DNA from: an uncultured delta proteobacterium
GTDB taxonomy: Bacteria; Myxococcota_A; Polyangia; Fen-1088
Length of the DNA stretch: 64,000 nt
Reading direction: 5' to 3'
NCBI GenBank assembly: GCA_963767925.1
Contig: CAVYGB010000006.1
Coordinates: 32,001-96,000 of the forward strand
Part shown: piece by piece, positions 1-64,000 of the stretch
Layout: each line of letters begins with the position of its first letter
Position numbering within the stretch: position 1 is the first letter of the stretch
The notes under the pieces: model-generated
Databases searched by the model: none
What the model was told of the DNA's origin: nothing
What the model saw: the letters and a program-made list of their open reading frames with translations, nothing else
Program-made: the position numbers and the translations under genes

Positions 1-913
1 CGCAGTGGTAGGTCCCGAACTTGAAGTACCACAGGGCGTTCTTTTCCTTCTGGGTGGTCACCTTCAGGCAGTTGTTGAGCCAGATGCGGCCCAGCCCGGT
101 CGGGATGTCGAAGGCGACCTTGATGTTGATCCACTTGCCATTGACGTTGCTGGCGACGGTGCCGGCCCGGTCGCGCATGGTCCCGCCGTTCACCTGGAGG
201 TAGGTGCCGATGTTGCCGCCGCGGGTGCCGGCGGACTTGAATTGCTGGACGACGGTGCCGCTGGTGCCGGGTTCGACCATCACGTCGGCGGAGAAGAGGT
301 GCTCGCCGGTGCCCAGGTCCGAGAAGCGGGTCTCGGTGCGGGGCTTCGTGTTGTTGTTGGGCTTGTGCGGCTGGTCGCCGGGCAAGACCCAAACGGTGTA
401 GACGCCGTCTTCGTACTTGAAGCGATCCCTGGCGGCCAGGTCGCGCGGGCGCTGGACGACGAAGGAGTCCTTGTATTCGGTGAACCCCGCGGTCGGGTCC
501 TCGGGGCAGTCCATCGCGACGAGGGGCGGCACCGGGTTCGTCGTGTAGGCGAGCGGGATGAGCGGCTGCTGGCCGACGCCGCCGTAGTCGACGGGTCCGC
601 TCGGCGGGGTGGTCCCGGAGCCCGCGGTCGAGCCGCCGGCGGCGGCCGGCGGCCCACCGGCGCCGGTGTCGGGGCTGCCCGCGCCCGCCGGCCCGCCGCC
701 GGCGCCGCCCGCCGGACCTTCCGTGCCGCCGGCCCCTGCCGAGCCGTTCGCGCCCCCCGGGACGGAGCCCGGCGAGGTGCCGCCCGACCCGGCCTGACCC
801 CCGGCTCCCGCCGAAGGTCTGGGCCCGAGCGCCTCCCCCGTCGAGCAGCCGAGGAGAAGGCCCAGGGCCGCGATTCCGAGGGCCGCTCCTGCTCGGAGGA
901 CGGCCGGCCCCAT
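1..913 (-). CDS. Polysaccharide lyase family 7-like lipoprotein (3' end runs off the window)
   Basis: Hand-translated from ATG 913, which overlaps the upstream TGA: lipobox LLLGC, Gly/Pro linker, then PRTETRF and WYFKFGTYHC. Clear paralog of 4660-5724. Absent from the ORF track because there is no stop in the window. Confidence 0.75.
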   Translation of the reverse strand, partial: MGPAVLRAGAALGIAALGLLLGCSTGEALGPRPSAGAGGQAGSGGTSPGSVPGGANGSAGAGGTEGPAGGAGGGPAGAGSPDTGAGGPPAAAGGSTAGSGTTPPSGPVDYGGVGQQPLIPLAYTTNPVPPLVAMDCPEDPTAGFTEYKDSFVVQRPRDLAARDRFKYEDGVYTVWVLPGDQPHKPNNNTKPRTETRFSDLGTGEHLFSADVMVEPGTSGTVVQQFKSAGTRGGNIGTYLQVNGGTMRDRAGTVASNVNGKWINIKVAFDIPTGLGRIWLNNCLKVTTQKEKNALWYFKFGTYHC

Positions 914-2260
914 CAGGCGCGCAACCCGGGCCAGGGCTTTCCGTAGCCCGGATCGCCCCACGACTCCATGGGGACGCCCAGGGCGCCGGCCACGTCGGCC
1001 AGCACGCCGTTGAGGGGCTTTCCGGCGCTGAGGGCGCATTGACCCGTCCGGAAGTAGCCGCCGCCCTGCCCGGCCAGGATCCAGGGCTGCTTGTGGCTGT
1101 TGTGGTTCTGGCCGTCTTCCATGTGATTGGTCATCAGCACGACGGTGTTCGACAGCATGGTGCCGCCCTCTTCGGGGATGGCCTTCAGGCGGGCGATGAG
1201 CCCGGCGAGCTGGGTCATGCACCACTTGTCGGCGATGCGCTTGTGGTCGGTCCCGCCGAGGATCGGGTTGTGCCCGAGGTCGTGCCAGTTGCGCAGGCGC
1301 GTGTGAAAGCCGGCGCCCTCGCTCGGGGATCTCGGGCAGGAAGTTCCAGGGCAGGTTGGCCCCGCCGGCGTCGACCATCTGCAGGGCCGCCACCCGCGTG
1401 ACGTCGCACTTCAACGCCGCCACCATCAGGTCGAAGTTCACGTTGAGCGTCGCCGGATAGTTGATCGGAGCGGTGGCGTCCTTGGGCATCAACATCGCCC
1501 CGCCGCACATCGAGACGTCGGCCCGCACCAGCAGCAGGTCCCGCTCGAGATCGCGGATCGCGGACATGTGCCCGCGAACGATGTCGCCGTCCTCCTTGCC
1601 CACCCGGACGGCGAAGGTATCGAGGTCCCGGCCGACGTAGTCGAGGATGCTCTTCTTCTGGGCCAGCAGCCGCGCCACCGCGGGATCGGGCCCGGTGGGC
1701 TGGGCCCCGGCCCCGGCGAACACCCGGGCGTAGGTCTTCCAGGGATCCTGCTCGGGGACCACGATCTGGTCCTTGCCCTTGGCGAAGCAATAGCGGGAGT
1801 TGGCCCCCTCCCCCATGATGCCCTTGTCCGACAGGATGCCGAGGTTGAGGGTGGCCATCGGCAGGTTGTTCGGCTTGGCCAGGGCCGGGCCGACAACCTG
1901 ATCGAAGGTGGCGGAGGTCGGCACGCGGTACTCCCGGACGCCGCTGTTCGAGGTCGCCAGGTGGTTGGGGAAAGAGCCGTGTCCCCCACCGGTGAAGCTG
2001 GGGTGGGTCAGGCCGGGCAGGAAGATCAGATCCGCCTTGTGCGGCTCGAGCGGGCTGGTGGAGTCGGGCAGGGTCTGGCCCAGCAAGGACCCGTCCATGG
2101 GTCGCCAGAACGGCTGGCGATACCCTTCCGTGCTGGCGACGATGATCAGCCGCCTGGGCGCCGCGGCCGCAGCCTGCCCCGACCGCAGCAGCGGCAGGCA
2201 GCCCATGCCCACGCCCAGGGCCTTCAGCACGTCGCGGCGGCGCGTCTCACAGGTCTTCAT
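913..2260 (-). CDS. DUF1552 domain protein (Tat-like signal), with one apparent +1 frameshift near 1315-1322
   Basis: Starts MKTCETRRRDVLKALGVG (ATGA overlap with DUF1592 gene). Collinear with the 29270-30646 paralog (KKSILDYV, RNWHDLGHNP, GGGYFRTGQC) once one extra base after EIPERG is removed. Confidence 0.8.
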
Positions 2261-3987
2261 GGCAGCACCTCTCCGGCGGCAGGGGTCCTTCGCGTGAATG
2301 CATCGCTGCTGACGATGGCGACGAGCAGCTCGCGCAGGTCGTAGGACGAGTCGCGAAACGCCTTCTGAACGCCCTCCAGCGACGGCAGGTCTCCCCGCGT
2401 CTCCTCGCGGCGTATCAGGTACCGCATCCACTGGGTCGCCATGCAGGCGCGCACCTCGTCCGAAGCGGCGAGCGCGGGCAACATCTCGACCGCGTCCTTG
2501 AAGGTCACCGGGCCGGAGCCCAGGAGCAGGGTGCCGCTGGCATCGACCGGCTGCCCGTTGTCGGTGGTGCGGTAGCGGCCGATGCCGTCGTAGTTCTCGA
2601 AGGCGAAGCCGAGGGGATCGAACATCACGTGGCACCCGGCGCAGGGGTTCTTCGAGTGCTCCTCGAAGCGCTGGCGGGTGGTCACCCCCGGGCTCGGCGG
2701 CTTGACGTCCGGGACGACGACGTCGGGGGGCAGGTCGATCTCGTGGCAGAGGACCCGCCGCGCGATCTCGGCGCCGCGCCGGGTGGGGAAAGATCCCTCG
2801 GAGTCGCCGTGCATGGTCAAGAAGGTGAGCTGGGTGAACAACCCCGCCCGCTGCTTCGGGTCCAGGGTCACGGGGGCCAGCGCCTGGCCGGTGACGCCCG
2901 GGATCCCGTAGAGCTTGGCCAGGGTCTCGTCGACGTAGGTCCGGTTCGAGGTGAAGAGCTGATCCATCCGACCGGTGGCTCTCGGCCCCATGAAGATGTC
3001 GGCGACGAAGGCGGCCGTCTCGGCCAGCATGGCCTTGCCGACCTCGGGGGTGAAGTTCAGCGCGGTCGCCTTCTGGGCGGAGACGACCGGCGCCAGGTTC
3101 AACCACTGGGCGGCGAAGTCCGCGTAGACGTCCTTGGCCTTGGGATGAACCAGCAGCCGGCGGGCCTCCTCCTGGATCGACTGGGAGGTCTGCAGCTTGC
3201 CGGCGTCGGCGAGGGCGAACAGACGCTCGTCCGGCATGGAGGCCCAGAAGGAGTAGGACAGCCGCGAGGCCATCTCGTACGAGTTGAACCGGACGAACTT
3301 TCCGTCCCGGAGGGCGGCCCCGGGCGCCAGCTCTCTTCGATAGAGGAAGTTCGGCGACTGCAACAGGGCCATGGTCACGCCGACGATGGCCTCGGAGAAG
3401 GTGGCCCCCGCGGCCGGCTCCCGTTGTGCCTGATACAGCCCGAGCCAGCGCGTCACCTCTTCGTCGACCAGCGGCCGGCGGAAGGCGCGACGGCCGAACT
3501 GGACGATGAACGCGCGCGCGCAGGGCTCGGCGGCGGCGGCGTCCTCGAGACAGGGGACCTGGCGGGCCAGGTTGGGCAGCGCGGCCTGGGCCAGCCGCTC
3601 GGCGCCATCCAGCAGCCTGCGCGCGTCCGTGGCGGTCGTGATCGCCGCGCCGGTCGTGTAGCCGGACGTCCGGGCCTGCTGATCCCCGGCGAGCTCCAGC
3701 GTCGGAGCGTTGTCGACCCCCAGGAGGTCCCGGAGGGTGTTCCGGTACTCCAGCAGAGTCAGCCGGCGGAGCTGGGAGGCTCCGGGCTCGCTGTTCACGG
3801 GCGCCGGCGGGAGGTTCCCGGCCCCCGGCGCCGAGGGGCTGCCAGGACCAGGACCGGCCCCGGGGCCGGTGGACAGCGAGGGCCCACCGAGGATGTCTCC
3901 CGTGCAGCCCAGGAGGAGCAGAGACACCGCGAGGGGGGCTCCGGGGAGAACAGAACCAGCAGCTAGCGTTCGGCCCAGATTCGCCAT
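2257..3987 (-). CDS. DUF1592/DUF1588/DUF1595-family lipoprotein with CxxCH
   Basis: Lipobox LLLGC, LRRLTLLEYRNTLRDLLG, ASRLSYSFWASMPD, CAGCH, DPLGFAFENYDGIGRYR; AAGGAG RBS before ATG 3987. Confidence 0.88.
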   Translation of the reverse strand: MANLGRTLAAGSVLPGAPLAVSLLLLGCTGDILGGPSLSTGPGAGPGPGSPSAPGAGNLPPAPVNSEPGASQLRRLTLLEYRNTLRDLLGVDNAPTLELAGDQQARTSGYTTGAAITTATDARRLLDGAERLAQAALPNLARQVPCLEDAAAAEPCARAFIVQFGRRAFRRPLVDEEVTRWLGLYQAQREPAAGATFSEAIVGVTMALLQSPNFLYRRELAPGAALRDGKFVRFNSYEMASRLSYSFWASMPDERLFALADAGKLQTSQSIQEEARRLLVHPKAKDVYADFAAQWLNLAPVVSAQKATALNFTPEVGKAMLAETAAFVADIFMGPRATGRMDQLFTSNRTYVDETLAKLYGIPGVTGQALAPVTLDPKQRAGLFTQLTFLTMHGDSEGSFPTRRGAEIARRVLCHEIDLPPDVVVPDVKPPSPGVTTRQRFEEHSKNPCAGCHVMFDPLGFAFENYDGIGRYRTTDNGQPVDASGTLLLGSGPVTFKDAVEMLPALAASDEVRACMATQWMRYLIRREETRGDLPSLEGVQKAFRDSSYDLRELLVAIVSSDAFTRRTPAAGEVLP

Positions 3988-4585
3988 CGAACTCCTTCTC
4001 GGCTTCGGGTCAGCTTCTCTAGCGCGATACATTATTCATCCGCGGCCCGGCCAGTGTGCCGGTGCGGTCGGCGAGGCAACGTTTCCATGGCCGGAGCCAC
4101 GGACGACCCAGCTCGTCGATGGGAGGTGTGTGCGCGGATCAACGGGAGACATAGCCAATGCAATCTCGCTCACGAGATTGTCTGATTATTGAGGAGTGTC
4201 GCCGGGGCGGTTCCAGCGACCGGGATTCGCATCAGGGCCCGGTGCGAGGCGACTTCATCCATTCCGCACCCACACGATAGGCCCAAGGTCGCCCAGCAAG
4301 ACCACCGGTGGTCGCCGCTCATCGCCGCCAGGCTGGTCCTGGTGCGCCCACCTTCGCGGGCAGCAGAGGTCCGTCCCCACCTGGACCGACAGGCGCGAGC
4401 GACGCCTCCGGCGGCGGGGACGGCGGGCGCAGCGCCACGCGGAGCAACGTCGGCCTGCCCGCCGGCAAGGTCGCCGGCACCTTCAACGCCGCGGAGAAGA
4501 TGACTGTGGTTCTCTCTCCGCGGGCGTCTGCGGCCGTGGAAAGAGGGTCGAGAGTGAGGGGCGGTTGCTGCCCCGGAGGCCTCTA

Positions 4586-4639
4586 ACCCGGCGCGCAGAC
4601 GCGCCGACCACTCCCCCCGTCAGACCGCGGGGGGAGGTG
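4586..4639. repeat. REP-like double-hairpin dispersed repeat, copy 1
   Basis: CGGCGCG-CAGA-CGCGCCG followed by CTCCCCCCG...CGGGGGGAG; near-identical copy at 8338-8391. Confidence 0.75.
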
Positions 4640-4659
4640 AATGGGCCGGGCGGCGGGGG

Positions 4660-5724
4660 CTACTTCTTGTAGAGGTGGATGTTCTTGTAGTGGCTGAAGC
4701 AGCCGTTCTGGGAGGTCTTGCAGAAGTAGACCCCGTTCTTGAAGTAGAAGTTCCCGTCGCCGCGGGGGCCCTTGTAGGTCGATTTGAGGCAGTTGTTGAT
4801 GTAGATCTTCACCTCCTGATTGGAGGTGTCGAGCGACGCCTTGAAGTTGAACCACCTGTCGATCAGGCCGCCGGCCACGCTGCTGCCCTGGACCACGGTC
4901 AAGCTGCCGTTGTTGACCATGTCGCTGTTGGCCTGAACGCGCAGGCCGATCGGGCCGCCGCCGTCGGCGGTTGTGTGAATCTGCATGATGGCCGAGTTGA
5001 CGGCGTTGCGCTCGATGAGCATGTCGGCGCTGTAAAGGCGCATGCCGGTCTGGAAGTTGCGGCCGGTGGCCCGGTCGGCGGTGCCGCCGTAGCGGGCCTC
5101 CGTGCGGGGGTTGCGTCCGTTGGCGTTCGGGCTGTGGGGGGCGTCGTTGGGGAACACCCAGAAGTTGTAGATGCCGCCGGTGATGCTGAAGCGGGTGTTG
5201 ATCGGCTGGTCGTGGGGGCGCTGGACGTTGAAGGAGTCCTGGTATTCGGTCCAGCCCTCGGTCGGATCGCCGGGGCACTCCATCTGCACGATGGGACCCA
5301 CCTCGGGGCCGTAATAGATGGGAATCTCTCCCGCGTAGCTCGGCTGCGGGCCGCCGTCGCTGCCCATCGGGGTGCTGCTGTCCACCACCGGGCCGCCGGC
5401 GTCCCGGCGCGCGCCCGGACCGGCGTCCGCCGCGCCGCCACCCGCGTCCGGCCGGGCGCTGCCGCCCACGCCGCCGCCGCCCACGCCGGCGCTGCCGCCC
5501 ACGCCGGCGCTGCCGCCGCCCGCGCTGCCGCCGCTGCCGCTCTGACCGCCCGTCCCCCCCGAGCCGGCGCCACCCATGGCCGGACCACCAGGCTGCTGGG
5601 GGGCGCCACCGGGTCCTGGCGGTGGGCCGCCAGCGGGCGGCATGTCCTCGGAGCAGCCGGCGGCCACCCCGATGAGGAACAGGATCTGGACCGGACTGCG
5701 AACGAAACGGCGGATGAGCCCCAT
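4660..5724 (-). CDS. Polysaccharide lyase family 7-like lipoprotein
   Basis: Lipobox VAAGC, Gly-rich linker, PL7-like motifs PRTEARY, MQIH, FYFKNGVY; GGAGG RBS. Confidence 0.8.
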   Translation of the reverse strand: MGLIRRFVRSPVQILFLIGVAAGCSEDMPPAGGPPPGPGGAPQQPGGPAMGGAGSGGTGGQSGSGGSAGGGSAGVGGSAGVGGGGVGGSARPDAGGGAADAGPGARRDAGGPVVDSSTPMGSDGGPQPSYAGEIPIYYGPEVGPIVQMECPGDPTEGWTEYQDSFNVQRPHDQPINTRFSITGGIYNFWVFPNDAPHSPNANGRNPRTEARYGGTADRATGRNFQTGMRLYSADMLIERNAVNSAIMQIHTTADGGGPIGLRVQANSDMVNNGSLTVVQGSSVAGGLIDRWFNFKASLDTSNQEVKIYINNCLKSTYKGPRGDGNFYFKNGVYFCKTSQNGCFSHYKNIHLYKK

Positions 5725-5894
5725 GGATCGTGTGCCTCCTGCGCTGCCGCGCGGCGGGGATGTTAACAGCATCGGCGCCCGCGCGCAGGGCGGGCTTTCT
5801 CGGCCATCAGGCCCGCCAACGCTGCGACGACAACGGAGAATCCCGGAGACCTAGCGCGCGAATATTATACGATGCGGACGAATATGGGAAGCGT

Positions 5895-6635
5895 CTAGGG
5901 GGCCTCGTCGGGCTCGTACAGCGGGCGGACGTCGATCTCGAGGGTGCCTCCCAGGAGGGCGGCGTAGCGGGTGCACTCCTGGATCGCCACCTCCAGCGAG
6001 GGGAGCTTCAGCACGGCGAAGCCGCCGATCAGCTCCTTCGACTCCGAGAACGGGCCGTCGATCGCGTGGAGGGCGTTGCTGGTGAAGACGAGGCGCTTGC
6101 TGTTCGAGCTGGGCTGCAGGGTCTCCGCCGAGGTCAACACGCCGGCCTTCTTCATCTCCGTCTTGAGGCGGGTGAGATCGGCCTTCTGCTTCGGGGTGCG
6201 GGGCTGGCCGGCCTCGGTGGTCTTGTCCGCCTTCGGCAACATGAGGATCCGCAGGGGCGCGTTCTCCGGCTTCGACCCGAAGCCGAGATCCCAGGGCTCG
6301 GTCACCGGGCCGAGCTCGATCTCGGCGTCGCCGAGGATCTTGCCGAAGCGCTCGCCCCAGCCGATCGCTTCTTCGCGGGTCTTGACGGTGAGGAGCAGGG
6401 TCTCGGCCGGCAGCTCGTTCGAGCCCCCGTAGGGGCCGTGTTTCACCGTGCAGCGCCCGTCCCGGAAGGTGAGGCGCGTGCGCGTCGAGCTGGCCTGCAG
6501 CCCCTCGCCGCCGAGGAACGTTCCCCGCTTCAGGTGCTCGCCGATGTACTCGCCCATCTGCGCGACGAGCTCGGGCCCCGGCGGCACGCCGGCCTCGGTT
6601 TGCGCGTCGTGTTTGTGCATGACCATGAATCGCAT
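5895..6635 (-). CDS. YciI/DGPF family protein (two tandem domains)
   Basis: HGPYGGSNEL and DGPFSESKELIGGF motifs. Confidence 0.88.
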   Translation of the reverse strand: MRFMVMHKHDAQTEAGVPPGPELVAQMGEYIGEHLKRGTFLGGEGLQASSTRTRLTFRDGRCTVKHGPYGGSNELPAETLLLTVKTREEAIGWGERFGKILGDAEIELGPVTEPWDLGFGSKPENAPLRILMLPKADKTTEAGQPRTPKQKADLTRLKTEMKKAGVLTSAETLQPSSNSKRLVFTSNALHAIDGPFSESKELIGGFAVLKLPSLEVAIQECTRYAALLGGTLEIDVRPLYEPDEAP

Positions 6636-6672
6636 CTGTCTCTCCGTTCACGTTCGGGGTTGGGGGATGTCG

Positions 6673-7089
6673 CTAGGCGGCCGAGGGCGCGGCCAGAAAC
6701 ATACGCAGGCGGGCGCTCCGCAGGTAGTACCCGGCCCAGAGGATCACCCCCATGAGGATGGAGAACCAGAACGGGTCGCCGATGCGCACGTGGGTGACGG
6801 TGGCTCCGCCGAGGTAGGCGGTCACCAGCACCGCGCCGAGGAGCGCTGTCCGCGGCACCAGGTGGAGCAGCGTGCAGGCCAGCAGGAGCAGCCCGATGTG
6901 AGGGGCCAGCTCGGCGGGGAAGCCGAGCCGCTGGCACGACTCGATGACCGCCGGGATGGGGAGCAGCTTGATGGCGCCGTCGAAGAGCAGGAACGCTCCT
7001 GCCAGGCCGGTCAGCCCGCGGCCGAGCCAGACGAGCTTCTTCGAGGTGGGGGCGGCGATCAGGACGGGTGAAGCGAGTGCATTTTCCAT
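6673..7089 (-). CDS. DoxX family membrane protein
   Basis: FLLFDGAIKL and GAVLVTAYLGGATVTHVR; four hydrophobic segments. Confidence 0.85.
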   Translation of the reverse strand: MENALASPVLIAAPTSKKLVWLGRGLTGLAGAFLLFDGAIKLLPIPAVIESCQRLGFPAELAPHIGLLLLACTLLHLVPRTALLGAVLVTAYLGGATVTHVRIGDPFWFSILMGVILWAGYYLRSARLRMFLAAPSAA

Positions 7090-7142
7090 GAGAGTCCTCC
7101 GGGTCTTTGTTGCGCCGGCCTCGCGCCGGCTCTCGCAGACAC

Positions 7143-7169
7143 GACGGACCGCCCGCCCCCCGGTCGACA
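7143..7169 (-). promoter_or_regulatory. ECF42-type promoter TGTCGA-N17-CGTC for the doxX-yciI operon
   Basis: Same motif, spacing and upstream A-tract as 19703-19729; both precede DGPF genes. Confidence 0.65.
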
Positions 7170-7259
7170 GGGCCGGCGATCTTTTTTCAAATAGCTGGAT
7201 TCATTGACAAATCACCGTGGCCCCACAGACCCAAAGCGTCCGCCGGGGTATGGTAGGGC

Positions 7260-7451
7260 GTGGCGGACGAGGAGCAGGAGCCGGCGCAGGAGGAGGCCGC
7301 GGTCGGCGCGGCGATCCGCAGCGGCGACCCGGCGGCGTTCGCTGCCCTCGGCGAGCGCTACCGGCAGCAGCTCCGGGTGCATTGCTACCGGATGCTCGGC
7401 TCGTTCGGGGAGGCGGAGGACCTGGTCCAGGAGACGCTGCTGCGGGCCTGG
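7260..7451 (+). pseudogene. Truncated ECF sigma factor (SigG/SnoaL type), region 2 only
   Basis: [32 protein letters not shown] matches 11571-12605; similarity stops abruptly after RAW. Confidence 0.8.
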
Positions 7452-7507
7452 TTTTTTCTCCGGCCGGGGTCTACGCAGATGGGACCTGGAAAAACAGGAG
7501 GTTCAGG

Positions 7508-8287
7508 ATGAACACGTTGCTCTCGAGAGATGGGACCCGGATCGCGTTCGATCGGATCGGCCAGGGGCCGCCGATCGTCCTCGTGGTGGGCGCCTTCAAC
7601 GATCGGTCGACCGGGGCGCCCCTCGCCGCCCACCTGTCGGCGCGCTTTTCGGTCTACACCTACGACCGCCGCGGCCGCGGCGACAGCGGGGACACGGCGC
7701 CTTACGAGGTCGACCGGGAGATCGACGATCTCGCCGCTCTGCTCGCGGAGGCCGGGGGCGCGGCCGCCGTGTTCGGCTTCTCGTCGGGCGCCGTGCTGGC
7801 CCTGAAGGCGGCAGCGCGGGGCCTGGCCATCACCCGGCTCGCCCTCTACGAAGCGCCGCTCGGCTCCCCCCTGGCCTCGGCGGAGCATCCGGCGCGGCTG
7901 GCGACCCTGATCGCCGAGGGCCGGCGGGGCGAGGCGGTGGAATATTTCCAGGCCCGGGTGGTGGGGTTGCCCGAAGACCTCGTCGCCCGGCTCCGGCACG
8001 CGCCCTTCCGCCCCGGGCTGGAGCGGATGGCCCCCACCCTTGTCTACGACTGCCTGATCCTGGGCGACGGCTCGCTCCCGGACGCGGTCGCCGCCGCCGT
8101 CGCGCCGCCGACGCTCGTGATGGCGGGCGGCGCGAGCCCACCTTTCATGCAGCAGGCCGCGCGGGCGCTGGCGGCGGCTCTGCCCGACGGGCGGGCCGTC
8201 CTCCTCGAGGGCCAGGGTCACGATCTCGTGCCGGCGGCGCTCGGTCCCCCGCTCGAGCGCTTCTTCTCCGACCCGGGGCGTTCCTAG
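7508..8287 (+). CDS. Alpha/beta fold hydrolase
   Basis: [23 protein letters not shown] nucleophile elbow, GQGH; AGGAGG RBS. Confidence 0.88.
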
Positions 8288-8337
8288 ACGAGGCGGTCGG
8301 AGGGGCGACCCCTGGTCGCCGGGGCGGGCGGCTTCTC

Positions 8338-8391
8338 ACCCGGCGCGCAGACGCGCCGACCTCTCCCCCCGGCAGACCGCGGGGAGAGGTG
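8338..8391. repeat. REP-like double-hairpin dispersed repeat, copy 2
   Basis: Matches 4586-4639 with a few substitutions in the second hairpin. Confidence 0.75.
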
Positions 8392-8518
8392 GCAGATGTG
8401 ATGTACGCGCGCTTGCCTGTCTTGCCGGGGCGCGCGGGGCCGACATAAGCTGCGGCCCGGGACCTGGCCGCCCGCCCGGAGCACGCCTCCGGGGCGGGAG
8501 CTTCCCGAGGAGAGACCC

Positions 8519-9070
8519 ATGAGCCGGTACGTTGCGCTGCTGCGCGGGATCAACGTCGGCGGCAAGAACCTGATCAAGATGACGGCGCTGAAGGCCTGCT
8601 TCGAGGAGCACGGGCTCCGGAACGTCACGACCTTCATCCAGAGCGGCAACGTGCTGTTCGAGACCGCCCGCTCCGGCCAGGCCACCCTGGTCCGGGAGAT
8701 CGAGGAGCTCCTCGGCGCCACCTTCGATTACCAGGCCACCATCGTGCTGCGCAGCCACAAGCAGCTCCGGGAGACCGTCGAGCGCGCGCCGGCCGGCTTC
8801 GGCAGCCAGCCGGCCCTCTACCGCTACGACGCCATCTTCCTGATGGACGAGGTGAAGGCCCCCGCCGCGCTCGCGACGATCCCCACCCGGGAGGGGGTCG
8901 ACGCGGGCCATGCCGGCAAGGGCGTCATCTACTTCTCCCGCCTGATCAGCCGGGCCACCCAGAGCCGGCTCGGCCGGATCGCCGCCCTCCCCATCTACCA
9001 GCGCCTGACCATCCGCAACTGGAACACGACGACCCGGCTGCTGCAGATGATGGACGACGCCGAGGCCTGA
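8519..9070 (+). CDS. DUF1697 domain protein
   Basis: YVALLRGINVGG, TFIQSGNV, TIRNWNT signatures. Confidence 0.9.
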   Translation: MSRYVALLRGINVGGKNLIKMTALKACFEEHGLRNVTTFIQSGNVLFETARSGQATLVREIEELLGATFDYQATIVLRSHKQLRETVERAPAGFGSQPALYRYDAIFLMDEVKAPAALATIPTREGVDAGHAGKGVIYFSRLISRATQSRLGRIAALPIYQRLTIRNWNTTTRLLQMMDDAEA

Positions 9071-9091
9071 GCGGGCGGCCGGGCCGGCCCA

Positions 9092-9613
9092 TCACTTCGC
9101 CGGCGCGGACGCGGCGGGTGCAGGCGCCTTGGCGGCCGAGGCGGCCAGGGCGGCCTTGGCGGCGAGGACCTGGTCGTCGTCGGGCCGGCGCACCGCCTGG
9201 CGGCCGATCATCTGCCAGCCGGCCGGGCCCTTCGCCCAGACGGTGAGGACGATGAGCTTGCTGATCGTCACCTTGTCCTTGCCCCGCTGGTGCATGTCGG
9301 TCTTGCCGTTGACCAGGGCGACGTTGCCGAGCAGGCGGACGGTGGTGTCGGCGAACTCGATCGCCTCCCAGCCGCCGCTGTCGACGATGTGGGGGATGGC
9401 CTGGGCCTTGGTCTCGACGCTGGCGCTGGAGTGGCCGTAGCTGAGGTCGGGGTGGAAGATCTTCTCCAGGGCGGCGCGGTCCTTCTTCAGCATCGCCACC
9501 TTCCAGGTGTCGAGCGCGGCCAGCACCGCCTTCTCGCCGGCGCTGGCGGCGAACGCCGGCCGCACGGTCAGGACGAACGCGAACGTGCTCAGGATCAGGA
9601 CGAGTCTGCGCAT
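9092..9613 (-). CDS. Secreted NTF2-like (DUF4440) protein
   Basis: Signal peptide ending AFA; LSYGHSS..ETKAQ; VWAKGPAGWQMIGRQ; AAGGAGG RBS. Confidence 0.8.
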   Translation of the reverse strand: MRRLVLILSTFAFVLTVRPAFAASAGEKAVLAALDTWKVAMLKKDRAALEKIFHPDLSYGHSSASVETKAQAIPHIVDSGGWEAIEFADTTVRLLGNVALVNGKTDMHQRGKDKVTISKLIVLTVWAKGPAGWQMIGRQAVRRPDDDQVLAAKAALAASAAKAPAPAASAPAK

Positions 9614-9641
9614 GGGCCCTCCTTGGCGTTGGGGGCCGAGC

Positions 9642-11213
9642 CTACTCACTATGCGCCGGGGAAGCAGCCAGTTTCTCGCCGCCTTGGGCAGGCTCGGCGC
9701 CGCCGGGGGCGCGGCGGAGGGCGATGAGGGCCAGGGCGGCGAGGGCCAGAGAGCCGACCGTGCTGATGGCGGCGCAGAGCTGGATCCCGCGCACGAAGGC
9801 GGTGCGGGCGGCCTCGGTGACCCGCGCGGCGGCCTGGGGGGACAAGGTCCGGGCGGAGTCGACGGCGCCGGCCAGAGTGGCCCGGGCGGCCTCGGCGACC
9901 GCGGCGGGCGTGCCGGCGGGGATCGCGTCGGCCATGCCCAGCCGGTACACGGCGACGCCGATGCTGCCGAACAGGGCGATCCCCAGCGCGCCGCCCAGCT
10001 CGGCGCTGGTCTCGGAGAGGGCGGAGGCGGCGCCGGCCCGCTCGGGCGGCGCCGTGCCCACGATGATGTCGGTGGTCAGGGTGAAGACCGGGGCCATACC
10101 CAGCGAGAAGATCGTCGTGCCGAGGGCGAAGGTGGCGAAGCTGCTGGTGGCGTCGATGCGGGTGAAGAGGGCAAAGCCGAGGGCGGCGAGGATCATCCCC
10201 ACCGCCATCAGGTAGGCGGGACGGACCAGCCGGACCAGGCTGGGGGTCAACATCGATCCCACCACGAAGGAGAGGGCCCAGGGCAAGGTCCACAACCCCG
10301 CCCGGAAGGGGGACATGCCGAGGACGAGCTGGAGGTACTGGGGCAAAAACAGGAAGCCCCCGAAGAGGAACAGGATGGCCAGGCCGTAAGTGGCCAGCGA
10401 GGCGCTGAAGGCGGGGGCCCGGAACAGCCGCAGGTCCAGGAAGGGGTCGGCCAGGCGGAGCTGCCGGCGCCCGAAGGCCAGGGCCATGGCCAGTCCGGCG
10501 AGGATGAACAGCGCCGGGCCGAGGGCCAGGCCGTCCTGGGCGATCTGCTTGAGCCCGAAGACCACCGACAGCACCGCCAGCAGCGACAGCCCCGCGCTCA
10601 GCAGGTCGGGGCGGCCGGCCCCGGGATCGCGGTATTCGGGCAACAGCACCGGCCCCAGCAGCAGCAGCAGGGCCATCACCGGCACGGCGATCAGAAAGAC
10701 CGAGCCCCACCAGAAGTACTCCAGCAGCAGCCCTCCCACCAGCGGGCCGATCGCGCCGCCCACCGAATAGCTGGTGACCCAGACGCCGATGGCCAGCGTG
10801 CGCTGCTGGGAGTCGAGGAACATGTTGCGGATGAGGGACAGCGTCGAGGGGGCGATGGTGGCGCCGGCCAGCCCGAGCAGGGCCCGGGTGGCGATCAACA
10901 TCTCCGAGCTGCTGGAGAAGGCCGCCACCACGCTGGCGACGGCGAAGGCGGCGGCGCCGATCATCAGCAGGCGGCGCCGCCCGATGCGGTCGCCGAGGGT
11001 GCCCATGGTGATGAGCGAGCCGGCCACCATGAAGCCGTAGATGTCGATGATCCAGAGCAGCTCGGCGCTGCTGGGCTGGAGGTCGGCGCTCAGCATCGGC
11101 ACCGCCAGGTGCAGCACGGTCAGATCCATGGAGTAGAGCAGGCAGGGCAGCGCGAGCACGGCGAGGCCGATCCACTGGCGTCTGCCGGCCCGGGCCGGAG
11201 CGGCGGAGGTCAC
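9642..11213 (-). CDS. MFS drug:H+ antiporter, 14-TMS (DHA2, QacA/SmvA-like)
   Basis: MDLTVLHLAVP, WIIDIYG, GTLGDRIGRRRLL; many TM segments. Confidence 0.9.
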   Translation of the reverse strand: MTSAAPARAGRRQWIGLAVLALPCLLYSMDLTVLHLAVPMLSADLQPSSAELLWIIDIYGFMVAGSLITMGTLGDRIGRRRLLMIGAAAFAVASVVAAFSSSSEMLIATRALLGLAGATIAPSTLSLIRNMFLDSQQRTLAIGVWVTSYSVGGAIGPLVGGLLLEYFWWGSVFLIAVPVMALLLLLGPVLLPEYRDPGAGRPDLLSAGLSLLAVLSVVFGLKQIAQDGLALGPALFILAGLAMALAFGRRQLRLADPFLDLRLFRAPAFSASLATYGLAILFLFGGFLFLPQYLQLVLGMSPFRAGLWTLPWALSFVVGSMLTPSLVRLVRPAYLMAVGMILAALGFALFTRIDATSSFATFALGTTIFSLGMAPVFTLTTDIIVGTAPPERAGAASALSETSAELGGALGIALFGSIGVAVYRLGMADAIPAGTPAAVAEAARATLAGAVDSARTLSPQAAARVTEAARTAFVRGIQLCAAISTVGSLALAALALIALRRAPGGAEPAQGGEKLAASPAHSE

Positions 11214-11244
11214 GGGTGTTTTCTCTCTTTCTTTCGCGGGCCGT

Positions 11245-11571
11245 TCACGATCGATCCGATCGATCCGATCGATCCAACCTTGCTGACCTTGCCGATCGGC
11301 GGGACAGCGCGGTCAACACGGCGGGGAGGGGGCCGGGGTTGTGTATCGCGCACAGGCCCAGGCCGGTCAGGCACAGCAGGTCGCCCCGCCGGAACGGCCG
11401 CGGCGGCTGCCCCGCGCGCTCGAGGCGGATCTCGCCGTCGTCGATCGACACGAGCGCATCATGCCACTCCTCGGCCCGGTACAGGTGGCGGCTGCCCGGC
11501 GCGAGCACGACAACCCGCCGCTCGAAGGCGGGCGAGCGCGACGCCGCCAGCCGCCACGGCCCGGGGGCCAT
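11245..11571 (-). CDS. Small cupin-like hypothetical protein coupled to the sigma gene
   Basis: ATG overlaps the sigma TGA; EEWHDALVSIDDGEIRL...FRRGDLLCL...IHNPGPLPAVL resembles a cupin-type beta-barrel. Confidence 0.55.
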   Translation of the reverse strand: MAPGPWRLAASRSPAFERRVVVLAPGSRHLYRAEEWHDALVSIDDGEIRLERAGQPPRPFRRGDLLCLTGLGLCAIHNPGPLPAVLTALSRRSARSARLDRSDRSDRS

Positions 11572-12605
11572 CACAGCTCCGCGGGCAGTCCGAGGGCCTC
11601 GAGCATCGGTCCGAGGTCGAAGGTCGTGATCTCCTTGATCTGCCCCTGCTCCACCCGCAGGACATCCAGGCTCATCGGGCGGTAGGCGCTCTCGCCGGGC
11701 TTGCGCACGTAACAGGCCACGGCCGGCATGCGGTTGGTGCTGGTGGTGAGGCAGCGGAAGGCTCCGAACCCTTCGCTGCCGAAGCCGCCCTGTATCCAGG
11801 AGGCGACGACGGTGTCCCGCCCCACCCAGGCCCCCGGGTTGGGCGGCATGGCGAAGCGGACGTCCTCGCTGAGCTGGCTGGCCAGCGCCGCCACGTCCCC
11901 CCGCTCGGTCGCCGACACGTAGCGCTCCAGCAGCAAGCGCTGCTGCTCGGCCGGGTCCAGGCCCGGCGGCCACTCCGGCTGCGGATCGGGCTGGTGGGCG
12001 CGCAGGGTGGTCCGGGCCCGCTGCAAGGCGCTGTTCACCGCGGCCACGCTGAGGCCGAGCAGCTCGGCCGCCTCCCGGGCCGACCAGTCGAGCACGTCGC
12101 ACAGGATGAGGGCGGCGCGCGGTTTGGGGGGCAGGAACTGGATCGCCATCAGGTAGGCCAGGGCGATGGTCTCCTTCGCCACCACCGCCGCGTCCGGCTG
12201 CTCCGCCGGCGGCCCGGCCGGGTCGAGGAGGCGATCGGGAAAGGGCTGCAACCACGAGACCTCCGGCGGCGCGGGCGGGCCGGGCTCGGCGGGGGCGTCC
12301 TCGGCCGACGGCTTCAGGCGGTTCCGGTGTTTCTCCAGAAAGTCGAGGCAGGCGTTGGTGGCGATGCCGTACAGCCAGGCGCGCAGCGAGGCGCGCCCCT
12401 CGAAGGTCGCCCGGCCGCGCCAGGCGCGCAGGAAGGTCTCCTGCACGAGGTCCTGGGCGTCCTCGAAGGAGCCCAGCATGCGGTAGCAGTGCACCCGCAG
12501 CTCCCGCCGGTGCCGTTCGAGGAGCCCGGTGAAGGCCTCCGGGTCCTCCGCCTGCGCCACCCGGGCCGCGGTTTCGTCCAGCGTGCGATCGGTTTCGTTC
12601 ATCAT
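11571..12605 (-). CDS. ECF sigma-70 factor with C-terminal SnoaL-like domain (SigG-like)
   Basis: [31 protein letters not shown], region 4 VAAVNSALQRAR, FAMPP, NRMPAVACY. Confidence 0.9.
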   Translation of the reverse strand: MMNETDRTLDETAARVAQAEDPEAFTGLLERHRRELRVHCYRMLGSFEDAQDLVQETFLRAWRGRATFEGRASLRAWLYGIATNACLDFLEKHRNRLKPSAEDAPAEPGPPAPPEVSWLQPFPDRLLDPAGPPAEQPDAAVVAKETIALAYLMAIQFLPPKPRAALILCDVLDWSAREAAELLGLSVAAVNSALQRARTTLRAHQPDPQPEWPPGLDPAEQQRLLLERYVSATERGDVAALASQLSEDVRFAMPPNPGAWVGRDTVVASWIQGGFGSEGFGAFRCLTTSTNRMPAVACYVRKPGESAYRPMSLDVLRVEQGQIKEITTFDLGPMLEALGLPAEL

Positions 12606-12611
12606 GCAAAA

Positions 12612-12641
12612 TATGACTGCCCGGACCGGTGAAACTCATCG
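12612..12641 (-). promoter_or_regulatory. SigG-type autoregulatory promoter CGATGA-N18-GTC, probably leaderless
   Basis: tcatcg at 12636-12641 and gac at 12615-12617 on the plus strand; about 10 nt before ATG 12605 with no RBS. Confidence 0.55.
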
Positions 12642-12733
12642 GCCGGGGCGATCCGGCACGCAAGCCCTGGAAATCGTTCGCCGAGTGGCCGGGGGTCGGC
12701 GGGCCGCCCCGGGGGCTGCTCGGGCGGTGCGGG

Positions 12734-13195
12734 CTAGGAGGCCTCGACCAGGGCGGCGAGCTTGGCCAGGGACGCCTGCCAGCCGAGCTCGTTGTCGGCG
12801 GGCGCCACGCCGGGCGGCACCGAGTCGTGTACGGCGACGACCTCGGTGCCCCCTTCGGGGGCGTCGGCGAGGGCGAAGCTGATGGTCATCTCCCCCTGCA
12901 GGGCGGGATCTTGCGTCTCGAACTCGACGACCTCGACGACCCGCTCGTCGGGCACCAGCTTCACGAAGCGGCCGTGATAGGTGTCGGTGTGAGCGCTGGT
13001 CTTGCCCGCCTCGCTGGGCGCCTCGTAGGTGAGGGAGATGCGGATGGCGCCGCCCTCGCGCGCCTCGTAGGCGTGCACCTCGCTGGTCATGCCGGTCGGC
13101 ACCATCCACCAGGCGACCGCGCGCGAGTCGAGGAGCGCCCGGTACACGGCCGCCCGCGGCGCGTTCACGAGGTGGCGGATGCGGGTCGTGCTCAT
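12734..13195 (-). CDS. SRPBCC/AHSA1-like domain protein
   Basis: VNAPRAAVYRALLD, WMVPTGM, DTYHGRFVKLVPDERVVE, NELGW..SLAKL. Confidence 0.85.
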   Translation of the reverse strand: MSTTRIRHLVNAPRAAVYRALLDSRAVAWWMVPTGMTSEVHAYEAREGGAIRISLTYEAPSEAGKTSAHTDTYHGRFVKLVPDERVVEVVEFETQDPALQGEMTISFALADAPEGGTEVVAVHDSVPPGVAPADNELGWQASLAKLAALVEAS

Positions 13196-13305
13196 GCGCG
13201 AACCGTAGCACCGCGCACCGACGGTGGCGAGACACCGGGTGCGACGATTCGCCCATGAGCACGACCGCGGGATCGTTTCCGGCGACGTCCCGGGCGGGTC
13301 CGTGA

Positions 13306-14166
13306 TCAGGGGGTCTCCCGCACCACCTCGCGGGCGACCTTGTCGAAGCGCACGCCGAGCAGCCGGGGGTGGCGCAACTTCCCGTACCCGGTCCACTGGA
13401 TGAAGGCGACCTGCACGACGATCTCCGGGCGGGCCCAGTGGGCCCCCGTGCGCGGCAGGCCGATCGCCCGGGTGAAGGGCGGCGCCGGCACGGCGAGGGC
13501 ATCGAGCCGCGCGCGCAGGTCGAGCAGGAGGCGCGTGTCGAAGCCGGTGCCCACCTTGCCGGCGAAGACGAGGTCGTCGCCGTCGTAGTAGCCGACCAGC
13601 AGGGCCCCCAGCCCCACCCGGCGGCCCTGAGGGTCGGTGAACCCGCCGACAACCAGCTCCTGGCTGGCCTCGACCTTCATCTTCAGCCAGTGGGGGGAGC
13701 GGCGGTGCTCGTAGGGCGACTCGCGCCGCTTGGCGATCACCCCCTCCCAGCCTTCGCGGGCCGCCAGCAGCCAGGGCTCGGAGTCGTCGAGGGTCTCCAC
13801 CCGCGCGAGGGGCGGCGCCAGCGGCAGGGTCCGCAGCAGGGCCTGCCGCGCGTGCAGGGGCGCCGACATCGTCTCCCGACCATCGAGCCACAGGACGTCG
13901 AACACGTGGTAGGTGGCGCCGTCCCAGGAGACCTCGCCGTCGAGGATGGTCTCGCCCACCGGCAGGGCCGCCAGGGCGGCGGCCACGCCGGGGCAATCCT
14001 GCTCGAGCCGGTTGCGCGACAGCAGGCGCACCCGCGGGCCCTGCTTGAACGCCAGCAGCCGGATGCCGTCGAACTTCCGCTCGAAGATCCATTCGGGACC
14101 GGTGAACCGCTCCTGGGTCAAGGTCGCCGCCATCGGCACCACCCACTCGGGAAAGGCGACCGTCAT
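13306..14166 (-). CDS. ATP-dependent DNA ligase (stand-alone LigD-type ligase domain)
   Basis: ERKFDGIR (KxDG), LDGEV, EGVIAKR, WLKMK, GKVGTGF, LRHPR. Confidence 0.88.
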   Translation of the reverse strand: MTVAFPEWVVPMAATLTQERFTGPEWIFERKFDGIRLLAFKQGPRVRLLSRNRLEQDCPGVAAALAALPVGETILDGEVSWDGATYHVFDVLWLDGRETMSAPLHARQALLRTLPLAPPLARVETLDDSEPWLLAAREGWEGVIAKRRESPYEHRRSPHWLKMKVEASQELVVGGFTDPQGRRVGLGALLVGYYDGDDLVFAGKVGTGFDTRLLLDLRARLDALAVPAPPFTRAIGLPRTGAHWARPEIVVQVAFIQWTGYGKLRHPRLLGVRFDKVAREVVRETP

Positions 14167-14326
14167 CGGCCCATCTTACGCTCTCGACCGTCGGCGACCG
14201 TCCGGCCTGCGGCCAGGCGCCGCGGGAGCCGGCCGCCATCCGGCCGCCGAGCCGCTCGATCCCGGAGATCCGCCGGGTTCTCTCGGCGATCCGGGCGGCA
14301 CGCCGGTTGCTGAACCCCGCGGCTGG

Positions 14327-14575
14327 ATGCGGATCATCCGCCGTTACGCCAACGGGAAGCTCTACGACGCTCTCCGCAGCCGGCACCTCAAGCTGCCGGA
14401 GGTGGCGGCCCTCGTCCGCCTCGGCGAGGACCTCCGCATCATCGAGCACCGGACCGAACGCGACGTCACCGCGATCGTCTTCGCCCAGATCCTCTACGAG
14501 GAGGAGAAGGAGGGCCCCCGCCTCTCGGTGGCCGAGCTGGCGCGTATCATCCGCGAGGGCTTTCGCGAAGACTGA
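14327..14575 (+). CDS. PhaR-like PHA synthesis regulator DNA-binding domain protein
   Basis: RIIRRYANGKLYD...DVTAIVFAQILYEEEK. Confidence 0.75.
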   Translation: MRIIRRYANGKLYDALRSRHLKLPEVAALVRLGEDLRIIEHRTERDVTAIVFAQILYEEEKEGPRLSVAELARIIREGFRED

Positions 14576-14606
14576 GGACCTTGTCGGCCATCGCCCTCGC
14601 GGGCGC

Positions 14607-16799
14607 TCAGCGGGCCGCGGCGGCCGCGGGGTCGGGAGCGGCGGTGGGCGCGCGCGGGTCGAGGTAGAGGCCCAGCTTCGCGATGGCGGGGGCGGGATCC
14701 GACTTGTCGATGCGCAGCCGCACCTTCCAGACCCGGGTGAGGGGGAAGCGGTGCACCTTGCTCGCGCCGATGGCCGTCCCCTCGGCGAGCGGCTTCCAGG
14801 CGCTCTCGACGAGGCCCTCGACCCGGTAGCCCTTCACCCGGCCGGTCATGCCGGCCGCCTCGCGCAGCTCGACGGCGTTGATGTCGAGGGCGCCCTCGGT
14901 ATCCAGCTCCAGCCGGGCCTCGCTGATGCCGTCGTCGGTGGCCCAGTGGGTCCCATCGTCGTCGTCGAGGGCCTGCCAGCCGGCGAACCGGCGCTCGCCG
15001 CCGCGCACGTTCGAGGTGGTCACCGGGCGATCCAGGGCGAGGTTCCCGCCGAGCGCGCTGGCCGGCGCACCGGGGCCGGCCGGACCAGCCGCGCCGAGGG
15101 CGGCGGTCTTCACCGGCGCGCCGCTCTTCAGGCTCGTGGAGGTGTAGCCGAGGTTCCGCAGCGCCCGGGTGCCGAGCCGCTCGGCGAGCTGGGCCAGGTA
15201 CAGGCTCTCGGGCGCCACGTGGGTCCCGTGCGCGTCCTTCAGGGCCTCGGGCATCATCGGGCCCGAGCCGAACGGGCGCGGCGCCAGCTTGCTCTCGCCG
15301 ATGTTGCCGATCATCCAGTTGATGGCGCCGGGCGGGTTCTGGACGATGTAGTCCTTCGCCTCGGAGTTCCAGACCACGCCCCAGCCCATCGACCAGCCGT
15401 GGCCCGACCCCATCGACCCGCGGTTGCGCAGCTCGATGCCGCCGTCGGGGGCCCGGCAGTTGTCGTAGAGGATGCCGGTCGACCAGCGCTGGTGCGACTC
15501 GGCCCGGGCGTTGCCGAGGAAGGTGGAGTTGAGGACCACGACCGGGCCAGCGTGACGGGCCCCGGTGGCGACGAACCAGATGTTGTCTCCGGTGACCGAG
15601 ACCCGATCGAGCAGGATCTGGCTGCCGTTGGGGGCGAACTCGGCCGGCTTGGAGGCCCCCTGGTGCTTGGCCTTGCGCCGGACCGACACCTGCTGGAACG
15701 TGATGCGCCGGCCGCCGATGCCGACGCTGCCCATGGTCTCGTCGATGGCCACGTCGCGCACCCAGCCGTCTTCGCCCTGGAAGCGGATCGCCGAGAAGTG
15801 CGACTGGGAGTGGCTGATCTCCTGGGGCGGCGACTCGATGTGGAGCTGCTCGATGCCGACCTGGCTGACCCGCGCCGGAGGGCGGATCTCGACAAGGGTG
15901 GCGCCGGTGGGCGCGAGGTGGCGGGCATCGAGCGCGTCGGTCAGCGGGACGTCGAGGGTGACCTTCTTGCCCGCGACGGCCTTGACCGTCCGCTCGGTGG
16001 TCAAGATCGTGCCCGGGCGGATCCAGGTCTGGCGGTTCCCGCCGCGGGTCATGTCGTCCATCCCCATGAACTTCACCCAGGCCTCGGTGACCGGCCGGCG
16101 GACCAGGACGGTGTCGCCGGCCGCGAGCCCGCTGGCGTCGGCGACCGAGAGGGCGGTCGCGCCCGAGGGGACGTAGGCATCGGTGATGGCGCGCTCGGGC
16201 CCGACCGTCTCGGGGTCGCCCCCGCCGCCGTTGCCGCCCCCGCCCGCGCGCACGCGGATTGCGGTGTGGGGTTTGCCAGCGAGCTTGAGCGTGGTCCGAT
16301 TCTTCCCGGCCTCGCTGCCGCTCCCGCGCAGCACGACCCCGCTCGCGGAGATGTCGATCGGGCCGGCGAGGGTGAACACGCCGGGAGCCAGCCGCACGGC
16401 GCCGCGGTGTTTGCCCCGCAGCGGCAGGGCCGACACCTCGTCGATGGCGGCCTGGATGAGGGCGGTGTCGTCCGCGCCGCCGGAGGGCTTCACCGTCTTC
16501 TTGACCGGAACGGTCGGGAGCGCGACGCCGCCCCCCATGTACCCGGCGTGGGAGAAGTCGAGGATGCGGTCGCCGGCCGGGGTGGTCTTGTAGCGGAGCT
16601 TGCCGTCGGGCCCGCGGTAGACCCACTCGCTGGTGGCGGTCTCGGCCGCGGCCAGGGGCAAGGTTCCGAGCGCGAGGGCCAGGGCGAGAGCGCACCCGGC
16701 CAGCAAGACGCCGCCCCGCCGCCGCCGCGCATCGCGCGGTCTTTCCAGGGGCGATCGAGCCGGCGAACCACGCAAGGACGGGGTGCGGTACATGGCCAT
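14607..16799 (-). CDS. Secreted pectin-lyase-fold (beta-helix) protein with C-terminal F5/8 type C (discoidin) domain
   Basis: Signal peptide; DFSHAGYMGGG, DDTALIQAAID, HQRWSTGILYDN, NRGSMGSGHGW; C-terminal NLALDRPVTTS..ALDDDDGTHW. Confidence 0.75.
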   Translation of the reverse strand: MAMYRTPSLRGSPARSPLERPRDARRRRGGVLLAGCALALALALGTLPLAAAETATSEWVYRGPDGKLRYKTTPAGDRILDFSHAGYMGGGVALPTVPVKKTVKPSGGADDTALIQAAIDEVSALPLRGKHRGAVRLAPGVFTLAGPIDISASGVVLRGSGSEAGKNRTTLKLAGKPHTAIRVRAGGGGNGGGGDPETVGPERAITDAYVPSGATALSVADASGLAAGDTVLVRRPVTEAWVKFMGMDDMTRGGNRQTWIRPGTILTTERTVKAVAGKKVTLDVPLTDALDARHLAPTGATLVEIRPPARVSQVGIEQLHIESPPQEISHSQSHFSAIRFQGEDGWVRDVAIDETMGSVGIGGRRITFQQVSVRRKAKHQGASKPAEFAPNGSQILLDRVSVTGDNIWFVATGARHAGPVVVLNSTFLGNARAESHQRWSTGILYDNCRAPDGGIELRNRGSMGSGHGWSMGWGVVWNSEAKDYIVQNPPGAINWMIGNIGESKLAPRPFGSGPMMPEALKDAHGTHVAPESLYLAQLAERLGTRALRNLGYTSTSLKSGAPVKTAALGAAGPAGPGAPASALGGNLALDRPVTTSNVRGGERRFAGWQALDDDDGTHWATDDGISEARLELDTEGALDINAVELREAAGMTGRVKGYRVEGLVESAWKPLAEGTAIGASKVHRFPLTRVWKVRLRIDKSDPAPAIAKLGLYLDPRAPTAAPDPAAAAAR

Positions 16800-17007
16800 A
16801 CCTACAATACCGCGTCCCGCGGGTTTTCAATGATGCCGCTGATCCGCGCCTTCGCTGCGGTCGGACGGCGAGCGCGCGCGGCGTCGAGCGCGCCGAGCTC
16901 GAGAGGCAGCGCACGGCGACGAGCGCCGAATGCCGAGGCGCGGGCGGCGGATCGCCCGCTGGCGCGGAACCGGCGCGGGGGCGGCCCCGGGCAGAGTGGG
17001 CCCGCCG

Positions 17008-18786
17008 TCAGTGGCAGGTCTGCTTGCGGTTGTACGTGTACGGCGACGACGGGGCCTGGCCGGCGGCGGCGCAGGTGCCGCAGACCTTGTAGGGACCCGG
17101 GACGCCGCAGTCGACCGCGTCGGTGAAGCCGTCGCTCGGCTGGCAGAAGCAGAAGAAGACCTCGCCCCGCCCTCCCCCGGTGCATTGCACCGAACAGTTC
17201 AGGCCAGCGGTCTGGCCGGCGCTCGAGCAGGTTGCGGTGGGGGTGCCGCAGCTGAAGAGAGCCTCCCCGCTCTTGCAGAACTTGCAGACCGAGCCGAGGC
17301 TCTCGGGCAGTCCCTTGGCGATCTTGCCGTCGCAGTCGTAGTCGTAGGTCCCCCTGGCCTTGCTGGCCACGTCGAAGAAGGCGGCCTGGCCCGGCTTGGC
17401 GTTGCCATCGCCGTCGTCGCAGTCGGTCGCCTTCGACACGAACCCGGCGGGCGAGGCATCGGCGCAGGCGGCCTGGGCGCCCCCGTTGAGCAAGGTGCCG
17501 AACTTGTCGCCCACCCCGTCGCCGTCGGCGTCCTTGTAGAAGACCTGGCAGGCCACGCCGGCGTTGCAGGTCACCCCTGGACACTTGCACTTGCCCGGCG
17601 TCTCGCTGCAGGTGAAGGGCGACTCGCAGGCGCTGTTGCAGCAGACCTTGTTGCCCGGATCGCCGGCACAGTGACCACTGCGGCACTCGTCGCCGGTGAC
17701 GCAGCCGAGGCCATCGCCCTTCTTGGGCGCGCACTGGTTGCTGGCGTTGCAGTAGGTCTTTTCCTTCTGGCAGTCCTCGTGGGCGGCGCAGCGGGTGTTG
17801 CAGGCCCCCTCGGCGCAGGCGTAGTCGACGCAGGCGTTCAGGGCCGGGGTGCAGCTCCCCTGCCCGTCGCAGGTCATGGCTGCCACCTCGTCATCGGCGC
17901 TGCACCATTTGTTGCCGCAGGCCTTCTCGGTGCCGGGGTAGCGGCAGGCCCGGTTGCCGTTGCAGGTGCCGGCGCACTGCTGGTTCGAGCCCTGGAAGCC
18001 GCCGTCGGGCGGCCGGATGCCGCCGTCGGCGGGGCCGCCGTCGCTGGTCGGGGCGTCGGGGCCGCTGCCCGCGTCGGGCGGCGGGGGCGGGCCACACTGC
18101 ATCTTCGGATCGGTGCCGTCGGGGGCCGGATCGCAGCGCCCGCGCTGGCCGGCCAGGCACGACTCGCAGGTGCCGGGGCAGGCGCTGTTGCAGCAGACGC
18201 CCTCCACGCAGAAGTCGCTGGTGCACTCGGCGCGGGCGGTGCAGGTCTCGCCGTTGGCCTTGCGGCCGCTGGGATCGACGGGCGCGTCGCCCGGCCCATC
18301 GGCGCCGCCGTCGCCGGCCCCGGCCGCCAGGGTGATGAGGGCGGCGACCGCCTTGCCCGGCGTGAGGCTCAGGGCGTTGGAGGTCCGCCCCGCGGCCAGC
18401 ACCGCGCCGGCGGCGTCGAGGGCCTCGAAGGCCAGGGTCATCGTGCCGCTGTCGCTGGCCGGGATGAAGCGAAAGCGCAGCTCGCCGCCGCCGAGGGCGG
18501 CGCCGTCGATCGGCACCGGGCGCACCACCGCGCTGGCGCCCGGCTTCTGGGCGGTGAGCACCCCCCGGGCGATGCGGGATCGGGTGGCGGCAGCCACTCC
18601 GCGGAGGTCGACGGTGACGTTGACGCCGAAGCCGTCGGGTGGGGCCGCCGCCTTCGCGCAGGCCCCCGCGGCCACTGCGGCCAGCAGGCAGGCAACCACG
18701 GCGCGTGGCAGGCGGCCCGTCGCCACCGCGCCACCGCGCCGGCGCGCGGCTCGACCACCGAGAGCGCGTGGCAGGCGGCCTCTCAC
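17008..18786 (-). CDS. Cys-rich surface lipoprotein with Ca/metal-binding (MopE-like) repeats
   Basis: Lipobox AAGAC; CVEGVCCNSAC repeats; YKDADGDGVG, DCDDGD, DYDCDG. Start is GTG 18786 or 18726. Confidence 0.75.
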   Translation of the reverse strand: MRGRLPRALGGRAARRRGGAVATGRLPRAVVACLLAAVAAGACAKAAAPPDGFGVNVTVDLRGVAAATRSRIARGVLTAQKPGASAVVRPVPIDGAALGGGELRFRFIPASDSGTMTLAFEALDAAGAVLAAGRTSNALSLTPGKAVAALITLAAGAGDGGADGPGDAPVDPSGRKANGETCTARAECTSDFCVEGVCCNSACPGTCESCLAGQRGRCDPAPDGTDPKMQCGPPPPPDAGSGPDAPTSDGGPADGGIRPPDGGFQGSNQQCAGTCNGNRACRYPGTEKACGNKWCSADDEVAAMTCDGQGSCTPALNACVDYACAEGACNTRCAAHEDCQKEKTYCNASNQCAPKKGDGLGCVTGDECRSGHCAGDPGNKVCCNSACESPFTCSETPGKCKCPGVTCNAGVACQVFYKDADGDGVGDKFGTLLNGGAQAACADASPAGFVSKATDCDDGDGNAKPGQAAFFDVASKARGTYDYDCDGKIAKGLPESLGSVCKFCKSGEALFSCGTPTATCSSAGQTAGLNCSVQCTGGGRGEVFFCFCQPSDGFTDAVDCGVPGPYKVCGTCAAAGQAPSSPYTYNRKQTCH

Positions 18787-19439
18787 CACCGGGCCACCGC
18801 GCCGCTGCGCAGCTCGCGCACCTCGGGCAGGTTGTTCCAGGCGCCGCCGTCGCCCGAGGCGGCCACCACCGCCACCACGACGACGGCCACCGCCACTGCC
18901 CCGCCGACCGCGCCCCAGAACCAGGCCTTCTTGTACAGGGGCCGCTCCTCGGGCACCGGCGCGGCCGCCGTCAGGACGGGCGGCTCGCTCGCCACCGGGG
19001 GCGGCAGGGCTGCGGTCAGGATCGGGAGCGGGGCGGGTGCAGCCACCGGCGCGGGCGCCGCGGGCGGCGGCGCGGTGGCGGCGGCCCGCTCGACCTCGAT
19101 CTGCTTTTCCAGCCGGGCGATCTGCCCGCGAACGCTCTCGGCGTTCTCGACGTCGGGGTAAAACAGCAGGTAGTTGCGGTAGAGGGTGAGCGCGCGGTCG
19201 GTCTTGCCGCCGAGCCGGAGCGCCTGGGCGGCGTTGAACAGCAGCGCCGGATCGGCCTTGAGCTTGTACGCGCTCTGGTAGGCCTCCGCGGCGGCGTCGT
19301 ATTCGCCGAGCGCGTAGTGGGCCTGACCCTTCTTGAACAGCTCCTTGGCCGCGCTGGCGTCGTCGGCGCGCGCCGCTGCGCCCGGCGCCAGCCAGCAGGC
19401 CACCACCAGACACCCCACCCACGACAGCCGAACACCCAT
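18783..19439 (-). CDS. Secreted TPR protein with C-terminal TM helix
   Basis: AKELFKKGQAHYALGEYDAA..LLFNAAQA; PLYKKAWFWGAVGG anchor typical of myxobacterial TPR proteins. Confidence 0.82.
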   Translation of the reverse strand: MGVRLSWVGCLVVACWLAPGAAARADDASAAKELFKKGQAHYALGEYDAAAEAYQSAYKLKADPALLFNAAQALRLGGKTDRALTLYRNYLLFYPDVENAESVRGQIARLEKQIEVERAAATAPPPAAPAPVAAPAPLPILTAALPPPVASEPPVLTAAAPVPEERPLYKKAWFWGAVGGAVAVAVVVVAVVAASGDGGAWNNLPEVRELRSGAVARW

Positions 19440-19702
19440 GGCCTTTTTACCGTACCAGAGCTGCATTCTCCTGAACACACGGGAGAGGGTCCCTCCGCAG
19501 GAAACGCGCGCGCCCGCGGCGCCACACATTCACCCCGCGCCGCCCGCGATGCAGGCGCCTGTGGGCAAGCGCGCCAGGCGGCGCGCGCGGGGGGTCCCGG
19601 CCGAATACGGGCCCGACCCGGGCGCCTGGGCCGCGCGAAAGTGCTCAACTATTTCGCCAGGTTGGCGCCCCCGGGAGGCGACCGAAAAAAAGCTGGCCGG
19701 CC

Positions 19703-19729
19703 TGTCGATCGGAGGCGGCCTCGTTCGAC
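19703..19729 (+). promoter_or_regulatory. ECF42-type promoter TGTCGA-N17-CGAC upstream of yciI-like gene
   Basis: Motif and spacing shared with 7143-7169. Confidence 0.65.
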
Positions 19730-19810
19730 GCTCAGGCGGAGGCGGCGTTCAGACCACCTCCCAACCCGGACCAGACAACCCAGCTCAGACCCCGAACCAA
19801 GGAGAAGACG

Positions 19811-20233
19811 ATGCGATTCATGGTGATTGTCAAAGCGAACGGTGAGACCGAGTCGAGTGCCCTCCCCAGCCCGAAGGACCTGGAGGACATGGGCAAATAC
19901 AACGAGGCGCTGGTGAAGGCCGGCGTGATGCTGGCAGGCGAAGGCCTGCACCCCAGCGCCAAGGGCGCCCGCGTCCGCTTCGACGGCAGCCGCCGCACGG
20001 TGATCGACGGGCCCTTCACCGAGAGCAAGGAGCTGGTCGCCGGTTACTGGCTGTGGCAGGTCAAGTCGCGCGACGAGGCCATCGAGTGGCTCAAGCGCGC
20101 CCCCTTCCAGGAGGGCGAGGTGGAGATCCGCCAGGTGTTCGAGACCGAGGAGTTCGCGGAGGTCGACCCCACCGGCGAGCTGCGCAAGAAGGAAGAGGAG
20201 CTCCGCAAAGTTGTCGAATCCCGCAAGGCCTGA
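19811..20233 (+). CDS. YciI/DGPF family protein
   Basis: GEGLHPS, DGPFTESKELVAGYW; AAGGAG RBS. Confidence 0.92.
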   Translation: MRFMVIVKANGETESSALPSPKDLEDMGKYNEALVKAGVMLAGEGLHPSAKGARVRFDGSRRTVIDGPFTESKELVAGYWLWQVKSRDEAIEWLKRAPFQEGEVEIRQVFETEEFAEVDPTGELRKKEEELRKVVESRKA

Positions 20234-20591
20234 TCCCCCACCCCCTCGCCCGGGCGGGAGCTCAGCGAGGAGGAGGTGCGCGCGGCCTGGTGGAAACGCA
20301 CTCTCGAGGCCCCCCAGGCTCCCCTCGAGGCCGCCGACCGTCACCGACAGCGGCTGGGTGATCGGCCTGGGTCGGGTGAGCCGCCGGCTGTTCCCCCGCG
20401 CCGCACCCCGCCCCTGCGCGCGGTGATCCGGGCCCAGGGGACGCAACGCCTGCTGATCCGGCGGATGCCAATGTCCGCCCTCTCGGTCGGCCAGGCCGTT
20501 GTTGAGCCGGCAAAGCGGCGGCCAGGCCACGGCCAGGCCTGGCCAGGCTGTTGTCAGGTCTGCCCGCCGACTCGGCGAAGACCGGCCGCGC

Positions 20592-21266
20592 TCACAGAGG
20601 GGTCTTGGGAGACTCGGTGGGGTCGATGAGGCCGCGGCGGCGCCAGCCGACGGTGGCTAGCCAGGTGCGGGGCACGCTGGTGACCGGGGGATCGGTCGTC
20701 GCCGCGAGGGGGACGCGAAAGCCGTCGAACCAGGGGGCCGAGGAGCAGGGGTCGATGTTCCCGCGATCGGCCAGGCCGTGTTTTTTGTGGTTCATCAAAA
20801 CGTAGACGAGCGCGTTGCGTACTTCCCGCGGCGTCCCCAGCTCGCGCGCGTGATACCGGTCGGCCCAGAGGCCTCCGCTGCGCTGGCAGACCCGGTTGAT
20901 GGCCAGCGCGCTCCGGATCACCAGCCCCCGCGCTCCGGAAGACAGCGCCGCCCTGTCCTCCGCCTCGACCAGCAGGTGCACGTGGTCGGCCTGCACCGAG
21001 AACTGCACCACCCGGAAGACCGCTGAGCTCGACGCGCGAAAGCAGTCCCGCAACGTCCTGAAGACCCGCTTGCTCCGCAGCGAGACCAGCCCCGCCCTGG
21101 CCCGCAAGGTCACGTGCAGCGGATGGGCGCCTTTGTGGGGCGCCCGCGCTCGATGGGGCGCCGGTCGCCTCCGTCCTGGAATCGGGGGCCGCCCGGCCCC
21201 CTTCCGTCGTCCGCCCCACCCGGCCGTCCAGGGCAAGGCGAGCTGGGCGCGACGTTGGTGGTCCAC
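20592..21266 (-). mobile_element. HUH/Y1 tyrosine transposase (REP-associated/RAYT-like), copy 1
   Basis: HPLHVTLR, FSVQADHVHLLVEA (HUH), LWADRYH, YVLMNHKKH. Start GTG 21266 is tentative. Confidence 0.75.
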
Positions 21267-21335
21267 ATGCCCACAGCCCCAACTGCTACTCAGCTTCGCG
21301 TTTTCAGAGGCAGAGGCAGAGGCAGAGGCAGAGGC
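21263..21335. repeat. Transposase-linked repeat with (CAGAGG)n tract; inverted copy at about 49349-49419
   Basis: CACATGCCCACAGCCCCAACTGCTACTCAGCTTCGCGTTTTCAGAGG(CAGAGG)n is almost identical to the reverse complement near 49.4 kb. Confidence 0.8.
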
Positions 21336-21497
21336 GAGCGGGGAGGGGTGGAGATTCGTGTCGGGGGCGGGGGCCCGAGGAGGCGGCCGCCGCTGACCAG
21401 TTCCCTCTCCCCGCGGCGGACGGCGGGGTGAGGGCAAGCGGGCGGGGGTGAGGCGGTGATTGGTGCGGGGGGAGCGCTGCCGGACGGGTGGCGCTGG

Positions 21498-22595
21498 TCA
21501 GGGGCGGGGGTGGAGGCGGGGGGAGCGGAGGGTGGTGTCGGTTTCTTCGACGAGGGTGCGGAGGAGGTCGGCGGCGGGGAGGGGGCGGGTCAGGGCGGCG
21601 GATTGGCCGGCCCACATGGCGAGGCGGTCGGTGCGGCCGGCGGTGGCGGCGGCCCGGCGCATGGGGAGCATGAGGGCGCCCTGGGCGGGATAGGGGAGGA
21701 TGTCTTCGGGGTGGGCGTCGAGGGTCGACATCAGGTCATTGACCAGGCCGCGGGCGTGGCGGCCGGAGAGGGCGCGGGTGATGCGCGTGCGGCGGGCGGC
21801 GGGGTGGCCGAGCAGGGCTTTGAAGGCGGGGGACGCGGCTGACTCGGGGGTGGCGAGGAAGGCGGTCCCGATCTGGACGCCCGCTGCGCCGAGGGCGAGG
21901 GCGGCGGCGATGCCGGCGCCGTCGGCGATGCCACCGGCGGCCACCACCGGGCAGTGCACGGCCCGGGCGACCTGCGGCACCAGCGACAGGGTCCCCACCA
22001 GGGCCTCGAGGGCCGGCGCCAGGAACGAGCCGCGGTGGCCGCCGGCCTCGCTGCCCGAGGCCACCACCACGTCGACCCCGGCCGCCTCCAGCGCGACCGC
22101 CTCCTCCACCGTTGTCGCGGTCCCGACCGTCCGGATGCCGCGCCGGCGGGCCTCGGTGAGGATCGCGGCGTCGGGGATGCCCATGATGAAGCTGAAGACG
22201 GGGGGGCGTGCTTCCAGCAGCGCGTCCACCTGCTCGGGGAAGGCCTGGGCCCCGGTGGCGGCGGGCAATTCGGGCGGGGGGAGCCCCAGCTCATCGAAGT
22301 AGGGACGGAGGCGGGCGGCGGCCCGGCGGACGAGATCCGCCGGCGGGGTCTCCCGCTCTCCGCCGAGCGGGACCCAGAGGTTCACGGCGAAGGGCCGGCG
22401 CGTGCGGGCGGCGATCTCTCGCGCGGTGGCCCGGATCTCGTCGGGCGTCATCCCGACCGCGCCGAAGCCGCCCAGGCCACCCGCGTCGGAGACGGCCGCG
22501 ACAAGCTCGGGGGTGGAGAAGCCCCCGCCGAAGGGCCCCTGCAAGATCGGGTATTCGATGCCGAGGGCCGCGGTCAGGCCGGTGCGGGTCCACAT
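21498..22595 (-). CDS. Nitronate monooxygenase family flavoprotein
   Basis: YPILQGP, ELVAAVSDAGGLG, GSEAGGHRGSF, AAGGIADG, GVQIGTAFL, MWAGQ. Confidence 0.9.
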   Translation of the reverse strand: MWTRTGLTAALGIEYPILQGPFGGGFSTPELVAAVSDAGGLGGFGAVGMTPDEIRATAREIAARTRRPFAVNLWVPLGGERETPPADLVRRAAARLRPYFDELGLPPPELPAATGAQAFPEQVDALLEARPPVFSFIMGIPDAAILTEARRRGIRTVGTATTVEEAVALEAAGVDVVVASGSEAGGHRGSFLAPALEALVGTLSLVPQVARAVHCPVVAAGGIADGAGIAAALALGAAGVQIGTAFLATPESAASPAFKALLGHPAARRTRITRALSGRHARGLVNDLMSTLDAHPEDILPYPAQGALMLPMRRAAATAGRTDRLAMWAGQSAALTRPLPAADLLRTLVEETDTTLRSPRLHPRP

Positions 22596-22630
22596 TCGCC
22601 CGGATTACGCCATCGCGAGGAAAAGCTCAA

Positions 22631-23609
22631 TCAGTACAGGCGGGCGCGGCGCAGGAGATACACGATGGCGACGGTGCTGGCGGCGGCCAGGGTCCAGAAG
22701 AAGGCGTAGCCGTAGCGCCACTGCGTCGGGCAAGAAGCGGAAGTTCATGCCATAGATCCCGACCAGGAAGGTCAGGGGCAGGAACACGAAGCTCACCGCC
22801 GTCAGCCGGCGCATGGCCTGGCCGGTCCGGTGGCTGGTCATCGACATGTGCAGGTTCAACGACTCCGACAGGATGTCCCGGTCGACGAGCATGTCCTGGA
22901 TCAGGTGGTCGACCGTCCCGACCATGTTGAGCAGGAAGCGCTGGGTGGCCTCCGAGAGGAACAGCGACCGCCGGGTGGCCATGTCGGCGAGCGCCGCCCG
23001 GGCGGGCAGCAGCAGCTTGCGGAAGTGCAGCAGGTCGGCGCCGAGGGCGGACAGGCGGCGGAAGATCGCCTCGTCGACCTCCGCCGCGTGCAGCTCCCGC
23101 TGCACCCGCTCGACCCGCTCGCCCATGGCGCTCTGGGCGGCCAGGTACCCCTCGAGCAGGTGATCCCACAGCTCGTAGATCAGGAAGCTGGGGCTGCGGG
23201 CGAAGCGCAGGAAGTCGCCGCGGTAGTCCCGGCGCACCGCCTCGATCAGCTCGGACCGCCCTCGGTGGAAGGTGAGCAGGAACTTCTCGCCGAGGGTGGC
23301 GCTCACCCGCTCGAGGGCGAGGGGGTTGTCGCCGCCGGCCCGGCAGCCCGAGACGATGAGGTGCAGGTGGTCGTCGTGACGCGCGTAGTGGACAGCCGGC
23401 TCCTCGCGCAGGGCGCTCTCGACGACCTCGTCGCCCACCAGGCCCAGCGCGCGCAGCAGGGTCCGGGCCTCCTGCTCGGCGGCGGCCTCGACGTCGATCC
23501 AGACGAAGCGGCCGCTCGCGAGAGCGGCGCCCACCGCGCCGACCGGGATGACCCGCTCCTGCTTGGCCTCGAAGTCCAGCTCGACAACGACGACGGCGCT
23601 TCCGTCCAC
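22631..23609 (-). CDS. corA: CorA family Mg2+ transporter, with apparent frameshift near 22725
   Basis: FLPLTFLVGIYGMNF signature. The expected last helix QWRYGYAFFWTLAAASTVAIVYLLRRARLY* follows in a shifted frame. Confidence 0.8.
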
Positions 23610-23643
23610 CCCGCCATCATCGCAGCTTCGTGTTTCCGGCGCG

Positions 23644-25194
23644 CTACCAGGCGCCGCGGTTGATGAGGACGACCAGCTCGGTGCGGTGGGCCTTGGTGGC
23701 GGGGTAGTGGAGGACGATGTCGCTCTTGCCCTGGCGGTCCAGGTCCACCGCCTCGAGGGTGCCGAAGCCGGGGGCCTCGATCTGCTCGAGGGCCTCGTCG
23801 CCGAACAGGCCGGCCGCGCTGGTGCCGGGGAAGATCGAGATCTCGTCGTCGTCGGTGGCGAAGGCCAGGTCGGGGCGCCGGTCGCCGTTGTAGTCGCCGC
23901 GCAGGTCGGCGGCCTGGACGCCGGTCTCACCCGAGAGCGACAGCCGGAACTTGAGCTGGCGCTCGGCGGCCGGCTGCTGGGCGAAGCGGCGGGCCCGGAC
24001 GTCGAAGGGGAAGACCTGGAAGTTGACCTTGACCGACTTGGTGGTCAGCACCCGGATGATGGCCATGACCCCGATGTTCACCGAGGGGACCACCAGGTCG
24101 GTGCGGCCGTCGCCGGTGACGTCGAACAGCTCCACCTCGGTGCCGCTGACCCCCTCGTTGCGGATCACCTGATCCGGGCGGGCGGCGTACACCCCACCCC
24201 GGCGGCCGAAGTAGACGAAGCTGGTGGTGGCGGCCGAGGTGATGCCACGGGCGACCTGCTTGCGCACCACCACGTCGGCCAGGCCGTCGAGATCGACGTC
24301 GGTCACGGTGGTGGCGGCGGCGCTGCTCATGCCGGTCAGCTCGGCCGCCGTGCGCACGGCGAAGTCGCGCTGCAGGCTGGGCTGGGGGGCGAAGGCGTAG
24401 GGCGCCGTCTGGCGGTAGACGGCCAGGCGGTCCTCGAGGGCGGCGACGATGTCCTTGCGGCCGTCGCCGTCGGTGTCGGCCACGGTGAGCATCGGGAAGG
24501 CGTAGGTGATGTGCACCGTCCCCAGCGCGCCGCTGGCCCGGGGGCGCCCGCGCCCGTAGTTGCGGCCGCGCGCGTCCATCGCCACCTGCAGGCGGGCGGC
24601 CCGGACGTGGGCCTCCCCCTCGCGCCGGTACAGCTCCAGCCCGCCCAGCACGGGGACCAGCAGGTCCCGGACCGGGCCCGGACCGACCTGCTGGGCCAGC
24701 GGGAGCCGCGGCAGGTCGCCCGGCACCGGCTGGTAGTAGATGGTCGCGGTCTTGACGAGGTCGACCGCGGCGCCGACCTGGCGGCCGCGCAGGCTGCGGG
24801 CCTGGACCCCCGCCGGCGTCACGATCAGCACCTCGGCGCCCGGCACGCCGTCGATGTCGGCGATGTCGAAGGCGCAGCTCGCCCCGTCGTCGAGAGGAAT
24901 GACCGCGTCGGGGCTGGCCGAGAAGGCGCGCCCCTGGTTCCAGAACACGGCCAGCCGGCGCCGCTGGCTGGGCGGCAGTCCCGTGCGGTAGGGGGCGAGC
25001 AGGTCGAGCCGCCCGTCGCCGTCGAGGTCGGCCGGCACCACCGCCAGGGCGTCCCCGTCGAGCGACAGGCGCCGGGCCTCGAAGCGCGCGTCGGCGAGGG
25101 CGCCGGCGGGCGCCAGCGCGACGAAGGCCAGGGACAGGGTCGAGGCCAGGGCGACGGCACCCGGGCCAGCAGAAGAGCGGCGCCCGGCGCTCAC
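23644..25194 (-). CDS. Secreted FG-GAP/VCBS repeat protein
   Basis: Repeated DLDGDGRLDL, DTDGDGRKDI, DVTGDGRTDL, DYNGDRRPDL; GTGA coupling to the permease. Confidence 0.85.
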   Translation of the reverse strand: MSAGRRSSAGPGAVALASTLSLAFVALAPAGALADARFEARRLSLDGDALAVVPADLDGDGRLDLLAPYRTGLPPSQRRRLAVFWNQGRAFSASPDAVIPLDDGASCAFDIADIDGVPGAEVLIVTPAGVQARSLRGRQVGAAVDLVKTATIYYQPVPGDLPRLPLAQQVGPGPVRDLLVPVLGGLELYRREGEAHVRAARLQVAMDARGRNYGRGRPRASGALGTVHITYAFPMLTVADTDGDGRKDIVAALEDRLAVYRQTAPYAFAPQPSLQRDFAVRTAAELTGMSSAAATTVTDVDLDGLADVVVRKQVARGITSAATTSFVYFGRRGGVYAARPDQVIRNEGVSGTEVELFDVTGDGRTDLVVPSVNIGVMAIIRVLTTKSVKVNFQVFPFDVRARRFAQQPAAERQLKFRLSLSGETGVQAADLRGDYNGDRRPDLAFATDDDEISIFPGTSAAGLFGDEALEQIEAPGFGTLEAVDLDRQGKSDIVLHYPATKAHRTELVVLINRGAW

Positions 25195-25991
25195 GTGACC
25201 ACGTCCGCCCGGCGCAGCGCCAGCGCGCCACCCCCCAGCCCGAGCAGCAGCCAGAGCAGGCAGACCGCGCTGGCCTGCCCGGCCCCCTCCCCCGCCCGGT
25301 GGGCGGCGATGCCCTGGGCCAGCTCGGCCACCCGGTCGAGCGGCGCGGTCACCGTGGACAGCGGCAGCAGGCGCTCGGCCGCGGGCCAGCGGGTCAGCGC
25401 GAGCAACGCCGCCGCCAGCAAGGTGGCGCCGACAACCGCCCCCGCCGGCCGCCCGGTCGCGATGCCCACCGCCCCGCCGAGGACCACCGCCGCCACCTGC
25501 GCCAGCAGGGAGAGCGCGATGGCGACGAGGAGCTGGCCGAAGAGAAAGCCGGCGCCGGCCAGGACGTGGTCCCCGTCGGTTGTCGGCCCCGCCCCGAAGC
25601 GGGCGAACCCGACCGCCAGGGCCCCCGCGCAGGCGGCGAGGAAGACCAGGCACTGGCCCCCGGCCAGCGCCGCGAGGCGGCCGGTCAGCCACGCGCCGCG
25701 GTCGACCGGGCGGCACAGGACGGTCCGCAGCAGGCCGCTCGTCTGATCACCCGCCACCGCGCCGGCCGCGTGCAAGGCCCCCACCGCCGCGGAGGTGAGC
25801 GCCGCGCCCGAGCAGGCCGCCGCGGCCAGGTAATAGCCGGAGGTCGCCCCGAGCAGGCCGCTCGACACCGCCGCACCCAGCCCCAGGGCGTAGCCGGCCG
25901 CCAGCAGGGCCGCCAGGGGCAGCAGCAGCGGGGCCCGCCCACCGGTCAGGCGCAGCCACTCGGCCGCCAGCGCGCGCGCAAGACCGGTCAC
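25191..25991 (-). CDS. ABC-2 type transporter permease
   Basis: AEWLRL N-terminus, GLLRTVLCRPVDR motif, about 6 TMs, RRADV C-terminus. Confidence 0.8.
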   Translation of the reverse strand: MTGLARALAAEWLRLTGGRAPLLLPLAALLAAGYALGLGAAVSSGLLGATSGYYLAAAACSGAALTSAAVGALHAAGAVAGDQTSGLLRTVLCRPVDRGAWLTGRLAALAGGQCLVFLAACAGALAVGFARFGAGPTTDGDHVLAGAGFLFGQLLVAIALSLLAQVAAVVLGGAVGIATGRPAGAVVGATLLAAALLALTRWPAAERLLPLSTVTAPLDRVAELAQGIAAHRAGEGAGQASAVCLLWLLLGLGGGALALRRADVVT

Positions 25992-26743
25992 GTCGCCACC
26001 AGCGGCTGCCCCTCGCCGGCCGGGCCGGGGCCGAGGGCGTCCTCCGCCGTGAGGAGGTGAAACTGCCGGGCCAGCGCCCCCGGCGCGGCAGGATCCACCG
26101 CCAGAGTGGCCGCCACCCGACCGCGGGCCAGGATCGCCACCCGGTCGCTGGTGCGCTCCACCTCGTCGAGCAGGTGGCTCGAGACCAGCACGCCGGCCCC
26201 GCCGGCCGCCAGCCGCCGCACCAGGCTGCCCAGCTCGCGGATGCCCGCCGGATCCAGACCGTTCAGCGGCTCGTCGAGCACCAGCAGGCGGGGCCGCCCG
26301 AGCAGCGCGCCGGCGATGCCCAGGCGCTGCTTCATCCCGTGCGACAGGTGCCGCACCCGCCGGTCCGCCACCGCCGTCAGGCCCACCTCGCCCAGCACCT
26401 CGTCGACGCGGCTGGTCGGGACGCCGGGGTGGTACAGCCGCAGGTAACGCAGCGCCTGCCGGCAGGTCAGATCGGGCGGAAGCGCCGGGCCCTCCACCAG
26501 GAACCCGGCCGCCGAGAGGGCGGCCAGCCGATCCGAGGCCAGGTCGTGGCCGGCGATGCGGATCTGCCCCCGGTCGGGGCGCACCAGCCCGGCGATGGCC
26601 CGCAAGGTGGTGCTCTTGCCCGCGCCGTTGGGCCCCAGCAGCCCCACCACCTCCCCCGCCGCCACCTGCAGCGTCACCTCCGCGACCGCGACGGCGCCAC
26701 GGAAGCGCTTGGCGATGCCGGCCACCTCCAGAAGGCTGGACAC
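25988..26743 (-). CDS. ABC transporter ATP-binding protein
   Basis: GPNGAGKST, LSHGMKQRL, LDEPLNGLDP, SSH. Confidence 0.93.
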   Translation of the reverse strand: MSSLLEVAGIAKRFRGAVAVAEVTLQVAAGEVVGLLGPNGAGKSTTLRAIAGLVRPDRGQIRIAGHDLASDRLAALSAAGFLVEGPALPPDLTCRQALRYLRLYHPGVPTSRVDEVLGEVGLTAVADRRVRHLSHGMKQRLGIAGALLGRPRLLVLDEPLNGLDPAGIRELGSLVRRLAAGGAGVLVSSHLLDEVERTSDRVAILARGRVAATLAVDPAAPGALARQFHLLTAEDALGPGPAGEGQPLVAT

Positions 26744-26777
26744 GGCCGCAGTATATGCGAGCCCGGCCCCCGCGGGC

Positions 26778-28604
26778 TCAGCGGTCGGCGCACCAGAGCG
26801 CGGCGGCGTCGAACAGGCGCCAGCCGTTTTCGGTGAGGGCGCGGATGACCCGGCCGTTGCCCATGAACGACAGCCCCACCCGCCGGGCCCCGGCCGTGCC
26901 GGCCGCGGTCGGGCTGCCCCGCTCGTAGGCGAACATCAGGGCGGCCAGCTCGCGGGCCCCCGGGTAGGTCGCGATCACGGTGGCGGTGGCGGGAGGCGCG
27001 GCCCAGCGCATGTTGAGGGCGCTGGCGAACACGCGAACGTTACCGCTGAGACCTCCGGCCAGCGGGTGGCTCGGATCCTGGATCAGGATCTCGGCCAGCG
27101 GCGGGGCCGGGCCCACGTCGCGGCGCCAGCGGGTCCCGGTGAGGCCGAGCTGCTCGAACCCGGTCGACTCGAGCACCAGCATCGGGACCGCCAGCTCGGC
27201 GAACCAGACCCGGAGCTGCTTTGTCGCGACCGACGAGGACAGCACGATCAGGCTCACCGCCCGGGCCTGCTCGAGCGACAGGGTCCCGGCGTCGACGACG
27301 CTGACCTGGAAGCCGAGCCGCTCGAGGCGGACCTTGAGGCGCTCCTCGCTGCCGCGCAGCCCCTCGGGAGGCGGCGGCTCCTCCTTCGTGTCGTCGGGCC
27401 CGACCAGCAGCAGGGCCTCGCGCGCGGTCTGGGCCCGCGGCGGCTGCAGCTCCTCGGCGCTCACCAGGGCGAGCTGGCCCGCCTCCACGTCGGTGCCCCG
27501 CTGCACGCCGAGGGCCGAGACGCGCGCGCGGCCCTCGCGCACCTCCACCCGGGTCAGCGCGCTGGCGACGTCGATCCGCACCGTCCCCGTCCCGCTGACG
27601 ATGGCGTGGGGGGAGGCGAGCAGGAGGGTGGGACCGCGGGTCCCCGCCGGCACCACCGCGGTGGCGCGCCCGCTGGCCACGAACACCCGGGCCTCGGCCT
27701 GACCGGAGGCATCGGGGGACAGACCGACGACAGCGTCGCCGGCCAGCTCGATCCGGCTGCCACCCGGGCCGTGGACGCGCGCCCGGGCGGTGGAGCCCGA
27801 GGTCGACACCCAGTCGCCGGCCGCCAGCTCCAGCTCGGGCGCCGCCCGGCGGGTGCCGTCGGCGGCGTGCCGGTAGACCGGACCCTCGATCGCCTCGAGG
27901 CGGGCGAACCCCGGACGCGGACCGGCGCCCTCCCGTTGCCAGCGGGGGGCCGGGCTGGCGCTCGGTGGGGCCGGGCTCCGGGAGGCGGCGAAGCGGCCGC
28001 CGCTCTCCCCGGGGGAGGCACCCGGCGGGGGGGCGGTGCCCGGCTCGAGCCGGGGCAGCAGGATCAGCAGCGCCGCCGCCGCGCTGGCGACCAGCACCGA
28101 GGCGGCCAGCACCCGTGAGGTGCGGCGGGAGGCAGGAGGCGGCGCGGCCGGCCGGCCGGGACGCGCGCGCCCCGCCGGCGGAACCTCGCCGCCCGGTCGG
28201 CGCCCGGCCGGGACCGCCGGCTCGCTGCCGGTGCGCAGGCGCGCCCCCGGGGCCACCCGGGCCGGCTCGGCGCGCGCGGCCGCCTTGGCCTCGAGCTGCT
28301 TGCGGACGGCCGCCACGACCTCCTCGGTGCGGGTCGACGCCGCCACCAGGGCCTTCACGGCGTCGACGATGCCGTCGTCGCCCCGCTCGATCTCGGCGGC
28401 GGCGCGCAGCACCCCGTCGAGCTGCAGGTCGTGGACCAGCCGCCGGCGGAACACCTCGTCGCGCTCGAGCGCCGCCGCCAGCGTGGTCCGCTCGGCCGCG
28501 CCCAGGAGCTCGCCCGCGATGAACCGCGTCCAGAGCTCCTCGAGCATCGCCCTCTCTTCGTCGGTCACGGTGTCACCCCCCGGTCCCCCGCCCTCATGAC
28601 TCAC
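26778..28604 (-). CDS. FecR-like anti-sigma factor with a C-terminal extracellular alpha/beta domain
   Basis: Coupled to the ECF gene; one TM; FecR-like SPHAIVSGTG..TRVEVREGRARV..VEAGQ. Confidence 0.7.
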   Translation of the reverse strand: MSHEGGGPGGDTVTDEERAMLEELWTRFIAGELLGAAERTTLAAALERDEVFRRRLVHDLQLDGVLRAAAEIERGDDGIVDAVKALVAASTRTEEVVAAVRKQLEAKAAARAEPARVAPGARLRTGSEPAVPAGRRPGGEVPPAGRARPGRPAAPPPASRRTSRVLAASVLVASAAAALLILLPRLEPGTAPPPGASPGESGGRFAASRSPAPPSASPAPRWQREGAGPRPGFARLEAIEGPVYRHAADGTRRAAPELELAAGDWVSTSGSTARARVHGPGGSRIELAGDAVVGLSPDASGQAEARVFVASGRATAVVPAGTRGPTLLLASPHAIVSGTGTVRIDVASALTRVEVREGRARVSALGVQRGTDVEAGQLALVSAEELQPPRAQTAREALLLVGPDDTKEEPPPPEGLRGSEERLKVRLERLGFQVSVVDAGTLSLEQARAVSLIVLSSSVATKQLRVWFAELAVPMLVLESTGFEQLGLTGTRWRRDVGPAPPLAEILIQDPSHPLAGGLSGNVRVFASALNMRWAAPPATATVIATYPGARELAALMFAYERGSPTAAGTAGARRVGLSFMGNGRVIRALTENGWRLFDAAALWCADR

Positions 28605-29184
28605 CGGTGGCCGCCACCCGGCGGCGCACGCAGTCTCGCAAAGCCTCGCGCAGGCGCAAAAGCGTCATGCGCAGCGTACTATCGTTCTTGCGCTCCTCGG
28701 CAGCCAGCTCCGTGATGGGGCGGCCCTTGAAGTAGTGCTCGCGAATCAGGCGGGCCCCCAGCGGGGGCAACTTGCGGATGCACTGGCGGAGCGCCTCGAG
28801 CTCGAGGCCCCGGCGGGACTCCTCGTCGTCTCCCTCGAGGATGGAGAGCTGGGTGCGGTCGAGCAGGGCCTCCAGCGCGTCGGGCGCGGGCAGCCGCGGG
28901 CGCAGCCGCTCGCGCAGGTGCTCGAGGGCCCGGTTGCGGGCGATCCCCAGCAGCCAGGCCCGGAAGGCGGTCCCGTCGCGCAAGGTGCTCAGGCGGTCGA
29001 AGGCCCGCAGAAACACGTCCTGCACGAGATCGTCGATGACGTCGGGGTCGCGCAGGTGGGCGCTCAGGAACACCCGCACGCCCGGGTGGTGGGCCCGCAC
29101 CAGCTCGGAGAAGGCGTCCACGTCTCCGCGGCGCGCGCGTTCGAGCTGCGACTCCTCGGTGGGCTCGGAGCGGGGGCGGTCCAT
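28594..29184 (-). CDS. ECF RNA polymerase sigma-70 factor
   Basis: GDVDAFSELV, DDLVQDVFL, AWLLGIARN, region 4 LRMTLLRLREALRDC. Confidence 0.9.
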   Translation of the reverse strand: MDRPRSEPTEESQLERARRGDVDAFSELVRAHHPGVRVFLSAHLRDPDVIDDLVQDVFLRAFDRLSTLRDGTAFRAWLLGIARNRALEHLRERLRPRLPAPDALEALLDRTQLSILEGDDEESRRGLELEALRQCIRKLPPLGARLIREHYFKGRPITELAAEERKNDSTLRMTLLRLREALRDCVRRRVAATGES

Positions 29185-29269
29185 GGCGTTCCTTGGATCC
29201 TGACAACTTCCGGGCCGCGCGCCTTGACGCGCGGCCCGAGGAGCCGCCCCCGATCCCGTCTCTGGTGGT

Positions 29270-30646
29270 TTAGGCCTTCAGCCCCGGCCAGGTGGCGCCG
29301 AAGGGCGACGGCACGCCCATCGCCTGGCAGATGTCGGTCATGACGCCGTTGAGCGGCTTGCCCGCGCTGGGGGCGCACTGGCCCGTCGCGAAGTAGCCGC
29401 CCCCCTTGCCTGCCAGCACCCAGGGGATCTTCGTCTCGTCGTGGTTGGAGCCGTCCTGCATGTGATTGCCGAACAGGACCACGCTGTTGTCGAACATGGT
29501 GCCGCCCTCGGCCGGGACCGCCTTCAGCATGACGATGAAGTCGGCGAGCTGCTGCATCATCCAGCGGTCGACCAGGCGCTTGTGGTCGACGCCCTGGAAC
29601 ACCGGGTTGTGGCCCACGTCGTGGTAGTTGCGGAACTGGCTCTTGTAGCCGGTGCCGCGGGCCGGGATGCCCTCCACGAACCCGAAGTTGATGTTGTTGC
29701 CCGACGAGTCGCTCAGCTGCACGGTCGCGACGTTGGTCACCCCGCACTTGAGCGACTGGACGATCAGGCTCATGTGGGCCCGGAGGATGTCCGGGTACTT
29801 GAGGCCGTCCTTGAGGTCGATCATGGTGCCCGGCGTCCCGCCGCAGGCGGCGTTGTTGGTGCTGCCGGCCGACTGGAGCTGGGTCTCGAGGTCCCGCACC
29901 GACTGGAAGTGGGCCTCGATCGACAGCTTGTCGTCGCTGCCCAGGCGGGCCTTGAAGGCCGTCAGGTTGCGACCGACGTAGTCGAGGATGCTCTTGCGCT
30001 GGATCATGAGCCGCTTGACCGCCGGATCCTCCGCCCCCCCGTTGGCCCCCCCGGCGACGGGCGCGCCGCCGAAGATCTCCATGTAGGTGGCGTAGGGGTC
30101 GCCGATCGGGTTGATCGGCTGGCCGCGACCCAGCCAGAAGCAGCGGCTGGAGCCCGGCGCGGGGCTGGACTGCGGCGCCCGCTCGAGCTGCACGTGCAGG
30201 GGCAAGGTGACCCGGCCGCTCTCGCTCTTGGGCAGGCCCGAGCCGATGATCTGGTCGATGGTCTTGCTCTTGGGCTCCTTGTAGCTGCCCTTGACCCCCG
30301 GCTCGAGGCCCCAGTACACGCAGCCGTAAGAGCCGTGGCCACCGCCGCCGCCCGGCCCGGTGAAGCCCGGGTTGGACAGGTCGGGGAGGATGATGACGTC
30401 GGACTTGTGCGGCTCGAGCGGCGCCGTCGAGAAGGGCAGCGTCTGGTTGGCCAGCGCGCCCGTGCTGGGCTTCCAGTCACTCTGGCGGTAGCCCTCGGAG
30501 GTGGCGAAGAGCACGAAGCTCTTGCGCGGGCCGGCCGCCTGGGCGCGGGCCGGACGGGACCGCAGCAGCGGAAGACAGGCCGCGCCGACCCCCAGGCCCT
30601 TGATCAGATCTCGGCGAGCGAGCGACCAGTTCTTCATCATCTTCAT
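29270..30646 (-). CDS. DUF1552 domain protein (Tat-like signal)
   Basis: ARRDLIKGLG, RKSILDYV, YHDVGH, TMFDNSVV, LAGKGGGYF. Confidence 0.88.
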   Translation of the reverse strand: MKMMKNWSLARRDLIKGLGVGAACLPLLRSRPARAQAAGPRKSFVLFATSEGYRQSDWKPSTGALANQTLPFSTAPLEPHKSDVIILPDLSNPGFTGPGGGGGHGSYGCVYWGLEPGVKGSYKEPKSKTIDQIIGSGLPKSESGRVTLPLHVQLERAPQSSPAPGSSRCFWLGRGQPINPIGDPYATYMEIFGGAPVAGGANGGAEDPAVKRLMIQRKSILDYVGRNLTAFKARLGSDDKLSIEAHFQSVRDLETQLQSAGSTNNAACGGTPGTMIDLKDGLKYPDILRAHMSLIVQSLKCGVTNVATVQLSDSSGNNINFGFVEGIPARGTGYKSQFRNYHDVGHNPVFQGVDHKRLVDRWMMQQLADFIVMLKAVPAEGGTMFDNSVVLFGNHMQDGSNHDETKIPWVLAGKGGGYFATGQCAPSAGKPLNGVMTDICQAMGVPSPFGATWPGLKA

Positions 30647-32397
30647 GGCAACACCTCATCGAGCGACGGCTTGCGGTGGGAGAAGGCGCGGGTCCTGGTG
30701 AAGGCGACGAGCAGCTCGCGCATGTCGTGGCCCGACTGCTGGAAGGCCTCACGGACCAGCTTCAGCGACGGCTCTTCGCTCGGCAGCTCGCCCCGTCGGA
30801 GGGCGTAACGCCACCACTGGGTCACCATGCAGTCCTGCACCTCGGGGGTCTTGGCGAGCTGCGGGAGCAGCTCGATGGCGTTCTTGAACTTCAGCTCACC
30901 GGAGCCGAGCGGGAACACGCCGCTGGCATCGACCGGCTTGCCCGCGTCGGTGGTGCGGTAGGCCCCGATGGCGTCGTAGTTCTCGAAGGCGAAACCGATC
31001 GGATCGAGCAGCTTGTGGCAGGTCGCGCAGGCCGAATCGCTGTGGACCGACACGCGCTCGCGGGTGGTCTGCCCGGGCAGGGGCTCGGGCAGGGGCGGGA
31101 TCACGATGTTGGCCGGCACCTCGAGGTGCATGCAGAGCAGCTTGCTCAGCATCGAATCGCCCCGCTTGATGGGGTGCGAGTCGATGGCGTCGGCCTTGAC
31201 CGAGAGGAAGGTCCCCTGGGTAAAGAGGCCCGAGCGCTGGGCCGGGTCGAAGGTGACCGGCTTGAGGTCGTTGCCGGTGACGTCCTTGAGGCCGTAGATC
31301 TTGGCCAGCGCGGCGTTGGCGAAGGAGGCGTTCGAGGTGAGCAGGGTCTCCAGCTTGCCGTCGGCCTTGGGGCCGAGGAACACGCTGGCCACGAACTCCC
31401 GCGTCTCCTTCAGCATCGCCTGGGCGACCTCGGGGTTGTAGTCGGTGAGCGAGGGGTCCTTGGGCATGTCGGCCAGGCCGCCCATGCTCAGCCACTGCAG
31501 GTGGAAGTCGTTGAGGGCGTCGCTGGCCCGCGCATCGGCCAGCAGGCGGCGCGCCTCGGCGGCGACCTGGTCGGGCGTGCTGAGCTTGCCGCCGTCGGCC
31601 GCGGCGAACAGCTTGTCGTCCGGCATCGAGGACCAGAACAAGTAGGACAGCCGGGAGGCGACCTCGTGCTGGTTGAAGCGGATGAGCTGGCCTTCCTTGA
31701 GCGGCGCGGCCGGCCCGAGCTCCCAGCGGTAGAGGAAATACGGCGACTGCAACATGGCCGTCACGACGTTGGCGATGGCCTGCGGGAAGGTCGCGCCGGC
31801 GTCGGGGGCGCGCTGGGCCCGGTAAAGGCCGCGAGCATCTTCCAGCTCGGCGTCGGTCAGCGGGCGGCGGTAGGCCCGGCGCCCGAAGCCAGCGATGAAC
31901 TTGTCGGCGCAGGCGTCCTGCTCGGGGGCCGCGGCCGGCACCGGCGCGCAGGGCAGGAGCGCGGGGACCTGCTGCAGGGCCGCGGCCGAGAGCTCCTCGG
32001 CGGCCAGCAGAAGGGCGCGGGCGTCGGGGGCGGCGGTGACCGAGCCGCCCCGCAAGAAGCCGGAAGCCGCCGACTCCTGGTCGGCGCTGAAGGTCCCGAT
32101 CTTCCCCTTCGGCACGGTGGTCAGACCGAGCAGGTCACGCACCGTGTTCTCGTATTCGAGGCGGGTCAGCCGGCGCAGGGGCGCCGGGCCGGGGACCGTG
32201 TCGGAGTCAGAGGGCAGCGCGCCGGGGTTGACCCCGGGGCCAGGGCCGGTTGAAGGGCCAGGGCCGCCCGGCGTTCGGGAGCCAGGCTCGGATGGGCCGG
32301 CAGGGCCAAGATTGCCTGCCTCACCGATGCTGCCGGAGCAGCCAAGGCCGCCAAGGGCCACTCCGAGGAGTGCAAGGTTGGTCAGCGGTCGCAACAT
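30643..32397 (-). CDS. DUF1592-family lipoprotein with CxxCH
   Basis: Lipobox GLGC, LRRLTRLEYENTVRDLLG, SRLSYLFWSSMPD, CATCH, DPIGFAFENYDAIG. Confidence 0.88.
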   Translation of the reverse strand: MLRPLTNLALLGVALGGLGCSGSIGEAGNLGPAGPSEPGSRTPGGPGPSTGPGPGVNPGALPSDSDTVPGPAPLRRLTRLEYENTVRDLLGLTTVPKGKIGTFSADQESAASGFLRGGSVTAAPDARALLLAAEELSAAALQQVPALLPCAPVPAAAPEQDACADKFIAGFGRRAYRRPLTDAELEDARGLYRAQRAPDAGATFPQAIANVVTAMLQSPYFLYRWELGPAAPLKEGQLIRFNQHEVASRLSYLFWSSMPDDKLFAAADGGKLSTPDQVAAEARRLLADARASDALNDFHLQWLSMGGLADMPKDPSLTDYNPEVAQAMLKETREFVASVFLGPKADGKLETLLTSNASFANAALAKIYGLKDVTGNDLKPVTFDPAQRSGLFTQGTFLSVKADAIDSHPIKRGDSMLSKLLCMHLEVPANIVIPPLPEPLPGQTTRERVSVHSDSACATCHKLLDPIGFAFENYDAIGAYRTTDAGKPVDASGVFPLGSGELKFKNAIELLPQLAKTPEVQDCMVTQWWRYALRRGELPSEEPSLKLVREAFQQSGHDMRELLVAFTRTRAFSHRKPSLDEVLP

Positions 32398-32582
32398 GTG
32401 GGGAATCCTCTCCCGCGTCCCTCGGTTACCCGAGCGACACAGCGTCGTTTCTAAATAGTGAAGAGACAGGACCAACGTCACCTGGAGGCACCATAACCTC
32501 ACGTTATTGCACGACTATTTATTCCGGTCGCGAAGGACCCCTGTGACGCCGTGGCAGGTGGAGTCACTGGATTGGGAAGAGC

Positions 32583-33200
32583 ATGCTTGCACGGGCGACG
32601 CTGGCCGAGACCCGTCGGGCCAAGGACGCCGAGCTCGCCGCCCGCGTCATCGCCCAGCCCGACGAGGCGGACGCCCTCATGGCCGCCTGGCGGCGTTTCC
32701 GCCCCATGGTGCGCTGGGTCCTGGTCAAGATGCTCGGCGCCGACGACGAGGACATCCGGGACCTCAGCCAGGAGGCCTTCCTGCAGCTCTACCGGAGCGT
32801 GCGCGCCCTGCGCAGCCCCGACGCCATCCGCCCCTTCGTGACCGGCATCGCCATCCGGGTCGCCCTGCGGGAGATGCGCCGCCGCCGGGTGCGCGGCGGG
32901 CAGGTGCTGGTCCCGGGCCAGGGGCTGCTGCCGCTCGCGAGCACCGAGGCCGATCCCGAAGCGCGTCAGGCGATGGCCCGGCTGCTCCTGATGATGGGCC
33001 GCCTGCGCGACGCCGACCGGGACATGTTCCTCTTCCGCCAGGTGCTGGGGCTCGAGCAGTCGGAGATCTGCACCGCCACCAACCTCTCGATCAGCACCGT
33101 GCGCCGCCGGCTGCGCCGCCTGCAGCGCCGGGTGGAGATCCTCAGCACCGCCGATCCCGCCCTCGCGGGCTACGCCGAGCGGGCCGCCCGCCGCCTCTGA
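32583..33200 (+). CDS. ECF RNA polymerase sigma-70 factor
   Basis: DLSQEAFLQL, FVTGIAIRVA, region 4 SISTVRRRLRR. Confidence 0.85.
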   Translation: MLARATLAETRRAKDAELAARVIAQPDEADALMAAWRRFRPMVRWVLVKMLGADDEDIRDLSQEAFLQLYRSVRALRSPDAIRPFVTGIAIRVALREMRRRRVRGGQVLVPGQGLLPLASTEADPEARQAMARLLLMMGRLRDADRDMFLFRQVLGLEQSEICTATNLSISTVRRRLRRLQRRVEILSTADPALAGYAERAARRL

Positions 33201-33219
33201 GCATCGTCTCCTGCCGGCA

Positions 33220-33771
33220 TCAGGGCGCGGGCGGGCCGAGCTCGGCGACGCAGGCGGCGCCGCCCCTGGCGGTCCCCTCCCCCACCGGAGAGAGCGCCAG
33301 CGTGGCCTGCACCATCGAAGCGGCAAACTGGGCGTCGGGGGCGAGGGGGGCGCCGGAACGGATCCCCCACTCGCTGCGGCTGTAGTAGCGGTAGCGCTTG
33401 CCCTCGCCCTGCAGCTCGAGGCACAGGTCGAAGGGCTGGGGCGCTTCGCCGGCGCACTTCCAGCTCCGGGCCGAGACGGTCGAGCGGCAGCCGTTCTGGG
33501 GGGTGACGATGTTGAAACGGTCCCCCTCGCGGGTCCAGACGAAGCCATCGCTGACCGCGTGCCAGCGCGAGGCGTGCCAGAGCGCCCCCACCCGCCGGCC
33601 CTCGCGCTCGAGCGCCACCAGGTGCCAGACCAGGTCGCGCGGTCCGCTCGGCATGCGCTCGACCCAGAGCTGGTTGACCAGCTTCTCCGGCCCGTTCCGC
33701 TGGCCGAGCAAGTAGGCGCCCCCTTGCCAGGCGAGGAGCGCGACGAGGAGGAGGATGAGCCAGGTCCGCAT
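33220..33771 (-). CDS. Hypothetical exported protein
   Basis: Hydrophobic N-terminus, GC3-biased ORF filling the gap between convergent genes. Confidence 0.65.
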   Translation of the reverse strand: MRTWLILLLVALLAWQGGAYLLGQRNGPEKLVNQLWVERMPSGPRDLVWHLVALEREGRRVGALWHASRWHAVSDGFVWTREGDRFNIVTPQNGCRSTVSARSWKCAGEAPQPFDLCLELQGEGKRYRYYSRSEWGIRSGAPLAPDAQFAASMVQATLALSPVGEGTARGGAACVAELGPPAP

Positions 33772-33896
33772 GCTCCAGGATCCCTTGCCCTTGGCCATGG
33801 CGGCATTATGGACGAGAACCCGCCCGCCTTCACGGGTCCTGCGCCCGCCAGGGTCGTTGACAGTGCGCCGTCGGGTACGGCAGGGTCGTCCCTTAC

Positions 33897-34808
33897 ATGG
33901 CTGCGCAGCGGGATGAGCGCACGGACCCGACGCGGCGTCGCCCGATCCGCTGGGGGGCCGTCGGCCTCTCCCTGTTGCTCACGCCGGTGGCCGGGTACGT
34001 CGCCATCGGGAGGGAACGACGCGGCTTGACCCTGCTGGGGGCCGAGCTCCTCTACTTCGCGGTCGCCGTCGTGGGCGCCCTGCTGGTGGTGCCAGTCCTG
34101 ATGTACGCCGCCCTGGCCGCCGCGCTGTTACACGGGCTGGGGGCCCTCTTCGACGTCGCCCGCCTGTCGCGCACCGGCCGGGCCGACCCGACCTGGGGGC
34201 GGGGGGTGGCCGCCGGGCTGGGGGCCCTGGCGGTCACCAGCGGGGTCGGGCTGCTCGTGCGCACCTACGTTTTGGAGGCGCTGGACAACTCGGCCAACGC
34301 CATGGTGCCGACCCTCGAGGCGGGCGATCGTTTTTTCGTCAACAAGCTCGATCGCAAGGTCGGGCGCGGCGACGTCATCGTGTTCCGCTATCCCCCCGAT
34401 CCCAGCGTGCGCTACGTGCAGCGGGTGGTGGCGGTGGCCGGTGACACCGTCGCCGTCGAGGAGGGGGAGTTCCTCATCAACGGGCAGGCCCCCCACAGCC
34501 AGCGGCTGGGGGTCGATCAGCGGATGGATCCGGTGATGGGCCAGCACATCGTCGAGCGCTGGAAGGAGACCCTCGACGGCAAGTCCTACACCATCTACCG
34601 TCGGGCGGGGCCGATGGCGATCTGGGTCGGCCAGGAGGTCCCCGAGGGCCACGTCTTCGTGCTGGGGGACAACCGCGACAACAGCAACGACTCGCGCACC
34701 TGGGGCACCGTCCCGCTCGAGCTGGTGCAGGGGCGGGCCCTCTTCACCTGGTGGTCGAGCGACGCCCGCGGCATCCGCTGGCCTCGCTTCAACCAGCGGA
34801 TCGAGTAG
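33897..34808 (+). CDS. Signal peptidase I (S26) homolog with substituted catalytic dyad
   Basis: [31 protein letters not shown] boxes; Ser position is Ala (SANAM) and Lys position is Gln (YVQRV). Confidence 0.8.
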
Positions 34809-36532
34809 CCCAGGCCCGCAGGCGGTCGGGTGACCAGGTGTTGGCCACCCGCTCGGGGTCGACCCAGGCCCGTTCGGCCTGCTGGCGGGCGAACCCCACC
34901 CGGCCGAGCTCGCTGGCGTGGTGAGCGTCGCTGGTGAGCACGAAGGTGAGGTTGCGGGTGCGCGCACGGACGCAGGCCCTCGGCCGAGATGTCGAGGCGG
35001 GGCAACGCGCCGTTGATCTCGAGGGCGGTGTCGGTCTGCTCGGCGGCCGCGAAGACGGCGTCGAGGTCGAGGTCGATGGGGGGCCGGCCGCCGATCATGC
35101 GCGCCGAGAGGTGGCCGATCATGCGCACGGTCGGGTCCTGCATGGCGGTGACGATGCGCCGGGTCTGGGCGGCCCGGTCGAGCTGGAAGTTGTCGTGCAC
35201 CGAGGCCAGGCACCAGTCGAAGCCGCGCCGGAACTCGAGGTCGTAGTCCAGCTCCCCGGTCGGGCCGATGTTCAGCTCGACCCCGTGCAAGAGGCGTGAG
35301 CGAATCGCCCAGCTCGCGGGCCAGGGCCCGGATGCGGGCGCGCTGGTCGAGCATCACCTCGCGGCTCACGCCCGACAGGGTGCCCTCGGCGTGGTCGGTG
35401 ACGGCGAGGACCCGATAGCCGCGGGTCCGGGCGGCGGCCACCACCTCCTCCAGCGAGGAGCGGCCGTCGCCCGAGACGGTCGTGTGCAGGTGAAAGTCGC
35501 CGATCACGTCGGGCAGGGAGCGGGGCAAGCGGCCGGCCTCGGCGGCCTCGATCTCGCCGGCGTCCTCGCGCAGCACCGGCGGGATGAAGGGCAGCCCCAG
35601 GGCGGCGTAGATCTCCTCCTCGGTCTCGCTGGCCACCACCGCCGCCGCCCTCGATCTGGCGCTGAGGGCGTATTCGTTGAGGGTCAGGTCGCGGGCCAGG
35701 GCCCGCTGCCGCAGCTTGATGTTGTGCCCCTTGGACCCCGTGAAGTAGAGGCGGGCGGCGCCGAGCTGGTGGGCGGCCACGATGCGCACGTCGACCTGGG
35801 TGCCCCGGCGGGTCACCACGCTGGTCTTGGCCGGACCGCGCACCAGCACCCGGTCGACGAAGCTCATGCGCGACCAGCGCGTCCATCACCGGCTCGGGCG
35901 CCGCCGCCGCCACCACGATGTCGACGTCGCCCGATCGTCTCGGAGAAGCGGCGCAGCGAGCCGCAATACGAGGCGTGGCTGACCCCGGGCAGGGCCGCGA
36001 GCTGATCCACGACCTGCGTTCGCCAGCGGCAGGGCCACCGAGATCGGCGTGCGGTCCATGGCCCCGTGCTCCTCGCATGCGGGCCAGGGCCCGGCTCAGC
36101 TTCTCCTCCGACTTCTCGCCGAAGCCCTTGAGGTCGCGCAGCTTGTGGGCGGCCAGGGCGGCGCGCAGGTCGTCGAGCGACTGCACCCCCAGATCGGCCC
36201 GCAGGCGGTTGAGCGTCTTGGGCCCCAGCCCGTGGATGCGCAGCAGGGCCACCACCGCGGGCGGGTGGCGCTGCCGCAGGCCCTCCAGCTTGGCCACCTT
36301 GCCGGTCTCGAGCAGCTCGCGGATCTTGTCGGCGGTGCTCTTGCCGATGCCCTCGATCTTCTGCAGCTCCTTGACCGTCAGCTTGCCGAGGTCGGTGGCC
36401 TGGGCGGCGACGGCGTGGCGCGGCGCTCTCGTAGGCCCGCACCCGGAACGACTGCGGATCGCCCTCCTCGAGCATGGTCAGCTCGCCGAGCTCGGTGAGC
36501 ATGTCGAGGACGTCCTGCTTGGAGTCGGCCAT
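34789..36532 (-). pseudogene. polX: DNA polymerase X / PHP domain protein, split by about 7 single-base frameshifts (possibly sequencing error)
   Basis: FRVRAY, IEGIGK HhH, GSLRR, GDVDI, YFTGSKGHN, LNEY, PHP motifs DFHLHT, TDH, SDAH spread across frames. Confidence 0.8.
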
Positions 36533-36651
36533 GGCCCGCCGAGGGCTACCTACCCCAGGCCCCCCCTCGGCGCAAGCCAGCCGGCACGGTCCCCGAGGGC
36601 CGCCCATGGGGGGCGGGCTTTCTCGTGCCGGAGAGGGAGAAGCTTGCCACA

Positions 36652-37641
36652 ATGGCGCGCATGCGTTTTCGCGTGCTGGGCCCCACCGGGGTGAAGGTCT
36701 CCTGCCTCTCGTTCGGCACCATGTCCTTCGGCGGCGACGCCGACGAGGTCACCGCCGGGCGGATCTTCGGCCGCGCGCGCGAGGCGGGCATCAACTTCTT
36801 CGACACCGCCGACGTGTACAACGGGGGACGCTCCGAGGAGATCCTCGGGCGGCTGGTGCGCGGCGCCCGGGACGAGGTGGTGATCGCCAGCAAGGCGTAT
36901 TTTCCCACCGGCAAGGGGCCCAACGATCGGGGCAGCTCCCGCTTCCACCTGGTGCGCGCGGTGGAGGCGAGCCTGCGGCGGCTGGCGACCGATCGCCTCG
37001 ACGTCTATTACCTGCACCGGTTCGACGACGAGACCACCTTGCCCGAGAGCCTGCGCGCGCTCGACGACCTGGTCCGGCAGGGCAAGATCCTCTACCCGGC
37101 CTGCTCGAACTTCGCCGCCTGGCAGGTCGCCCACGCCCTGGGGCTGGCCGCCCAGCGGCAGCTCGCGCCGCTGGTGGCGCTGCAGCCGATGTATAACCTG
37201 CTCAAGCGCCAGGCCGAGGTGGAGATCTTGCCGATGGCCAGGGCCCTGGGGGTGGCGATCGTGCCCTACAGCCCGACCGCGGGGGGCCTCCTGACCGGCA
37301 AATACCGGGGCGGGGTGCGGCCGGACGGGACGCGGCTGGCGACCAACCAGATGTACCAGGCCCGCTACGGCGACGCCGGCTACTGGGACGCGGCCGACCG
37401 CTTCGCCGCGCTGGCGGCCGAGCTGGGCCACAGCCCGGCGGCGCTGGCGGTGGCCTGGGTGGCGGGACATCCCGACGTGACCTCGGTGCTGCTCGGCGCC
37501 CGCTCGGTCGAGCAGCTCGACGGCACCCTGGCCGCCGCCGATCTCCAGCTCACGCCCGAGGTGCGCGCGCGCATCGCCGCCATCACGCCCGAGCCACCAC
37601 CCGCCACCGACCGCAGCGACGAGAAGACAATCACGCGCTGA
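36652..37641 (+). CDS. Aldo/keto reductase
   Basis: GINFFDTADVY, ASLRRLATDRLDVYYLH, QPMYNLL, YSPTAGGLLTGKY. Confidence 0.93.
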   Translation: MARMRFRVLGPTGVKVSCLSFGTMSFGGDADEVTAGRIFGRAREAGINFFDTADVYNGGRSEEILGRLVRGARDEVVIASKAYFPTGKGPNDRGSSRFHLVRAVEASLRRLATDRLDVYYLHRFDDETTLPESLRALDDLVRQGKILYPACSNFAAWQVAHALGLAAQRQLAPLVALQPMYNLLKRQAEVEILPMARALGVAIVPYSPTAGGLLTGKYRGGVRPDGTRLATNQMYQARYGDAGYWDAADRFAALAAELGHSPAALAVAWVAGHPDVTSVLLGARSVEQLDGTLAAADLQLTPEVRARIAAITPEPPPATDRSDEKTITR

Positions 37642-37654
37642 GCGGGGGGGAGAG

Positions 37655-37748
37655 CAGGAGCAGCCGACCAGCCGGGACCGGATCGGGAAGGGGTGGATCG
37701 GGGGAACGATCCTGAAACCTTCCGGTCCCCGCTGCTCGGCTGCTCCTG
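37655..37748. repeat. Long imperfect inverted repeat (about 95-nt hairpin) after the AKR gene
   Basis: CAGGAGCAGCCGA.CAGC.GGGACCGGA pairs with TCCGGTCCC.GCTG.TCGGCTGCTCCTG; inner GGATCG/CGATCC stem. Confidence 0.7.
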
Positions 37749-37896
37749 TTGATTCGGCTAAAGGGATAGTGCTGCTGGCCCGTGTCGACCCGGGCCATAA
37801 GTAATATCTTATGTATTACCTTAGTCTACGTTATCTGACTTGAAGCTCAATGTAGTTTTAGCAGCACATGTACGATTAATATGTACCCTATGATAC

Positions 37897-38886
37897 GTGT
37901 CAGTACAAGGAAACGTCCCCTGCCTCACCCCCTACAACAAACTCAAGTCCCTGTCCCTGCTAGCCATTTTCACCATCTCCGGCGGCCTGGCCTGCCAGGC
38001 GCCCCAGCGGGTCTGGCGACCTGCACAGAGACTTCCGTCACCCACGGCCGACCTGGACGAGTGGCTGAACAACGAGCTCCCGGTTGACCAACCGGTCTGT
38101 CCCCGCGCGGCCGCGAACGACCCCGAGGCCGAGGAGGCCTACGACCGGGTCAACACCTACCGGCGCCAGATGCGCCTGCCCTGCGTGACCTTCGTCCCCG
38201 AGATCGCCGCCGCCGCCGCCGCCCACTGCGGCTACTTCACGGCCAACAGCGGCGACTGCACCGCCGACCCGCACAGCGAGGTGGAACAATGCAGCGGCTT
38301 CCGGGCCGAGCGCTTCGGCGAGCGCATGTTCAACACCGGCTACCACGGCAAGCCGGCCTACGAGACCATGGCCTACGCGGGCGACGGCTCGCGCGCGGTC
38401 GACCTGTGGGTCGATTCGGTCTGGCACCGCATCCCGATCCTGAGCCCCTGGGTCAAGGACCTGGGCTACGGCACCACGGCCGGTTGCGACACCATGAACT
38501 TCGGCTGGGCCGACGGGCAGGCCACCCAGGGGCCCGCGACCTACCCGTACAACGGCCAGACCGACGTCCCGCTGAAGTTCGACGGCAGCCTCGAGTCGCC
38601 GGCGCTGCCCCCGCCCCCGCAGGGCTGGCCCAGCGGGTACCCGATCATCGTCTACGCGGCCAACCTGGATGTGGAGCGGCACGTCCTGCTCGATGACCGG
38701 CGGGCGGTGGTGCCCCACACCTGGATCGCGCCCGACTCGCCCGCGGGCAAGGGCATCTTGCACAAGGAGATGATCCTGTACGCGGACGCGCCCCTCAAAC
38801 CCTCGACCGCCTACGTCGTGCGGATCGAGGGGCGGCGGGGCATCTGGCCGGTGCGCCTCGAGTGGACGTTCGCCACCGGACCGTGA
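37897..38886 (+). CDS. CAP (SCP/Tpx-1/Ag5/PR-1) domain lipoprotein with C-terminal Ig-like domain
   Basis: Lipobox GLAC; RVNTYR..AAAAHCGY..PHSE..WVDSVWHRIPIL; YPYNGQTDVP, SGYPI, PLKPSTAYVV..WTFAT. Confidence 0.8.
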   Translation: MSVQGNVPCLTPYNKLKSLSLLAIFTISGGLACQAPQRVWRPAQRLPSPTADLDEWLNNELPVDQPVCPRAAANDPEAEEAYDRVNTYRRQMRLPCVTFVPEIAAAAAAHCGYFTANSGDCTADPHSEVEQCSGFRAERFGERMFNTGYHGKPAYETMAYAGDGSRAVDLWVDSVWHRIPILSPWVKDLGYGTTAGCDTMNFGWADGQATQGPATYPYNGQTDVPLKFDGSLESPALPPPPQGWPSGYPIIVYAANLDVERHVLLDDRRAVVPHTWIAPDSPAGKGILHKEMILYADAPLKPSTAYVVRIEGRRGIWPVRLEWTFATGP

Positions 38887-39000
38887 CCTTTCCGTGATGC
38901 CACCGTCATGATCGGTGGGCGCACGGCGAACCTTCGGCGGCGAGCCTGACAGGGCGGCTTGCCTCGCCTAGGCTTGCTTTCGACCCGACCGCCGAAGACC

Positions 39001-39728
39001 GTGCGCTTCTTTCGCCTCCTCACCGCCCGCCCGCTCACCGCCGTCCTGCTGACGGCCGCCCTCGGTGTGGCGGGCGCTCTTCTCGCCTCGCGCCTTGCCC
39101 TGCGCACGTCTTTCGCGCAGCTCTTGCCGGAGGACGATCCGGGGGTGATCGCGCTGCAGCGGACGCAGGCCCGCATGGGAGACATGACCCTCCTGCTCGT
39201 CGGCGTCCGCTCGCCCGACCTGGCGGCCAGCGAGCGCTACGCCGGCGCCCTCACCGACCGTCTGCAGTCGCTGCCCCGCTCGGTTGTCGAGATCGCGACC
39301 TACAACGTGCGCGACGTGTTCGACTTCGTGTCGGACAACCGCTGGCTGTACGCGCCGCTGGCCGACCTGCGCGACGCCCGCGATCGGGTGCGGCGGGAGG
39401 TCCTGCGCCGCAAGAACCCGCTGCTGATCGACCTGTCGGACGGCGAGGAGGACCGGGCCCTCGAGCAGCGGCTGGCCCGCTCGGCGCCGCTGGCCGGGCG
39501 CTTCCGGGGGGGCTGTTTCGCAACCCGGGCAGCGAGACGGTCTGGGTGGTGGCGCTGCCGCCCGGTGGGCTGCTGGTGGAGAACGCCGGCAAGACGCTGC
39601 AGGCCATCCAGCGCTTCGTCGTCGAGCGCGACCCGCGCACCTTCCACCCCGCCCTGGAGGTCGAGATCGCGGGGCCGCTCGTCACGTCCATCCGCACCCA
39701 GGAGGTGCTGCAGCGGGACCTGACCCTG
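39001..39728 (+). pseudogene. 5' fragment of an MMPL/RND-family transporter
   Basis: TM1 then RTSFAQLLPEDDPGV, periplasmic loop, frameshift in the G-run near 39510, ends at IAGP...LQRDLTL just before the TM block. Confidence 0.65.
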
Positions 39729-40020
39729 CTGGCCAGCTCGATCAAGTCGGGGGCCAGCCGCTGCAGCAGCGCCGCCAGCGCCCGCCGATCCCCGAAGCGG
39801 CGATAGTCCGCGTTGCCCGGCAGCAGGGGCCCGGCCACCCGGTGCAGGGTCGCCGAGGTGCGCTCGAACGGCTCGCTGCCGCTGTCCGCCCCGGGCACGA
39901 CGAAGTGGCACTCGACCCCCAGCCGGGGCAGGTGGGTGGCCTTGGCCCGGTAGTAACGCTTGATGCCCCCCGCGGTGGCGGAGAAGAAGCTGGTGATGTC
40001 GACGACCTTCAGGACGTCAC
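39728..40020 (-). pseudogene. 5' fragment of a GT4-type glycosyltransferase
   Basis: LKVVDITSFFSATAGGIKRYYRAK..HFVVPG..LAPDLIELAS, then similarity ends at the MMPL junction. Confidence 0.65.
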
Positions 40021-40148
40021 GCTCGGGGCCGGGCCATGGGCCGCTGATGATGATAGGGAGGCCCGGCGCCCGGGGCCACCCCGGCCAGGGCGCCGGGGTC
40101 TTCCTCGGCAGGCGCCCCCGCGCCCGGCCCTGCGGTAAAGTGCCGGCC

Positions 40149-41660
40149 ATGGCGACCTACTCGCGACGTTCGGTCCTGAAGGCGACGGCGGCTTCGACGG
40201 CGGCGGTGGCGATGCCGCGGCTGGCCCGGGCGGACGATCCGCTGGCCGCCCTCGAGCCAATCATCAAGAAGCAGCACGACGAGGGGGTGCAGCGGCTGCA
40301 GGGCTGGGTCAAGCAGCCCTCCATAGCCGCGGAGAACAAGGGGATGGCCGAGGGGTGCGAGCTGATGATGCGGCTGGCGCGCGAGGCCGGCTTCGGCACC
40401 GTCACCCGGGTGCCGACCGACGGGCAGCCCTCGGTGTTCGCGACCCTCGACGCGGGGGCGCCGCGCACGGTGGGCGTGTATTTCATGTACGACGTGAAGC
40501 AGGTCGACCCGGCGGAGTGGTCCTCGCCCCCCTGGGCAGCGGCGCTCCTCGACAAGCCGGGGTTCGGCAAGGTTCTCATGGGCCGCGGCGCGGTCAACCA
40601 GAAGGGGCCCCAGGCGGCCCTGCTGTCCGCCCTGCACGCCATCCGGGCGGCGGGGCGGAAGCCGCCGGTCAACCTGGTGCTGGTGGCGGAGGGGGAGGAG
40701 GAGATCGGCTCGCCCCACTTCGCGCAGGTGGTGCGACGGCCCGAGGTGCGCGCCGCCCTGAAGACGTGCAACGGCGTCTTCATGCCCACCGCCGCCCAGG
40801 ACCCCGACGGGTCGGTGACCGTCTCGCTCGGCGCCAAGGGGATCGTCGAGCTCGAGCTGGTGGCCAGCGGGCAGCGCTGGGGCCGAGGGCCGAAGAAGGA
40901 CGTCCACTCGAGCAACCGGGCCCGCCTCGACAGCCCCGCCTTCCACCTGGTGCAGGCGCTGGCTACCCTTGTCGACGCCAAGGGCGACCCCGCCATCGAC
41001 GGCTTCGCCACCGCCGCCCGCCCCGCCTCCGTCGCCCAGAAGGCCATGCTCGACGCGGCCGCCGCGCGCATGAAGGAGGCAACCGCCAAGCAGCTCCTCT
41101 CGGCCGATCGCTGGGCCCACGATCTGCCCTGGCGGGCCTCGCTCGAGCGCCTCCTGTTCGCGCCCACCGTGAACATCGAGGGGCTGGTGGCCGGCTACAC
41201 CGGCCCGGGCGGCAAGACCGTGTTGCCCCACCGGGCGGTGGCCAAGCTGGACCTGCGGCTGGTGCCCGACATGACCTTCGACAAGGCGGTGACCGCCCTG
41301 AAGGCCCACCTGGCCAAGCGGGGCTTCGGCGACATCGAGGTCAAGCCCAGCGGCGGCTACAACCCGACCGGCTCCTCGGCCGACTCGCCCCTCATCCGGG
41401 CCCAGGTCGCCCTCTACCGGCGCGCGGGGCTCGACCCGATCCTGTGGCCCCGCAACGCCGGCTCTTACCCCGGCTTCGTCTTCACCGAGCCGCCCCTCTC
41501 CCTGCCCGCCGGACACTTCGGCCTGGGCCACGGCAGCGGCGCCCACGCCCCCGACGAATATTACGTCATCGACTCCAGCAACCCGAAGGTGAGCGGCTGG
41601 GACGGCGCCGTCCGCTCCTTCGCCGCCTACCTCTACGAGCTAGCCACCGTCACCACCTGA
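40149..41660 (+). CDS. M20/M25/M40 family metallopeptidase, Tat-exported
   Basis: SRRSVLK Tat motif, YFMYDV, GRGAVNQKG, EGEEEIGS, AHAPDEY. Confidence 0.88.
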   Translation: MATYSRRSVLKATAASTAAVAMPRLARADDPLAALEPIIKKQHDEGVQRLQGWVKQPSIAAENKGMAEGCELMMRLAREAGFGTVTRVPTDGQPSVFATLDAGAPRTVGVYFMYDVKQVDPAEWSSPPWAAALLDKPGFGKVLMGRGAVNQKGPQAALLSALHAIRAAGRKPPVNLVLVAEGEEEIGSPHFAQVVRRPEVRAALKTCNGVFMPTAAQDPDGSVTVSLGAKGIVELELVASGQRWGRGPKKDVHSSNRARLDSPAFHLVQALATLVDAKGDPAIDGFATAARPASVAQKAMLDAAAARMKEATAKQLLSADRWAHDLPWRASLERLLFAPTVNIEGLVAGYTGPGGKTVLPHRAVAKLDLRLVPDMTFDKAVTALKAHLAKRGFGDIEVKPSGGYNPTGSSADSPLIRAQVALYRRAGLDPILWPRNAGSYPGFVFTEPPLSLPAGHFGLGHGSGAHAPDEYYVIDSSNPKVSGWDGAVRSFAAYLYELATVTT

Positions 41661-41722
41661 TCGCGCGCCCGTCCATCTCGCTCCCTCCCGGCGGCGGGGG
41701 GGCTGGCTCGATGGGTTGGGCG

Positions 41723-43768
41723 TCAGGGCTTCTCGCGTTCCCACTCGAGGAGGCCCCGGTCGAGGAGGAGGGGGAGGTCTTCGGTCAGCAGGAAGCGGTC
41801 GCGCACGAGGGCGAGGGCCTGGCGGGTGAAGGCGCCGAGGTAGCTGTCGCGGTCGGGGTAGCGCTCGGCGATCGAGCGGCGGGGGTCGCCGCGGGTCTGC
41901 CGGGCCTGGGCGGTGGGGGGCAGCGGCAGGAACGATCCGAGGAAGCTGACCCGGGCCCAGGGGGCGCCGAGGGTGGGCGCGCGGAGGTTCCAGCCGGTGT
42001 AGGTGGCCAGCGGCGCGAGCAGCTCGGGCAGGCGGACGCCGGCCAGATCGTTGCCGTCGGCGTCGACCTGGGGGACCAGGGTCGGGAAGGGGCGGCCCGC
42101 CAGCGGGGGGTGGCGCGTGACGAGCCCCTGCGCGAAGCGGGGGCCGAAGTCGGTGCGGAAGGCCCGGTGCACGTCGGCGGGTGGGACGGCGCCGGGGATG
42201 GCCGGGAAGGCCAGCTTCTCGCGGGGCACCAGGGTGCCGTCGGCGATGCGCGGGTAGCGGCTGGGCGGCGGGGAGGTGTCGTGCCGGACCCAGGCGTCGA
42301 GGGCGACGATGAGCGACCGCCAGAAGAAGGCCACCGGCAGCGGGCTCTGGGGGTGCAGGCTGGCCCGTTCGCCCTCCCCCGGCCGCGGCGGAAACGGCCC
42401 GCTGAAGTGCTGCAGGCCCGGGAAGGCGTAGACCCGGCTGCTGTCCGGCAAGGGCGCGTCGGCGGCGCCGTCGGGCGTTGTGTGGATCAGCGAGGCGGCG
42501 CGCGACCAGTATTCGTAGGAGGTATTTGTGTGGAAGATCTTCGGCGCCACCTTGCGGGCCACCGCCCGGTCGATGAGCCCCTCGGGGCGACCGCCCGCGG
42601 GATCGCGCAGGGGCAGATCCGCGAAGGGGTAGAGGTCGGTGGCGTAGAGGATCGCGTTCATCGGCTGGGCGTCGCGGGATGGCTGGGCGAAGCGGTGGTT
42701 GAAGTTGCCGCGCCCGGCCCCCGCCACGTGGGAGATCAGCCCGTCGAACACCTGCCGCCCGCCCTGGTCGGCGTTGAAGCCCTCGTGGAGAAAGTGCCGG
42801 AGGAACCGCCCGCTCTGGGAGATGCCCACCCCCAGCGCCCGGCGCACGCGCGGCAGGGGGGAGCGGTCGTGCTTGAGGTGCGAGACCAGGTCGCGCACCG
42901 CCACGAAGCCCAGCCCCGCCACCCGCGGCCCCTCGGCCAGGTAGATCACCTCGTAGATCTTCCCCGGCTGGAACCCGGCGGGCAGGTGCAGGGAGCGCCG
43001 GTCGGGCACCACGGCGCCGCCCGGTGTCGCCTCCCTGCCAAAGCGCCACTGCCCGCGTGAGATGGGCTGGCGGGCGCCGAGCGGCGTGTCGCGCACGGTG
43101 AGGAGGTTGTCCGCGCTGTCCGGGTCGGCCGCCTCGTACTCCAGGCCGCCGAGGGCGCCGCTGATCACGTGCCCCAGGGGATGATCGTGCGCCGGCGCGA
43201 CGACCGTGAAGTCGGAGCGCACCAGCCCGCGGATTGACTTGCCCCGCTCGGTCGCCACCGGCGCGGACAGGCGCAGGCGGTGGGGCTCGTCGCGGACGTC
43301 CCACTGCCAGCCGACCCAGGCCACGGTGAAGCCCCGGTTCATCAGGAAGCCGTCGCCGAAGTCCGCCTCCTTCTCCGGGTCGATGGCGCTGACCGCCCGG
43401 TTGGCGATGGCGAGGATGCCCTTGCCGCCCCGGTTGGGCACCTCCAGCAGGAGGGTGCCGTTGCCCCGGGCGGCATCGCGGGGGGCCAGCAGCACGACGT
43501 CCGCCCAGGCCTCCACCTCGCCGCGGGCATTGCGCGGGGCCAGCGCCAGATCGACGATGGCCCGGTTGGCGGGATCCTCCGGGCGGACCGCCAGGTGCAC
43601 GCGGCCCACGATCTTCTCGTAGGGGCCGACGCCCCCGAAGGCCTTGCCGCCCGCCACCACGTGCCGGTCGAGGATCTCGATCCGCTCGACCCGGGCCGCC
43701 GCCGGTGCGGCCAGCCCGCCGGCCAGGGCGGCGACCGCGAGGGAGACCGTCAGGGCGGGCCGGCGCAT
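41723..43768 (-). CDS. Secreted alpha/beta hydrolase domain protein
   Basis: Signal peptide, EVPNRG, VGWQWD, GISQSGRFL nucleophile elbow, VDADGND, YTGWN. Confidence 0.8.
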   Translation of the reverse strand: MRRPALTVSLAVAALAGGLAAPAAARVERIEILDRHVVAGGKAFGGVGPYEKIVGRVHLAVRPEDPANRAIVDLALAPRNARGEVEAWADVVLLAPRDAARGNGTLLLEVPNRGGKGILAIANRAVSAIDPEKEADFGDGFLMNRGFTVAWVGWQWDVRDEPHRLRLSAPVATERGKSIRGLVRSDFTVVAPAHDHPLGHVISGALGGLEYEAADPDSADNLLTVRDTPLGARQPISRGQWRFGREATPGGAVVPDRRSLHLPAGFQPGKIYEVIYLAEGPRVAGLGFVAVRDLVSHLKHDRSPLPRVRRALGVGISQSGRFLRHFLHEGFNADQGGRQVFDGLISHVAGAGRGNFNHRFAQPSRDAQPMNAILYATDLYPFADLPLRDPAGGRPEGLIDRAVARKVAPKIFHTNTSYEYWSRAASLIHTTPDGAADAPLPDSSRVYAFPGLQHFSGPFPPRPGEGERASLHPQSPLPVAFFWRSLIVALDAWVRHDTSPPPSRYPRIADGTLVPREKLAFPAIPGAVPPADVHRAFRTDFGPRFAQGLVTRHPPLAGRPFPTLVPQVDADGNDLAGVRLPELLAPLATYTGWNLRAPTLGAPWARVSFLGSFLPLPPTAQARQTRGDPRRSIAERYPDRDSYLGAFTRQALALVRDRFLLTEDLPLLLDRGLLEWEREKP

Positions 43769-43769
43769 G

Positions 43770-45371
43770 TCAGCGCGGCGTGGGCGCGGGGGCCAGCGGT
43801 CCGAAGACGTGCAGGCCGCGCCCCTCGGGCGCGGTCTCGGCGGTGCCGAACACGACCGCGTCGCTGGCCCGGCCGACCACCGAGACGTTGTCCCGGTCCA
43901 CCTCGGACAGGATCACCTTGCCAGCGACGTCGGCCGGGCGCCCGTCGAAGTCGGCCAGGTGCAGGAAGGTCAGCACGCGCGAGTCGCGAGCCACCGCCCG
44001 GCCCACCACCAGCCCGCGGGGGCCGCTGGCCACCAGGTACTGCAGGCCCCGCCCCAGGACCTGGACCCCGCCGCAGTCCTCCGGCCGGGCCACGAAGGTC
44101 AAGCTGCCCGCTTCGTCCTGCGGGTCGGGCTCGCTCCAGTGGACGAGGCCCAGGTTGGCGATCACCGTCGCGGTGTAGGCGATGGTCTCGGGGCTGCTCG
44201 ACAGCCGGCAGGAGGTCCCCCGCTCGTTGTCGCCGATGAGCCCCCGCTCGCCCGCGTCGTCGACCTGCAGGACGTAGGTGAAGCGACCGTCGCCGAGCGG
44301 GTACCAGGCGTGGGCGCCGGGCGCGAGGGTGAAGCGCCCCTCGGGCTGGCGGCGATCCTTGACCACGTTGAGCACCCCCTCGAGGCCGCGCAGCTCGGTG
44401 ACGAAGGTGACCCCCTCGCCCGCCAGCGGCTCGAACCCGGCCACGCCCTTGGCCAGCTCGCCGGTCAGAGTGCCGGAGGGGAAGTCGGCCGCCCAGAGAG
44501 GGCCCTCGCCGCGATCCCGCGAGCCGCCCCGCAGGAAGAACACCGCCTGCCCGTCGGCCGAGAAGGTCCAGTACCAGCCGTCCTCGACGACGGTGCGGGC
44601 GCTGGCCCGCCCCAGCTCGGCCACCGGCACGGCTCGCAGCGCCTCGGCCACCTCCCCCTCGCGCCAGCTCGAATACACGAACTGCCTCTCGTCGCGCGAG
44701 AACTGGGCCGACCAGGAGAGGCCCCCGCCCCGCTCGGGGGCGATGCGCTCGATCAGCGGCAGCAGGCTGTCGTCGCGATCGACGAGCGGCCCGGCCCGCA
44801 GGTCGAACTCGAGCGGATCGTCGTCGACCCCGTCGATGCAGAAGGCGTAGCGGCCGCTGGGGCTGCCCACGCACTGCACACCGCGCGCGGTCGAGAGCTT
44901 GCGGGGGCCGGCCCAGCCCGGTCGCCAGGCCCAGACGAAGCCCTCGTAGCGGTCGCGGTTGGCCTCGGGGTGCTCCTCGGCGAGGAAAAACAGCGTGTCC
45001 CCCTCGAACCGATGGGCCTCCGGGTGCGACATGCTGCCGATGCGCAGCTCCGTGAACAGGCGGTCGGTCATGCGCAGGCAGCCGGAGCTGCGGCCGTCGC
45101 AGGCCACCGCCTCACCGCCCATGACCCGGGTGACGTCGATGACCCAGAGCTCGGTGCGGAGGGCGTCTTCGGGGGTCGGCCGATAAAAGGCGCAGTAGCG
45201 GTGTCCGTTCGGCTCCGTCGGGTCGCCCTGGCTGCAGGCGCCGCTGCCGCTCCAGCCTGCCAGCCGGGCGGGGCCAGGCACCAGGAGCCGCAGCTCCGGC
45301 GGGGCCGCCAGGTCCCCCTCGCAGGCCGCCACCAACCCCAGCAACACCGAGTAGCGAAGCACCGCCCGCAT
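43770..45371 (-). CDS. Hypothetical lipoprotein, probable beta-propeller
   Basis: Lipobox VAAC; repeated FSRDE/FSADG-type blades; several Cys. Confidence 0.7.
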   Translation of the reverse strand: MRAVLRYSVLLGLVAACEGDLAAPPELRLLVPGPARLAGWSGSGACSQGDPTEPNGHRYCAFYRPTPEDALRTELWVIDVTRVMGGEAVACDGRSSGCLRMTDRLFTELRIGSMSHPEAHRFEGDTLFFLAEEHPEANRDRYEGFVWAWRPGWAGPRKLSTARGVQCVGSPSGRYAFCIDGVDDDPLEFDLRAGPLVDRDDSLLPLIERIAPERGGGLSWSAQFSRDERQFVYSSWREGEVAEALRAVPVAELGRASARTVVEDGWYWTFSADGQAVFFLRGGSRDRGEGPLWAADFPSGTLTGELAKGVAGFEPLAGEGVTFVTELRGLEGVLNVVKDRRQPEGRFTLAPGAHAWYPLGDGRFTYVLQVDDAGERGLIGDNERGTSCRLSSSPETIAYTATVIANLGLVHWSEPDPQDEAGSLTFVARPEDCGGVQVLGRGLQYLVASGPRGLVVGRAVARDSRVLTFLHLADFDGRPADVAGKVILSEVDRDNVSVVGRASDAVVFGTAETAPEGRGLHVFGPLAPAPTPR

Positions 45372-45524
45372 ATGCCGAGCAGCAGAGCACGCTGACGCGG
45401 GACGATCAAGCACGACAGGGAGCAGCAGAGACGCCGAGCTCGGATGGCCCTGGAATCCCAGGTCCGTCCGATCTCGGCGGCTCCGTTGCTCCCTGCGAAT
45501 GTGCGCGTCGGGACGGCACCGGTC

Positions 45525-46187
45525 CTACCGGGCGATGAGCGTCCGGCTGTGGTTCATGCCGGCCAGACCGGCCTTGATCCCGCTGCGCACCACCAGGCCG
45601 GACTTGTTGTGGTTCATCCCGGCCAGACCGGCCTTGATCCCGCTGCGCACCACCAGCCCGGACTTGTTGTGGTTCATCCCGGCCAGACCGGCCTTGATCC
45701 CGCTGCGTACCACCAGCCCGGACTTGTTGTGGTTCATCCCGGCCAGACCGGCCTTGATCCCGCTGCGCACCACCAGCCCGGACTTGTTGTGGTTCATCCC
45801 GGCCAGGCCGGCCTTGATCCCGCTGCGCACCACCAGCCCGGACTTGTTGTGGTTCATCCCGGCCAGGCCGGCCTTGATCCCGCTGCGCACCACCAGCCCG
45901 GACTTGTTGTGGTTCATCCCGGCCAGGCCGGCCTTGATCCCGCTGCGCACCACCAGCCCGGACTTGTTGTGGTTCATCCCGGCCAGGCCGGCCTTGATCC
46001 CGCTGCGCACCACCAGCCCGGACTTGTTGTGGTTCATCCCGGCCAGGCCGGCCTTGATCCCGCTGCGCACCACCAGCCCGGACTTGTTGTGGTTCATCCC
46101 GGCCAGGCCGGCCTTGATCCCGCTGCGCACCACCAGCCCGGACTTGTTCTCGACCTTGGTGTTGATGGCGGACTTGATGGTCTTCAT
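45525..46187 (-). CDS. Tandem-repeat peptide (candidate multi-core precursor): 14-aa leader + 10 x KSGLVVRSGIKAGLAGMNH(N/S) + RTLIAR
   Basis: GAAAGGT RBS before ATG 46187; inter-repeat nucleotide differences are all synonymous in this frame only. Confidence 0.85.
   Translation of the reverse strand: MKTIKSAINTKVENKSGLVVRSGIKAGLAGMNHNKSGLVVRSGIKAGLAGMNHNKSGLVVRSGIKAGLAGMNHNKSGLVVRSGIKAGLAGMNHNKSGLVVRSGIKAGLAGMNHNKSGLVVRSGIKAGLAGMNHNKSGLVVRSGIKAGLAGMNHNKSGLVVRSGIKAGLAGMNHNKSGLVVRSGIKAGLAGMNHNKSGLVVRSGIKAGLAGMNHSRTLIAR
45548..46148. repeat. Tandem array of 10 x 60-bp coding repeats
   Basis: Consecutive 60-nt lines 45541-46140 are nearly identical. Confidence 0.97.
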
Positions 46188-46254
46188 AGCTGTGTACCTT
46201 TCTCTCGGAGTTTTCTTCGTTCCCGGCCCGACTGACCGGACGAATCTCAGAGAT

Positions 46255-46270
46255 TGCAGGGATGGTGCCA
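46255..46270 (-). promoter_or_regulatory. Sigma54 (-24/-12) promoter TGGCACCATCCCTGCA for the repeat-peptide gene
   Basis: TGGCAC-N6-TGCA with exact GG-N10-GC spacing, about 70 nt upstream of the ATG. Confidence 0.6.
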
Positions 46271-46380
46271 GGTCGCCCGGGGGCGCTCCCGGGGCCGATG
46301 AGGGCGAGATCACGGGGCCTCGGGCCGCCCGCTGCCCCGTGGATCAGCCCCGCGACCCGGTTTCAAGCCCGCCAACCACA

Positions 46381-46400
46381 GTGACTCGCGCGCGAGTCAC
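46381..46400. promoter_or_regulatory. Perfect 20-bp palindrome GTGACTCGCGCGCGAGTCAC (possible enhancer site or hairpin)
   Basis: Self-complementary; 110-130 nt upstream of the -24 box and directly after the radical SAM stop. Confidence 0.45.
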
Positions 46401-46409
46401 GTGATTCGA

Positions 46410-48350
46410 CTAGCTGCCAGCCAGGGCGCGTCGGATGAGGTCGGGAGCGACGCGGGCGGCGGGGATGGCCCGGCGCCGATCCCGGTCGAACCAGCTCCGC
46501 ACGTCCCGGTCCAGCCCGACGCCGTGCATGTAATTGTAGAGCGCCTTGCGCAGGCCCGGACCCAGCCGCTCGTGGTCGCAGCCGGTGGGGTCGTCGAAGG
46601 GGACCTCGTTGCGGGCGAAGGTGGCGGGCGCCTCCGGGCGCAGGCGGATCCCGAACAGGTCGGGCCGCTGCCCGATCGGGCTGTGGGCGGTCGCCGCGAA
46701 GCGGTGCCAGAACCCCGACTGGATGCATCCTTCGGCGAAGAGCTGACGCACGCGTTCGAGGGCGTCGACCGTCTCCTGCTCGGTCTCGCTGGGGAAGCCG
46801 TACATGAGATAGGCGTGCACGAGCACCCCGGCATCGCTGAAGGCCCGCGCCACCCGCGCCACCTGGGCCACCGTGACGCCCTTCTTCATGAGGTCGAGCA
46901 GCCGGTCCGAGGCAACCTCGAGCCCGCCGCTCACCGCCACGCAGCCCGAGCGGGCCAGCAGCTCGACCAGGCCCGGGGTGAAGCTCTTCTCGAAGCGGAT
47001 GTTCCCCCACCACGTGATGGCGAGCTGGCGATCGATCAGGCGCTGGGCCAGCGCGCGCAGAGCCGCCGGGGGGGCCGCCTCGTCGACGAAGTGAAACCCG
47101 GTCTGCCCGGTCTCGCGCACCAGCGCCTCGATGCGGTCGACGGTGACCTCGGCCGAGGCGGCCTCGTAGCGGGAGATGTAGTCGAGGGTGACGTCGCAGA
47201 AGGTGCACTTCTTCCAGTAGCAGCCGCGGGCCACCGTCAGCTTGTTCCAGCGCCCGTCCGACCAGAGGCGGTGCATGGGGTTGAGCATCTCGAAGAGCGA
47301 CACGTAGCTGCCCAGGGGGAGGCCGTCGTAGGTCGGCGTGCCGGTCTCGGCGTGGTGCAGATCGGAGAGCCCCTCGCTCGTCGCCAGCACCACCGCCCCC
47401 TCCCGGCGGACGAAGGTGCGCAGCAGCGGCCGGGCGGGATCGCGCAGGTGATCGATCAGGGCCAGCAGCGGCCGCTCGCCGTCGTCGAGGGTGAGGAAGT
47501 CGCAGGCCTCGAACACGCGGGGCTCGGCGAGCTGGCGCAGCTCCGTGTTGACGTAGCCACCGCCCAGCGCGACCTGGGTGCCGGGGCGTTCGGCCTTGAC
47601 CACCCGGGCGATGCGCAGGGCCCCGTAGAGGTTTCCCGGGAAGGGGACGGTCAGCCCGAGCAGGTCGGGCGCCTGGCTGCACACCCGGTCGCGGGCCAGC
47701 CGGTCGAGCTCGGCGTCGACCAGGGTGGGCGGGCCTTGCAGGGCCTCGGCCAGGTCGTCGAAGCGGCTGGCGCTGGCGGCGAGCTTCTCGCCGTAGCGGG
47801 ACAGCTCGAAGCGGGGGTCGATCCCGTCGCGGATGACGTCGGCGATCTCGTCGACGAACAGGCTCGCCAGGTGGCGGGCACGGTCGGTGGTGCCGAGGTC
47901 GCCGAAGGCCCAGCCGAGCGGGTCGTCGCCGGACGGATCGGCGGGGAGGGCGGCGGCGAAGCGCGGCCCTTCCGGCAAGAAAGTGCGCCCCACGATGCGC
48001 ATCGCCAGGCTGGGATCCCGCCCCTGCAGGAAGGCGATGACCGGCTCGACGAGGGCCAGGTAACGCTCGGCCTGATCGAGGAAGAAGCCCACCGAGGGAG
48101 GCTCGTCCCGACGGCGGGCAGCCGCGCGGCCCCGGCCCGAGGGCGCAGCTCGCTGCCCCTCGAGCTGCGCCCGCACCTTGCCCAGCCCCTCCCGGGAGAA
48201 GAGCCGCAAGAACAGCTCGATCGAGAGGTCGGCCTGGGCGACCTCGACGCCGGCGGGGGCGTGTTTGCGCAGGCAGCCGGTCAGGTACGCCGTCGCCGGG
48301 TAGGGCGTATTCAACTGCGTCATCGGCGGCGTCACCAGGAGCACGCGCAT
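46410..48350 (-). CDS. B12-binding-domain-type radical SAM protein
   Basis: N-terminal VTPPMTQLNTPYPATAYL, ALGGGY, cluster motif RGCYWKKCTFCD, FVDEA, SGGLE, YLMYGFP. Confidence 0.88.
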   Translation of the reverse strand: MRVLLVTPPMTQLNTPYPATAYLTGCLRKHAPAGVEVAQADLSIELFLRLFSREGLGKVRAQLEGQRAAPSGRGRAAARRRDEPPSVGFFLDQAERYLALVEPVIAFLQGRDPSLAMRIVGRTFLPEGPRFAAALPADPSGDDPLGWAFGDLGTTDRARHLASLFVDEIADVIRDGIDPRFELSRYGEKLAASASRFDDLAEALQGPPTLVDAELDRLARDRVCSQAPDLLGLTVPFPGNLYGALRIARVVKAERPGTQVALGGGYVNTELRQLAEPRVFEACDFLTLDDGERPLLALIDHLRDPARPLLRTFVRREGAVVLATSEGLSDLHHAETGTPTYDGLPLGSYVSLFEMLNPMHRLWSDGRWNKLTVARGCYWKKCTFCDVTLDYISRYEAASAEVTVDRIEALVRETGQTGFHFVDEAAPPAALRALAQRLIDRQLAITWWGNIRFEKSFTPGLVELLARSGCVAVSGGLEVASDRLLDLMKKGVTVAQVARVARAFSDAGVLVHAYLMYGFPSETEQETVDALERVRQLFAEGCIQSGFWHRFAATAHSPIGQRPDLFGIRLRPEAPATFARNEVPFDDPTGCDHERLGPGLRKALYNYMHGVGLDRDVRSWFDRDRRRAIPAARVAPDLIRRALAGS

Positions 48351-48455
48351 GCGCCGCCAGCATAGCGCCCTGGAGCGACCCGTCATCCTTGGGGGTTTTT
48401 TCCGACTGAAGCTGGAGCGCCGATCTGACGATGTCGACCCGCGGAGGACGCCCCC

Positions 48456-49241
48456 ATGCTGGTCAGCCCGATCTCGCGATCCAGTCTGGACTCGGATAGC
48501 CGGGAACGCGTCATGGAGGCCATGGCCCGACGCAGGCCCCGCGCGAGCAAAGCCGAACCCGGTGACCCGGTCGACCCGACCGATCTCGTCGACCTGCGCG
48601 TCAGGACCGGCGAGGTCGCCAAGGACGACGAAACCCGGCGCGCCAACGAAAAAGAGAAGGACAAGGGCAAAGCTCCGACCACCGATCCCACCCGCGAGGA
48701 CGAAGAGCTCGACCCGCGCGAGCGGGCCCAGGTGGAGGGCCTGCGCCGCCGCGACCGCGAGGTGCGGGCCCACGAGGCGGCGCATGCCGCGGCCGCCGGC
48801 GGCCTGGGGGGCGGAGCGTCTTATACCTACGTGACCGGTCCCGACGGCAAGCGCTACGCCGTCGGCGGCGAGGTCCCGGTGCGGCTGGCCACCGGCCACA
48901 CGCCCGAGGAGACCCTCCGCAACGCACAGCAGGTGCGCGCCGCCGCCTTGGCCCCGGCCGAGCCCTCCAGCCAGGACCGGGCCGTCGCCGCCCAGGCCAC
49001 CGCCATGGAGGCCGCTGCGCGCATGGAGATGTCCCGGACCCGCGACGTCGAAGCCGCCGAACGGGCCGTCCGCGCCCGCGCGCAGGGCGCCAGCCGCGCC
49101 TCGGACAACCGGACCGTCGACCCCGAAGCCACCCTCCGCCAGCTCGAACGCGAGCAACGCACCGTCCGCGGCGGCTGGAAGCACCTCCACAGCAGCGGCG
49201 GCTGCGGCGGCTGCGCCGTGGCGGTCGCCGCGTACCGGTAG
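48456..49241 (+). CDS. SprA-related family protein (HExxH, putative metalloprotease)
   Basis: DREVRAHEAAH, YTYVTGPDGKRYAVGGEV, AALAPAEPSSQDRAVA. Confidence 0.82.
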   Translation: MLVSPISRSSLDSDSRERVMEAMARRRPRASKAEPGDPVDPTDLVDLRVRTGEVAKDDETRRANEKEKDKGKAPTTDPTREDEELDPRERAQVEGLRRRDREVRAHEAAHAAAAGGLGGGASYTYVTGPDGKRYAVGGEVPVRLATGHTPEETLRNAQQVRAAALAPAEPSSQDRAVAAQATAMEAAARMEMSRTRDVEAAERAVRARAQGASRASDNRTVDPEATLRQLEREQRTVRGGWKHLHSSGGCGGCAVAVAAYR

Positions 49242-49315
49242 CGGACGCCGCCCAGCGCAAACGTCCCGATCCGCTTCGACTCCCCCCACCGAGCGCTCCC
49301 CCCGGCCTCTCGCCC

Positions 49316-49492
49316 GCTGTCTCTGTCTCTCTGTCTCTGTCTCTGTCTCTCTGCCTCTGCCTCTGCCTCTGCCTCTGAAAACGCGAAGCTCAGTAGCAGT
49401 TGGGGCGGTGGGCATGTGGGCAAACGCGTCTGCCTCTGCGCGTTTGTCCAAGGGCGGTGGGCAGTCTGCTGTCCACCGCCCGGCATGTCCAC
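49316..49492. repeat. (CTCTGT/CTCTGC)n tract + shared transposase-linked repeat + branched hairpin (49408-49492)
   Basis: Closing stem GTGGGCATG/CATGTCCAC encloses TGGGCAAACGCG/CGCGTTTGTCCA and GGGCGGTGGGCAG/CTGTCCACCGCCC. Confidence 0.75.
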
Positions 49493-49635
49493 GGCCCACC
49501 CCCACCCCGGCGCCCCCCCCTTCTACCGTCCGCGACGCCCCCCCCCAGCGCCGCCCCTTCTACCATCCGGCCACGTCCCCAGCGCCGCCCCTTCTACCGT
49601 CCAGCGCACGCCCCCCGCCGCGAAGACGGATGCCC

Positions 49636-50322
49636 TCACTGAAGGATCTTGGGGGACTCGCCGGGGTCGATCAAACCGCGGCGGCGCCAGCCCACCGTGG
49701 CGAGCCAGGTGCGGGCGGAACCGGTGACCGAGGGTTCGGACGGCGGCGTGAGGGGGAAGCGGAAGCCGTCGAACCAGGGGGCCGAGGAGCAGGGGGCCGA
49801 GGAGCAGGGGTCGATGTGCCCGCGGTCGCGCAGACCGTGTTTCTTGTGGTTCATGAGAACGTAGACGAGCGCGTTGCGTACCTCCCGCGGCGTCGCCAGC
49901 TCGCGCGCGTGATACCGGTCGCCCCAGATGCGGCCGCTGCGCTTGCAGGCTCGGTTGCTGGCCAGCGCGCTCCGGATCACCAGCCTCCGCGCGCCGAAAG
50001 AGAGCGCCGCCTTGTCCTCCGCCTCCACCAGCAGGTGCACGTGATCGGCCTGCACCGAGAACTGCACGACCCGGAACACCGCTGAGCTCGACGCGCGAAA
50101 GCAGTCCCGCAACACCTGGAAGATCCGCTTGCTCCGCAGCGAGACCAACCCTGCCCTGGCGCGCAAGGTCACGTGCAACGGATGGGCGCCCTTGTGGGGC
50201 GGCCGCGCCCGATGCGGCGCCGGCCGCCTCCGCCCGAGAATCGGAGGCCGCCCGGCCCCCTTCCGTCGCCCACCCCACCCGGAGGTCCGAGGCAAGGCGA
50301 GCGAGCGTGACGCGGGCGACAT
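49636..50322 (-). mobile_element. HUH/Y1 tyrosine transposase (REP-associated/RAYT-like), copy 2
   Basis: Highly similar to copy 1; DHVHLLVEA, IWGDRYH, YVLMNHKKH; carries a 15-bp duplication (PCSSA twice). Confidence 0.75.
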
Positions 50323-50419
50323 TCCATTTGATTGAGGCAATAGTATTGCCCATGCAGCAAAATTCAAGTACGAACGTACGGTCCGGTTCGAGCGGGCGTC
50401 GCTGTCGACCAGCGGCGGT

Positions 50420-51004
50420 TCAGGGTGGGCTCCAGGGGTGGCCGGTTTCGCAGTCGATGTGGGCCAGGCGGGCGCCGGCGGGGCCTACCTCGAGGCGGCC
50501 AAAGACGATCGGCAGGTGGAAGCGGCGGGGGCCGACCGAGCCGGGGTTGAAGACGATCAGATCCCGGTCGCGGCCGATGAAGGGCACATGCGAGTGCCCG
50601 CAGACCACCATCGCCGCCCCCTGTTGCCGGGCAATCTTGGCAACCTCGCCGCGCAGTCTCGGGCCGGCCACGGCGATGTGGATCATGAGGATCCGCAGGC
50701 TGCGCGGGCCGACCAGATCGACGGTCAACACGTCGGGCAGGTCGCTGGCCCTCGTGTCGATGTTGCCCCGCACCGCCAGCACCGGGGCCACGGTGGCGAG
50801 CCGGTCCAGCACCTCGAGGTCGCCGATGTCGCCGGCGTGCAGGATCGCGTCGGGGCGCATGGCGGCCAGGTGCCCCAGCGTCCCGGGGTGCGGCTCCGAG
50901 TGGGTGTCGGCCACCACCGCCAGGCGCAGCGACCCATCCTCCCGCGTCGGCACCTGCGCGCTCTTGTAGACCAGCTTCGGCCCGGCCGCGGTCTTCGCTC
51001 TCAT
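50420..51004 (-). CDS. YfcE-like metallophosphoesterase
   Basis: ADTH, HAGD, VRGNID, GHSH, FNPGS. Confidence 0.9.
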
Positions 51005-51082
51005 GTCGCCCGCGAGTATGCCGCCCCGGCTGCCACCTGGCGCCTCGTTTCTCCCGGAACCCCTCTTGCATCCGCGGCGCGG

Positions 51083-51241
51083 CCCATCAGCGTGCTAGGG
51101 GGCCCGCTCGCGCACTGGCGAGCCGCCCTCCCCCACGCCCAGGTGACCGAGTTGCCTGGGGTCGGCCACTGGCCCCACGAGGAAGAGCCCGCCATCGTCG
51201 CCGCCCACCTGGAGGCCTTCCTCGCCACCCACCGCGGCTGA
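51083..51241 (+). pseudogene. C-terminal remnant of an alpha/beta hydrolase
   Basis: WRAALPHAQVTELPGVGHWPHEEEP..LEAFL* with no room for an N-terminal domain. Confidence 0.6.
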
Positions 51242-51251
51242 CCCCTCCGGC

Positions 51252-53753
51252 TCACTCGCTGCGCAGCGCCCGCATGGGATCCACCCGGGACGCCCGGCGC
51301 GCGGGCAGGTAGCCGGCGGCGAGCGCCACCCCGAACATCAGCAGCGCGGCGACGGCGAGCCGGGCCGGGTCGGTCGGACTGAGCCCGAACAAGAGCCCCC
51401 GTAACAGCCGAGAAGCTCCCCAGGCCGCCGGCAAGCCAAGGGCCACGCCGGCGAGCACCAGCGCCAGCGCCTGGCGCAGCACCAGCCAGCGGACGCTGCC
51501 CCGGGTCGCCCCCAGCGCCACGCGTACCCCGATCTCGCGGGTCCGCTGACCCGCCCACTGCGAGAGGATCCCGAACAGCCCGAGCGACATCAGGAACAGC
51601 GCCGCCAGCCCGAAGCCCGTCGACAGCACGGCGAGGAGCCGCTCCTGCACGAGCAGCCGATCGACCTGGGCGCGCATCGTGCGGACGCCGACCACCCGCA
51701 GCCCCGGGTGGGCCTGTAGCACCGCGCGGCGCACCGGTTCGCCGAGGCTGGCTGGATCCAACGACGTGTTGACCGCGAGGCTGCCGAGAAAGCCGGGGTG
51801 CTGGGCGGCCGAGCGGTAGACCATCGGCTGGCTCGCCGCCCGCAGGCCGGCGTTTCGAGCATCCCGGACCACACCGACGATCTCGACGGTGCCCGGCGGC
51901 TGAGACGGCGACGAGACCGGATCGAAGCGCAAGCGCTGGCCGACCGCCGCACCCCCCGGGAACAGCCGGGCGAGGGCCTCGTTGACGACAACGATCCGCG
52001 GGCCGCCGGCCGCATCGCCGGCGCCGAAGGCCCGACCGCGGATGAGCCGGATGCCGAGGGTCGCGAAGTAGTCCGCCGTGACGGTGTCGAGCCGCACCGG
52101 CGCGGACCCTACCCGCCCGTCGATGAGGATCATCTCGGTCGTGCGGGCGTTGCCGAGCGGCGACATCGCCGACAGGCTCGCCGATCGAACCCCCGGCACC
52201 TGCTCCACCCGATCGAGGATGGCCCGGGTCAGCGCAGGCGCCTGCTCCTCCCGGAGGTCGGCGAGGAGGCTGCGGTTCACGCCCATCAGGAGCACGCGCT
52301 GCTCGTCGATTCCCTTGTCGGCCCGGCGCAGCTGGCCCAGGCTGCCGGCCAGCAGGCCAGCGGCGAACAGCAGCACGAGGGACAGGGCGACCTGCGAGAC
52401 GAGCAACACCCGGCTCACCAGCCGGCGGGCCCCCCCCAGGGTGACGGTCTGGGCGGTCGCCCGCAGCGCCGGCTGCAGGCTCGCGCGCGCGACCTGCCAG
52501 GCGGGGGCCAGACCGATGGCCACCCCGGTCGTGGCAGCCAGCGCGGTGACGAAGGTCAGGACGGCGCGGTCGAGGCCGACCTCCAGCGCCAGGGGTCCGC
52601 CCACACCGGCGAGCAGCAACAGCCCATCGGCGAGCCAGCCCGTCAGGAGCAGCCCCCCCGCCGCCCCCAGCCCCGAAAGCAGGATCGCCTCGACGAGGAG
52701 CTGCCGTACCAGCCGCCACCGGCTCGCTCCGAGTGCGGCGCGGATGTTCATCTCTCGCTGGCGGTCGATGGCCCGGGCCAGCAGCAGGTGGGAGACGTTG
52801 AGGCAGACGATGAGCAGCAGGACCCCGACCCCCGCGAGCAGAACCAGCAGCGGATCGCGGAAGCTCTCGCGCAGCGGCGAGACACCCTGGCCGGCGGGAT
52901 CGAGCTCGATCTTGACGCCCTGGCGGGCCGACGGGTCGGCCGCCAGCACGGGATCGTCGGCCAGGTAACGTTGCAGGGCCAGGTTGGCATCGGCTTCGGC
53001 CGCGGGGGCCGCCACCCCTGGCGCGAGCCGACCCAGCACGAGCAGCCAGCGGTCGTCCCGGCGAAACTCCCTGGCCGGACCGGCGGGCAGCTCGAGGGGC
53101 AACCAGAAGTCGGTTGGCTGACCGACGTTGAGGCCGGAAAATGCCGGCGCCGCGATGCCCACAACGGTGACGGGGCGGCCGTTCACCGTCACGCGCGCCC
53201 CGACGACAGCCGGGGCGCCGCCAAACCGCCGCTGCCAGTAGTCGTGACTGATCACCATGACGGAGGCCGGCTCGAGCGCCCGGCTGTCCTCGGGGAGGAA
53301 GGTTCGTCCGCGGTGTGCGGGCACGCCGAGCACGGAGAAGTAGTTGTCGCTCACCGTCCGGCCGGTGGCCCGGGCGTCCCCGCCGCCGTCGCGCGGGCCC
53401 GGCCCCTCGACGAACGCCCCCGTGCTCCCGCTGTCCTGCGCGGCGAGCCCGGAGAAGAAGCGGCCCTGGCCCTCGCCCCGGACCCGCTGGTAGAGACGCG
53501 GCGAGAAGAGCTCGAGCCGGCCGCGCGGGATCCCGTCGGACCGCCCGGACACCCCGGGATGGGACAGCAGGACGAGGCGGCCCGGGTCGACGACCGGCAA
53601 GGGCGCGAGGAAGAGGGCGTTGGCGAGGCTGAACAGGGCGCCGCTGGCGCCGATGCCGAGCGCGAGCGACAGCACGACGATCGCCGCGGCACCGGGGCGC
53701 CGGCGAAGGCCGCGCCAACCGTACCGCAGGTCCTGGATGAGGTCCCGCAACAT
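51252..53753 (-). CDS. Duplicated MacB/FtsX-type ABC permease (ADOP-like)
   Basis: QDLRYGWRGL, LLIVCLNV..REMNIRAALGA, RTREIGVRVALGA, PARRASRVDPMRALRSE. Confidence 0.9.
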   Translation of the reverse strand: MLRDLIQDLRYGWRGLRRRPGAAAIVVLSLALGIGASGALFSLANALFLAPLPVVDPGRLVLLSHPGVSGRSDGIPRGRLELFSPRLYQRVRGEGQGRFFSGLAAQDSGSTGAFVEGPGPRDGGGDARATGRTVSDNYFSVLGVPAHRGRTFLPEDSRALEPASVMVISHDYWQRRFGGAPAVVGARVTVNGRPVTVVGIAAPAFSGLNVGQPTDFWLPLELPAGPAREFRRDDRWLLVLGRLAPGVAAPAAEADANLALQRYLADDPVLAADPSARQGVKIELDPAGQGVSPLRESFRDPLLVLLAGVGVLLLIVCLNVSHLLLARAIDRQREMNIRAALGASRWRLVRQLLVEAILLSGLGAAGGLLLTGWLADGLLLLAGVGGPLALEVGLDRAVLTFVTALAATTGVAIGLAPAWQVARASLQPALRATAQTVTLGGARRLVSRVLLVSQVALSLVLLFAAGLLAGSLGQLRRADKGIDEQRVLLMGVNRSLLADLREEQAPALTRAILDRVEQVPGVRSASLSAMSPLGNARTTEMILIDGRVGSAPVRLDTVTADYFATLGIRLIRGRAFGAGDAAGGPRIVVVNEALARLFPGGAAVGQRLRFDPVSSPSQPPGTVEIVGVVRDARNAGLRAASQPMVYRSAAQHPGFLGSLAVNTSLDPASLGEPVRRAVLQAHPGLRVVGVRTMRAQVDRLLVQERLLAVLSTGFGLAALFLMSLGLFGILSQWAGQRTREIGVRVALGATRGSVRWLVLRQALALVLAGVALGLPAAWGASRLLRGLLFGLSPTDPARLAVAALLMFGVALAAGYLPARRASRVDPMRALRSE

Positions 53754-54055
53754 TGAACTTTCCCTCCTGGGGCGCCGGTCGGCCACCGCCGGCCTCCCGC
53801 AGCAGCTGCCAGGCCCGTGCCACCCAGCGCGGCTTGGGGAGGCCGAAGATCTTGCGGCGGCGGTGCTGCCCGACTGTTCGCCCGCGGGACGCGTGGTCCC
53901 AGGAACGGACAGCGGACCTGGCGCGGGTGGGGGGCGTCAGGCGGCGAGAAGCCTGCGTCTCCGCGAGGCGTGCCGACGACGAATATCCAGCGTGTTCCGG
54001 GGAGGAGCCGGCTGCGGTCGCGGAGTATTTGAGGGCCTTCCTCGCGTCGGGGAAC

Positions 54056-57000
54056 CTACTGGGGGTCGCTGCTGCGGCGGATGAGGTCGATGAGCTCTTC
54101 GGTGCCGAGGGCGGCGGCGAGGTCGCTGCCTTCCAGGATGCCGGCGGCGAGGGCGCGTTTGCTGGCGTGCAGGCCGAGGACGGCTTCCTCGATCGTGTCG
54201 CGGGCGACAAGGCGGACGGCGGTGACGGGCTTCTGCTGGCCGATGCGGTGGGCGCGGGCGGTGGCTTGATCCTCGACGGCGGGGTTCCACCAGGGGTCGA
54301 GGTGGATGACGGTGTCGGCGGCGGTGAGGTTGAGGCCGAAGCCGCCGGCTTTCAGCGAGATCAGGAAGACGTCGGCCTCGCCCCGCTGGAAGGCGGCGAT
54401 GCGCTGCTCGCGGGCCTCGGCGGGGGTGGTGCCGTCGAGCACCAGCAGGCGGAAGCCGTGCTGGCGCAGGCGCGGGGCCAGCAAGTCGAGGAAGCTGCGG
54501 AACTGGCTGAAGACCAGGGTGCGGTGCCCCTCCTCCTTCAGCTCGGCCAGCAGGTCGAGCAGGTAGGCGGCCTTGGACGAGCCGGCGGGCGTGCGCGGGT
54601 AGACCAGGCGGGGGTGGCAGCAGAGCTGGCGCAGGCGGGTGATGGCGGCCAGCAGCTCGAAGCGCATGCCGCCGGCGTCGCGGTCGGGGTTCTTCTTGGC
54701 CGCCTCCAGCTCGGCCAGGGTCGAGGCCCGGAGCTGCTCGTACAGCGACAGCTCCTCGGACGAGAGCTGCACCGAGCGCACGATCTCGGTGCGCGCCGGC
54801 AGCTCGGGCGCCACCTCGGCCTTGGTCCGCCGCAAGACGAACGGCCGGATCAGCGTCGCCAGGGCCTTGCGCCGGCGCTCGTCCCCGAACTTCTCGATCG
54901 GGACGGCGTAGCGGCCCCGGAACTGCTCCCAGCTCCCCAGCAGGCCCGGCGAGATCACCCGGAAGATGCTCCAGATCTCCCCCACGTGGTTCTCGATGGG
55001 CGTCCCGGTGAGCCCCAGCCGCCAGCCGGCGCGCAGCCCGCGCAGGGCCTTGGCTCGCTCGGTGGTGGCGTTCTTGACCGCCTGGGCCTCGTCGATCACC
55101 AGCGACCCGAACTCGATCTTCCCCAGCGCCTCGGCGTCGAGGGTGGCGATGGCGTAGCTGGTCACCACGATGTCGCCGGGGCCCAGCCCGCGCAGGCCCG
55201 ACTCCCGCTCGCGGCCCCGGTACAGGCGCACCTTCAGCTCCGGCACGAAGCGGGCCGCCTCGTCGATCCAGTTGGACACCACCGAGGTCGGCGCCACGAC
55301 CAGGGCGGGCCCCTCCCCCGCCCGCTGCGCCAGCAGGGCCAGGGTCTGCAGGGTCTTTCCCAGCCCCATCTCGTCGGCCAGGATGGCGCCCGCGCCCCAG
55401 TGGGCCAGACGGGTCAGCCAGGCCACGCCCGCCTTCTGGTAGGGGCGCAGCACCGACTCCAGCCCGGCCGGCAATCGGGGATCGATGCCGGCGCCCTCCC
55501 GCATCCGCCGGCGCAGGGCCGCGAAGGCCGCCCCCGCCTCGATCTGGCTCTCGCTCTCGACCAGGCCCACCAGGGGATCGCTGGCCACCCCGGCGAGCTG
55601 GATGGTGCCCCGGTACTCGAAGAAGGCCGCCTCCGCCCGCTCGAGCGCCGCCCGCAGCGTCTCCTCGATCCGCACGAAGCCGCGCGTCCCCACCCGCACG
55701 TAGCGCCGCCCCTCGCGGATGGCGGCCAGCAGCTCGAACAGCGGCACCACCTCGGCCCCCGGCCCCTCGACCCGGACCTCGCCCTGCACCGCGAACCAGT
55801 CGCGCTGGTCGGCCACCTTGAGGCGTACCTGGCTCCGCCCGACGCTGCCGAGCGACTGCAGGCGCAGGTCGGCCCACTCGACCGAGACCTCCTCGCCGAG
55901 CTCCTTGAGCGTCGCCACCAGGTGCAGGGCCGGGTCCCCCTCGCTCACCCGCCAGCACCAGGGCTCCTGCTCCTGGCCGCCCTCCAGGCTCAGGCGCTCG
56001 GCCAGGGCGTGCCCCGCCAGGCGCTCGGCCTGGCGGTCGCGGCGGGCGCCGTGGCGGTCGCGCCCCTGCCCCTCCAGCACCAGGGCGGGGCCCTCTCCCG
56101 GGGCGAACACCGGCCCCAGCTTCACCGGGCGCACCGCCAGCCGCACCTCGACCGCGCCGGAGGCAAGCAGGTCGAGGCGGGCGATGAGGCGGCCGTCGGC
56201 GGGCCCGATGCTGCGGGTCCACTGCGAGGGGAACTCGATGTCGAGGGTCTCCTGCAGCGACTCGAGGCGGGTGGCGAGCGCGTCGTGGGCCTCGGGCGGG
56301 AAGCGCCCGGGAGCGAGGGCCAGCGCCTGGACCATGGCCGCCGCCTGCGCGCTCACCGCCGCCAGCAGCACCTGGGCCCCGCCGCCCGGCGGCCGGTGCA
56401 GGTGGACCAGGTGGCGCCCGTCGCGCAGGGTCTGGGCCACCTCGGCCGCCAGCAGGGTCACGCCCAGCAGCTCGAACTGGGGCTGCAGGCCGCCGTCGAG
56501 CGCGGTGGCGAAGCGCAGGCGCAGGCGGCCCTGGCGGATCTCCAGCCGGCCGTCGTCGCGCGGGCGCTCGCGCCCGCCCTCGAGGAACACCGCCGGGTGA
56601 TCGATCAGCGCGCGCAGGATGCCGTGGATCTGGGCGTGGGTCAGCGCGCTGCCGCTGGCCCACGGCTCGGCCCGGCGGGCGAAGCGATCGTCGTAGGCCT
56701 GGTAGACCCGCCGGTCGGCGGCGGTCAGCTCGCGCCGGTCGGGGAGCTGGTACCACTGCAGCCGGGCCCCCTTCGAGAAGACCCCGCCCTTGCCCCGCTT
56801 CTGGACCACCGGCTCGACGGTGAGCCCCCCCTCCTCGTCGGCCACCACCCGGAAGGCCACCCGCTCGGCCGGCGGCCCGGCCGGCGCCTCCTGCTGCGCC
56901 TCGAGGCGGGCCAGGTGCTGGTCGAGGGCCCCCAGCGCCACCTGCCAGGCCGGCTGCCGCAGCAGCTCGCCGAGCGCCTCGTGCGCCTCGCCCGCGCGCG

Positions 57001-57670
57001 GGTCGCGCAGGAGATCGATCATCGCCTCGAGCGCGCTCTCCTGCTGCGCGGCGGTGACCTCGTCGGCCAGGGCCTGCGGGCCGCGGTAACGCGCCCAGCG
57101 CAGCGGCCCTTCGTTCCAGCCGAGCAGCAGCAGCACCACGTGGTCCTGGCCGAGCGTGCCGGACCAGCTCCCGCCCGGGCTGGCCAGGGTCCACTCCTCG
57201 TAGCGCAGCATCGGCACCGGCTCGCGTGCCACCTCGACCCGCACCGGCTCGTAGGTCCCCTCCGGCCGGGCCGGGGTCTCGCGCGCCGCCACCAGCTCGG
57301 CCCGCGCCGAACGCAGCCGCTCGAGGAAGCTGGCGAGCACCTCGTCCTCGGGATCGCGCCCCTCGGCCGCGAAGAAGGCGCGCGCCTGCTGCTGGACCGC
57401 GGCCAGGGTCGCGATCCGGTGCAGGAAGCGACGGGCGGTGTCCTCGCCGTCGTGGTAGCGGCGCCGCACCATCTGCCCCGCCTCGGGATCCATCAGGATC
57501 TGGCGGTAGGTGAGGCGCTCGCCCCAGCGCCCGGGCACGTAGGTGCCGGCGGGCCCGTCGCTGCCGATGACGACGTCGTCGAGCCGCGCGCTGACCCGGT
57601 GCGCATGCGCCCAGGCCAGGAGCGCCTGGGGATCTTCGGGAGGTGGTGGCACCTCGGGCGGGGGCTGCAC
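54056..57670 (-). CDS. SNF2-family (DEAD/DEAH) helicase
   Basis: LRPYQ, LADEMGLGKT, IDEAQ, LTGTPIEN, FSQF, GGFGLNL, DPWWNPAVEDQA..RAHRIGQ. Confidence 0.93.
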   Translation of the reverse strand: MQPPPEVPPPPEDPQALLAWAHAHRVSARLDDVVIGSDGPAGTYVPGRWGERLTYRQILMDPEAGQMVRRRYHDGEDTARRFLHRIATLAAVQQQARAFFAAEGRDPEDEVLASFLERLRSARAELVAARETPARPEGTYEPVRVEVAREPVPMLRYEEWTLASPGGSWSGTLGQDHVVLLLLGWNEGPLRWARYRGPQALADEVTAAQQESALEAMIDLLRDPRAGEAHEALGELLRQPAWQVALGALDQHLARLEAQQEAPAGPPAERVAFRVVADEEGGLTVEPVVQKRGKGGVFSKGARLQWYQLPDRRELTAADRRVYQAYDDRFARRAEPWASGSALTHAQIHGILRALIDHPAVFLEGGRERPRDDGRLEIRQGRLRLRFATALDGGLQPQFELLGVTLLAAEVAQTLRDGRHLVHLHRPPGGGAQVLLAAVSAQAAAMVQALALAPGRFPPEAHDALATRLESLQETLDIEFPSQWTRSIGPADGRLIARLDLLASGAVEVRLAVRPVKLGPVFAPGEGPALVLEGQGRDRHGARRDRQAERLAGHALAERLSLEGGQEQEPWCWRVSEGDPALHLVATLKELGEEVSVEWADLRLQSLGSVGRSQVRLKVADQRDWFAVQGEVRVEGPGAEVVPLFELLAAIREGRRYVRVGTRGFVRIEETLRAALERAEAAFFEYRGTIQLAGVASDPLVGLVESESQIEAGAAFAALRRRMREGAGIDPRLPAGLESVLRPYQKAGVAWLTRLAHWGAGAILADEMGLGKTLQTLALLAQRAGEGPALVVAPTSVVSNWIDEAARFVPELKVRLYRGRERESGLRGLGPGDIVVTSYAIATLDAEALGKIEFGSLVIDEAQAVKNATTERAKALRGLRAGWRLGLTGTPIENHVGEIWSIFRVISPGLLGSWEQFRGRYAVPIEKFGDERRRKALATLIRPFVLRRTKAEVAPELPARTEIVRSVQLSSEELSLYEQLRASTLAELEAAKKNPDRDAGGMRFELLAAITRLRQLCCHPRLVYPRTPAGSSKAAYLLDLLAELKEEGHRTLVFSQFRSFLDLLAPRLRQHGFRLLVLDGTTPAEAREQRIAAFQRGEADVFLISLKAGGFGLNLTAADTVIHLDPWWNPAVEDQATARAHRIGQQKPVTAVRLVARDTIEEAVLGLHASKRALAAGILEGSDLAAALGTEELIDLIRRSSDPQ

Positions 57671-57765
57671 ATTTTCGAATATAGCCCCAGGGCTTGCCCG
57701 GGAACGGTTCCGACAGGGTATGCTCTGCGCCCGTCGGGAATCTCGAGGTGGCCCCCTCCGGAGGA

Positions 57766-59427
57766 ATGATGACCACTCGAAGCTCGCGAAAAATCCGCCT
57801 GGGCGCGCTGGCCGCCCTGCTGCTGGGCAGCTCCTGCATGGGCATGGTGGAGGGCGATACCGCCGAGGAGGCCCCCGCCTTCAGCCCCGGTCGGGTGACA
57901 ACCCGCCGGCTCAACGCCACCGAATACGACAACACCCTGCGCGACCTGCTGGGGGTCGACCTGCGGCTGTCGCGCACCTTCGAGTTCCTGCCCGACGAGT
58001 TCGGCGACGGCTTCGACAACGACGGCGACGTGCTCAGCGTGGCCCCCATCGGGATCGAGAAATACCTGGCCGCCGCCCAGAGCGCGGTCGAGAAGGCCCT
58101 CGACAAGGCGCCGGCCAACGCCGCCGTCCGGGCCCGCATCCTGGTGTGCGCGCCGCCGGCCACCCCCGAGGCCGACTGCGCCGGCCAGGTCGTGGCGGGG
58201 TTTGCCCGGCGCGCGTTCCGCCGGGCGGTCACCGCCGAGGAGCTGGCCCCCTACCTGGGCCTCGTCGATCTGGCGCGCCGGAACGGCGACGGGTTCGAGG
58301 TGGGGGTGGCGGTGGCGCTGGCCGCGGTGCTCGTCTCGCCCGACTTCCTCTTCCGCCCCGAGATCGACGCCCGCCCGGGCGCCACCCGCCGGCTCGGCGG
58401 GTTCGAGCTGGCCTCGCGCCTGTCGTATTTCCTCTGGGCCAGCATGCCCGACGAGGAGCTGCTGGCCCGGGCCGAGGCCGGGAACCTGCGCGACCCCGCC
58501 GAGATCGGCCGCCAGGTCCGGCGCATGCTCGCCGACGGCAAGGCCCGCGCCTTCACCGACGCCCTGGTCGGCCAGTGGATGCACACCATCGGCCTGGGGT
58601 TCGCCCGCCCCGATCCGCGCAGCTACCCGCGCTGGCAAGACGGGCTGAGCGCCGCCATGGCCGAGGAGGTCCGCGCCTTCCTGGCCCCCATCGTCGCCGG
58701 CCAGGCCCCCGCCCTGGATCTGCTGACCGCCCGCTACACCTACGCCAACCGGGCGCTGGCCCGGTATTACGGCCTGCCGGGCGCCGAGCGGCTGCCCACC
58801 GACCGCTTCGAGAAGGTCGCCCTGCCCGACGACACCCGGGGCGGCGTGCTCCGCCAGGGGAGCTTCCTCGTCTCGACCTCCCACCCCGACACCCACTCGC
58901 CGACCCGGCGGGGCAAGTGGATCCTCGAGCGGCTGCTCTGCCGCAAGCCACCGCCGCCGCCCCCCAGCGTCCCCGGCTTCATGCCGGCCCAGGTCGAGGG
59001 CGGGACCCTGCGCCAGAAGCTCGAGCGGGTACACCACGGGATGGGCAGCGCCTGCGCCGCCTGCCACGCCTTCATCGATCCGATGGGCTTCGCCCTCGAG
59101 AACTACGACGGCGCCGGCCTCTGGCGCGACAAGGACGGCGGCCTGCCGGTCGACGCCAGCGGGGCGATGCCCGACACCGGCGTCCCCTTCGACGGCGCCG
59201 GTGAGCTGAGCGCCGCCATCGCCGCCGACCCCCGCTTTCCCGCCTGCGTGGCCAAGCAGGTGCTGACCTACGCCCTCGGGCGCCACCTCACCGAGGCGGA
59301 TCAGCCCGCGGTCTCGGCCCTGGGCCAGCGCTTCGCCGAGCGCGGCCACCTCATCCCCACCCTCGTCGAGCAGGTCGCGCTGAGCCCGCTGATGACCCAC
59401 CGGACCGCCGAGAAGGAGTCGCCATGA
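57766..59427 (+). CDS. DUF1592-family lipoprotein with CxxCH
   Basis: Lipobox GSSC, RRLNATEYDNTLRDLLG, SRLSYFLWASMPD, SPTRRGKWIL, CAACH. Confidence 0.88.
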   Translation: MMTTRSSRKIRLGALAALLLGSSCMGMVEGDTAEEAPAFSPGRVTTRRLNATEYDNTLRDLLGVDLRLSRTFEFLPDEFGDGFDNDGDVLSVAPIGIEKYLAAAQSAVEKALDKAPANAAVRARILVCAPPATPEADCAGQVVAGFARRAFRRAVTAEELAPYLGLVDLARRNGDGFEVGVAVALAAVLVSPDFLFRPEIDARPGATRRLGGFELASRLSYFLWASMPDEELLARAEAGNLRDPAEIGRQVRRMLADGKARAFTDALVGQWMHTIGLGFARPDPRSYPRWQDGLSAAMAEEVRAFLAPIVAGQAPALDLLTARYTYANRALARYYGLPGAERLPTDRFEKVALPDDTRGGVLRQGSFLVSTSHPDTHSPTRRGKWILERLLCRKPPPPPPSVPGFMPAQVEGGTLRQKLERVHHGMGSACAACHAFIDPMGFALENYDGAGLWRDKDGGLPVDASGAMPDTGVPFDGAGELSAAIAADPRFPACVAKQVLTYALGRHLTEADQPAVSALGQRFAERGHLIPTLVEQVALSPLMTHRTAEKESP

Positions 59428-60824
59428 AGACGCTGCGCCTGTCGCGCCGGGCTTGCCTTCGAGCGGCCGGCGCGTCGCTGGCACTCCCCGCGCTGGAGGT
59501 GATGTTCCCCTCGGTGGCCCGGGCCCAGGCCGCGCCCCTGCGGTTCCTGTGCGTGTTTTCCCCCAACGGCTTCCTGATGAACAAGTGGACGCCGGTGGGC
59601 ACCGGCACCAGCTGGGCCACGCCCCCCTTGCTGACCGCCCTCGAGCCCCACCGGCCGAGCCTCAACATCCTCTCCGGCCTCGGCAACTACACCGCAAGCA
59701 TCGCCTCCCGCTTCGGCGGCTCGCACACCCGCGCCACCGGCTCGCTGCTCACCCAGTACCCGATCGCCTTCAGCGCTGGCTCGGGCATCCGCAACGGCGT
59801 CTCGCTCGACCAGATCATCGCCGGCCACGTCGGCGCGCGCACCCGTTTCCCCTCGCTGCAGGTGGGCGCCCGGGCCGGCAGCCTCACCGGCGACTGCGAG
59901 GACGGCTATAGCTGCGCCTACCAGAACAACATCTCCTGGGCCGGGCCCACCACCCCCCTGCCCAAGCAGATCAACCCCCGCGACATCTTCAACCGCCTGT
60001 TCGGGGCCGAGGGCGGCGGGCCCCTGCGCCCGGAGCGCAAGCCGGTCTACAACAAGAGCATCCTCGACCTGGTCCGCACCCGGGCCGACGGCCTCCGCCA
60101 GCGCCTGGGCCGCACCGACCGGGGCAAGCTCGACGAATATTTCAACTCGGTCCGCGAGGTGGAGCAGCGGCTGGATCGGGCCGCTCTGGGCGGCGTCGAG
60201 GCGGTCTGCGCCGCGGGGGCGCCGCCCCGCGACGCCAGCGCCGGGGCCATCCCCTTCCCCGAGCACCTCGACCTGCTCTCGGACCTCATCGCCCTGGCCT
60301 TCCGCTGCGACCTGACCCGGGTGGCGACCTTCATGTTCGAGCACGCCTTCTCCGACGTGCGCAGCCTCTCCTTCTTGCCGGGGGTGACCGGGCGGCACCA
60401 CGCCATCACCCACAGCAACCAGCCGGCCCAGGAGGAGACGATCAACCGGTTCTACGTCGACCGCTTCGCCTACCTGCTCGGCAAGCTGGCCGCCATCCAG
60501 GAGGGCGACCGCACCGCCCTCGACAACGCCATCGTCTATTTCACCAGCGAGTTCGGCAACGGGCACGAGCACGACCACCGCCGGCTCGCCATGCTCGTCG
60601 CCGGCAAGGCGGGCGGCCGCTTCCGGACCGGCCTGCACATCGACTACCCACTGGACCCCGGCCCCGGCACCGGTCCCGACGGCGTGGGCAACCCGGGTGA
60701 CACGCAGCTCGCCCACCTGCACCTGACCACCTTGCACGCCTTCGGGATCGACCAGGCCACCTTCGGTCAGGACGACGCCGGCAACCCGGTGGCCACCCGC
60801 CCGCTGTCCGAGCTGCTGGTCTGA
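59424..60824 (+). CDS. DUF1552 domain protein
   Basis: SRRACLR signal, SLDQIIA, GYSCAY..NISW, SILDLV, CDLTRVATF; ATGA coupling. Confidence 0.88.
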   Translation: MKTLRLSRRACLRAAGASLALPALEVMFPSVARAQAAPLRFLCVFSPNGFLMNKWTPVGTGTSWATPPLLTALEPHRPSLNILSGLGNYTASIASRFGGSHTRATGSLLTQYPIAFSAGSGIRNGVSLDQIIAGHVGARTRFPSLQVGARAGSLTGDCEDGYSCAYQNNISWAGPTTPLPKQINPRDIFNRLFGAEGGGPLRPERKPVYNKSILDLVRTRADGLRQRLGRTDRGKLDEYFNSVREVEQRLDRAALGGVEAVCAAGAPPRDASAGAIPFPEHLDLLSDLIALAFRCDLTRVATFMFEHAFSDVRSLSFLPGVTGRHHAITHSNQPAQEETINRFYVDRFAYLLGKLAAIQEGDRTALDNAIVYFTSEFGNGHEHDHRRLAMLVAGKAGGRFRTGLHIDYPLDPGPGTGPDGVGNPGDTQLAHLHLTTLHAFGIDQATFGQDDAGNPVATRPLSELLV

Positions 60825-60861
60825 GCCGGTCTCGCCCCGTCGGATGGGTTAAAAGCAGAGG

Positions 60862-61902
60862 GTGCAAGGAACCAGCCCCACCGAGCCGCCGATCGGCGTC
60901 CTCCTCCTGAACCTCGGCACACCCGCTTCGCCCCGGACCTCCGACGTCCGCCGCTACCTGCGCGAGTTCCTGAGCGACCCCCGGGTGATCGACATAAACC
61001 CGGTCGCCCGCTGGCTGCTGCTCAACTTCGCCATCTTGCCGGTGCGCCCCGCCCGCTCGGGCAAGGCCTACAAGCTGGTCTGGACCGAGGAGGGCTCGCC
61101 CCTGCTGGTGCACAGCCAGCGCCTGACCGAGGGGGTGCGCCGCGCGCTCGGCCCCGAGTACGTGGTCGAGCTGGGGATGCGCTACGGCGCCCCCTCCATC
61201 CCCGCGGCGCTGCAGAAGCTGGCCGCCGCCCAGCCGAGCCGGCTGATCGTGCTGCCGCTGTTCCCCCAATATTCCTCGGCCGCCACCGGGTCGGCCGTCG
61301 AGCGCGTGTACCAGGTGCTGGGGTCGGAGTGGAACGTGACCCCCACGACAACGGTGGGGGCCTTCTACGACCATCCCGGCTTCATCTCCTCCTTCACCAC
61401 GGTGGCCAAGAAGCAGCTCGACGCCTTCCGCCCCGACTTCGTGCTTTTCAGCTACCACGGCCTGCCGGAACGGCACATGAACAAGAGCGACCTCAGCGGC
61501 AAACATTGCCTGCAGAGCCCCGACTGCTGCGACGCCGTCGGGCCGGCCAACCGCCACTGCTACCGGGCGCAGTGTTACGCGACGACCCGCGCCCTCGCCT
61601 TCACCCTCGGCCTGGGGGCCGACGGCCACTCCGTCTCCTTCCAGTCGCGCCTGGGCCGCACCCCCTGGATCAAACCCTACACCGACCTGGTCCTCCCCGA
61701 GCTGGCCCAGGCCGGGCGCAAGCGCCTTGCCGTCCTGTGCCCCGCCTTCGTGGCCGACTGCCTCGAGACCCTCGAGGAGATCGGTATCCGGGCCAGGGAG
61801 CAGTGGCGGGGCCTCGGGGGCGAGGACCTGCTGCTGGTCCCGTCGCTGAACGCAGAGCCCGGCTGGGTCGACACCGTCGCCCGCATGGTGCGCGCCCACT
61901 AG
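60862..61902 (+). CDS. hemH: Ferrochelatase
   Basis: LLNLGTP, YLREFLSDPRV, GMRYG, PLFPQYS, FSYHGLP, FQSRLG..WIKPYT, FVADCLETLEEI. Confidence 0.95.
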   Translation: MQGTSPTEPPIGVLLLNLGTPASPRTSDVRRYLREFLSDPRVIDINPVARWLLLNFAILPVRPARSGKAYKLVWTEEGSPLLVHSQRLTEGVRRALGPEYVVELGMRYGAPSIPAALQKLAAAQPSRLIVLPLFPQYSSAATGSAVERVYQVLGSEWNVTPTTTVGAFYDHPGFISSFTTVAKKQLDAFRPDFVLFSYHGLPERHMNKSDLSGKHCLQSPDCCDAVGPANRHCYRAQCYATTRALAFTLGLGADGHSVSFQSRLGRTPWIKPYTDLVLPELAQAGRKRLAVLCPAFVADCLETLEEIGIRAREQWRGLGGEDLLLVPSLNAEPGWVDTVARMVRAH

Positions 61903-62222
61903 TCCCCTGGAAAGGTGAAGCTGCATATGTCGGCGAGGCATCTTCGTTCCTGGCAAGGCGCGAGGAGGGCGAATACCGGGCGTATTTAACCGACGAGCAA
62001 CGCAGCCAGGGACGAAGAGGACCGCCGAGATATGCAAGAAATCACCGTTCCAGGGGACTGGTCCCCTGGAACGGTGAAGGCTTGCATATGTCGGCGAGGC
62101 ATCTTCGTTCCTGGCAAGGCGCGAGGAGGGCGAATACCGGGCGTATTTAACCGACGAGCAACGCAGCCAGGGACGAAGAGGACCGCCGAGATATGCAAGA
62201 AATCACCGTTCCAGGGGACTAG
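61899..62222. mobile_element. Two tandem ~160-bp palindromic MITE/REP-like units bounded by CTAG/CTGG/CTAG
   Basis: Terminal inverted repeats GTCCCCTGGAA.GGTGA / TCACCGTTCCAGGGGAC with nested internal stems; the two units are almost identical. Confidence 0.8.
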
Positions 62223-62465
62223 GGACTGTTTTCAAAAGTAGTCGGGTTCCCTCGCTTCGCTCGGGCCCGACCGGTGCACCAGAGCCGGCGGCAGGCGAGC
62301 ACCGTGACGGCGCCGGTCGGGTCTGCGGACCTCATGTCCGGTCGGCCATGATAACGTCCCGCTGGCGCGTGCAGCACACGGTCATCAGGGACGACCTTCC
62401 CGGGAGGACGAACGCCGCCCAGGCCGGTCGCGCCGCCCCCTGCCCCCTTTCGGGCTGAAGCAGCG

Positions 62466-63755
62466 ATGGCCGTGCGGCTGGGGGCCGAGCTTCGCCACGT
62501 CCTGTCGAACGTGCTGTTCAAGGCGGTGTCGCTGCCGCTGGAGAAGGTCTGTCGTTTCCTGCTCGTCATCGTGACGGCGCGCGTGCTGGGGCAGGTCTCC
62601 TTCGGCCGGTTCCAGTTCGCCGCCACCCTGACCATCTTGCTGGCCCTGGGGACCGATCTCGGCCTCGGCCTCTGGACGACGCGCGCGCTGGCCCGGGATC
62701 GGACCCGCGCCGCGGCCATCGTCGGGACCGGGCTGCGGGTGCGCACCCTGGCCGCCATTCCGTACCTGATCGTGATCGTCGGGGTGGCCCTGGCCCTGGG
62801 CCCCGGCGACACGCGGCTCTCGATCCTCCTGCTGGGGGTCTGCGCCCTCGTCGACGGCTACGTCGACCACTTCGGAGGGGTCCTCCGGGGCTACGAACGC
62901 TTCGATGACGAGACCCGCCTCACGGCCACCCGGGCGCTGCTGCTCGCCATCCTGGGGGTGGGGGCGGTCTGGCTGGGCCGCTCGCTTGTGTGGCTCGCGG
63001 TGGGCATGACCCTGGCGAGCCTCGCCAGCGGGGCCTACGGCCTGTGGATCATCGGCCGCCGCTACCGGCTCCCCACGCCCTTCGACGGCGGGGCCTTCGA
63101 CCGCGCGCTGGCCCGGGTGGCGATCCGCGAGGCGCTCCCCTTCTGGGCGGCGGGGCTGTTCTCGCTGCTCTACTTCAAGGGGGACACGGTGCTCCTGCGG
63201 GTTATGGCCGGCGAGGCAGAGCTGGGGGCCTACAGCGCGGCCTTCAAGATCTTCGAGGGGTCGTTGCTGGTGCCGGTCATCCTGATGACGGCGGTCTTCC
63301 CCACCCTGGCGCGCGCCCACGGCGACGCCGAACGGCAGCGCCGCTGGGAGACCGGGCTCGCCGCCATGTTGCTGGGGCTGGGGCTGCTGGCGGGGACGGG
63401 CTGTTATCTGGGCAGCGCGCGCATCGTCGGGCTGGCCTTCGGCCCGGCGTTCGGGCCGGCGGGCGACTCGCTGCGGGTGCTGGCGGTGGGGATCCCGTTC
63501 ATGTACGTGAACAACGGGCTGCTCCACTTTCTCATCGCCCGGGATCTGGGGAGTCGGAACCTGGTGTTCGGGGGGGCGATGCTGGTGGTCAATGTGGTGG
63601 CCAATGCGCTCCTGATCCCGAGGCTAGGGGGGCCGGGGGCGGGGTGGGCCACGGTGATCACCGAGGTGGCGCTGTGCGGGTGTTGTGTGGTGGCGCTGGT
63701 GGGGAGCCCCCGTGTCGTGAGGCCGCCGCCGGCGCCGGGGCCGGGGCCGGGGTAG
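62466..63755 (+). CDS. Wzx-type oligosaccharide flippase
   Basis: About 12 TMs; TARVLG..FG, TDLGL, LYFKGDTVLL, GAYSAA, LLIPRLG..GAGWATVITE. Confidence 0.85.
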   Translation: MAVRLGAELRHVLSNVLFKAVSLPLEKVCRFLLVIVTARVLGQVSFGRFQFAATLTILLALGTDLGLGLWTTRALARDRTRAAAIVGTGLRVRTLAAIPYLIVIVGVALALGPGDTRLSILLLGVCALVDGYVDHFGGVLRGYERFDDETRLTATRALLLAILGVGAVWLGRSLVWLAVGMTLASLASGAYGLWIIGRRYRLPTPFDGGAFDRALARVAIREALPFWAAGLFSLLYFKGDTVLLRVMAGEAELGAYSAAFKIFEGSLLVPVILMTAVFPTLARAHGDAERQRRWETGLAAMLLGLGLLAGTGCYLGSARIVGLAFGPAFGPAGDSLRVLAVGIPFMYVNNGLLHFLIARDLGSRNLVFGGAMLVVNVVANALLIPRLGGPGAGWATVITEVALCGCCVVALVGSPRVVRPPPAPGPGPG

Positions 63756-63844
63756 GGGGGGCGACGACGGGGCCGGGGACGCATACGGGGATGGGGACGC
63801 GTACCCGTGGCCGTCCCGTACCCGGGGTCGAATGGGGGATATCG

Positions 63845-64000
63845 TCAGGCGGCGCGGAGGCGTTCGAGGTGAGCGGGGTCGGCGCGGACGCGGAAGATGG
63901 TGCCGCGCTCGTCGTAGCGTTCTTCCAGGACCTGGCAGTGGGCGAAGATCTCGCCCCGCAGCTCCTGGCGGTCGTAGGGGACGTGGAGCTCTTCCTCGAC
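63845..64000 (-). CDS. C-terminus of a probable HflX-type GTPase (5' part outside the window)
   Basis: VEEELHVPYDRQELRGEIFAHCQVLEERYDERGTIFRVRA..* resembles the HflX C-terminal domain. Confidence 0.55.
   Translation of the reverse strand, partial: VEEELHVPYDRQELRGEIFAHCQVLEERYDERGTIFRVRADPAHLERLRAA

Follow-up and report, generated by a model that had tools for sequence, protein, structure and literature searches.

Multi-core precursors are known from the cyanobactins (PatE) and, as Kex2-processed repeats, from fungi (alpha-factor and ustiloxin UstA). Other small ribosomal peptides carry a GG leader, which ends in Gly-Gly, Gly-Ala, or Gly-Ser, and are cut and exported by peptidase-containing ABC transporters. 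Passages of PMC6363468 state that 'Position -3 is almost invariably an Ala' and give the consensus of this helix-forming leader as Leu-12, Glu-8, Leu-7, and Val-4. With respect to regulation, ECF sigma factors encoded beside Ser/Thr kinases are treated as kinase-controlled in passages of PMC7826278 and PMC13147305. In this study, a repeat-peptide gene and its relatives were compared with these systems.

The gene was found at positions 45525..46187 on the minus strand of the window, i.e., the whole 64-kb stretch of DNA that was analysed, with the ATG at 46187-46185 and the stop codon at 45527-45525. The first-pass annotation of this DNA had described a ten-fold 20-aa repeat frame starting from ATG 46187. 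Indeed, translation gave a 220-aa peptide consisting of a 14-aa head MKTIKSAINTKVEN, ten 20-aa units KSGLVVRSGIKAGLAGMNH(N/S), and a 6-aa tail RTLIAR, and Tandem Repeats Finder detected a single 60-bp x 10 array encoding the ten units at 45548..46148 on the minus strand (period 60, 10.0 copies, 99% matches, indels 0, score 1153). The ribosome-binding site annotated before the ATG was read from the sequence as a Shine-Dalgarno-like AGAAAGG at 46197..46203 (minus strand), 9 nt 5' of the ATG. The peptide contains K 23, R 12, H 10, D 0, E 1, and C 0, and its pI is ~12. Its sole E sits in the head; the units are thus free of acidic residues and cationic as annotated, with a net charge of ~ +3.5 per 20-aa unit. 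No hydrophobic N-terminal stretch was visible in the 220-aa sequence, in agreement with the annotated lack of a signal peptide.

The ten DNA units vary at five sites; four of these are synonymous, at the third codon position, and the fifth is an Asn-to-Ser change that gives the last unit its NHS end. The array of near-identical units looks recently expanded. None of the contigs from three soil-metagenome DNA runs, which were only 90-406 bases long, spanned the ten-unit array. A 301-aa frame on the plus strand is also open across the array and likewise sees only silent changes; third codon positions of the minus frame and one plus frame coincide there, and hence silent changes alone do not settle the strand. 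The minus strand was taken as the coding strand because of codon choice (the plus frame would use TTG x3, AGA, and AGG per unit), the ribosome-binding site and ATG, and above all the protein-level homologues in other genomes.

A word-indexed protein search with P0001, at near and shorter lengths, gave nothing, and the family emerged only by six-frame and full HMMER searches. In the six-frame search, homologues were detected in 53 of the 89 genomes of the bacterial family at E <= 1, in 40 of the 89 at E <= 1e-4 (hand count), and, within genus g2, in 25 of 26 genomes. When 1.84 billion representatives were searched by HMMER, 387 proteins were obtained at E <= 1e-3; about two thirds of the best 150 of them were shorter than 235 aa, and the 56 proteins that were fetched had 2-6 units each. 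The hosts were Polyangia MAGs and lower-GC soil metagenome contigs (GC 54-65%). In one genome, G491, profile matches lay in open frames of 577-949 aa. None of 15 typical members matched a Pfam or NCBIfam model, no Pfam repeat family was recognised (three spurious rows without a matched stretch), and the family profile found no relative in the PDB. The Atlas had no P0001 entry and listed the homologue P0093 in unnamed clusters only, and no literature on the family was found in a search of largely open-access articles. As judged from these sequence searches, this is a large family of small, very basic soil-bacterial repeat peptides that lacks a curated model and whose members probably often go unnoticed in gene prediction.

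The architecture of the unit was examined using 570 units from 170 peptides. Each ~20-aa unit was shown to consist of a beta-strand-like conserved segment running to K-A-G, 3-6 hypervariable residues, and N-H-(N/S); the family pattern is L-x-V-K/R-S/T-x-V/I-K-A-G, 3-6 variable aa, and N-H-N-R/Q, with 2-14 units per peptide. Counted before the end of KAG, the conserved positions are L(-10) in 76%, V(-8) in 81%, K/R(-7) in 90%, S/T(-6) in 88%, V/I(-4) in 84%, K(-3) in 89%, A(-2) in 91%, and G(-1) in 91% of the units; in the MAFFT alignment A1, N-H shows no variation. The segment between KAG and NHN is mostly 4-5 aa long and occurred in 361 distinct versions among the 570 units. Hence, the earlier division of the units into recognition and core cassettes holds as regards conserved flanks and a variable segment, but its boundary has to be moved, with the variable part lying between KAG and NHN. 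A median of 16 aa precede the first KAG. The residue following K-A-G was G, A, or S in only 401 of the 570 units and Leu in all ten window units. Unit number was 2, 3, or 4 among otherwise near-identical metagenome loci, and eight further Polyangia-type loci had arrays with an internal identity of 86-99%, against 79% for the single lower-GC metagenome array that was tested; units are gained, lost, and homogenised rapidly across the family.

Sigma-54 promoters have a -24/-12 consensus, GG-N10-GC, of the TGGCAC-N5-TTGC type. An element of this type, TGGCACCATCCCTGC (GG-N10-GC), was found at 46256..46270 on the minus strand, starting 83 nt 5' of the ATG of the repeat gene, and it was the only TGGCAY-N6-TGC match on both strands of the 64-kb window. 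The same -24/-12 element was observed 59-94 nt 5' of the start codon in 22 of the 34 Polyangia-type family genes; elsewhere in 1.5 Mb of locus sequence, with both strands counted, there were only 6 further matches. Furthermore, rpoN is present in the window's genome (Sigma54_DBD match). Element, distance, and rpoN are thus all as expected for a sigma-54-dependent gene. No sigma-54 activator gene was found in the window, and an FHA/sigma-54 activator was close by in 5 of 34 family loci.

Neighbouring genes were recorded, as the first-pass annotation had suggested, and 34 distinct loci, the window included, were annotated within 9 kb. L090, L091, L092 (G491), and L094 were left out by the motif filter (no peptide ORF), five further related loci were excluded, and four retrieved stretches were combined with their duplicates. 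A membrane receptor Ser/Thr kinase with TPR was present in 25 of the 34 loci; in the independent lineage of the metagenome contigs, it lies on both sides of the peptide gene in L132 and on one side in L152. In these proteins, the kinase domain is followed by a single membrane helix, from which the ~500-aa TPR part is predicted to be periplasmic. The domain of the periplasmic TPR part gave only 5-11 matches in each of 5 genomes. A STAND/NLR-type kinase-TPR, which would favour amyloid signalling, was also considered and rejected, as none of the 50 cluster members had a Walker-A motif.

A C39-peptidase ABC exporter pair was found in 16 of the 34 loci and was absent within 9 kb in 18, and in L135, a locus of the metagenome lineage, HlyD and C39 follow the peptide gene. 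The annotated lack of a C39 exporter is accordingly true of the window and not of the family. The best NCBIfam matches of the pair were TIGR03796 and TIGR03797, at 165-183 bits against the TIGR03796 cut-off of 853; in the one exporter aligned, the C39 domain aligned with PCAT1 and the Cys, His, and Asp triad was intact. An exporter orthologue occurred in 33 of the 40 peptide-positive genomes and also in 29 of the 49 peptide-negative ones (hand count). In genera g8 and g16, five loci of the exporter lacked a family peptide nearby, as did sixteen paralogous kinase loci. As for sigma factors, TIGR03001 was directly adjacent in 5 of the 34 loci, with scores above the cut-off; in L077, L081, L088, and L099, the peptide gene and a sigma-factor gene abut and share a strand, and in the metagenome loci L152 and L139, an ECF sigma factor (PF07638) adjoins the peptide gene. 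No anti-sigma factor was seen beside the kinase/ECF-type sigma modules. Among the genes scanned, no recurrent tailoring enzyme was found in the neighbour clusters of the 34 loci, and no PatA/PatG-type protease was found in the annotated loci; a YcaO and TfuA pair was identified only near L040, and L042 has a pair that is alike by size and position alone.

Taken together, these findings point, with about an even chance of being right, to a sigma-54-transcribed family member whose product is a signal-regulated, exported peptide that is probably cut into its units. The peptide would be made only on a signal, which the kinase would pass on to an enhancer-binding protein of the FHA type or to an ECF-like sigma factor. 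The peptidase-containing ABC transporter would then export it, probably cutting each unit at K-A-G(-G), and one precursor would give many copies of a ~20-aa cationic peptide. Against this reading count the incomplete association with the exporter, a leader unlike the published GG consensus, the residue after K-A-G, and the lack of partner genes near the window copy. Outside the cell, the cut peptide may serve as a signal that the TPR kinases perceive, or as an antimicrobial.

A more specific proposal, which we make tentatively and which may well not hold, is that the tandem pro-peptides of these Gram-negative soil bacteria form an auto-inducing, strain-specific communication or kin-recognition channel, in which the exporter cuts, the TPR kinase reads, and the sigma factor re-transcribes. 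The 3-6 hypervariable residues would set the specificity of the peptide, and the Hanks-type kinase encoded next door would read it through its periplasmic TPR domain; the kinase would drive the FHA-type sigma-54 activator or the ECF-like sigma factor, by which the peptide gene is transcribed again, and unit number may serve as gain control. A complex prediction with A4 (kinase periplasmic domain, 377-876) and the three-unit peptide A5 gave a score of 0.01 (mark, 0.32), which speaks neither for nor against the proposal.

Structure predictions bear on whether the peptide is cut at all. AlphaFold2 with the single sequence of the ten-unit protein gave a regular beta-solenoid (pLDDT 74.8, pTM 0.65), as would be expected for an uncut structural protein, i.e., a beta-solenoid or amyloid-like fibre with one coil per unit and Asn/Gly turns, which would be secreted or surface-associated and which the short family members would form by polymerising. 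The conserved Gly and Asn and the alternating hydrophobic residues suit such a fold, the weak Foldseek rows were all beta-solenoids (e.g., pentapeptide-repeat, antifreeze, and tailspike proteins), and solenoid-type families are among the structural neighbours of the P0093 model in the Atlas. Perfect repeats are known to draw solenoid predictions from AlphaFold2. Foldseek with the ten-unit model found no match in the PDB at E <= 1e-3; moreover, a typical three-unit member was predicted to be disordered by AlphaFold2 with an alignment (pLDDT 40.4, pTM 0.13), and the Atlas model of P0093 has a pLDDT of 0.52. The charge of each coil, with no acidic residue to offset it, would disfavour stacking, and the variable loop changes its length inside one protein. 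We regard an uncut fibre as unlikely.

The kinase is the commonest neighbour, S/T predominates at position -6, which gives each unit one conserved Ser/Thr, and in four loci a sigma-factor gene directly adjoins the peptide gene in the same orientation; this would also suit an unexported, intracellular partner of these proteins, such as a multi-site phospho-acceptor, a decoy substrate, or a sigma-factor modulator. However, position -6 is Ala in 9% of the units, and throughout in some members; the exporter pair in 16 loci and HlyD and C39 in L135 adjoin the peptide gene, and the sensor domains of the kinases face the periplasm. An intracellular role is hence quite improbable.

The window repeat gene is an orphan in its genome. 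Profile A1 matched it at 372.7 bits and gave no second match genome-wide, so that it is the sole family member there, and no exporter, kinase, or sigma factor was found within 9 kb of it. The best match to the partner-kinase domain in this genome, which is 84% complete, had only 29% identity. No repeat-peptide copy was shown in the same-genus relative G001, the assembly of which consists of 870 contigs. A RAYT/IS200-like gene lies 3.4 kb from the repeat gene. Together with the near identity of the ten units, these observations would fit a functionless remnant, i.e., an amplified orphan without partners that is there by chance or through mobile DNA. Against this, the reading frame, the ribosome-binding site, and the sigma-54 element are intact, four of the five substitutions within the array are silent, and an orthologue of the exporter pair (43-55% identity) is kept on another contig, C10. 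We consider a remnant very unlikely, and prefer to see the window copy as a regulated, exported member of the family.

The gene next to the repeat gene encodes a 646-aa radical SAM (rSAM) protein (46410..48350, minus strand); as annotated, its stop codon lies 222 nt upstream of the peptide ATG on the same strand. The first-pass annotation proposed this enzyme as a possible modifying partner, the peptide being a multi-core RiPP precursor with units that are modified (e.g., C-methylated) by the adjacent B12-type rSAM and then excised. Besides the short distance, the conserved flanks around a variable core accord with this idea, and so does the fact that, among NCBIfam models, the enzyme matched TIGR03975, a RiPP C-methyltransferase family, best. 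The radical SAM assignment was borne out (Pfam Radical_SAM PF04055, 53.6 bits; cut-off 29.5), whereas the cobalamin part of it was weak (B12-binding PF02310, 22.8 bits; cut-off 32.1), and all 22 NCBIfam matches were under their cut-offs, including TIGR03975 (90.6 bits; cut-off 281.85). Orthologues (53-80% identity) were present in 24 of 24 genomes searched of the bacterial family, 16 of which had no detectable repeat peptide at E <= 1e-4 (hand count), and the rSAM gene had no conserved neighbour across relatives. When co-occurrence was searched for, as had been suggested, a repeat peptide lay beside the rSAM gene in 0 of 15 relatives (1.5-7 kb around the gene; 22 stretches, 231 kb), and an rSAM gene occurred in 0 of 66 peptide-bearing stretches (806 kb; tblastn E <= 1e-3). 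Furthermore, a perfect 20-nt GC-rich palindrome, unique in the window, was found at 46381..46400 (minus strand), 9 nt 3' of the rSAM stop codon. Its RNA fold of -21.7 kcal/mol (z = -3.8 against shuffles) suggests that it is probably a transcript-end hairpin parting the two genes. A simple scan of 45300-46500 for sigma-70 promoters and T-run terminators gave nothing, and missed this hairpin because it has no T run. The repeat gene thus appears to be a stand-alone transcription unit with its own predicted sigma-54 promoter, apart from the rSAM gene. Since orthologues occur in all 24 genomes searched, co-occurrence is lacking, promoter and hairpin separate the genes, and TIGR03975 is below its cut-off, the rSAM gene is judged from these comparisons to be a chance neighbour outside the peptide system, as the caveat of a coincidental adjacency had rightly allowed, and modification by it is hardly credible. 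For genome mining, a repeat peptide adjoining a B12 radical SAM gene is not by itself a RiPP cluster.

If the favoured reading is true, both Myxococcota and another soil lineage, of lower GC, export peptides cut from a tandem precursor, and these peptides are coupled to receptor kinases of eukaryotic type and to sigma-54 or ECF sigma factors instead of two-component systems. The family has 387 cluster representatives and no curated model, and is present in 40 of the 89 genomes of a single bacterial family; it offers orphan receptor Ser/Thr kinases of one group a candidate ligand, which is testable with synthetic peptides.

Compared with known systems, the locus resembles those of class B rSAM methyltransferases (TIGR03975 'rSAM_ocin_1', proteusin-type) in that an rSAM gene adjoins a peptide gene, in one window only; it differs from them in the sub-threshold score, the lack of co-occurrence, and the separate transcription units. 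With multi-core precursors, the family shares tandem cassettes, conserved flanks, short variable cores, and variable copy number, but no recurrent tailoring enzyme and no PatA/PatG-type protease was seen in its annotated loci. The likeness to GG peptides (ComC/ComAB/ComDE, class II bacteriocins, and Nif11/NHLP with the NHLM pair) lies in a small ribosomal peptide beside a C39 exporter, which also comes as a pair (best matches, TIGR03796/TIGR03797), in a ~19-aa head ending in A-G(-G), and in a sensor and a regulator next door; the Ala at -3 before G-G fits the statement in the cited passages of PMC6363468. The leader consensus in those passages is not matched, as the family, numbered from the G of KAG, shows L(-10), V(-8), K/R(-7), and V/I(-4) and lacks the Glu, and its leader is basic instead of acidic. 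Moreover, the motif occurs in every unit, 2-14 times and not once, the exporter scores far below the TIGR03796 cut-off, and sensing falls to a Hanks-type receptor kinase, the TPR part of which is periplasmic, instead of a histidine kinase; the host bacteria are Gram-negative, and the window copy has no exporter nearby. Finally, a transmembrane Hanks kinase adjoins an ECF-type sigma factor as in the ECF43 group, PknT/EcfP of Vibrio parahaemolyticus, and PknS/EcfK of Xanthomonas citri. In the family, however, a repeat-peptide gene is wedged in, the kinase bears a periplasmic TPR part, and most Polyangia copies, including that of the window, have a sigma-54-type promoter instead.

The tandem-repeat peptide gene was read on the minus strand from the ATG at 46187 to the stop at 45525, and its 220-aa translation starts with a head of 14 aa, continues with ten copies of KSGLVVRSGIKAGLAGMNHN (NHS closes the final unit), and finishes with the tail RTLIAR. 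The protein contains 35 Lys+Arg, 10 His, no Asp or Cys, and a single Glu in the head (pI ~12). Tandem Repeats Finder detected one array at 45548-46148 with a period of 60, 10.0 copies, 99% matches, and 0 indels. Five sites varied among the ten DNA units, four of them being silent third-position changes and one an Asn-to-Ser change in the last unit. An open plus-strand frame overlaps the peptide ORF and has the same third codon positions; hence, the silent changes cannot decide the strand. We chose the minus strand on the basis of codon usage, a start of the form AGAAAGG-N9-ATG, and homologues at the protein level. The ten-unit repeat ORF described in the first-pass annotation was borne out on this strand by the translation, the repeat detection, and the homologues.

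A word-indexed protein search gave no homologues of the window peptide. When genomes were searched in six frames and neighbours were recorded, as the first-pass annotation had suggested, homologues were found in 40 of 89 genomes of the bacterial family at E <= 1e-4 (53 at E <= 1), including 25 of the 26 genomes of genus g2, and recurrent neighbours were observed. Outside the bacterial family, three genomes were positive in an even sample of 400 from the phylum. HMMER against 1.84 billion representatives retrieved 387 proteins at E <= 1e-3. Of the best 150 listed, roughly two thirds are shorter than 235 aa, and the 56 proteins that were fetched carry 2-6 units each. Judging from record titles, the related loci derive from Polyangia / Myxococcales MAGs, and a second set lies on soil-type metagenome contigs with a GC of 54-65% (the lower-GC lineage), where N-H-N-Q replaces N-H-N-R. 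The Atlas contained unnamed clusters only, with Acidobacteriota and Myxococcota as the commonest phyla; none of 15 typical members matched a Pfam or NCBIfam model, and no PDB chain matched the family profile. The window peptide is a member of a large, unnamed family. In genome G491, which belongs to a different family within the phylum, the unit profile matched inside open frames of 577-949 aa (contigs C12, C202, and C3; loci L090-L092). These frames may encode long repeat proteins or be antisense, and no short peptide ORF was recovered at these loci by the motif filter.

The unit was characterized by a census of 170 non-identical peptides with 570 units, in which positions were numbered from the G of KAG. 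The segment upstream of the variable region showed L at -10 (76%), V at -8 (81%), K/R at -7 (90%), S/T at -6 (88%), V/I at -4 (84%), K at -3 (89%), A at -2 (91%), and G at -1 (91%). It is followed by a variable segment of mostly 4-5 aa, with 361 distinct versions, and then by N-H-(N 78% / S 16%) and R or Q; the N and H were invariant in the unbiased alignment A1. Each peptide carries 1 to 14 units, mostly 2-4, and a median of 16 residues precedes the first KAG. The arrays are homogenised internally: DNA identity between units was 86-99% in eight other Polyangia-type loci and 79% in the one lower-GC metagenome array tested. Furthermore, the metagenome loci L134, L136, L144, and L154, which are otherwise near-identical, contain 3, 4, 3, and 2 units, respectively, a unit-number polymorphism in natural populations. 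A resolvase gene lies immediately upstream in this lineage (L138, 8911-9645).

The neighbours of the family were examined by calling genes by GC3 and clustering all those within 9 kb of the peptide in 34 distinct loci including the window; duplicates were merged, and four loci in which the motif filter found no peptide were excluded. Ser/Thr kinase and TPR proteins were present in 25 loci, an ABC exporter pair, one subunit of which has a Peptidase_C39 domain, in 16, DUF5916 in 15, and an FHA/sigma-54 activator in 5. We regard DUF5916 as synteny rather than function because it lies at the border of a block of housekeeping genes (rpoD, biotin carrier, FtsW/RodA, ArsA-like, DUF5916). In five loci, a sigma factor of ~290 aa scoring above the TIGR03001 cut-off ('Myxococcales family 1') is immediately beside the peptide. 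A TfuA-YcaO pair (Pfam) was observed only in L040 (11840-14457), 3-5 kb from the peptide gene and between kinase/TPR genes; it may represent a thioamide modification of the repeat peptide that is specific to this lineage, or else a separate cluster. Two ORFs at 12038-14766 of L042 resemble this pair in size and position.

The kinases have a single membrane helix right behind the kinase domain, so that ~500 residues including the TPRs face the periplasm, and none of 50 kinase-TPR proteins contained a Walker A motif. Since this periplasmic domain had just 5-11 matches per genome in five genus g2 genomes, adjacency within 18 kb would seldom arise by chance; no peptide was found at sixteen other kinase paralogue loci, which limits the association to a part of these kinases. 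The C39 domain of the one exporter aligned matches PCAT1 with the active-site Cys, His, and Asp kept, and the top NCBIfam rows of the pair are NHLP exporter subunits with scores far under the cut-offs. The same types of partner genes recur in the independent lower-GC lineage: the peptide has kinase and TPR genes on both flanks in L132 and on a single flank in L152, L152 and L139 each have an ECF sigma factor (PF07638) adjoining the peptide, and in L135 HlyD and a C39 protein come directly after the peptide. ECF sigma factors under the control of kinases form a class described in the literature (PMC7826278; PMC13147305).

The strict pattern TGGCA[CT]-N6-TGC, whose spacing is that of the sigma-54 -24/-12 element, was found 59-94 nt upstream of the start codon in the window gene and in 22 of the 34 Polyangia-type genes of the family. 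Of the 29 matches on both strands of 1.5 Mb of locus sequence, 23 precede these genes. The window element lies at 46270-46256 on the minus strand, 83 nt before the peptide ATG, and is the only match on either strand of the window, where 1.03 would be expected anywhere. The genome encodes rpoN and shows nine or more sigma-54 activator matches, all of them outside the window. The sigma-54 DNA-binding match in rpoN (contig C8, 278763-279240) is split into two overlapping pieces in frames of 166 and 55 aa, which points to a frameshift or an error in the assembly. Family genes without the element are those adjoining dedicated sigma factors, and none of the 23 lower-GC genes had it upstream. Beside the TIGR03001 sigma-factor gene in L077, L081, and L099, TGCGTC(C)-N6/7-TGCGGATGG occurs some 80-95 nt ahead of the start of the peptide gene, and GAGCC...GCGT(T/C)C recurs in the lower-GC set; judging from the sequences, both may be promoters for dedicated sigma factors.

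The window copy is an orphan: its 9.3-Mb, 84%-complete genome contains no other family member, and no kinase and TPR, exporter, or sigma-factor gene belonging to the partner clusters was found within 9 kb. An exporter-pair orthologue (43-55% identity) is located on contig C10 of the genome, and the best match to the partner kinase domain showed only 29% identity. By hand count, 33 of the 40 peptide-positive genomes had the exporter orthologue, as did 29 of the 49 peptide-negative ones, which is only a weak association, and no family peptide was found near five exporter loci in genera g8 and g16. At 3 kb from the C10 orthologue, a 525-aa ORF (1239202-1240779) contains an internal short tandem repeat that reads 'MLWPPTFWPP' in the antisense frame. 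Directly 3' of the window peptide gene on the same strand is a gene (43770-45413) whose 547-aa product has an N-terminus like that of a lipoprotein and matched nothing in Pfam or NCBIfam. The gene after it (41723-43768, minus) encodes a 681-aa Abhydrolase_10 protein; neither was found again within 9 kb of family peptides in the 34 loci.

The gene, its family, the unit architecture, the neighbours, and the sigma-54 element are observations, among which tailoring enzymes and a link to the radical SAM protein are lacking. We infer that transcription of the peptide would be signal-dependent, and that the precursor would be exported by the C39 transporter, cut at K-A-G(-G), and act outside the cell. 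In favour of cutting, the head that leads up to the first KAG is as long as a double-glycine leader, and every unit is preceded by the same KAG motif. Furthermore, a passage on Nif11-type leaders states that 'Position -3 is almost invariably an Ala' (PMC6363468), and the family Ala at -3 before G-G agrees with that rule. Against it, the Leu-12/Glu-8/Leu-7 consensus is absent from the family, and G, A, or S follows KAG in only 401 of 570 units, with Leu in the window units. The peptide might instead be an uncut structural protein, as AlphaFold2 folded the ten-unit protein into a beta-solenoid (pLDDT 74.8); however, a three-unit member with a 13-row alignment was predicted as a disordered chain (pLDDT 40.4), and Foldseek gave no significant matches. 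We consequently keep the structural reading as the less probable one, behind that of an exported and processed peptide.

The first-pass annotation had also proposed that the peptide may be modified by the adjacent B12-type radical SAM enzyme (646 aa; 46410-48350, minus). Its B12-binding match was sub-threshold, and its top NCBIfam row, TIGR03975, scored 90.6 bits against a cut-off of 281.85. Orthologues (53-80% identity) were present in all 24 same-family genomes, with matches in 37 of 41 relatives searched, and by our count the peptide was missing at E <= 1e-4 in 16 of these 24 genomes. When the flanks of the enzyme gene in 15 relatives (22 stretches, 231 kb) were searched by tblastn and profile, no family peptide was detected, the window as positive control scoring 372.7 bits; there was no conserved neighbour, and the window's neighbours never recurred. 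Conversely, tblastn found no match to the enzyme in 66 fetched peptide-bearing stretches (806 kb). A 20-nt perfect palindrome follows the enzyme's stop in the window (46381-46400; -21.7 kcal/mol, z = -3.8; unique in the window), and the peptide has its own promoter element. Taken together, the radical SAM protein is not the partner of the repeat peptide. The orthologue in genome G024 (contig C4, 80543-82533) was matched in three pieces, suggesting frameshifts (pseudogene or long-read errors). In the window, a gene for a 261-aa SprA-related protein (48456-49241, plus; PF12118, 85.7 bits) is divergent from the radical SAM gene, and 1.3 kb past the radical SAM gene lies a 243-aa ORF (49636-50367, minus) with a weak IS200-like Y1 transposase match (25.8 bits) and 41.9 bits against REP-associated tyrosine transposase (cut-off 80).

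In the literature searched, which had incomplete coverage, we found no published description of the repeat-peptide family. Of the features that mark radical SAM RiPP systems, an enzyme score above the family cut-off and a precursor gene travelling with the enzyme were absent here. By analogy, the closest working likeness would be that to GG-peptide/PCAT circuits, several defining features of which were absent or occurred in only part of the family; the present system differs from them in its tandem precursor, its Hanks receptor kinase, and its sigma-54 or ECF control.
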